Shown here: positions 1 to 12,524 of the stretch, piece by piece
How positions within the stretch are numbered: the first letter of the stretch is position 1
Layout of the letters: the number at the start of each line of letters is the position of its first letter
Source of the DNA: an uncultured Armatimonadia bacterium
GTDB taxonomy: Bacteria; Armatimonadota; Zipacnadia; Zipacnadales; JABUFB01
Direction: 5' to 3'
DNA length: 12,524 nucleotides
Assembly (NCBI GenBank): GCA_964423635.1
Contig: CAYRFY010000184.1
Coordinates: forward strand, 1-12,524
Notes under the pieces: model-generated
Databases searched by the model: none
Told to the model about the DNA's origin: nothing
What the model saw: the letters and a program-made list of their open reading frames with translations, nothing else
Translations under genes and position numbers: made by a program

Positions 1-91
1 GGGGGGGTGAGGTGACGTGAATCGGCGCCTGCCCGGAACCTGCATAATCTGAGGATGTAGGCCGCCCTCCGGACGCTTACCGCCGGGTTTC

Positions 92-439
92 CTACCCTCC
101 GTGCATCCGCGTCTGGTCCTCGCGCCTGTCTTCCCGGTGGCGCATCTCCTCGCTCGGCCCTGCCACGACCGCCGCCGTGCCGCCTGCCCTCAGCCTGCCG
201 TCCATCGCGTCCAGGCGTCGCTCGATGCTATTGAGCCGCTCGAGGATGGCGGTCAGATGGGCGGAGAGCAGGTGGGTGTCGCACGAGAGCAGGTCGTCTT
301 CCAGTTGTCGCGCGGCGTTCCGCTGCTGCAACTCCTCCATGCGCCCCAGATGCCTCTGGTGGTTGCGCAGTGCCAGCCCAACGCAGGCACCGATGGCTAC
401 CATCATCATCGGAAGCAACATCACGAAGGCATCATCCAT
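92..439 (-). CDS. Small single-pass membrane protein, paralogue 1. It has an N-terminal TM helix (FVMLLPMMMVAIGACVGLAL) followed by a coiled coil (RMEELQQRN...HLTAILERLNSIERRLDAMDGRL). PspB-like in architecture, tentative.
   Basis: The ORF track frame 92..481 was trimmed to an internal ATG at 437-439 (complement), which is preceded by a strong Shine-Dalgarno GGAGGTGA (complement of 445..452) with a 5-nt spacer. Starting at MDDAFVML aligns it with the N-terminus of the neighbouring paralogue. A hydrophobic helix followed by an amphipathic helix matches the PspB layout (TM, then a His/aromatic residue, then a coiled coil). The stop TAG is at 92-94. Confidence 0.6.
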   Translation of the reverse strand: MDDAFVMLLPMMMVAIGACVGLALRNHQRHLGRMEELQQRNAARQLEDDLLSCDTHLLSAHLTAILERLNSIERRLDAMDGRLRAGGTAAVVAGPSEEMRHREDRREDQTRMHGG

Positions 440-444
440 GCACG

Positions 445-452
445 TCACCTCC
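445..452 (-). promoter_or_regulatory. Shine-Dalgarno (GGAGGTGA) for the small membrane protein gene at 92..439.
   Basis: The reverse complement of tcacctcc sits 5 nt upstream of the ATG. Confidence 0.5.
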
Positions 453-477
453 GCACCCTGACGCGGGCCCACCGTGC

Positions 478-825
478 TCAATGCTGCTGGGTCTGCCTCT
501 CCCGCCTGTCCGTCCGCTCGAAGAGCTCATCGCTCCGGCCGGTCGACGTCGTGGCGGCGCATCCCTGCCTCCCGTTACCGTCAGTCTCGCTGAGGCGCTG
601 CTCGATGCTGTTGAGCCGTTCCAGGATCGCGGCGAGGTGCGCCGACTGCAGGTCGCCGTCGTAGCCGAGCAGCGCACGGTCGCTCTCGGCCGCCCGGTCC
701 AGGTTCCGCTGGCGCAACTCTTCCATCCGCTCGCAGTGCCGTGTCCAGTGGCGGAAGGCGGCGAACCCGAGCACCCCGACGATCGCCACGATCGGTATCA
801 TGACGCCAATCACGTCGACAGCCAT
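478..825 (-). CDS. Small single-pass membrane protein, paralogue 2 (MAVDVIGVMIPIVAIVGVLGFAAF, then RMEELRQRN...HLAAILERLNSIEQRLSETDG). PspB-like in architecture, tentative.
   Basis: ATG start at 823-825 (complement) with an upstream GGAGAGGA-like SD. The stop TGA is at 478-480. The protein shares the core MEEL(Q/R)QRN ... L(L/Q)SAHL(T/A)AILERLNSIE(R/Q)RL with the gene at 92..439. The DNA of the two cores is also clearly related, for example ctcgatgctattgagccgctcgaggatggcgg versus ctcgatgctgttgagccgttccaggatcgcgg. Confidence 0.65.
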   Translation of the reverse strand: MAVDVIGVMIPIVAIVGVLGFAAFRHWTRHCERMEELRQRNLDRAAESDRALLGYDGDLQSAHLAAILERLNSIEQRLSETDGNGRQGCAATTSTGRSDELFERTDRRERQTQQH

Positions 826-881
826 ATGCCCGTCCTCTCCGCCCTCCGGGGCCGGTTATGTCGCGCTTGCCCCGCGCCAAC

Positions 882-1826
882 TCACGTGGCGCGAGACCAC
901 ACGTCTTTGTCGGTGAAGATCCGCCGGAGCGTGGTGAGTTCCCCGTGGTCGAGCCAGATGCCCTCGCAGATCCGGCAGCGGTCCACATAGCAGCTACCGT
1001 CTTCGGCATACGCGCGGCTGTCCATCTCGGTGTGGTCTACCGGACAGACGATCTCTCCCTCGCGGTCGGTATCCGGCATGCGAATCGCGGAGCTGAGTTG
1101 TCGCTCCCAGGCGTTGAGCCATTGCTGGGAGACGTCCATGAGCAGCGACAGCGCTCCGGTATCCATCCAGATGCCGCCGCAGGTGCTGCAGTGGTCCACG
1201 GCGGGGTCCTCGTCCAACGCTATGCCACATCCGGAGGCGGTTCGCGAGCTCAGGGGATTGTCGCAGCGCGGGCAGAGCATGGCTCCCCGCCGGTCCTGCA
1301 GGACGGCACCGCAGCCCCAGCAGGTGGGCGCCCCCACGTAGTTCTCCACACCACAATCCTGGCACGGGAACTTCTGGATCAAAGAGACCACGTGCCGCAG
1401 GCGCCGGCGACGGGAGGTCGGTAGCGTGGGTGTCGACGCCTCGGGCTGCGCTCCGGTGGCGGCGGGCCTCGCCGGGGTGAACCTGGCGGCGAGTGCCGCC
1501 AGCTCCCCGTCATCCACCCAGATACCCTTGCACTGCGGGCACGCGTCGAGCTTGATCTCCGGGGAGTGGGGGTACGAGAACTCGTACAGGGCCACGCCGC
1601 AGCGCGGGCAAGATGCATCTTCCCGCGCCGCCGGGGCCCCGGCAGGGCCGGGGACATACTCGGCCTCGGCCGACCCGGAGCCCGAGCCGCCGGAGCGGAT
1701 CACCTGCCTGAGTTCGTCGGCGTCGAACCAGATGCCCCCGCAGGCGTCGCAGCCGTCCAGTGCGACGGCGCCGATCCTCTCCTGTCGCAGGGGCACGCCC
1801 TCACCGCAGCGTGGGCAGTTGGCCAC
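882..1826 (-). CDS. Cys-rich tandem zinc-ribbon protein. It has four repeats of CPxC-x(12-20)-CxxCxGIWxDxxEL (zf-TFIIB-like, PF13453-type ribbon) plus a central CQDCG...CWGCG ribbon. No TM segment, so predicted cytoplasmic.
   Basis: GTG start at 1824-1826 (complement) with a GAGGGA SD about 8 nt upstream. The stop TGA is at 882-884. The four repeats read CPRCGEGV...CDACGGIWFDADEL, CPRCGVAL...CPQCKGIWVDDGEL, CPRCDNPL...CSTCGGIWMDTGAL and CPVDHTEM...CRICEGIWLDHGEL. Composition and codon bias are consistent with a coding region. Confidence 0.8.
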   Translation of the reverse strand: MANCPRCGEGVPLRQERIGAVALDGCDACGGIWFDADELRQVIRSGGSGSGSAEAEYVPGPAGAPAAREDASCPRCGVALYEFSYPHSPEIKLDACPQCKGIWVDDGELAALAARFTPARPAATGAQPEASTPTLPTSRRRRLRHVVSLIQKFPCQDCGVENYVGAPTCWGCGAVLQDRRGAMLCPRCDNPLSSRTASGCGIALDEDPAVDHCSTCGGIWMDTGALSLLMDVSQQWLNAWERQLSSAIRMPDTDREGEIVCPVDHTEMDSRAYAEDGSCYVDRCRICEGIWLDHGELTTLRRIFTDKDVWSRAT

Positions 1827-1889
1827 TTTGGATCCCTCGCTTCACGTTGTGGATGGCGCGGCGCGAGTCCGGACACGCCCGCAGAGATG

Positions 1890-4778
1890 CTATCGCCGGC
1901 GCAGCACGAACACGCACCCCGACTCGATGTTCGGCACCTTCAGGATCGCCCGGCCCGCTTCCACCGTGCAGGCGAAGGGCTGCTCGCCCTCCGGGGTGAC
2001 CTCGAAGCATTCCACATCCTCAATGTAGTCCGGCAGCCCCACGGTGATCGAGACGTTCTTGGCCGGCTCGATCTCCGGCGGCTCCGGCTTGGAGGCCGGA
2101 ATGTGGTTGGCGGCGGTGACGACGATCGTGTCCGGTCCGCACAGCAGGCTGCTCACGGCCACCCGCGGCTTGGGCCAGGACTCATCACGGGCGACGCCCG
2201 TGGGCACCTCCCCGGCGTCGCAGGAGACCAAGTCCACCGGCGTGCCCAGGAGCAGATCGCCCTCGATGTGCTCGATCAGACGGTTGGTGGCGGCGATCTC
2301 GGCCGCAAACTCATCATTGAGCTGCCAGCCACCGGCGCCCGCCGAGTACACCCAGCTCGTCAGCCCCTTCATCCCACAGCCGATGGCCTGGACCACATTC
2401 TGCCGCCATTCGGCCGGCACCGGTCCCCGCGCACCCTTCGGCACTCCCTGACCGGTCTTCCAGCCGTACGCCTCCAGACAGGCGTACATGCGGTTCGGCG
2501 TGCCGCACAGCCGGGCGTAGGACAGGCTCTCACGCACGTAGGCGTGGTCGGCGCCGTAGTACGTCACGGGATACGGGTCGAAGCAGGCGATGTCGGCGAA
2601 GCGCCCGTATACGCACCAGTTCAGCGGTCGCACCGTGCCGTTCATCACGATCCACGAGGCGGCCTGCGGGGAGAACCGCTGCAGCAGCTCCTGCCAGCCG
2701 GACTGCGCCAGCCTCCGGGCATGGTAGCCCAGCCCTGTCGGGTAGCCACCGCCACGATTGTCGTGGGCGTCGGGCTCGTCGGGCCCCATCAGATACGCCA
2801 CCCGCGGGTGGAGGTCGAACATGCCGCCGGTGGCGCTGGTCAAAAGCCCGTACCGCTCGCAGACCTCCTGGGAGTGTGCGTGCCACATGGCCAGGTTCAT
2901 GTGCATCTGCTCGCACAGCTCGGGGGGCACGTGGATCGAGCTGCGCGGGAACAGCCAGGGCAGGACGCGGAACTGCGCCGCCACCTGCCTCCCGGAGCCG
3001 CTGGTGGCCGTCACCACATGGTACCCACCCGCCGTCAGCGGCGCCTCAAGTCTTGCCACGAGCAGCGCCACCCCGCCGGGGAAGTCGGCCCCGTAGCGAC
3101 GGACCTGCCTCAGCGGCTCGCCGTCCAGAGACAGTGCCTCGGCCGCCCGTATGCCCGGGGCATGCTGCCGCAGGTACACAAGCAGCGATTGCCCGTCCGG
3201 GCCGGTGGTCACATAGTCCACGGAGAGCTCCGCGGAGGCGTACGGAACGGTGGCCTCCGTCCTCGCGCCGCTTTCGGTCACCAGCGTCACTCGGGCCGCC
3301 TCGCCCTCCGGCCGGCGCCGGAAGCGCACCAGCACCTGGCCGCACTCCCCGGCCTCCAGCGTCCGCGGCCGCACTCGGTACCACACCACGCCCCGCGCGT
3401 CCCAGGCGTCGGAGACCAGATCCACATAGGTCTCATCAACCGGGACATCATTGAGCAGGAGGTCGGCGATGCGCACCGTCTGGGTCCCCGTATTTCGGAC
3501 GGCCAGGCGCAGAGAGCCGAAGTCCTCGTGCTCCTGATACAGCCGCTGCAGGCCCGCGAAGACGAGGCCCGTATCCTGCCCCTTCTGGCGGCCCTCCACG
3601 ACTTGCGACGCCGCCGGTGGGGCCGGGTCGGGCAGGTACTCGGCGGCCAGGACGGTGAGCTCCCGGCCGGGAGCCAGGTCCGGGCGCTCGGTCCAGGAGA
3701 TGTCGCCGCCGCCGGACAGCGCCACCGTCCGCAGGAGCAGTCTGCCCCCGCTCCGGGGCGCCACGCGCAGCTCGTGCACGCCGTCGGCGGGAGCCCTGCC
3801 TAGCTCTGAGAAGACGGTGCCACGGCGCTCGATGCCGGAGGCGGCGTCGAACGAAAGCACCTCCTCACCATCCCACAGCACCGCGCACTCTCGCGGCGAT
3901 TGCGGGTCGGATGAGAACTCCAACCGCACCATCAGCGGCCCCGACGCGCCCTGGGTCCGCACGAAGGTGGCAAGCGACAGGGGTGCCTGGCCCTCGCTGA
4001 GGTACTCCCTGCTCAGCGGGAACCCGCCGGTCTCGTTCAGTACCAACAGCGGGTTCTCGCCGGGGGGCGTGAGCCAGCCGTCGGCCTGCTCATAGTAGTG
4101 AGGGGCGCGCGCCCGTGGAGGGTCGGAGCAATCCAGCGCCGGGCTTCGCCAGCCCTGTGCGGAACGCAGTTGCGCCCATTGCGCCTTCAGCTCCGATTGC
4201 GGGTCCGCGGCCGCGAATAGCGCCTCGCCCGTCTGCAGCTCTACCCGCAGCTCATCGACGATGTTCGATACATACGTCTCCAGGCCGCTGTAGTTGTCCA
4301 ACACCAGGCGCAGCCATAGCTCACCGCCCCCCAACAGGCCCCCGGCCCGCTCCGTCTCCAGGGTCAGCGGCCCCGCCTGCCAGCCGTTGGCGTCGCCCTC
4401 CTGGCCCTTGCTGTCGGCCACCTGCTCCCAGTCCAGACCGTTGGCCGAGGCCCACAGCGTCGTCTGGCCGCCCAGGTGGCGGGCATTTGACCGCTGCGCG
4501 ACCCGTACGGACACTGCGGTGATCGCTCGCTCGCCGTGGAAGCGGTAAGTCAGCGTCCGGCGGCGGGCCGGGCCCTGTGTCTGCAGCGAGCCCGCCGTCC
4601 AGATTTCAGTCCCCGTATTGCTGAGGATCGCGTCGGTGAGGCATCTAGGGGTGGAGAAGTCGTCCTCGTAGACAAAGCTCCCCTCCTCATCGGGCCGGAT
4701 AGCGATGCCCGGCTCTGCGGCATGGCTGACCGGACTGAGCAGAAGCAGAAGAAGACCGACGGCCTGGCTTGCTCTCAT
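1890..4778 (-). CDS. Large secreted multidomain protein of about 962 aa with an N-terminal Sec signal peptide. The function is unresolved. Its C-terminal third is possibly a glycoside-hydrolase-like TIM-barrel region, and it has beta-sandwich-like N-terminal and C-terminal domains.
   Basis: The track ORF 1890..4883 was trimmed to an internal ATG at 4776-4778 (complement) that begins a classic signal peptide, MRASQAVGLLLLLLSPVSHA|AEP. The 35 codons upstream are Arg/Gly-rich and not protein-like. The stop TAG is at 1890-1892. Third-position GC bias is strong. The overlapping 745-aa plus-strand ORF is an antisense artefact. Confidence 0.8.
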   Translation of the reverse strand: MRASQAVGLLLLLLSPVSHAAEPGIAIRPDEEGSFVYEDDFSTPRCLTDAILSNTGTEIWTAGSLQTQGPARRRTLTYRFHGERAITAVSVRVAQRSNARHLGGQTTLWASANGLDWEQVADSKGQEGDANGWQAGPLTLETERAGGLLGGGELWLRLVLDNYSGLETYVSNIVDELRVELQTGEALFAAADPQSELKAQWAQLRSAQGWRSPALDCSDPPRARAPHYYEQADGWLTPPGENPLLVLNETGGFPLSREYLSEGQAPLSLATFVRTQGASGPLMVRLEFSSDPQSPRECAVLWDGEEVLSFDAASGIERRGTVFSELGRAPADGVHELRVAPRSGGRLLLRTVALSGGGDISWTERPDLAPGRELTVLAAEYLPDPAPPAASQVVEGRQKGQDTGLVFAGLQRLYQEHEDFGSLRLAVRNTGTQTVRIADLLLNDVPVDETYVDLVSDAWDARGVVWYRVRPRTLEAGECGQVLVRFRRRPEGEAARVTLVTESGARTEATVPYASAELSVDYVTTGPDGQSLLVYLRQHAPGIRAAEALSLDGEPLRQVRRYGADFPGGVALLVARLEAPLTAGGYHVVTATSGSGRQVAAQFRVLPWLFPRSSIHVPPELCEQMHMNLAMWHAHSQEVCERYGLLTSATGGMFDLHPRVAYLMGPDEPDAHDNRGGGYPTGLGYHARRLAQSGWQELLQRFSPQAASWIVMNGTVRPLNWCVYGRFADIACFDPYPVTYYGADHAYVRESLSYARLCGTPNRMYACLEAYGWKTGQGVPKGARGPVPAEWRQNVVQAIGCGMKGLTSWVYSAGAGGWQLNDEFAAEIAATNRLIEHIEGDLLLGTPVDLVSCDAGEVPTGVARDESWPKPRVAVSSLLCGPDTIVVTAANHIPASKPEPPEIEPAKNVSITVGLPDYIEDVECFEVTPEGEQPFACTVEAGRAILKVPNIESGCVFVLRRR
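4719..4778 (-). other. Signal peptide (about 20 aa, AXA-type cleavage after SHA) of the secreted protein.
   Basis: Basic N-terminus MRASQ, then a poly-Leu hydrophobic core, then SPVSHA-AEP. Confidence 0.6.
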
Positions 4779-4810
4779 AGCAAAGACCTCGCGGGACACG
4801 ATAGCACGAA

Positions 4811-4833
4811 GCCCCGGCGCACGGCACCGGGGC
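4811..4833 (-). other. GC hairpin (gccccgg, 9-nt loop, ccggggc) in the intergenic region between the kinase gene and the secreted-protein gene. It could be a kinase terminator or an attenuator-like element.
   Basis: The 7-bp perfect stem is read directly. On the minus strand it is followed by ttcgtgctat, which is only weakly T-rich, and it lies about 40 nt upstream of the secreted-protein start. Confidence 0.2.
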
Positions 4834-5149
4834 CTGCCAAAGAGCGTTCGCCCCCGGCCACCGCGACTCCTCCGCGGCGCCACGTCGGTGTCCGTCGGGG
4901 TCCGCCGAGCCTGTCGGCAAAGCCTGTGCGCCGCCTCGGATACGCGCCGGCGGGCGACGTCCCGCGGGTAAGCGCGTCCTCAGTGCGGCGGCAACACATT
5001 CACAGGATCATGACGACACTCTTCCTACGCGTTTCGAGCGATGGCAACGAGGCACGTAGGCGGCCCAATTGACTTAGCCGACCGGCTACGCCGTCGCCGG
5101 CGTCGCGCTGTGTGGCTTCGTGCGCCGCCGCGCGGCGCGGCCGCCGACG

Positions 5150-6811
5150 CTACTTGCCGGCCACCGCCTCCGTGATGGCTTCCACGAGCCGGGTCATGTC
5201 GAAGGGCTTGCGCAGCACTCCGCAGGCTCCGAGACGCTGAAGCTCCTCGTCGAGGCCCTCTTCGCCCCGGCCTGTGATGGCCAGGACCGGCGGGGGACTG
5301 CCCACGCGGCGGGCCCAGGCCAGCACATGCCTGCCGCCGCCGGCGGACATGCCGACATCTGTCACGACAAGGTCGAACTCCGCGGCCTGAAGCAGCGCCC
5401 AGGCCTGGTGAGCGTTGTCGGTGGACAGCGTGTGGAAGCCCGCCAGGCGGAGAATCCGAGTCACCGCATGCAGAAACTGCGGCTGGTCCTCCACAAGCAG
5501 TACCCGCAGCCCCGGGGGCGCCGCCTCAAGAGCCTGCAGCAGCGCCTCCTCGGCCTCGCCGGCCTGCACACATTCGCCGGTGCAGGCGGAGAACCGCAGT
5601 TCGAAGGTCGTCCCCGTCCCGAGCTCGCTATCCACCTCCAGGCTCCCCTGGTGCCGCAGGACGATGTCCCGCGAGACGGCCAGTCCGAGACCACTGCCCC
5701 CGACCGGCGTCGACTGGGCCTCTCCCTTGGTGGTGAAGTAGGGCGAGAACACTTGGGGCAGGTGCTCCGGCGCAATTCCGGTTCCGGTATCCGAGACGGC
5801 GACGACAACCTGCTCGCTCCCGTCGGGCGCCGTTTCGCGCCAACTCCGCACGTCCAGGATCCCGCCATCGGGCATGGCCTGACAGGCGTTGAGAAACAGG
5901 TTGAGGAACACTTGCTCCAGTTGCCCGCGGTCGCCCTCCACGAGGTTTTGGCGGCTTCCGGCGTCGCGCTGAATCGCGATACCCGTGTCGCGGGTGTGAT
6001 GGGCCGCCAAGGACAGCGCCGCATCCACGGCTTCGTCCAGGTCCAGGGGAACGCGCCGGGGCTCATCGGGCCGCGAGAAGGTGGTGATCTTGCGGCACAG
6101 ATCGCCGCCACGGGGAACCAGGTCACGGACGGTGTCCACCAGTTCCTCGTAAGCCTCCTGCGTCTGCACGTACCTGGTGAGGTCGGCTGTCATCACCAGG
6201 CCCGAAAGCAGGTTATTGAGCTCATGAGTCACGGCGGCCGCCAGGCGTCCCAGGGAGGCCTGACGCTGCAGGCTTTCCATCTGGTAGCGGGCGGTCACGT
6301 CGGTCAGCAGTACCGCAACCGCACCGTCGGCCAGGAGAAACGCGCGGGATCGGCACCACTTGCCTGTGCCAGAGAAGCGCAGCTCCGCCTCGGACGGACC
6401 TGGAGCCGACAGCGCCCGCATTACAAGGGCCGACAGCTCCTGGGCCTCCTCGCCGTACAGGTCCTCAATGCGCTTGCCCGCGGCGTCGGTGTCCAGCCGG
6501 CCGGTGAGGGCCTCCCAGGCCGAATTCCAGCCCTGCAGCACCAACTCGCCCGAGCCGGCGAAACTGCGCCCCGGAGCGAACTGAGCGTAGCCTTCATCTA
6601 TCATCGAAAGCAGCCAGGAGGCCTGCGGGAGCGCCCCCGACAGCCGCAACGGCGAAACTGTGCCGCCGGGCGAAGCCGAAGACCCGCCACCGGGCCCCCG
6701 CTTCCGATCGGCAAGCAGGCCCAACAGCGCCGCCAGCAGCGCGAATGCGGGCAGGGCCATATGCTCCGCTGTCGTGTAGCCCGCGGTACAATCCAGCGCA
6801 CTCATCATCAT
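5150..6811 (-). CDS. Hybrid sensor histidine kinase/response-regulator. Domain order is an N-terminal TM anchor, a PAS-like domain, HisKA (H-box AAAVTHELNNLLSGL), HATPase_c (N, G1 DTGTGI and G2 GSGLGLAV boxes), then a C-terminal REC domain (LLVED...DLVVTDVGM...LAITG...LRKPF).
   Basis: All canonical kinase and receiver motifs are read from the translation. The stop TAG is at 5150-5152. The track ORF start at 7018 was rejected because its first roughly 69 residues are Arg/Cys/Gly-rich junk. The start was placed at the ATG triplet MMM (6803-6811), immediately before the hydrophobic anchor MALPAFALLAALLGLL. An alternative start is the ATG at 6758-6760. Confidence 0.85.
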   Translation of the reverse strand: MMMSALDCTAGYTTAEHMALPAFALLAALLGLLADRKRGPGGGSSASPGGTVSPLRLSGALPQASWLLSMIDEGYAQFAPGRSFAGSGELVLQGWNSAWEALTGRLDTDAAGKRIEDLYGEEAQELSALVMRALSAPGPSEAELRFSGTGKWCRSRAFLLADGAVAVLLTDVTARYQMESLQRQASLGRLAAAVTHELNNLLSGLVMTADLTRYVQTQEAYEELVDTVRDLVPRGGDLCRKITTFSRPDEPRRVPLDLDEAVDAALSLAAHHTRDTGIAIQRDAGSRQNLVEGDRGQLEQVFLNLFLNACQAMPDGGILDVRSWRETAPDGSEQVVVAVSDTGTGIAPEHLPQVFSPYFTTKGEAQSTPVGGSGLGLAVSRDIVLRHQGSLEVDSELGTGTTFELRFSACTGECVQAGEAEEALLQALEAAPPGLRVLLVEDQPQFLHAVTRILRLAGFHTLSTDNAHQAWALLQAAEFDLVVTDVGMSAGGGRHVLAWARRVGSPPPVLAITGRGEEGLDEELQRLGACGVLRKPFDMTRLVEAITEAVAGK

Positions 6812-7163
6812 TGCCGTCCGTCCCCATCGTCTTGCGTAGTCGGCTCGCGGACAGGCCCGAGAAGCGCCGGGAGCGCTCCGCAGTGACCTGCCTCCATACC
6901 CTGCGCAGCAATTTCGTGCCAAAACGGGCTTCGCGGATTCCACCCGGCACCCAGGGCGTGTCGGGGAAGTCTCGTACGGGGGGGCGGCGCTCGCGACGTC
7001 GGCGCTCCCCGATGACATGAGCTGGGCCGGCCGAGCCTTTCGGCCGCACCCAAGGAACCGAACACTCCCGCCGCCTTCACAAGGGGCCCCCGCCGAACTA
7101 CAAGGAATACCGAGGACGCTATGCGCCGCTGCACACTTATCGGCCCTTGGTGGCGCGCAGGAC

Positions 7164-7194
7164 TTGTCTCTCGCGCGGCGAAACAGCCTATAGT
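7164..7194 (+). promoter_or_regulatory. Candidate sigma-70-type promoter for the PspA-like operon: -35 TTGTCT (7164-7169) and -10 TATAGT (7189-7194).
   Basis: An AT-rich TATAGT hexamer stands out in a roughly 70% GC background about 37 nt upstream of the ATG at 7231. The 19-bp spacer is longer than optimal. Confidence 0.25.
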
Positions 7195-7230
7195 CCGGGG
7201 TGCGGTCGGCACCGAACCATCAGCGGGGAC

Positions 7231-7821
7231 ATGCGAATGGATCGACTCAGGCGCCTGTGGCGTGCGCTGCTGCGGTTTCTCACCGGAGAGGATGAGCCGG
7301 TTGCCGTTCGCCCCGAGGCCGCCGAGCGCGAACTCAGCGCTCTGCGGAACATCGCCGCGCTAGCCGTGGCCCAGGCTCAGCGCGCCGAACTGGAGTTGCG
7401 CGAAGCGTTGGCCGACCCCTCAACGATGCCGGGCGAACTGGACAGTCTGATGCTCCAGCTCACGGAGCTGCGCGACCGCGCGCGCCGGGACGTCGTGGCC
7501 TACAGAGAGCATCAGCGCGGCGTGGCCGAGGCCCTGGAGCGTCTGGGGGAGGCGACCCGCGCCGCCGAGGTCGGTCGTCAGCGCGAGGAGATGCGGCGTT
7601 TCCTGGCCCGGTCTGAAGCGGCCATGGATCTCGAAGCTCTCCAGGCCATCGAGGACGAAGCCAGAGCCGAAGCCGCGCGCCTCGATTTCCTGCAGCAATT
7701 GGAGGCCGGTCACGATCCCGGAATCCACCGTCCCGAGCCCCGGGAACCCGGTGACCTCAGGCAGAGGGCACAGGCCCTCGTGGACCAGAGCGCCTTTTCT
7801 GACCTGCTGGGAAATGACTGA
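7231..7821 (+). CDS. PspA/IM30 (Vipp1)-like coiled-coil protein of about 196 aa. Family assignment is tentative.
   Basis: The N-terminus MRMDRLRRLWRALLRFLTGEDEP matches the PspA N-terminal amphipathic-helix pattern DRLxRxxRAxLxxLxxxAEDP as I recall it. The rest is an uninterrupted Ala/Glu/Arg/Leu-rich alpha-helical coiled coil. The track ORF began at a TTG at 7147, but I placed the start at the first ATG (7231). The ATG at 7237 is an alternative, since GGGGA lies at 7225-7229. The stop TGA is at 7819-7821. Confidence 0.6.
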   Translation: MRMDRLRRLWRALLRFLTGEDEPVAVRPEAAERELSALRNIAALAVAQAQRAELELREALADPSTMPGELDSLMLQLTELRDRARRDVVAYREHQRGVAEALERLGEATRAAEVGRQREEMRRFLARSEAAMDLEALQAIEDEARAEAARLDFLQQLEAGHDPGIHRPEPREPGDLRQRAQALVDQSAFSDLLGND

Positions 7822-7939
7822 ACGCCTCACGCCCGGACACACGGTCCGGTTCGGAAGCCGTGGCTAACGTTTGGCACGCGACGATCTACATAGCTGTTGG
7901 GACCCCGCTACTGACGGACGCGAAAGGGGGCTCTCTAGT

Positions 7940-8737
7940 ATGGACCTCTTGGCATGGTGGAACGTCGTCTTCGTCGTCCCCATCGGCCTGTCGGTGCTCT
8001 ACCTGATACTCAGCGCCACCGGCATGGGCGGCGACACCGGGCACGACCATGATCTCGAGACCCAGATGGACCACGACGTGGACCTCACCCATGATGTGGA
8101 CATGGACCACGACGTAGACATCGACCACGACGTGGACATGGATCATGACGTGGACGTCGACCACGACGTGGAGACGCTGCATGGCGTCGACGCGCACCAC
8201 ACGGTGGCCGCGGGCGATGCCCACGACTCGCTGGCTCATGACTTCCACCATGAGGCCGACACTCCCCTGTGGCTCCGGGCCCTGTCGGTGATCGGGTTCG
8301 GCAAGGTGCCGGTGTCGATCATCATGACGTGCCTCAGCGTCATCTTCGGTGTCGTCGGGCTGGCGGCCAACAGTCTCTTCGAGCACGGCCTGAGCGGGAA
8401 GCTGCCGCCCACGGTGTACTTCTGGCCCTCCTTCGCGCTGGCCGCCGTGGTCTCGCTGTCTTTCACCGGGAGCTTCGCTCGCCTGATGGCCCGCTACATG
8501 CCCACCAGCGAGACCTATGCCGAGACGCCCCAGGACTTGGTGGGGCGGCTGGGAACCGTGGTCTTCGCCCTGAGGGAGGGCGAGAAGGGTGTCGTGGACG
8601 TGAAGGATCACGGTGGCACCTGGCACCGTATTGCCGCTCAGCCTGTGTCCGGCGACATTCCCAAGGAGAGTGAGGTCATCGTGGTTCGTTACCACCGCGA
8701 CGGCGACTATTACGATGTGACGGTGTCGCCACTGTAG
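7940..8737 (+). CDS. NfeD-like (YqiJ/YuaF-type) membrane protein with three predicted TM helices and a C-terminal OB-fold beta-barrel. It carries an unusual His/Asp-rich repetitive loop between TM1 and TM2.
   Basis: The C-terminal sequence LVGRLGTVVFALREGEKGVVDVKDHGGTWHRIAAQP...EVIVVRYHRDGDYYDVTV fits the NfeD C-terminal OB-fold signature. The hydrophobic helices are LLAWWNVVFVVPIGLSVLYLILSA, LSVIGFGKVPVSIIMTCLSVIFGVVGLAA and FWPSFALAAVVSLSFTGSF. The ATG at 7940 is preceded by AAAGGGGG. The track's TTG at 7871 adds a non-protein-like leader. The stop TAG is at 8735-8737. The gene lies immediately upstream of a flotillin gene, which is the classic NfeD-SPFH pairing. Confidence 0.8.
   Translation: MDLLAWWNVVFVVPIGLSVLYLILSATGMGGDTGHDHDLETQMDHDVDLTHDVDMDHDVDIDHDVDMDHDVDVDHDVETLHGVDAHHTVAAGDAHDSLAHDFHHEADTPLWLRALSVIGFGKVPVSIIMTCLSVIFGVVGLAANSLFEHGLSGKLPPTVYFWPSFALAAVVSLSFTGSFARLMARYMPTSETYAETPQDLVGRLGTVVFALREGEKGVVDVKDHGGTWHRIAAQPVSGDIPKESEVIVVRYHRDGDYYDVTVSPL
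8065..8172 (+). repeat. Six copies of an 18-bp in-frame tandem repeat (consensus atggaccacgacgtggac) encoding (M/L/I/V)(D/T)HDVD x6 inside the NfeD-like gene.
   Basis: Read directly: atggaccacgacgtggac / ctcacccatgatgtggac / atggaccacgacgtagac / atcgaccacgacgtggac / atggatcatgacgtggac / gtcgaccacgacgtggag. Confidence 0.9.
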
Positions 8738-8888
8738 GCGTTCGCCGTCCTTCATCCCCGTCCTCGCGACCGCGGGCCTTCAGCCCGCAGGACGTAGGCC
8801 GGCCGTCGTCGCCGTTCCTTGCCCCACCCGGAAGTCCGGCGGGAATCCAGGTTCTCCGCCTTGTATCTTGCATATCTCACGCCGCAAT

Positions 8889-8895
8889 AGGAGGG
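8889..8895 (+). promoter_or_regulatory. Shine-Dalgarno AGGAGGG for the flotillin gene (7-nt spacer to the GTG at 8903).
   Basis: Read directly from aataggagggacagaccGTG. Confidence 0.55.
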
Positions 8896-8902
8896 ACAGA
8901 CC

Positions 8903-10819
8903 GTGGCACTGGCAATCGGCATGATCTTCGTCGGTGCGTTCCTGATCTTCTGGCCGGCCAGCGCGCTGCAGGGGCCGACCCAGGTGATCTTGATGACCGT
9001 CGGCGCGATTGTACTGCTCGTGGCCGCCGTGGTGGTCATCATCGCCAAGCTCTACCAGAGGGCCAGCGCCAACGAGGCCTTCGTCAAGACAGGCATGGGA
9101 GGGCCGAAAGTCGTACTGGACGGCGGCGCCATCGTCATCCCCGTCGTCCACAAGGTTGTCCCGGTGCGCCTGGAGACCATGAAGCTCGAGGTTGAGCGCG
9201 CGGGTGAGGATGCCTTGATCACCAAGGATAACCTGCGTTGTGACATCAGGGCCGAGTTCTACATCAAGGTACAGGCGGTCAAGGACGACATCCTCAACGC
9301 CTCCCGCTCCCTGGGCGGGCGCTCCATCGACGCCGGTGCCGTGCGCGACCTCGTCTTCGAGAAGCTCGTGTCCGCCCTGCGCTCCGTGGCCGCCACCCGT
9401 GACCTGTCCACTCTCCACACCGAGCGCGACGACTTCGCCAACGCCGTGTCGCAGCTCGTGCGCGAGGACCTCAAGTCCAACGGCCTCACCCTCGAGTCCG
9501 TGACCATCTCCCGTCTTGACCAGACGGACACCAAGCGCCTCAACGAGAACAACGTCTTCGACGCCCAGGGCCTGCGGAAGATCGCCGAGATCACTCAGAA
9601 GGCCCGGGTCGAGCGCAACCTCTACGAGCGAGACGCTGAACGGGCGATCGCCAATAAGGACGTGGAGACCCGCAAGCAAATCCTCGACCTGGACCTCGAT
9701 CAGGCCAATGCCGAGGCCACTCAGGCCGCCGAGGTGGCCAAGATCCGGGCCGAGCGCGAACAGGAGGCCGCGACGTATCAGATCGAGCAGCGCCGCCTGA
9801 TGGAGACGGCCGAGATCGACAAGGACCGCCAGGTGCAGCAGCGCGGCGTGGACCGCGACCTGCAGGTGGAGTCGGCCAAGGTCGAGGCCGAAAAGGCCCT
9901 CATCGCCAAGCAGCAGGAGCGCCAGACCACCGATATCGCCCGCAACCAGGCCATCGAAACCAAGGACGTCGAGCGCGTCAGGACCGTCGAGATCGCCAAG
10001 CGTGAGCAGTCCATCGCCGTGGCCGAGGCCGAGCAGCGCCGGGCCCTGGCCGAGCAGCAGCAGCTCACGGCCGAGGCCGAGCGCGAAGCCGCTCAGCAGG
10101 AGGTCATCACCGTCGAGCAGGTCGCCGAGGCCGACCGCACCAAGCGAGTGCAGGTCATCAGCGCCGAGCAGCAGGCGGAGCAGGAGAAGATCAAGCGGCA
10201 GATGGAAGCCGATATCGAGGCCTACCAGGCCGCAAAGATCGCCGAGGGTGAGCAGCAGGCCGCCGTCCAGATGGCCGTGGCGATCCGCACCAAGGCCGAG
10301 GCCGAAAAGGACGCCGCCACACTGCGCGCTACCGGTGAGCAGGCCCAGCAGATGGTGCCCGTCAACGTCACCCGTGAGCAGGTCTCCGTCGACGCCGCTC
10401 GCGTGCAGGATGTCGAAGCCGCCAGGGTCCAGGTACTCCGCAATGAGCTCTCAGCGAAGGCCGAGTACGAGCAGATCTCCGTCGAGCTGGAGAAGGCCCT
10501 CGCCGAGATCGAGGCCCGCAAGGAAGTGGGCGTCGCCTTCGCCAACAGCTTCGGGGACGCGTTCAGCAATGCCGACGTGGACCTCTACGGCTCGCCCGAG
10601 ACGCTGGCCACAGCCATGAGCGCCTTCGGCAAGGCCGCCGGCATCGGGGCCTTCATGGATGGTCTGAACCGGAGCATGCCGGACGAGACCATGTCCACCA
10701 TCCAGAGCCTCCTACAGCGACTGGCACCCGGCGTCGCCTCTGCCCCCACGCCGGCCACTGAGGAAGATAAGCCGGAGACCGACGAGCAGGCCGAGGACAC
10801 GCAGCCCGCACCGGAGTAG
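8903..10819 (+). CDS. Flotillin-like SPFH/Band-7 protein (YqiK/FloT family) of 638 aa. It has an N-terminal membrane anchor, an SPFH domain, then a long Glu/Ala/Gln-rich coiled coil and a C-terminal tail.
   Basis: The N-terminal block YQRASANEAFVKTGMGGPKVVLDGGAIVIPVVHKVVPVRLETMKLEVERAGEDALITKDNLRCDI closely parallels the conserved start of enterobacterial YqiK and Bacillus FloT flotillins. It is followed by EA-rich heptad repeats (AEAEQRRALAEQQQLTAEAEREAAQQE...). GTG start with a strong SD. The stop TAG is at 10817-10819. Confidence 0.9.
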   Translation: MALAIGMIFVGAFLIFWPASALQGPTQVILMTVGAIVLLVAAVVVIIAKLYQRASANEAFVKTGMGGPKVVLDGGAIVIPVVHKVVPVRLETMKLEVERAGEDALITKDNLRCDIRAEFYIKVQAVKDDILNASRSLGGRSIDAGAVRDLVFEKLVSALRSVAATRDLSTLHTERDDFANAVSQLVREDLKSNGLTLESVTISRLDQTDTKRLNENNVFDAQGLRKIAEITQKARVERNLYERDAERAIANKDVETRKQILDLDLDQANAEATQAAEVAKIRAEREQEAATYQIEQRRLMETAEIDKDRQVQQRGVDRDLQVESAKVEAEKALIAKQQERQTTDIARNQAIETKDVERVRTVEIAKREQSIAVAEAEQRRALAEQQQLTAEAEREAAQQEVITVEQVAEADRTKRVQVISAEQQAEQEKIKRQMEADIEAYQAAKIAEGEQQAAVQMAVAIRTKAEAEKDAATLRATGEQAQQMVPVNVTREQVSVDAARVQDVEAARVQVLRNELSAKAEYEQISVELEKALAEIEARKEVGVAFANSFGDAFSNADVDLYGSPETLATAMSAFGKAAGIGAFMDGLNRSMPDETMSTIQSLLQRLAPGVASAPTPATEEDKPETDEQAEDTQPAPE

Positions 10820-10851
10820 ACGCCGGCAGCGACGCCACCAGGCCACGATCG

Positions 10852-10885
10852 CGGCGACGGCTCCCTGCTACGGGAGCCGTCGCCG
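10852..10885 (+). terminator. Putative intrinsic terminator of the PspA-like/NfeD/flotillin operon. The stem cggcgacggctccc with loop tgcta and gggagccgtcgccg is followed by GTTCTTG.
   Basis: A 13 to 14-bp perfect GC-rich inverted repeat lies 33 nt after the flotillin stop codon. The T-tract is short (ttcttg), as is common in high-GC genomes. Confidence 0.45.
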
Positions 10886-11120
10886 GTTCTTGATAAACTG
10901 TGGGCTGTGTTGCAGGGGAAAGCCAATCGCCGTCGCCGTTGTCGTGGTCCCTCTCCCGCGGCTCGTATTCTGAGTGTCGGATGGGCCGGGAGAGAGGGCG
11001 CCGTCCCTGTCGTTTCCCAGCCTCTCCCCAGCCGCTCCCCTGCCTCAGTTGCCACCGCCCCTCGTCTCTGGTAAACTCGCCGGGCTGTCCTCGCACCGCC
11101 GCCGACCTGCTTTGGAGACC

Positions 11121-11126
11121 AGGAGA
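11121..11126 (+). promoter_or_regulatory. Shine-Dalgarno AGGAGA for the aminotransferase gene (7-nt spacer to the ATG at 11134).
   Basis: Read directly from ggagaccaggagatcgagttATG. Confidence 0.55.
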
Positions 11127-11133
11127 TCGAGTT

Positions 11134-12524
11134 ATGACCGCTGCCGCAGACCTCAGTTTCGCAGATCTGATGAACGACCATTCCGGAGAGATGGCCACCG
11201 CCATGCGGGCGGGCAGCGAGTATCTCACCTCCGGCTCCACAGCCGAGCTCCTGGCGCAGGTGGGGCGCACCGTGCCCTCCGTGCCCGCAGCGCGGTTCCC
11301 CGACAAGAGGTGGTTTCAGCTCTCGTACGGCCGCGAGGTCAATGACAGGCCCAACGAACTGCTGGTGGGCAAGGGACTCTTCTACCTTACCGAACAGGGC
11401 AGGCTCTATCTCGACTGCACCGGCGGGCACTACCAGATGACCTGGGGCTACGATCATCCGCAGTTGCACGCCCTGCTGCTGGACGGCATCCAGCGGGGCA
11501 TCGTCTGGGACAATCACAGCAACATCCCCTCGGCGCCGGTCAAACGCCTGGCCCAGAAGCTGGTGGAGGTCGCCAATCCGGGGGCTGATATGCGCCTCGT
11601 TCAGACCGATGGTGACAGGCTCAATACGGTACTGCTCGGTACCGCCACCGGCACCGTGGCCTGCGCCGCCGCCATGAAGATCCAACTCCTGCACTATTCC
11701 CGTGTCAAGCCCAATCAGGGCGCGCCGGTCTTCGTGGTCCTGGACGGCAACTACCACGGCACCGACATGTTCGCTCAGCACCTGCGGGGCATGTGGCCGG
11801 GGTTGTTTGCCAATGTGCGGATCGTCACCGTGGAGCCCAATGACCCGGAAGAGCTCCGGCAGGCCGTCGCCACACACGGCCGACGCATCGCCGGTTTCTG
11901 GGCCGAGCCGATCATGATGAACCGCGAGGCCATCGAGGTGCAGCCCGAGTATTTGCGCCTCGCTCGCGAGCTGTGCGATGAGACCGGCGCGCTCATGGCC
12001 ATCGACGAGATCCAGACGGGCTTTTGGTACCCCGAGGTCTTCTACACCAAGCGCCTCGGCATCGAGCCAGATTTCATCGTCCTGGGCAAAGGCCTCACCG
12101 CCGGCCTGCACCCGCTCTCGGCCCTCCTCTACCGGGGCAAGCTGGACATCCTGGAGCAATATGACGCCATCAGCACCAATGGCAATGCGGCCCTGGCCGC
12201 GTACGTGGCTCTCGGATGCATCGAGCTGATCCAGCGCAACGCACAGCACATCGGGCAGATGGGGGAGAGGTTCCATACGGGGATGCGGGCTCTGGCGGCG
12301 AGATTCCCGGAGTTGCTGGTCGAGGCCCGGGGCGTCGGACACTTGTCGGGCCTCAAGTTCCAAAGCCGCGAGGACGCCCTGGGCTTCCACCGCCAGATCG
12401 TGGAGGAGGGCTACTGGCTCCGGGCCCATGCCTATCACGAGGGGCACAGCACGATCCTTACCAAGTTCGCCCTCCCGATGGACGAAGAAGTGGCCGACCA
12501 TACGCTGGCCAAGATCGGGAGCGT
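11134..12524 (+). CDS. Class-III pyridoxal-phosphate-dependent aminotransferase (acetylornithine/GABA/omega-transaminase family). The 3' end is truncated by the window edge (463 codons or more, no stop seen).
   Basis: The ORF is open from the ATG at 11134 to the window end, with strong G/C third-position bias. The class-III signature DEIQTGF is at about residue 291 and the PLP-lysine motif VLGKGLTAG at about residue 319. The N-terminal glycine-rich substrate-loop pattern is LYLDCTGGHYQMTWGYDHPQL. It is absent from the ORF track, apparently because the track lists only stop-terminated ORFs. The 638-aa minus-strand ORF 10585..12501 that overlaps it is its antisense shadow. Confidence 0.85.
   Translation, partial: MTAAADLSFADLMNDHSGEMATAMRAGSEYLTSGSTAELLAQVGRTVPSVPAARFPDKRWFQLSYGREVNDRPNELLVGKGLFYLTEQGRLYLDCTGGHYQMTWGYDHPQLHALLLDGIQRGIVWDNHSNIPSAPVKRLAQKLVEVANPGADMRLVQTDGDRLNTVLLGTATGTVACAAAMKIQLLHYSRVKPNQGAPVFVVLDGNYHGTDMFAQHLRGMWPGLFANVRIVTVEPNDPEELRQAVATHGRRIAGFWAEPIMMNREAIEVQPEYLRLARELCDETGALMAIDEIQTGFWYPEVFYTKRLGIEPDFIVLGKGLTAGLHPLSALLYRGKLDILEQYDAISTNGNAALAAYVALGCIELIQRNAQHIGQMGERFHTGMRALAARFPELLVEARGVGHLSGLKFQSREDALGFHRQIVEEGYWLRAHAYHEGHSTILTKFALPMDEEVADHTLAKIGS

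What the first reader, a model, noticed from the sequence alone, without database searches (positions are those of the whole stretch)
92..1826. Tandemly duplicated PspB-like single-pass peptides directly downstream of a four-times zinc-ribbon Cys-rich protein
Two paralogous genes of about 115 aa each (478..825 and 92..439) sit 38 nt apart. They share the TM helix and the RMEEL(Q/R)QRN ... HL(T/A)AILERLNSIE(R/Q)RL coiled-coil core. Their N-termini and their charged C-terminal tails have diverged. They immediately follow, on the same strand with a 56-nt gap, a soluble protein made almost entirely of zinc ribbons, with about 24 Cys in 314 aa. The combination suggests a membrane-tethered signalling or anti-sigma-like module, or a redox- or zinc-sensing module. 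In it the ribbon protein could dock onto the cytoplasmic coiled coils of the two peptides. This sits in the same neighbourhood as a PspA-like gene. The architecture is reminiscent of PspB/PspC-type regulators of PspA, but none of the three proteins is a canonical family member.
Basis: partly seen in the sequence, partly recalled or inferred. Interest (0 to 1): 0.7.

Follow-up and report, generated by a model that had tools for sequence, protein, structure and literature searches.

The report
Two small membrane zipper genes beside zinc-ribbon gene
Two duplicated small membrane-protein genes and a neighbouring multi-zinc-ribbon gene are all real, but they sit together only in one narrow group of Armatimonadota bacteria, so the proposed three-protein signalling module is not supported.

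Summary
On the minus strand lie sp2 (92..439) and sp1 (478..825), each 115 aa and 50% identical, then a 314-aa protein (882..1826) with four PF13453 zinc ribbons and one RanBP2-like finger. It has 21 Cys, not about 24. All three genes are under purifying selection.

sp1 and sp2 belong to a small family absent from Pfam and NCBIfam. About 25 clusters of 103-139 aa turned up among 1.84 billion representatives. Each has an N-out transmembrane helix with an IPIVAI.G motif, an H.ER motif, and a short leucine zipper with conserved Arg/Glu pairs at positions typical of a parallel dimer. The tail is disordered. No member matches PspB.

About 20 distinct loci carry full-length ribbon homologues (31-50% identity), and none has an sp gene nearby. 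Six loci with more distant sp homologues show no ribbon gene nearby. The adjacency is seen only in the window's strain and one sister species; a third related lineage has the sp pair, but its contig ends before any ribbon gene. In the sister species sp2 carries a 1-nt frameshift, identical in eight assemblies.

The "PspA-like" neighbour has no PspA match.

Most likely reading: sp1/sp2 are a lineage-specific duplicate of an uncharacterised dimeric membrane protein, placed next to an independently distributed cytoplasmic zinc-ribbon protein. Interest is low to moderate.

The parts
92..439 (-). sp2: 115-aa single-pass membrane protein, paralogue of sp1
   Evidence: ORF, with a GGAGGTGA ribosome-binding site 5 nt before the ATG. 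50% identical to sp1. An intact orthologue, P0127, lies in L070; dN/dS is 0.32. Frameshifted in the sister species.
368..427 (-). sp2 transmembrane helix (residues 5-24, FVMLLPMMMVAIGACVGLAL)
   Evidence: Hydrophobicity maximum of 2.39. Acidic N-terminus and a basic stretch after the helix, which implies N-out/C-in (inference).
200..265 (-). sp2 heptad-repeat (zipper) helix, residues 59-80
   Evidence: Aligns with the sp1 zipper.
440..477 (-). 38-nt sp1-sp2 intergenic spacer carrying the sp2 ribosome-binding site
   Evidence: Sequence. No terminator-like site.
478..825 (-). sp1: 115-aa single-pass membrane protein; founding member of the family described here
   Evidence: ORF. Homologues. dN/dS 0.37. 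AF2 model gives helix 2-55, a break, helix 59-83 and a disordered tail.
754..813 (-). sp1 transmembrane helix (residues 5-24), with family motif IPIVAI.G (P11 invariant)
   Evidence: Alignment A4. Hydrophobicity 2.64. pLDDT of 90-94 in this block.
577..645 (-). sp1 zipper helix, residues 61-83 (SAHLAAILERLNSIEQRLSETDG)
   Evidence: Positions 64, 67, 71, 74 and 78 are hydrophobic in all 25 family members, and position 81 in 92%. R70 and E75 are invariant, R77 is nearly invariant, and position 82 is acidic in 24 of 25.
826..881 (-). 56-nt ribbon-sp1 spacer with the sp1 ribosome-binding site; probably co-transcribed
   Evidence: Sequence. 5 mismatches to the sister species in the 56 nt. No terminator-like site.
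882..1826 (-). Ribbon protein: 314-aa soluble cytoplasmic protein with four PF13453 zinc ribbons and a central RanBP2-like finger
   Evidence: Pfam hit at E 5.5e-37 in 4 stretches. Family alignment A3. AF2 pLDDT 80. Nearest solved structure is ZifS, 8YOZ.
1695..1820 (-). Zinc ribbon 1 (residues 3-44; C4, C7, C26, C29) plus the following helix
1482..1613 (-). Zinc ribbon 2 (residues 72-115; C73, C76, C96, C99)
1299..1370 (-). RanBP2/NZF-like small zinc finger (residues 153-176; C155, C158, C169, C172)
   Evidence: DZR hit. Foldseek matches to NZF and RanBP2 fingers at probability 0.5-0.6.
1137..1277 (-). Zinc ribbon 3 (residues 184-230; C185, C188, C213, C216)
912..1049 (-). Zinc ribbon 4 (residues 260-305; C261, C284, C287). 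The second ligand Cys is replaced by Asp-His (CPVDH).
   Evidence: The same substitution is present in the sister species.

Best explanation
The region holds three real, probably co-transcribed genes that do not form a conserved module.

sp1 and sp2 are tandem paralogues of a small protein family that is not in Pfam or NCBIfam. It has so far been traced to Armatimonadota genomes and to unassigned metagenome contigs. Each protein has a short acidic N-terminus outside the cell and one transmembrane helix carrying a conserved IPIVAI.G motif. A basic H.ER(M/L)E juxtamembrane helix follows, then a Gly-rich hinge, a heptad zipper of about 2.5 heptads, and a disordered charged tail.

The invariant polar residues sit at heptad g and e positions: R70 with E75, and R77 with D/E82. 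That is the arrangement of inter-helix salt bridges in a parallel dimeric coiled coil. The proteins therefore most likely work as membrane-anchored homodimers, or as sp1/sp2 heterodimers. Function probably resides in the conserved transmembrane and juxtamembrane segment, for example contact with another membrane protein.

The upstream gene encodes a soluble cytoplasmic scaffold with five predicted zinc sites. It belongs to a family typical of Armatimonadota, and the genomic context of that family varies freely.

The ribbon-sp1-sp2 order arose recently in one genus-level lineage. sp2 is a partly redundant copy that has already been inactivated by a frameshift in the sister species.

Shown: gene reality, paralogy, family membership, distribution, lack of synteny, the frameshift. 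Inferred: topology, dimerisation, cytoplasmic location, co-transcription, and any biochemical role.
For: Paralogy at 50% identity, E 6e-29.

Purifying selection on all three genes.

The exhaustive profile search found 33 hits at E<=1e-3, of which about 25 are proteins of 103-139 aa with the same layout.

No hit for sp1 or sp2 reaches a curated cut-off in Pfam, and there are none in NCBIfam, PADLOC or PHROGs.

The AF2 model gives helix 2-55, a break, helix 59-83 and a disordered tail.

Heptad positions are 92-100% hydrophobic, and the charged residues at g/e positions are invariant or nearly so.

The ribbon protein shows 4 PF13453 stretches, 21 Cys and 9 CxxC motifs. Its family alignment keeps all ligand Cys.

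Among loci with full-length ribbon homologues, an sp gene occurs only in the window strain and the sister species.

sp homologues sit in other contexts: before a GH2-CBM60 gene, before a FlgD_ig gene, or beside URO-D and DUF6785 genes.

The sp2 frameshift is identical in 8 independent assemblies.

Homologues of the flotillin, NfeD, HK and 962-aa neighbours occur only in loci of the same clade.
Against: Within the clade the three genes are tightly spaced on one strand with no terminator-like site. The ribbon-sp1 spacer is conserved between the two species for which it can be read. A lineage-specific functional link therefore cannot be excluded.

Contexts for distant sp homologues come mostly from short contigs of 2-4 kb. 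Two could not be read as DNA, so a ribbon gene a few kb away would be missed.

No multimer prediction or expression data were available.

The function proposed for the sp family is an inference from sequence features alone.
Confidence: 0.62

Rival explanations
1. The ribbon protein docks on the cytoplasmic coiled coils of sp1/sp2. Together they form a membrane-tethered signalling, anti-sigma-like, or zinc/redox-sensing module.
For: Same strand, with 56-nt and 38-nt gaps and no terminator-like site. The ribbon-sp order is kept in the window strain and the sister species; a third lineage, L070, keeps the sp pair but its contig ends before any ribbon gene. PF13453 domains are elsewhere fused to membrane proteins such as rhomboid proteases and a scramblase-like protein, so the domain can act at membranes.
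Against: About 20 distinct loci with full-length ribbon homologues lack sp genes. None of 6 distant sp loci shows a ribbon gene in the flanks available. sp2 is frameshifted in the sister species. The window has no sigma factor, DNA-binding regulator or zf-HC2 domain. The conserved polar residues of the zipper are explained by self-association.
Confidence: 0.15
2. sp1/sp2 are remote PspB-type envelope-stress adaptors. They work with the nearby coiled-coil / NfeD (YqiJ-like) / flotillin operon, by analogy with E. coli PspBC-PspA or B. subtilis PspA-YdjGHI.
For: The size class, N-out/C-in single-pass topology and cytoplasmic zipper match PspB (the PspB features are from my own knowledge). An NfeD/YqiJ_N gene and a Band_7 flotillin gene lie 6-8 kb away, preceded by a 194-aa helical protein. 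In B. subtilis a zinc-ribbon membrane protein (YdjG), an NfeD-like protein and an SPFH protein recruit PspA to the membrane (PMC8581546, PMC9239133).
Against: No PF06667 hit in any of 25 family members at E<=10. hhalign gives 41% probability, over the transmembrane helix only. The 194-aa protein has no PspA_IM30 hit at E<=10. No PspC is present. The flotillin operon is on the opposite strand, beyond the HK and 962-aa genes. No Band_7 or NfeD homologue was found next to sp homologues outside the clade.
Confidence: 0.1
3. The small ORFs are chance ORFs in GC-rich DNA and do not encode proteins.
For: High-GC DNA (68%) yields many long spurious ORFs in all frames. No curated family matches.
Against: dN/dS is 0.32-0.37 with dS of 0.22-0.70. 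GC3 is 0.84-0.90. Both genes have good ribosome-binding sites. About 25 divergent family clusters share the same architecture and invariant residues.
Confidence: 0.01

Closest known systems
PspB (phage shock protein B, PF06667)
   Same: A small single-pass inner-membrane protein with N-out/C-in topology and a cytoplasmic leucine-zipper-like helix. The PspB features are from my own knowledge.
   Different: No HMM match in any family member. hhalign gives 41% probability over the transmembrane helix only. sp proteins are longer (103-139 aa against 74 aa) and carry a disordered charged tail. No PspA, PspC or PspF partner genes are present.
ZifS (TTHA0897, Thermus thermophilus; PDB 8YOZ) and other PF13453 'Zn_ribbon_TFIIB' proteins
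   Same: Each of the four ribbons has the CPxC...C..CxGxW.D..EL ribbon-plus-helix unit. Ribbon 2 aligns to ZifS at E 2.7e-5. Foldseek gives probability 0.99 and rmsd 1.5 A over 48 columns.
   Different: ZifS has a single domain and is about 80 aa. This protein strings four such units plus a RanBP2-like finger into 314 aa. That architecture was seen mainly in Armatimonadota. The fourth ribbon has lost one ligand Cys. No functional literature on ZifS was found in the held library.
B. subtilis PspA-YdjG-YdjH-YdjI (SamGHI) membrane-stress module
   Same: A zinc-ribbon protein, an NfeD-like protein and an SPFH/flotillin protein occur in one neighbourhood, together with a helical protein in the PspA position (PMC8581546, PMC9239133).
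   Different: Here the ribbon protein is soluble and has no transmembrane segment. It lies on the opposite strand about 5 kb from the flotillin operon. It carries PF13453 domains, whereas YdjG is reported with TF_Zn_Ribbon. The helical protein has no PspA HMM hit. The linkage is not seen in other ribbon loci.

Membership tests
PspB (PF06667) | Significant match to the PspB profile | tested here: not met
   hmmscan found no PF06667 hit for sp1 or sp2 at E<=0.1, nor for any of the 25 family members at E<=10.
PspB (PF06667) | Profile-sequence similarity to E. coli PspB beyond the transmembrane helix | tested here: inconclusive
   hhalign of A4 against PspB gave probability 40.7% over 42 columns covering only the transmembrane and juxtamembrane region.
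PspB (PF06667) | Single-pass N-out/C-in topology with a cytoplasmic zipper helix | tested here: met
   AF2 helices and charge distribution. This shows analogy, not homology.
PspB (PF06667) | Genomic partnership with pspA, pspC or pspF | tested here: not met
   None of the 8 window proteins has a PspA_IM30 or PspC hit.
Zn_ribbon_TFIIB (PF13453) | Profile match above the gathering score | tested here: met
   125.3 bits against a cut-off of 22, E 5.5e-37, in 4 stretches.
Zn_ribbon_TFIIB (PF13453) | Four Cys zinc ligands (CxxC...CxxC) per domain | tested here: met
   Ribbons 1-3 are complete. Ribbon 4 has C261, C284 and C287 but D264/H265 in place of the second Cys.
Zn_ribbon_TFIIB (PF13453) | Ribbon-plus-helix fold as in the solved structure 8YOZ | tested here: met
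   Foldseek probability 0.99, rmsd 1.5 A. Sequence E-value 2.7e-5.
Zinc-binding anti-sigma factors (ZAS, zf-HC2) | HxxxCxxC anti-sigma domain and an adjacent ECF sigma gene | tested here: not met
   No zf-HC2 or sigma-70 family hit among the window proteins. No such gene was called in L001-L007.
PspA-YdjGHI-type SPFH stress module | PspA (PF04012), a zinc-ribbon membrane protein, an NfeD-like protein and an SPFH protein in one operon | tested here: not met
   YqiJ_N/NfeD and Band_7 are present. There is no PspA hit, and the ribbon protein is soluble, on the opposite strand and about 5 kb away.
New sp family (this report) | 103-139 aa; N-terminal transmembrane helix with IPIVAI.G; H.ER motif; SAHL.AIL.RL..IE.RL zipper; disordered tail | tested here: met
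   Both sp1 and sp2 match the family profile, at E 4e-46 and 2.8e-34. Alignment A4.

The most novel reading that the evidence does not exclude
The sp family could be an Armatimonadota-specific functional analogue of PspB: a dimeric membrane anchor that senses bilayer or envelope state through its conserved transmembrane and juxtamembrane segment. In this genus the duplicated pair would have been co-opted to tether the five-zinc ribbon protein to the membrane. That would create a lineage-specific metal- or redox-responsive envelope signalling unit next to the hybrid histidine kinase and the flotillin operon.
Probability: 0.1. Interest if true: 0.55.

Novelty: new member of a known kind. Interest (0 to 1): 0.25.

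Why it matters
The work defines a small membrane-protein family that is absent from Pfam and NCBIfam. It gives the family a clear architecture and testable dimerisation residues. It also documents an Armatimonadota-typical protein built from four PF13453 ribbons.

The result is a caution about method. Tight operon-like adjacency in a single window looked like a module, yet it dissolves once about 20 related loci are compared.

If the lineage-specific link were real, it would give a first functional handle on the bacterial PF13453 domain, for which I found no functional literature. On present evidence the locus is an ordinary juxtaposition of two uncharacterised genes and a decaying duplicate.

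Tried and rejected
- Pfam, NCBIfam, PADLOC and PHROGs scans of sp1, sp2, the 962-aa protein and the 194-aa coiled-coil protein gave nothing above threshold.
- A PDB sequence search with the sp profile returned only chance coiled-coil hits at E>=0.04.
- Foldseek of the sp1 model against PDB gave 0 matches.
- The Rfam scan of the window gave 0 matches.
- The promoter and terminator scan was at background level.
- The metagenome scan with A4 failed because no stretch was conserved enough. The retry with A5 found only 2 loci.
- Literature searches for 8YOZ, zf-TFIIB, PF13453 and TTHA0897 found nothing. The 'ZifS' search returned only metal-organic-framework papers.
- The afdb50 fold library was unavailable.
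- Gene conversion between sp1 and sp2 was considered and rejected, because synonymous differences run through the conserved core.
- Assembly error as the cause of the sp2 frameshift was rejected, because the sequence is identical in 8 assemblies from JGI, ENA, NCBI and Logan.
Full report
**Observation.** The window is 68% G+C. It matches a metagenome-assembled contig, GCA_025563055.1, at 99-99.7% identity. The nearest named relative is an uncultured Armatimonadia bacterium.

The minus strand carries, in transcription order:
- a hybrid histidine kinase (5150..~6811);
- a 962/997-aa secreted protein with no Pfam domain (1890..4778/4883);
- the ribbon gene (882..1826);
- sp1 (478..825);
- sp2 (92..439).

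The gaps between the last four genes are 63, 56 and 38 nt. Both small genes have Shine-Dalgarno-like sequences. sp1 and sp2 are each 115 aa and 50% identical, E 6e-29. The ribbon protein has four PF13453 stretches (E 5.5e-37) plus a DZR hit. It has 21 Cys in nine CxxC motifs plus three single Cys.

**Are the genes real?** Yes. Against the sister species (L004), dN/dS is 0.37 for sp1 and 0.20 for the ribbon gene. For sp2 it is 0.32 against a third lineage (L070). dS ranges from 0.18 to 0.70. GC3 is 0.84-0.90. The shared sp1/sp2 core differs at many synonymous sites, so it is kept by selection on the protein and not by gene conversion.

**The sp family.** The word-indexed search found only 5 relatives. 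An exhaustive HMMER profile search of 1.84 billion cluster representatives found 33 hits at E<=1e-3 and 17 at E<=1e-10. About 25 of these are proteins of 103-139 aa with one layout:
- a short acidic N-terminus;
- a transmembrane helix with (M/L)IPIVAI.G, in which P11 is invariant;
- an H.E(R/K)(M/L)E motif;
- an RQAE.DRELLG(L)G hinge;
- an SAHL.AIL.RL..IE.RL helix;
- a low-complexity tail ending in a charged patch.

A few hits of 53-59 aa consist of the transmembrane helix plus the H.ER part only.

No member reaches any Pfam threshold. The commonest sub-threshold hits are FixS, DUF16 and DUF7310, which reflect the transmembrane helix or generic coiled coil. PspB never appears. NCBIfam, PADLOC and PHROGs give nothing.

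AlphaFold2 with the family alignment gives helix 2-55, a break at 56-58, helix 59-83 and a disordered tail, with mean pLDDT 71. Foldseek finds nothing in PDB.

In the second helix, positions 64, 67, 71, 74 and 78 are hydrophobic in all 25 sequences, and position 81 in 92%. Their spacing is 3-4-3-4-3. The invariant or near-invariant polar residues are R70, E75, R77 and D/E82, which fall at heptad g, e, g and e positions. Pairs at g(i) and e'(i+5) are the classic inter-helix salt bridges of parallel dimeric coiled coils; that is established coiled-coil knowledge. I infer that the conserved core serves self-association rather than a partner-binding surface. The charge distribution (acidic before the transmembrane helix, basic after it) implies N-out/C-in topology, which is also an inference.

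**The ribbon family.** Full-length homologues of 280-326 aa and 31-50% identity keep every ligand Cys. In named genomes they come overwhelmingly from Armatimonadota: Chthonomonadales, Fimbriimonadaceae, Abditibacteriales and 'Zipacnadia'. One- and two-domain versions of about 175 aa are widespread, and some PF13453 domains are fused to rhomboid proteases.

The AF2 model has pLDDT 80 and pTM 0.59, with four ribbon-plus-helix units and a small central finger. The only meaningful structural match is ZifS (TTHA0897, PDB 8YOZ). The central finger resembles NZF/RanBP2 fingers weakly. Ribbon 4 of the window protein and of its sister species has CPVDH where about 90% of the family have CPxC.

**Test of the module hypothesis.** I scanned six-frame ORFs of every fetched locus with HMMs of both families. 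I also inspected the flanks of the full-length ribbon loci.

An sp gene lies next to the ribbon gene only in the window strain (window, L001) and in one sister species whose ribbon protein is about 92% identical (L002-L007, L013, L069).

About 20 other distinct ribbon loci, most with at least 1 kb of downstream flank, have unrelated neighbours. These include BipA and an MR_MLE enzyme, HypD, an oxidoreductase, and a prepilin-type protein.

The converse also holds. Lineage E, represented by P0005 (68% identical to sp1), has a single copy on L071. No ribbon gene lies in the 200 nt upstream, and a different convergent gene follows. More distant members are found in four settings:
- before a GH2-CBM60 gene and divergent from a PMT_2 glycosyltransferase (L068);
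- before a FlgD_ig-domain secreted protein (L072);
- beside URO-D-family genes on three contigs (those of P0131, P0142 and L073);
- one of those contigs (P0131) also has a DUF6785 membrane-protein gene, and L073 has an uncharacterised multi-pass membrane protein instead.

L070 shows the tandem sp1-sp2 pair, with sp2 intact, in a third close lineage. Its contig starts inside sp1, so nothing is known about what lies upstream. The duplication therefore predates these three lineages.

In the sister species sp2 has a 1-nt deletion at the end of the transmembrane segment. The deletion is identical in eight independent assemblies, so sp2 is dispensable there.

Homologues of the flotillin, NfeD, coiled-coil, HK and 962-aa neighbours are likewise confined to the same clade among the fetched loci. 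The whole neighbourhood is therefore lineage-specific.

**The PspA/PspB angle.** The 194-aa helical protein at 7237..7821, just upstream of the YqiJ_N/NfeD and Band_7 genes, has no PspA_IM30 hit even at E<=10. It has no PDB sequence relative either.

The arrangement recalls B. subtilis pspA-ydjGHI. There a zinc-ribbon membrane protein, an NfeD-like protein and an SPFH protein recruit PspA to the membrane (PMC8581546, PMC9239133). Here, however, the ribbon protein has no membrane segment, lies on the other strand about 5 kb away, and carries a different ribbon family. hhalign of the sp family against E. coli PspB gives 41% probability over the transmembrane helix only.

sp1 and sp2 are members of an uncharacterised family of small, probably dimeric, single-pass membrane proteins. 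The ribbon protein is a multi-domain member of PF13453. Their adjacency is recent and confined to one narrow lineage, and one sp copy is already decaying in a sister species.

A lineage-specific functional link cannot be excluded, because the spacing is tight and no terminator-like site is present. Comparative evidence gives it no support. I estimate it at about 15%.

The finding is of modest interest: a new small-protein family with a clear, testable architecture, but no novel system.

Noticed in passing
L004:10380-10733 (also L002, L003, L005-L007, L013, L069); orthologous to window 92..439: In the sister species sp2 has a 1-nt deletion at the end of the transmembrane segment. It splits the gene into an out-of-frame product that keeps the transmembrane helix and an 84-aa ORF (P0129) encoding only the soluble zipper and tail. 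The sequence is identical in 8 independent assemblies. The downstream part still shows dN/dS of 0.54.
   Followed up: yes
window 8069..8200 (within the YqiJ_N/NfeD gene, 7871..8737): An 18-nt tandem repeat with 5.8 copies encodes a His/Asp-rich (D-H-D-V-D)n stretch between the N-terminal membrane segment and the rest of the NfeD-like protein. It looks like a metal-binding loop. Protein length differs between close relatives (288/277 aa against 259 aa), which suggests variation in repeat number.
   Followed up: partly
window 7237..7821 (+): A 194-aa all-helical protein sits directly upstream of the NfeD-like and flotillin genes, in the position PspA occupies in B. subtilis pspA-ydjGHI. It has no PspA_IM30 hit or any other family hit. 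No structure prediction was run for it.
   Followed up: partly
window 1890..4778 (-): A 962-aa protein with a signal peptide has no Pfam, NCBIfam, PADLOC or PHROG match. It is under strong purifying selection (dN/dS 0.15, 92% identical in the sister species). It lies immediately upstream of the ribbon gene with a 63-nt gap, so it may be the first gene of the same transcript.
   Followed up: partly
window 1032..1046 (ribbon residues 261-265): The fourth zinc ribbon reads CPVDH where about 90% of family members have CPxC. The second ligand Cys is lost and a His follows, which may act as a substitute ligand. The sister species has the same change.
   Followed up: partly
L073:2-403 and 851-2041; JGI 3300075153 contigs of P0131 and P0142: More distant sp homologues repeatedly sit beside URO-D-family (uroporphyrinogen-decarboxylase-like) genes. 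On the P0131 contig a large multi-pass membrane protein annotated DUF6785/DUF6784 also follows. This may be a conserved context in another sub-lineage.
   Followed up: partly
window 478..825 compared with L001:11002-11349: Between the window and the near-identical NCBI contig, sp1 carries 5 substitutions, with 4 amino-acid differences. The adjacent ribbon gene, nearly three times longer, has 2 and sp2 has 1. The numbers are small, but sp1 looks relatively fast-evolving at strain level.
   Followed up: partly
P0139 (sp family member, JGI): One family member is annotated by its source as 'tetrahydromethanopterin S-methyltransferase subunit G'. This is probably a spurious transfer from weak similarity of the transmembrane helix and coiled coil; MtrG hits in the family scan reach only E of about 0.1.
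   Followed up: partly
L074:2604-2915: The gene that overlaps the stop codon of a 50%-identical ribbon homologue encodes a protein with a prepilin-type N-terminal methylation motif (GFTLIELLVVIAII). This is one example of the variable neighbours of the ribbon family.
   Followed up: no

Follow-up and report, generated by a model that had tools for sequence, protein, structure and literature searches.

A possible PspA/ESCRT-III-like first gene ahead of a YqiJ/NfeD-flotillin pair in an Armatimonadota clade

Flotillin operons and the Armatimonadota locus

[quoted passage not shown] In Escherichia coli the pair is yqiJ-yqiK, the equivalent of yuaF-floT in Bacillus subtilis, with the membrane partner encoded ahead of the flotillin.

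In other phyla, PspA is coupled both genomically and functionally to SPFH/flotillin and NfeD/YqiJ proteins, and the PspA-flotillin-NfeD linkage is already published (Scholz, 2021; Popp et al., 2022; Ravi et al., 2024). PspA-band7_Flot-NfeD neighbourhoods are found in Acidobacteriota (Popp et al., 2022), and CesT/Tir-PspA operons carry a TM-band-7-flotillin, an AAA+ ATPase and YqiJ/YuaF (Ravi et al., 2024). The B. subtilis pspA-ydjGHI (samGHI) operon begins with the PspA gene, followed by genes for membrane proteins and an SPFH protein. The SPFH protein is reported to bring PspA to the membrane (PMC8581546). This SPFH protein, YdjI, acts together with YdjG/H.

The locus described here lies in a window of 12,524 nucleotides, the whole stretch of DNA analysed, from an uncultured Armatimonadota bacterium (class Armatimonadia/Candidatus Zipacnadia). 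It comprises three co-directional genes with a promoter-like element on one side and a hairpin on the other:

7164..7194, + strand: promoter-like element, read from the sequence; TTGTCT at 7164-7169 (-35-like), 19-nt spacer, TATAGT at 7189-7194 (-10-like)
7237..7821, + strand: gene 1, a 194-aa soluble, predicted all-helical protein of an orphan family
7940..8737, + strand: gene 2, a 265-aa YqiJ/NfeD-type membrane protein
8069..8172, + strand: 18-bp tandem repeat in 5.8 copies within gene 2 (Tandem Repeats Finder and translation)
8903..10819, + strand: gene 3, a 638-aa YqiK-type flotillin
10852..10885, + strand: intrinsic-terminator-like hairpin; 14-bp stem with 12 G-C pairs, 6-nt loop, then GTTCTTG

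The initial annotation described three co-directional genes, separated by short gaps, between a candidate promoter and a strong hairpin. All of these elements were found again and are conserved in relatives, but the gaps are not notably short. They measure 118 bp between genes 1 and 2 and 165 bp between genes 2 and 3 (38-121 bp and 39-285 bp, respectively, in relatives). Gaps of 118 and 165 bp could conceal internal promoters.

The promoter-like element is situated ~42 nt 5′ of the gene-1 ATG. It was not called by a consensus promoter scan because its 19-nt spacer exceeds the 16-18 nt limit of the scan. The block is invariant among close relatives, and a counterpart, GTTTG-N17-18-GGGTATATT, is present ~40-50 nt 5′ of the gene-1 ATG in most distant relatives. 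No internal terminator or sigma-70-like site was found between the three genes by sequence scan. The downstream hairpin has a calculated free energy of -34.8 kcal/mol (RNAfold), and 18 of 19 related loci have a similar hairpin downstream of the flotillin stop codon. As the promoter-like motif is conserved 5′ of gene 1, internal terminators are absent and the hairpin is conserved after gene 3, we infer that the three genes are co-transcribed and form one operon, a YqiJ/NfeD-flotillin pair with an extra first gene.

The YqiJ/NfeD-flotillin pair

Genes 2 and 3 are homologous to yqiJ and yqiK and are in the same order; the extra first gene sets the present locus apart from the E. coli one. The pairing of an NfeD(YqiJ) protein with a flotillin, as initially annotated, is confirmed by matches to YqiJ_N, to Band_7 and to the two E. 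coli proteins, with some refinement of the assignment of each partner.

Hydropathy places a transmembrane segment at the N-terminus of the gene-2 product, followed by a loop rich in His and Asp and by additional transmembrane segments; the soluble C-terminal part is probably an OB-fold. The protein scores 30.4 bits against YqiJ_N (Pfam cut-off 23). Its BLASTP alignment with E. coli YqiJ (E=1e-7) covers residues 113-264, the OB region included, and relatives match YqiJ_OB weakly (E=0.01-0.09). Its score against the NfeD C-terminal domain is 13.7 bits, under the cut-off of 29.1. The NfeD-type OB-fold annotation is weaker than first proposed. The long His/Asp-rich loop distinguishes the protein from E. 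coli YqiJ and consists of HDVDxD repeats encoded by the tandem repeat. In the window, and wherever a related locus has upstream sequence, gene 2 directly precedes the flotillin gene.

Gene 3 starts with GTG, 8 nt downstream of an AGGAGG. In its product a hydrophobic N-terminal anchor (residues 1-56 are hydrophobic) precedes the SPFH/Band_7 domain, which is followed by a long coiled coil rich in Glu and Ala and by an acidic tail. The Band_7 score is 72.9 bits (cut-off 23.6). Over 449 aa, coiled coil included, its identity with E. coli YqiK is 37% (E=1e-78); the gene-3 protein is 85 aa longer than YqiK. Against the FloT equivalog NF058507, on the other hand, it scores 36.3 bits, where the cut-off is 700. 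Judged by these comparisons, gene 3 is YqiK-like and not a FloT orthologue. Identity of the flotillin across the gene-1 clade is 67-97%.

Gene 1: family, sequence and predicted structure

Gene 1 begins at the ATG at 7237. All homologues begin at this MDRL/MxxL position, two codons downstream of the ATG at 7231 that was originally proposed. No transmembrane segment was found in the product, and searches of Pfam, NCBIfam, PADLOC and PDB sequences gave no matches. Searched exhaustively with HMMER, the family profile returned 29 clusters among 1.84 billion representatives, which constitute the family, and nothing beyond them. Within the clade, identity drops to ~40%.

The protein had been proposed to be IM30/PspA-like, with the lack of a significant PF04012 or ESCRT-III hit named as a result that would speak against the proposal. 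That check goes against it, and HMM searches do not bear the assignment out: in Pfam, neither PF04012 (PspA_IM30) nor Snf7 matches the window protein at E<=1, and both are absent for all 34 family members even at E<=10, although HMMER speed filters discard most matches above ~E=0.1, so that very weak ones would go unlisted. PDB profile searches returned nothing relevant. Profile-profile comparison of the family with PspA/Vipp1 by hhalign is not significant (P=0.029-0.055, probability 1-2%), the PspA profile used being thin and mainly proteobacterial, and only about 50-59 N-terminal columns are aligned. These are in register, and the score of 19.0 is above that of 60 of 60 block shuffles (mean 13.3, sd 1.9).

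The aligned N-terminus displays an amphipathic family motif, MGxxSWLRRxVADFF, which is in register with helix alpha0 of PspA/Vipp1 (MGIFSRF.../MGLFDRL...). The N-terminal helix has a hydrophobic moment of 0.87 and a net charge of +4, and its amphipathicity is kept in most family members. Residues 2-16 are helical in both AlphaFold models, so a predicted N-terminal amphipathic helix like PspA alpha0 is present. The family also differs from PspA/Vipp1. The KAEDP junction is loosened to D/E-P, and other conserved PspA motifs, such as those of the hairpin tip and alpha4, are not recognisable. The first hairpin arm has ~34 residues compared with ~56 in PspA/Vipp1, or ~22 fewer.

In the better AlphaFold model (pLDDT 82.9), residues 2-16 form a cationic amphipathic helix, residues 26-59 and 65-156 pair into a helical hairpin, and a short helix towards the C-terminus spans residues 172-183. 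This arrangement is compatible in helix number and order with the alpha0-alpha5 layout. As modelled, the protein is like PspA/Vipp1 (IM30) and ESCRT-III in its N-terminal amphipathic helix, its helical hairpin followed by more helices, and its size in the range of ~190-220 aa. PspA/Vipp1 proteins are also the best structural matches of this model in the PDB: Foldseek ranks 1-7 are all Vipp1/PspA/ESCRT-III, as are 13 of the top 20, with full-length alignments. The E-values of the top seven are marginal (0.04-0.3), and none of the matches reaches E<=0.001. The best, 6zvr, has E=0.043 and probability 0.89; 9eom has TM scores of 0.56/0.51 and probability 0.95. The first, lower-confidence model ranked F-BAR domains at the top, and structure search discriminates all-helical folds weakly. 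Structure prediction, which had been suggested as a check for an ESCRT-III hairpin, yields a helical hairpin with top matches at marginal E-values. The resemblance to PspA/ESCRT-III is one of predicted fold, and PspA membership of gene 1 is plausible but unproven.

Readings of the locus and its place among PspA-flotillin systems

The high-GC DNA gives rise to many long spurious open reading frames in the window, and gene 1 is without any database annotation. That it is one such frame, or a gene functionally unrelated to the flotillin pair, is nevertheless extremely improbable. Its GC content by codon position is coding-like, and the comparison with the orthologue at locus L001 displays 37 synonymous and 23 non-synonymous codon changes. 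The protein family is conserved across loci at E=1e-48 to 1e-70, and relatives keep the start codon, the ribosome-binding site and the promoter-like motif of the gene. In one Armatimonadota clade, each of the 20 loci with enough upstream sequence has gene 1 immediately 5′ of the YqiJ-flotillin pair, despite variation in the flanking genes; gene 1 is strictly linked to the pair in this clade. Relatives further off have the two-gene pair only. The same comparison bears on the proposal that the operon forms a single envelope-integrity locus with a divergent PAS-HisKA-HATPase-REC hybrid kinase, which would sense membrane stress and control a bona fide PspA-NfeD-flotillin unit. The kinase gene is 5′ of gene 1 and shares with it an intergenic region of ~425 bp, and PspA genes in other phyla sometimes neighbour histidine kinases. 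It adjoins gene 1, however, only in the closest, near-identical relatives (L001-L004 and L020) and in none of 17 more distant gene-1 loci, two of which have <500 bp of upstream sequence. The upstream neighbours there are unrelated genes, e.g., for HEAT-repeat, URO-D-like and nucleoside hydrolase proteins; at L029 a kinase-like open reading frame is >6 kb downstream. No DNA-binding response regulator was found in the window. Coupling to the kinase, part of the initial annotation, is largely refuted by these comparative data and is very unlikely.

A closer contest concerns the nature of gene 1 itself. It might be a coiled-coil protein, specific to this lineage, that assists or regulates the flotillin-NfeD scaffold (for example as a cap, an adaptor or a client-recruiting factor), unrelated to PspA/ESCRT-III and resembling these proteins only generically. 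This is a possibility to be taken seriously, if a somewhat doubtful one: the top seven PDB matches of the better model all belong to the ESCRT-III superfamily instead of being mixed coiled coils, the N-terminal helix is in register with PspA alpha0 at a score above shuffled controls, and helix number and order agree with the alpha0-alpha5 layout. The reading proposed here, at roughly even confidence, is that a clade-added first gene before the YqiJ-flotillin pair encodes a shortened, highly diverged PspA/Vipp1/ESCRT-III-like protein that supports the stressed membrane by way of the scaffold. In this reading, homology to PspA/ESCRT-III, oligomerisation, physical interaction with the scaffold and a stress function are all inferences. 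The gene-1 protein would attach to the inner leaflet through helix alpha0 and oligomerise by its hairpin. The flotillin-NfeD scaffold would recruit or organise it, and the stressed membrane would thereby be stabilised. The recruitment step is modelled, by analogy, on PspA and YdjI with YdjG/H in B. subtilis.

The gene-1 locus resembles pspA-ydjGHI in that a PspA-type gene, here a putative one, leads an operon that also encodes membrane proteins and an SPFH protein, but differs from it in several respects. The SPFH protein YdjI is soluble, whereas gene 3 encodes a flotillin anchored in the membrane; neither YdjG (zinc ribbons) nor YdjH (TPM domain) is an NfeD/YqiJ protein; and the B. subtilis PspA is canonical, whereas gene 1 is unrecognised by HMMs. 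In the loci of Popp et al. (2022) and Ravi et al. (2024), likewise, a PspA-type protein is associated with both a flotillin and a YqiJ/NfeD protein. The present locus lacks genes for a CesT/Tir chaperone, an AAA+ ATPase and a phospholipase D, and the protein in the PspA position is invisible to the HMMs of those surveys; such loci would therefore count as 'abbreviated' two-gene operons. The earlier view that linkage of PspA with an NfeD-flotillin pair is rarely annotated is outdated, the linkage having been described in the studies cited above (Scholz, 2021; Popp et al., 2022; Ravi et al., 2024). The locus is a lineage-specific variant of a known PspA/flotillin/NfeD theme and not a new kind of system.

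There is about an even chance that gene 1 founds a miniaturised PspA/Vipp1/ESCRT-III branch, unseen by current HMMs and firmly tied to a flotillin anchored in the membrane and to the NfeD partner of that flotillin. If it is a true relative, the superfamily would extend to a very short, sequence-divergent form. HMM-based surveys would score loci like this one as plain NfeD-flotillin pairs and would under-count PspA-flotillin coupling. The locus would then represent another, independently arranged wiring of a PspA-type protein to an SPFH scaffold, in support of the idea that flotillins recruit membrane-repair polymers, and in Armatimonadota the flotillin scaffold would be a dedicated membrane receptor or nucleator of an ESCRT-III-like polymer. 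Should gene 1 prove unrelated to PspA, it would still be a compact, strictly linked accessory subunit that could aid in dissecting the regulation of bacterial flotillin assemblies.

Layout of the probable operon and its flotillin pair

The locus is a real, conserved gene arrangement, probably one operon, in which a standard NfeD/YqiJ-flotillin pair is preceded by a lineage-specific first gene belonging to an orphan family. Three open reading frames are found on the plus strand between positions 7164 and 10885 of the window, whose G+C content is ~68%. The gaps between them are 118 bp (gene 1/gene 2) and 165 bp (gene 2/gene 3).

7164-7194, plus strand: proposed promoter (TTGTCT, 19-nt spacer, TATAGT)
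7237-7821, plus strand: gene 1, starting at the MDRL/MxxL position common to all homologues
7940-8737, plus strand: gene 2, with GAAAGGGGG ahead of its ATG
8903-10819, plus strand: gene 3, with a GTG start and AGGAGG ahead of it
10852-10885, plus strand: terminator-like hairpin with a 14-bp stem of 12 G-C pairs, followed by GTTCTTG

The initial annotation had placed the ATG of gene 1 at 7231; the gene itself stands, but its start moves two codons downstream, as the homologues all begin at the 7237 position.

Gene 3 displays a Band_7/SPFH match of 72.9 bits and a hydrophobic anchor at its N-terminus. Against E. coli YqiK, identity is 37% across 449 residues (E=1e-78); the FloT equivalog score is far below threshold, and the earlier designation of gene 3 as a flotillin is upheld. 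Gene 2 has a YqiJ_N match of 30.4 bits against a Pfam cut-off of 23 and aligns with E. coli YqiJ (E=1e-7) in a stretch that takes in the region Pfam calls YqiJ_OB. Together, these similarities mark gene 2 as a YqiJ/NfeD-type flotillin partner. This agrees with the type proposed initially, but the OB-fold also proposed is predicted by homology, the NfeD C-terminal match being only 13.7 bits and the YqiJ_OB matches of relatives weak. Gene 2 contains an 18-bp tandem repeat (8069-8172; 5.8 copies, 76% matches), which translates into HDVDxD repeats; they lie in a His/Asp-rich loop that follows the first transmembrane segment and may bind metal.

The TTGTCT...TATAGT block is invariant among close relatives; it was missed in a consensus scan because the spacer limit of the scan was 18 nt. 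Most of the distant loci carry GTTTG-N17-18-GGGTATATT, placed ~40-50 nt ahead of the ATG of gene 1. In L005 and L023-L036, the strongly conserved motif at this distance reads GATTTCCGTTTG-N17-18-GGGTATATT, and downstream of it is AAGAGGGTGTACAG..AATATG. The arrangement looks like an extended -10 promoter with a conserved leader and ribosome-binding site, and it could offer a possible promoter model for this uncultured class. The flotillin stop codon is followed by a strong GC-rich hairpin in 18 of 19 loci, and between 6900 and 11200 of the window the plus strand has no terminator-like site besides the 10852-10885 hairpin. The conserved promoter-like sequences and the post-flotillin hairpin support, but do not prove, a single transcription unit; the three-gene arrangement first proposed is real and conserved.

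The hairpins of L005, L023, L024, L027-L033 and L035 lie 2-44 nt past the flotillin stop codon. Their stems are nearly identical in many distant loci (GGGGGACGCG ... CGCGTCCCCC), at a protein identity of only ~70%; the shared stem could represent either a conserved terminator or a repeat element scattered through the genome. Rfam and tRNA scans of the window gave no matches.

Distribution of the trio

A scan of the flotillin alignment against one genome per species yielded 71 loci, nearly all in Armatimonadota, plus Meiothermus/Calidithermus. The best flotillin match, at 97% identity, is from an uncultured Armatimonadia metagenome-assembled genome (MAG), and many other loci belong to the armatimonadotal class Candidatus Zipacnadia. 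Wherever a locus includes upstream sequence, it contains the YqiJ-like/flotillin pair. Gene 1 is found in all 20 loci with enough upstream sequence in the clade defined by flotillins that share at least 67% identity with that of the window, and is absent from all loci with 44-50%-identity flotillins. In the latter, the YqiJ-like gene either overlaps the flotillin gene by 4 bp or is separated from it by 3 bp, and neither a conserved upstream partner nor a PspA was found within 6 kb. A conserved third partner was also sought near the two-gene relatives, and none was found. On each contig with a distant gene-1 homologue (~40% identity), the trio recurs amid unrelated flanking genes. As gene 1 is confined to the clade of at least 67% identity and the pair extends to distant loci as well, the distribution indicates an ancestral pair to which this clade has added gene 1. 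Sequence change is also faster in gene 1 than in the flotillin (~40% versus ~70% identity).

In five Armatimonadota loci without gene 1 (L037, L038, L040, L043 and L082), a conserved open reading frame of ~175 aa lies divergently on the minus strand just upstream of the pair; judged by eye, its sequence resembles small heat-shock proteins of the Hsp20/alpha-crystallin type.

Relationship of gene 1 to PspA and ESCRT-III proteins

Gene 1 is a real gene. Its GC content by codon position follows a coding-type pattern, and comparison with the orthologue in L001, one of the closest relatives, reveals 37 synonymous versus 23 non-synonymous codon changes. No transmembrane segment was found in the protein. 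An origin from the flotillin coiled coil, by fragmentation or duplication, was rejected (BLASTP E values of at least 0.17), and so was a role in anti-phage defence, with no PADLOC match, gene 1 included.

The product was initially called IM30/PspA-like. Pfam gives no match to PspA_IM30 or Snf7, NCBIfam gives none at all, and nothing relevant came from searches of PDB sequences, whether the query was the protein alone or a family profile. A word-indexed search produced 13 relatives, none annotated. When the family profile was run exhaustively with HMMER over 1.84 billion representatives, it recovered only 29 clusters, all of ~190 aa, and nothing outside the family. PF04012 and Snf7 match none of 34 family members, even at E<=10, and the assignment to PspA fails at this point; no sequence method ties gene 1 to PspA.

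With hhalign, the family was compared with self-assembled PspA/Vipp1 profiles, giving P=0.055 with 9 sequences and P=0.029 with 61 (probability 1-2%). The alignment is in register and covers the N-terminal 50-59 columns only; its score of 19.0 exceeds all 60 block-shuffled controls (average 13.3, sd 1.9). The alignment past ~residue 67 has near-zero confidence and was set aside, and global mode was uninformative. Among the matches listed in a protein search with E. coli PspA, all were at least 86% identical and nearly all named enterobacterial PspA, and tblastn of PspA against plasmids found almost only Enterobacterales. Contig scans provided 8 viral and 80 metagenome loci; the PspA profile stayed thin because identities to E. 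coli PspA in the metagenome set were all 48-100%. What aligns in the hhalign comparison is the amphipathic family N-terminus, MGxxSWLRRxVADFF (MDRLRRLWRALLRFL in the window), which has a net charge of +4 and a hydrophobic moment of 0.87 and aligns to alpha0 of PspA and Vipp1 (MGIFSRF... and MGLFDRL...).

A first AlphaFold model (14 sequences, pLDDT 76.7), for which F-BAR domains were the top matches, was replaced by one built on 34 sequences (pLDDT 82.9), with helices at 2-16, 26-59, 65-156 and 172-183. Compared with 350,542 PDB chains, the second model has Vipp1/PspA or ESCRT-III proteins at ranks 1-7 and in 13 of the 20 top matches, CHMP1B and Loki CHMP4-7 being among the seven best. Examples are 6zvr (E=0.043, probability 0.89) and 9eom (TM 0.56/0.51 over 212 columns, probability 0.95); no chain matches at E<=0.001. 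The first hairpin arm of PspA/Vipp1 is ~22 residues longer than that of gene 1. An invariant glycine inside the long helix, G106 in the numbering of alignment A1, might represent an alpha2/alpha3-type break.

From the model, an ESCRT-III/PspA-type fold is plausible, with chances that are roughly even; membership of the PspA/ESCRT-III family is not demonstrated. The PspA-like claim thus survives as a plausible fold match and is weakened by the silence of PF04012 and Snf7 and by hhalign values of P=0.029-0.055. The main rival explanation, that gene 1 encodes an unrelated coiled-coil accessory protein, sits less easily with the seven best structural matches; we regard it as a possible but somewhat doubtful one. 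The reading we find most likely, at about even odds, is that gene 1 would encode a peripheral membrane protein of PspA/ESCRT-III-like type, shortened and strongly diverged, working with the flotillin scaffold.

Neighbouring genes and published precedent

Other features of the window are as follows.

92-481 and 478-825, minus strand: pair of small tandem paralogues (129 and 115 aa) with a 4-bp overlap
882-1826, minus strand: 314-aa protein with four Zn_ribbon_TFIIB (PF13453) repeats (E=5.5e-37)
1890-4883, minus strand: large open reading frame of 997 aa (962 aa in gene calls of relatives)
5150-7018, divergent from gene 1: PAS-HisKA-HATPase-REC hybrid kinase
11049-11077, plus strand: sigma-70-like promoter match, TTGCCA-17-TAAACT with an upstream TG
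11134-12524, plus strand: class-III aminotransferase gene behind this promoter match, running off the window

Gene calls in relatives imply a kinase start near 6811 (553 aa). Adjacency of a kinase to gene 1 is limited to L001-L004 and L020, the closest relatives; none of the 17 more distant gene-1 loci, two of which (L027 and L035) have <500 bp upstream of gene 1, shows it. The proposal that the kinase forms part of a dedicated envelope-integrity locus is therefore unsupported. The aminotransferase gene is likewise 3′ of the flotillin in close relatives and not in distant ones. A zinc-ribbon protein, YdjG, accompanies PspA in B. subtilis (PMC9239133, PMC11237479); we do not connect the zinc-ribbon gene of the window with the operon, since it is on the opposite strand, 5 kb away, and conserved in close relatives only. 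The tandem small genes, which have equivalents in L001-L004, each encode an N-terminal transmembrane segment and a common coiled-coil motif, LLSAHLTAILERLNSIE.RL, and neither has a Pfam family. The large open reading frame has no Pfam or NCBIfam match, and the hydrophobic N-terminus of its product resembles a signal peptide.

Popp et al. (2022; PMC9239133) found pspA beside genes for band-7 proteins in a number of phyla; of 19 PspAs from Acidobacteriota, 11 neighbour a band7_Flot protein, and NfeD is an additional partner. Operons that combine CesT/Tir-PspA, a TM-band-7-flotillin, an AAA+ ATPase and YqiJ/YuaF have been described, and abbreviated operons without PspA are widespread (Ravi et al., 2024; PMC11237479). 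Scholz et al. (2021; PMC8581546) show that B. subtilis PspA is localised to the membrane by the SPFH protein YdjI with YdjG/H. Through its OB-like domain, NfeD binds to the coiled coil of flotillin and stabilises flotillin oligomers (2024 study; PMC11222466). From these reports, the association of PspA, flotillin and NfeD is a published theme, and the rarity attributed to it in the initial annotation is not supported. The lineage-specific addition of the orphan gene 1 to the standard pair represents a variant of this theme.

Follow-up and report, generated by a model that had tools for sequence, protein, structure and literature searches.

Introduction

Little is understood of what the NfeD partners of bacterial flotillins do, and one of these proteins raises the question addressed here. 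Within the window, i.e., the whole analyzed stretch of 12,524 nucleotides from an Armatimonadota-like host genome, a membrane protein features a long loop between its first two transmembrane (TM) helices, which is crowded with His and Asp and free of Lys and Arg. Is this loop a peculiarity of a single protein, on which face of the membrane does it lie, and what could it be good for? The preliminary description had regarded it as a special insertion on the periplasmic side. The protein turned out to belong to the YqiJ branch, whose TM1-TM2 linker appears not to have been described before; the literature yielded no paper joining NfeD with "histidine-rich", and a Shewanella study was the sole DUF1449 paper found.

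The yqiJ-Type Gene and Its Protein

The gene occupies positions 7940..8737 of the + strand and encodes 265 aa plus the stop codon. Its start is ATG 7940, which follows a Shine-Dalgarno-like AAGGGGG and coincides with the N-terminus M[DE]LL.W of the homologues, by which TTG 7871 was ruled out as the start codon. The + frame is coding, as indicated by a GC3 of 0.865 and by the 33 of 49 differences to a near-identical locus (L002) that fall on codon position 3 of this frame; the same two observations rule out the reverse-strand open reading frame 7886-8755 (289 aa), a shadow ORF. An Rfam scan of the window returned no match.

The protein matches PF21001 (YqiJ_N) at aa 68-176 with 30.4 bits (cut-off 23, E 4.9e-7), and E. 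coli YqiJ aligns with it in BLASTP from TM2 to the C-terminus (E 1e-7, 18% identity). The NfeD model PF01957 stays below its cut-off (13.7 vs 29.1 bits, E 0.075); the YqiJ/YuaF branch was already known to resemble NfeD only distantly (PMC2636767). The 265-aa protein is a YqiJ-type (DUF1449/NfeD2-like) membrane protein, nothing out of the ordinary within a known family. The earlier recognition of an NfeD homologue with a flotillin partner is borne out by the PF21001 match, the OB-fold described below and the yqiK-like neighbor.

In the AF2 model, three TM helices are followed by five strands within residues 204-262, all with a pLDDT >90 outside the loop. TM1 (7958..8023, + strand, aa 7-28) is modeled as helix 6-26 (pLDDT >90), and TM2 (aa 123-150) and TM3 (aa 157-186) form a hairpin (8306..8497, + strand, helices 125-150 and 157-186) joined by a loop of about 6-8 aa. 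According to these helix positions, the loop does lie between TM1 and TM2, as first noted. It drops to a pLDDT <50 at residues 35-49 and 57-104 and is predicted to be a disordered, low-complexity linker. A conserved basic amphipathic segment, TPLWLRALSVIGFGK (8261..8305, + strand), precedes TM2, with an AF2 helix at 110-117 and with R113 and K122 being invariant among close homologues. The C-terminal NfeD-type OB-fold (8531..8734, + strand, aa 198-265) is a five-stranded beta-barrel, for which Foldseek found 3WWV (TM-score 0.81 on target, rmsd 2.4), 2K14 (YuaF) and 3CP0 as best matches with a probability of 1.00; likewise, 2K14 was the best match in a PDB sequence-profile search (E 0.013).

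A Conserved Three-Gene Cassette

Directly downstream, at 8903..10819 (+ strand), lies a yqiK-type flotillin (SPFH/Band_7) gene encoding 638 aa (PF01145, 4.4e-20, aa 54-236). Its product features an N-terminal TM anchor, the SPFH/Band_7 domain and a long coiled-coil region, and shares 37% identity with E. coli YqiK over 449 aa (aa 25-471, E 1e-78). Against the NCBIfam FloT equivalog it scored 36 with a cut-off of 700, and therefore it is classed with the YqiK-like flotillins rather than as a FloT equivalog. A Band_7 gene immediately 3' of the homologue was found wherever downstream DNA exists, comprising 12 related loci and three distant contexts.

Upstream, a gene at 7234..7821 (+ strand) encodes a coiled-coil protein of 195 aa that is all-helical; its conserved start is near ATG 7234, and the ORF as listed begins at TTG 7147. 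In all Armatimonadota loci with upstream DNA, this coiled-coil gene is situated directly 5' of yqiJ/yqiK. The AF2 model, made with database homologues, has helices at 2-16, 27-60, 66-130, 133-157 and 175-184. No Pfam match was obtained for the protein, a PDB sequence search was negative for PspA as well, and hhalign against E. coli PspA gave a probability of 0.5%. The top Foldseek entries were Vipp1 structures (8QBR, 6ZVR) at a non-significant E of 0.2, and the gene in the coiled-coil position of another locus (L018) matches PF04012 over its full length (E 0.009). The coiled-coil protein may be a divergent PspA/Vipp1-like protein.

The order of coiled-coil protein, YqiJ and YqiK flotillin is a conserved cassette. 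No terminator-like sites were found between the three genes, and a terminator-like GC-rich hairpin with a 14-bp stem after yqiK (10852..10885, + strand) likely marks the end of a three-gene unit. Genes for metal homeostasis (transporter, regulator) adjoining the cassette were found neither in the window nor in five public contigs. The sole metalloenzyme neighbor was a Pro_CA_2 carbonic-anhydrase-like gene downstream in one locus (L016), which was seen once.

Composition and Repeat Structure of the Linker

TM1 and TM2 are separated by 94 aa (aa 29-122), including R113 and K122 beside TM2, and the His/Asp-rich, K/R-free part of this span covers aa 29-107 (8024..8260, + strand), predicted to be disordered and cytoplasmic. 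The loop first reported for 8029-8265 is real: the peptide in question, running from GHDHD to HHEAD, is encoded at nt 8039-8260 (+ strand, aa 34-107), within those limits, which were not codon-aligned. The length of roughly 90 residues ascribed to it fits the span between the two helices, whereas the peptide itself comprises 74 aa. Counting gave 15 His, 23 Asp and 3 Glu, hence 26 acidic residues, so that the initial figures of about 20 His and about 30 Asp/Glu were too high; the absence of Lys and Arg (0) was correctly stated. Compared to the rest of the protein, the peptide is enriched in His (binomial P 1e-10) and Asp (2e-14), and the lack of Lys/Arg has a binomial P of 0.003. The acidic residues are never neighbors in the loop, but strictly alternate with others at lags 2, 4 and 6. 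The computed net charge of the loop is -24.6 at pH 7.5 and changes to -11.6 at pH 5.5.

This extreme composition results from an 18-nt tandem repeat encoding DHDVDx, which was located by Tandem Repeats Finder at 8069..8172 (+ strand; 5.8 copies, 76% matches, DHDVD[LMIV]). Exactly one 18-nt unit is missing in L002 compared to the window, and the repeat is the source of linker length polymorphism by gain or loss of units in frame. Between these two loci, nonsynonymous changes amount to 9 in 73 codons of the loop and 5 in 158 codons of the rest of the protein; despite this faster evolution, the substitutions keep the loop character. Due to the low complexity, a search with the loop peptide alone against a set of 5.8 billion proteins gave no significant match.

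The Linker Across the YqiJ Family

Comparison with relatives answered the first question. His/Asp loops occur in all seven full-length close homologues and in all of the 11-12 related Armatimonadota loci, where they span 77-160 aa with at most one Lys/Arg, and the loop of the window is among the shortest of these. In 131 aligned diverse representatives of the family, the linker has a median length of about 42-43 aa and contains, per 100 aa, 16.4 His, 29.0 Asp/Glu and 0.5 Lys/Arg, with 97 of 134 representative linkers having no Lys/Arg at all. The length varies across the family from 12 to about 129 aa. The linker of E. coli YqiJ is short, contains His/Asp and has no Lys/Arg ahead of the conserved basic residue that precedes TM2. 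An insertion unique to the protein of the window is refuted by these loops in homologues, Armatimonadota loci and family representatives, and the special status once given to the loop has to be abandoned: the wide distribution in the subfamily, which the preliminary description itself had named as counting against its view, is what was found, the loops being typical of about 130 diverse representatives. As judged from the alignments, the loop is the usual, length-variable TM1-TM2 linker of the YqiJ family. That the protein is of YqiJ type, that the linker occurs throughout the family and that it is disordered are, taken jointly, stated with great confidence.

Besides composition, the order of residues also appears to be conserved in the family linkers. 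Compared to shuffles within loops, HD[VILFMA][DEGH] is 7.5-fold and DxDxD 6.4-fold enriched, figures that are inflated by repeat-derived sequences. Asp-only linkers (P0116; 1 His, 23 Asp) as well as His/Gly-only ones (P0025; 15 His, 1 Asp) occur, and therefore no single metal chemistry is conserved in the family. The common denominator is "acidic or His, never basic". Selection keeps the linker chemistry, in which His and Asp/Glu take turns with residues that are small or hydrophobic and Lys/Arg are all but absent.

Membrane Topology

The periplasmic placement originally deduced is probably wrong. Physical interaction of a flotillin with NfeD has been shown only for S. aureus FloA-NfeD, where the C-terminal OB-fold of NfeD is cytoplasmic and binds the flotillin (PMC11222466). 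With three TM helices, predicted with high confidence, and an OB-fold that has to be cytoplasmic in order to meet the flotillin, the TM1-TM2 loop is forced to the inside. The distribution of basic residues points in the same direction: the flanks before TM2 and after TM3 hold 4.25 Lys+Arg per protein compared to 0.66 in the N-tail and the TM2-TM3 loop, and the inside exceeds the outside in 129 of 131 family sequences, which predicts N-out/loop-in. The segment before TM2 reaches 10.8 Lys/Arg per 100 aa across the family, and R113 and K122, both invariant, lie on that side of TM2 which adjoins the loop. In addition, the tail preceding TM1 is acidic without Lys/Arg (family: 1.1 per 100 aa), which makes TM1 unlike an N-in signal anchor and is consistent with an N-out orientation. 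A location of the linker on the cytoplasmic side is thus considered probable, and a periplasmic loop was judged unlikely. Still, total exclusion of Lys/Arg is also expected of a translocated segment, and therefore the cytoplasmic topology is not proven.

Possible Functions of the Linker

In the explanation favored here, the linker would extend from the membrane face on which the flotillin has its SPFH/coiled-coil assembly and act as a multivalent, low-affinity cation-binding tether with about -22 to -25 charges at pH 7.5. Zn, Ni, Co, Fe or Mn would be bound through His and carboxylates, and Ca or Mg through carboxylates in His-poor relatives. Neutralization by His protonation or by divalent metals would compact the linker, which would alter spacing and packing of TM1 relative to the TM2-TM3/OB module and thereby change the YqiJ-YqiK assembly; alternatively, the linker might buffer metal ions at the microdomain or hand them over. 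As a whole, including this mechanism, the explanation comes close to an even chance without reaching it, and cation binding (metal or proton) as the linker's function is proposed tentatively, with doubt prevailing. Phenotypes of relatives lend weak support to a metal link, being pleiotropic and indirect. Knock-out of the Shewanella YqiK homologue SO1377 lowered EPR-detectable free iron threefold, and for its DUF1449 partner the authors suggested a role as metallochaperone (PMC1468410); in E. coli, the deletion of yqiJ was among silver-sensitive hits (PMC6071238). Against a cation tether speak the Asp-only and His/Gly-only linkers of some family members, and the observation that no metal transporter or regulator adjoins the cassette in the window and five other contexts.

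The same two points fit a passive spacer or entropic bristle, i.e., a flexible, non-sticky tether without a specific ligand. Such a spacer would be polyanionic and K/R-free in order to avoid anionic lipids and basic juxtamembrane surfaces, and its His/Asp content would mostly be a chance outcome of the codons in the slippage-prone GAC-CAC-GAC-GTG-GAC repeat. The predicted disorder, the one-unit indel between the near-identical genomes and the nonsynonymous rate of the loop, which is higher than in the rest of the protein, likewise favor it, and the twofold length variation within one phylum (77-160 aa), the range of 12 to about 129 aa in the family and the relaxed sequence constraint would also suit it. 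Nevertheless, the order of His-Asp motifs is conserved across representatives that are only 30-40% identical elsewhere, and about 16% His is held family-wide, which a mere anionic spacer would not need. Moreover, different clades reached similar chemistry with different repeat units, which is taken to argue for selection on ligand-type residues. A purely passive spacer is a serious but rather unlikely explanation.

Extended to the whole YqiJ-type NfeD family, cation binding would mean that the members share a conserved His/Asp polyanion, disordered and cytoplasmic, to which divalent metals and/or protons bind, and that the flotillin microdomain is a compartment for metal buffering and hand-over or a cation-gated scaffold. 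Linker copies would gather in large numbers beneath the flotillin (YqiK) assembly, and variation in repeat number would tune the capacity of the tract. This general proposal is regarded as unlikely.

More doubtful still is a cytoplasmic pH switch in place of a metal site. His residues amid Asp would titrate near neutral pH, so that acidification would about halve the net charge and the loop would collapse or form amphipathic beta-strands at the membrane, gating YqiJ-YqiK assembly. The computed fall in charge between pH 7.5 and 5.5 agrees with this idea, as does the strict i/i+2 alternation, which would put Asp on one face and His, Val and hydrophobic residues on the other; membrane-stress systems are the context of the family (PMC11237479). 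The pH of the cytoplasm is, however, kept within narrow limits, titration in the physiological range is not expected of Asp-only family members, and the AF2 model gives no hint of beta structure in the loop.

Least probable is the initial proposal of a periplasmic or extracytoplasmic loop, a high-capacity sensor of divalent cations or acid through which the assembly of flotillin microdomains would respond to metal or acid stress from outside. In its favor, translocated segments typically show such a near-total absence of Lys/Arg, here over 40-160 residues, the proton-motive force helps acidic segments across the membrane efficiently (positive-inside rule), and a periplasmic His/Asp loop has a precedent in ZnuA; the topological evidence given above weighs against it.

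Implications

What first looked like a single oddity has become a testable property of a whole family, namely a conserved His/Asp-rich, K/R-free tract, probably on the side of the flotillin, whose length varies by slippage. A link of the flotillin system to ion homeostasis was suggested in 2006 for Shewanella SO1376/SO1377 without a structural basis (PMC1468410). If the tract of the favored reading binds metals or protons, flotillin microdomains would be linked to ion homeostasis, and if the family-wide polyanion proposal is true, it would explain at the molecular level why YqiK-family mutants show iron and oxidative-stress phenotypes. If the tract binds neither, it is an ordinary disordered spacer and the finding carries no further weight.

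Comparison With Known Systems

His-rich segments of metal proteins are found in the cytoplasmic loops of CDF/ZnT, ZIP and RcnA, in the periplasmic loop of ZnuA and in the tails of Hpn, HypB and UreE, and their (H-D/E)n tracts are binding sites of low to moderate affinity for Zn, Ni and Co. The linker resembles such loops as a low-complexity, disordered segment of His and Asp/Glu on a membrane protein. The likeness pointed out earlier holds for composition alone and does not extend to homology. In contrast to (HX)n loops, its motif is D-H-D-phi-D-x with Asp in excess, and unlike metal transporters the protein lacks a transport domain and spans the membrane with only three TM helices; no Pfam or NCBIfam match to metal-transporter or metallochaperone domains was obtained for it, even at E up to 10.

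Among the NfeD proteins, the short NfeD1a protein YbbJ of E. coli differs by tightly spaced TM helices and has no His/Asp linker. The earlier remark that short NfeD proteins have no comparable loop therefore applies to YbbJ and fails for the YqiJ branch, where the linker is usual. The C-terminal five-stranded OB-fold is shared with B. subtilis YuaF (NfeD2), the partner of FloT, and with P. horikoshii 1510-C/PH0471 (2K14, 3WWV, 3CP0). NfeD2-type proteins were defined by Hinderhofer et al. (2009; PMC2636767), and like YuaF the protein of the window has three N-terminal TM helices and is the operon partner of an SPFH protein (PMC2636767).

Operons of PspA, band-7/flotillin and YqiJ/YuaF 3TM proteins were described by Ravi et al. 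(2024; PMC11237479). The cassette resembles these in the joint occurrence of YqiJ-type and flotillin genes and in an upstream gene for a helical coiled-coil protein with an N-terminal amphipathic helix. It differs in that the window holds no gene for a CesT/Tir chaperone or AAA+ ATPase and in that a PspA identity of the upstream protein is not established.

A close correspondence exists to E. coli YqiJ/YqiK, with yqiJ directly 5' of yqiK, the succession of TM1, linker, TM2, TM3 and OB-fold, and PF21001 in common. Compared to the linker of E. coli YqiJ with about 34 aa, that of the window is longer, with 79-94 aa, and consists of DHDVDx tandem repeats, and the locus is distinguished from E. coli yqiJ/yqiK by the additional conserved coiled-coil gene upstream and by its host among the Armatimonadota.

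Gene Assignment and Predicted Structure

The window, with a G+C content of 67.6%, carries a plus-strand ORF at 7871-8737, whose true start is ATG 7940, since homologue N-termini read M[DE]LL.W; a Shine-Dalgarno-like AAGGGGG lies upstream of this codon, and the resulting YqiJ-type product comprises 265 aa. The plus frame is the coding frame, as a GC3 of 0.865 and the location of 33 of the 49 differences from a near-identical relative at codon position 3 demonstrate. Both observations rule out a 289-aa opposite-strand ORF over the gene, which is a shadow ORF.

The protein matches PF21001 (YqiJ_N) above the Pfam threshold and aligns by BLASTP with Escherichia coli YqiJ from TM2 to the C-terminus (E 1e-7). 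Its top PDB fold matches are the NfeD OB-fold domains 3WWV (1510-C), 2K14 (YuaF) and 3CP0, with 2K14 being found by sequence profile as well. The assignment as an NfeD homologue in the preliminary description is thus borne out. The Pfam NfeD model itself matched below threshold only, in agreement with the low similarity to NfeD already known for the YqiJ/YuaF branch (PMC2636767). AlphaFold2, supplied with an alignment of 131 sequences, gave a model with a mean pLDDT of 79.6. Its predicted elements are TM1 (aa 6-26), TM2 (aa 125-150) and TM3 (aa 157-186), with a disordered stretch (aa 35-104, pLDDT below 50) and a short helix (aa 110-117) between TM1 and TM2, and a five-stranded barrel within aa 204-262 after TM3.

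The His/Asp-Rich Linker

The segment between TM1 and TM2 had initially been credited with about 20 His and about 30 Asp/Glu in roughly 90 residues. The peptide quoted for it (aa 34-107, nt 8039-8260) contains 74 aa with 15 His, 23 Asp and 3 Glu, while the complete absence of Lys/Arg is correct; the larger length fits only the full span from TM1 to TM2 (aa 29-122), at the end of which R113 and K122 are located. Enrichment over the rest of the protein is pronounced (binomial P 1e-10 for His and 2e-14 for Asp), and the acidic residues alternate strictly, never being neighbours. The core is encoded by an 18-nt tandem repeat at 8069-8172 (+; 5.8 copies, 76% matches), which translates into DHDVD[LMIV].

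When one genome per species was scanned, 12 related loci emerged, every one from Armatimonadota MAGs. All homologues with an intact N-terminus feature a DHD-phi-D loop of 77-160 aa with 0-1 Lys/Arg, and the window loop, 83 aa under the same delimitation, ranks among the shortest. In the closest relative, L002, the conserved part is 97% identical and the repeat differs by exactly one 18-nt unit; nonsynonymous changes amount to 9 in 73 loop codons and 5 in the remaining 158, with the character of the loop being retained. Six homologues (L005, L006, L007, L010, L011, and L013) possess an additional charged C-terminal tail of ~40-50 aa beyond the OB-fold, e.g., ...SPLSDDAANARGRNRAGGVAGREDVQARG..., which the window protein lacks. 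At ~5800-5900 of L005, a run of N breaks the repeat region and the upstream reading frame is shifted, which suggests difficulties in assembling such repeats; loop lengths derived from MAGs may hence be unreliable.

A full HMMER search of 1.84 billion representatives with the loop-free part (TM2 to end) yielded 1352 family members. Among the best 150 of these, the linker has a median length of 42-44 aa and contains, per 100 residues, 16.4 His, 29.0 Asp/Glu and 0.5 Lys/Arg; of 134 linkers in this set, 97 are free of Lys/Arg and 15 are at least as long as that of the window. One of these 15, that of P0155, reaches 110 aa with 26 His and 45 Asp/Glu. Compared with within-loop shuffles, HD[VILFMA][DEGH] is 7.5-fold and DxDxD 6.4-fold over-represented, both ratios being inflated by tandem repeats. 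The His/Asp linker is therefore real but ordinary for the YqiJ family. The preliminary description had regarded it as a unique insertion and had itself named widespread loops of this kind in homologues as refuting novelty; with such loops in all intact homologues and similar linkers typical of the wider family, uniqueness is not supported.

Gene Neighborhood

The order of coiled-coil gene (7234-7821, +), yqiJ (7940-8737, +) and yqiK-type SPFH/Band_7 flotillin gene (8903-10819; 37% identity to E. coli YqiK over 449 aa) is kept in all 12 loci, with the coiled-coil gene always directly upstream, and the flanking genes are not conserved. No terminator-like sites were found between the three genes; a strong GC-rich terminator-like hairpin (10852-10885, +; 14-bp stem, 12 G-C pairs, weak T-tail) begins 33 nt past the yqiK stop codon. 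The all-helical 195-aa coiled-coil product shows a PspA/Vipp1-like layout: an amphipathic helix at the N-terminus, for which the relatives give the consensus MGIISWLRRIVADFF, then a hairpin and further helices. Foldseek ranked Vipp1 structures first at a non-significant E of 0.2, and Pfam, PDB sequence search and hhalign were all negative for PspA. In the distant context L018, the gene in the same position matches PF04012 over its full length (E 0.009), and PspA-flotillin-YqiJ operons have been described before (PMC11237479). In another distant context, L016, the position upstream of the long-loop homologue P0155 is taken instead by a gene for a 96-aa fragment-like Band_7 protein (5615-5905; PF01145, E 6.8e-5).

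Elsewhere in the window, tandem paralogous small genes with overlapping stop and start codons (92-481 and 478-825, both -) encode products with one TM helix, a coiled coil and the common motif LLSAHLTAILERLNSIE[RQ]RL. They are followed by genes for a 314-aa protein with four Zn_ribbon_TFIIB-type zinc ribbons (882-1826, -; PF13453, E 5.5e-37) and a protein of 997 aa whose N-terminus resembles a signal peptide and which has zero Pfam matches (1890-4883, -). A hybrid sensor kinase gene (5150-7018, -; PAS-HisKA-HATPase_c-receiver) diverges from the cassette, and its 5' end alone is common to the window and L002. A class-III (PLP-dependent) aminotransferase-like gene (11122-12524, +; motifs DEIQTGF and GKGLT) continues past the window end; the 638-aa minus-strand ORF at 10585-12501 is its shadow.

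Putative Function and Location of the Linker

The conserved properties of the loop fit a putative multivalent, low-affinity tether for cations, i.e., metals or protons. This proposal is based on a pattern in which His and carboxylate side chains alternate with residues that are small or hydrophobic, the absence of basic residues, predicted disorder, variable length and a position beside the flotillin face. At pH 7.5 the computed net charge is about -25, and acidification to pH 5.5 brings it to about -12. Indirect hints of a metal link come from Shewanella, where deleting the YqiK homologue SO1377 lowered EPR-detectable free iron threefold and the DUF1449 neighbor of SO1377 was proposed as a metallochaperone (PMC1468410), and from a genome-wide screen in which the E. 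coli yqiJ deletion was among the silver-sensitive hits (PMC6071238). Against a specific metal role stand the differing ligand chemistry, with Asp-only or His/Gly-only linkers in some family members, the relaxed sequence constraint on the loop and the absence of metal genes adjoining the cassette in the six contexts examined. A passive anionic spacer is a serious, if tentative, rival to the cation-binding tether, and it is rather unlikely that a metal- or proton-binding tract turns the flotillin microdomain into a scaffold that handles ions or is gated by cations.

The side of the membrane was deduced from Lys+Arg beside the TM helices in 131 sequences. Per 100 aa, the pre-TM2 amphipathic segment contains 10.8, the post-TM3 segment 15.6, the N-tail 1.1 and the TM2-TM3 loop 7.1 of these residues, resulting in 4.25 per protein on one side versus 0.66 on the other; R113 and K122 are invariant in close homologues. 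An N-out/loop-in/C-in topology is favored in 129 of the 131 sequences, and E. coli YqiJ is reportedly annotated as C-in in a global topology study. Since NfeD proteins expose their OB-fold to the cytoplasm, where it binds flotillin (PMC11222466), three predicted TM helices would put the loop on the cytoplasmic side, too. A periplasmic loop, as initially claimed by applying positive-inside reasoning to the K/R-free tract itself rather than to the helix flanks, is thus unlikely, being retained only because so long a segment without any Lys/Arg would also suit translocation.

Comparison With Known Systems

No paper describing the TM1-TM2 His/Asp linker was found in a literature search, so its occurrence across the family and the reasoning on its topology, both easy to test, are modestly useful. 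The window protein itself adds one more member to the known YqiJ/NfeD family, and its operon is of a known type. The short NfeD protein YbbJ is devoid of a His/Asp linker, whereas E. coli YqiJ features a short one of ~34 aa; together with the homologues and the family linkers, this identifies the window loop as a lengthened form of a linker that is typical of the family.
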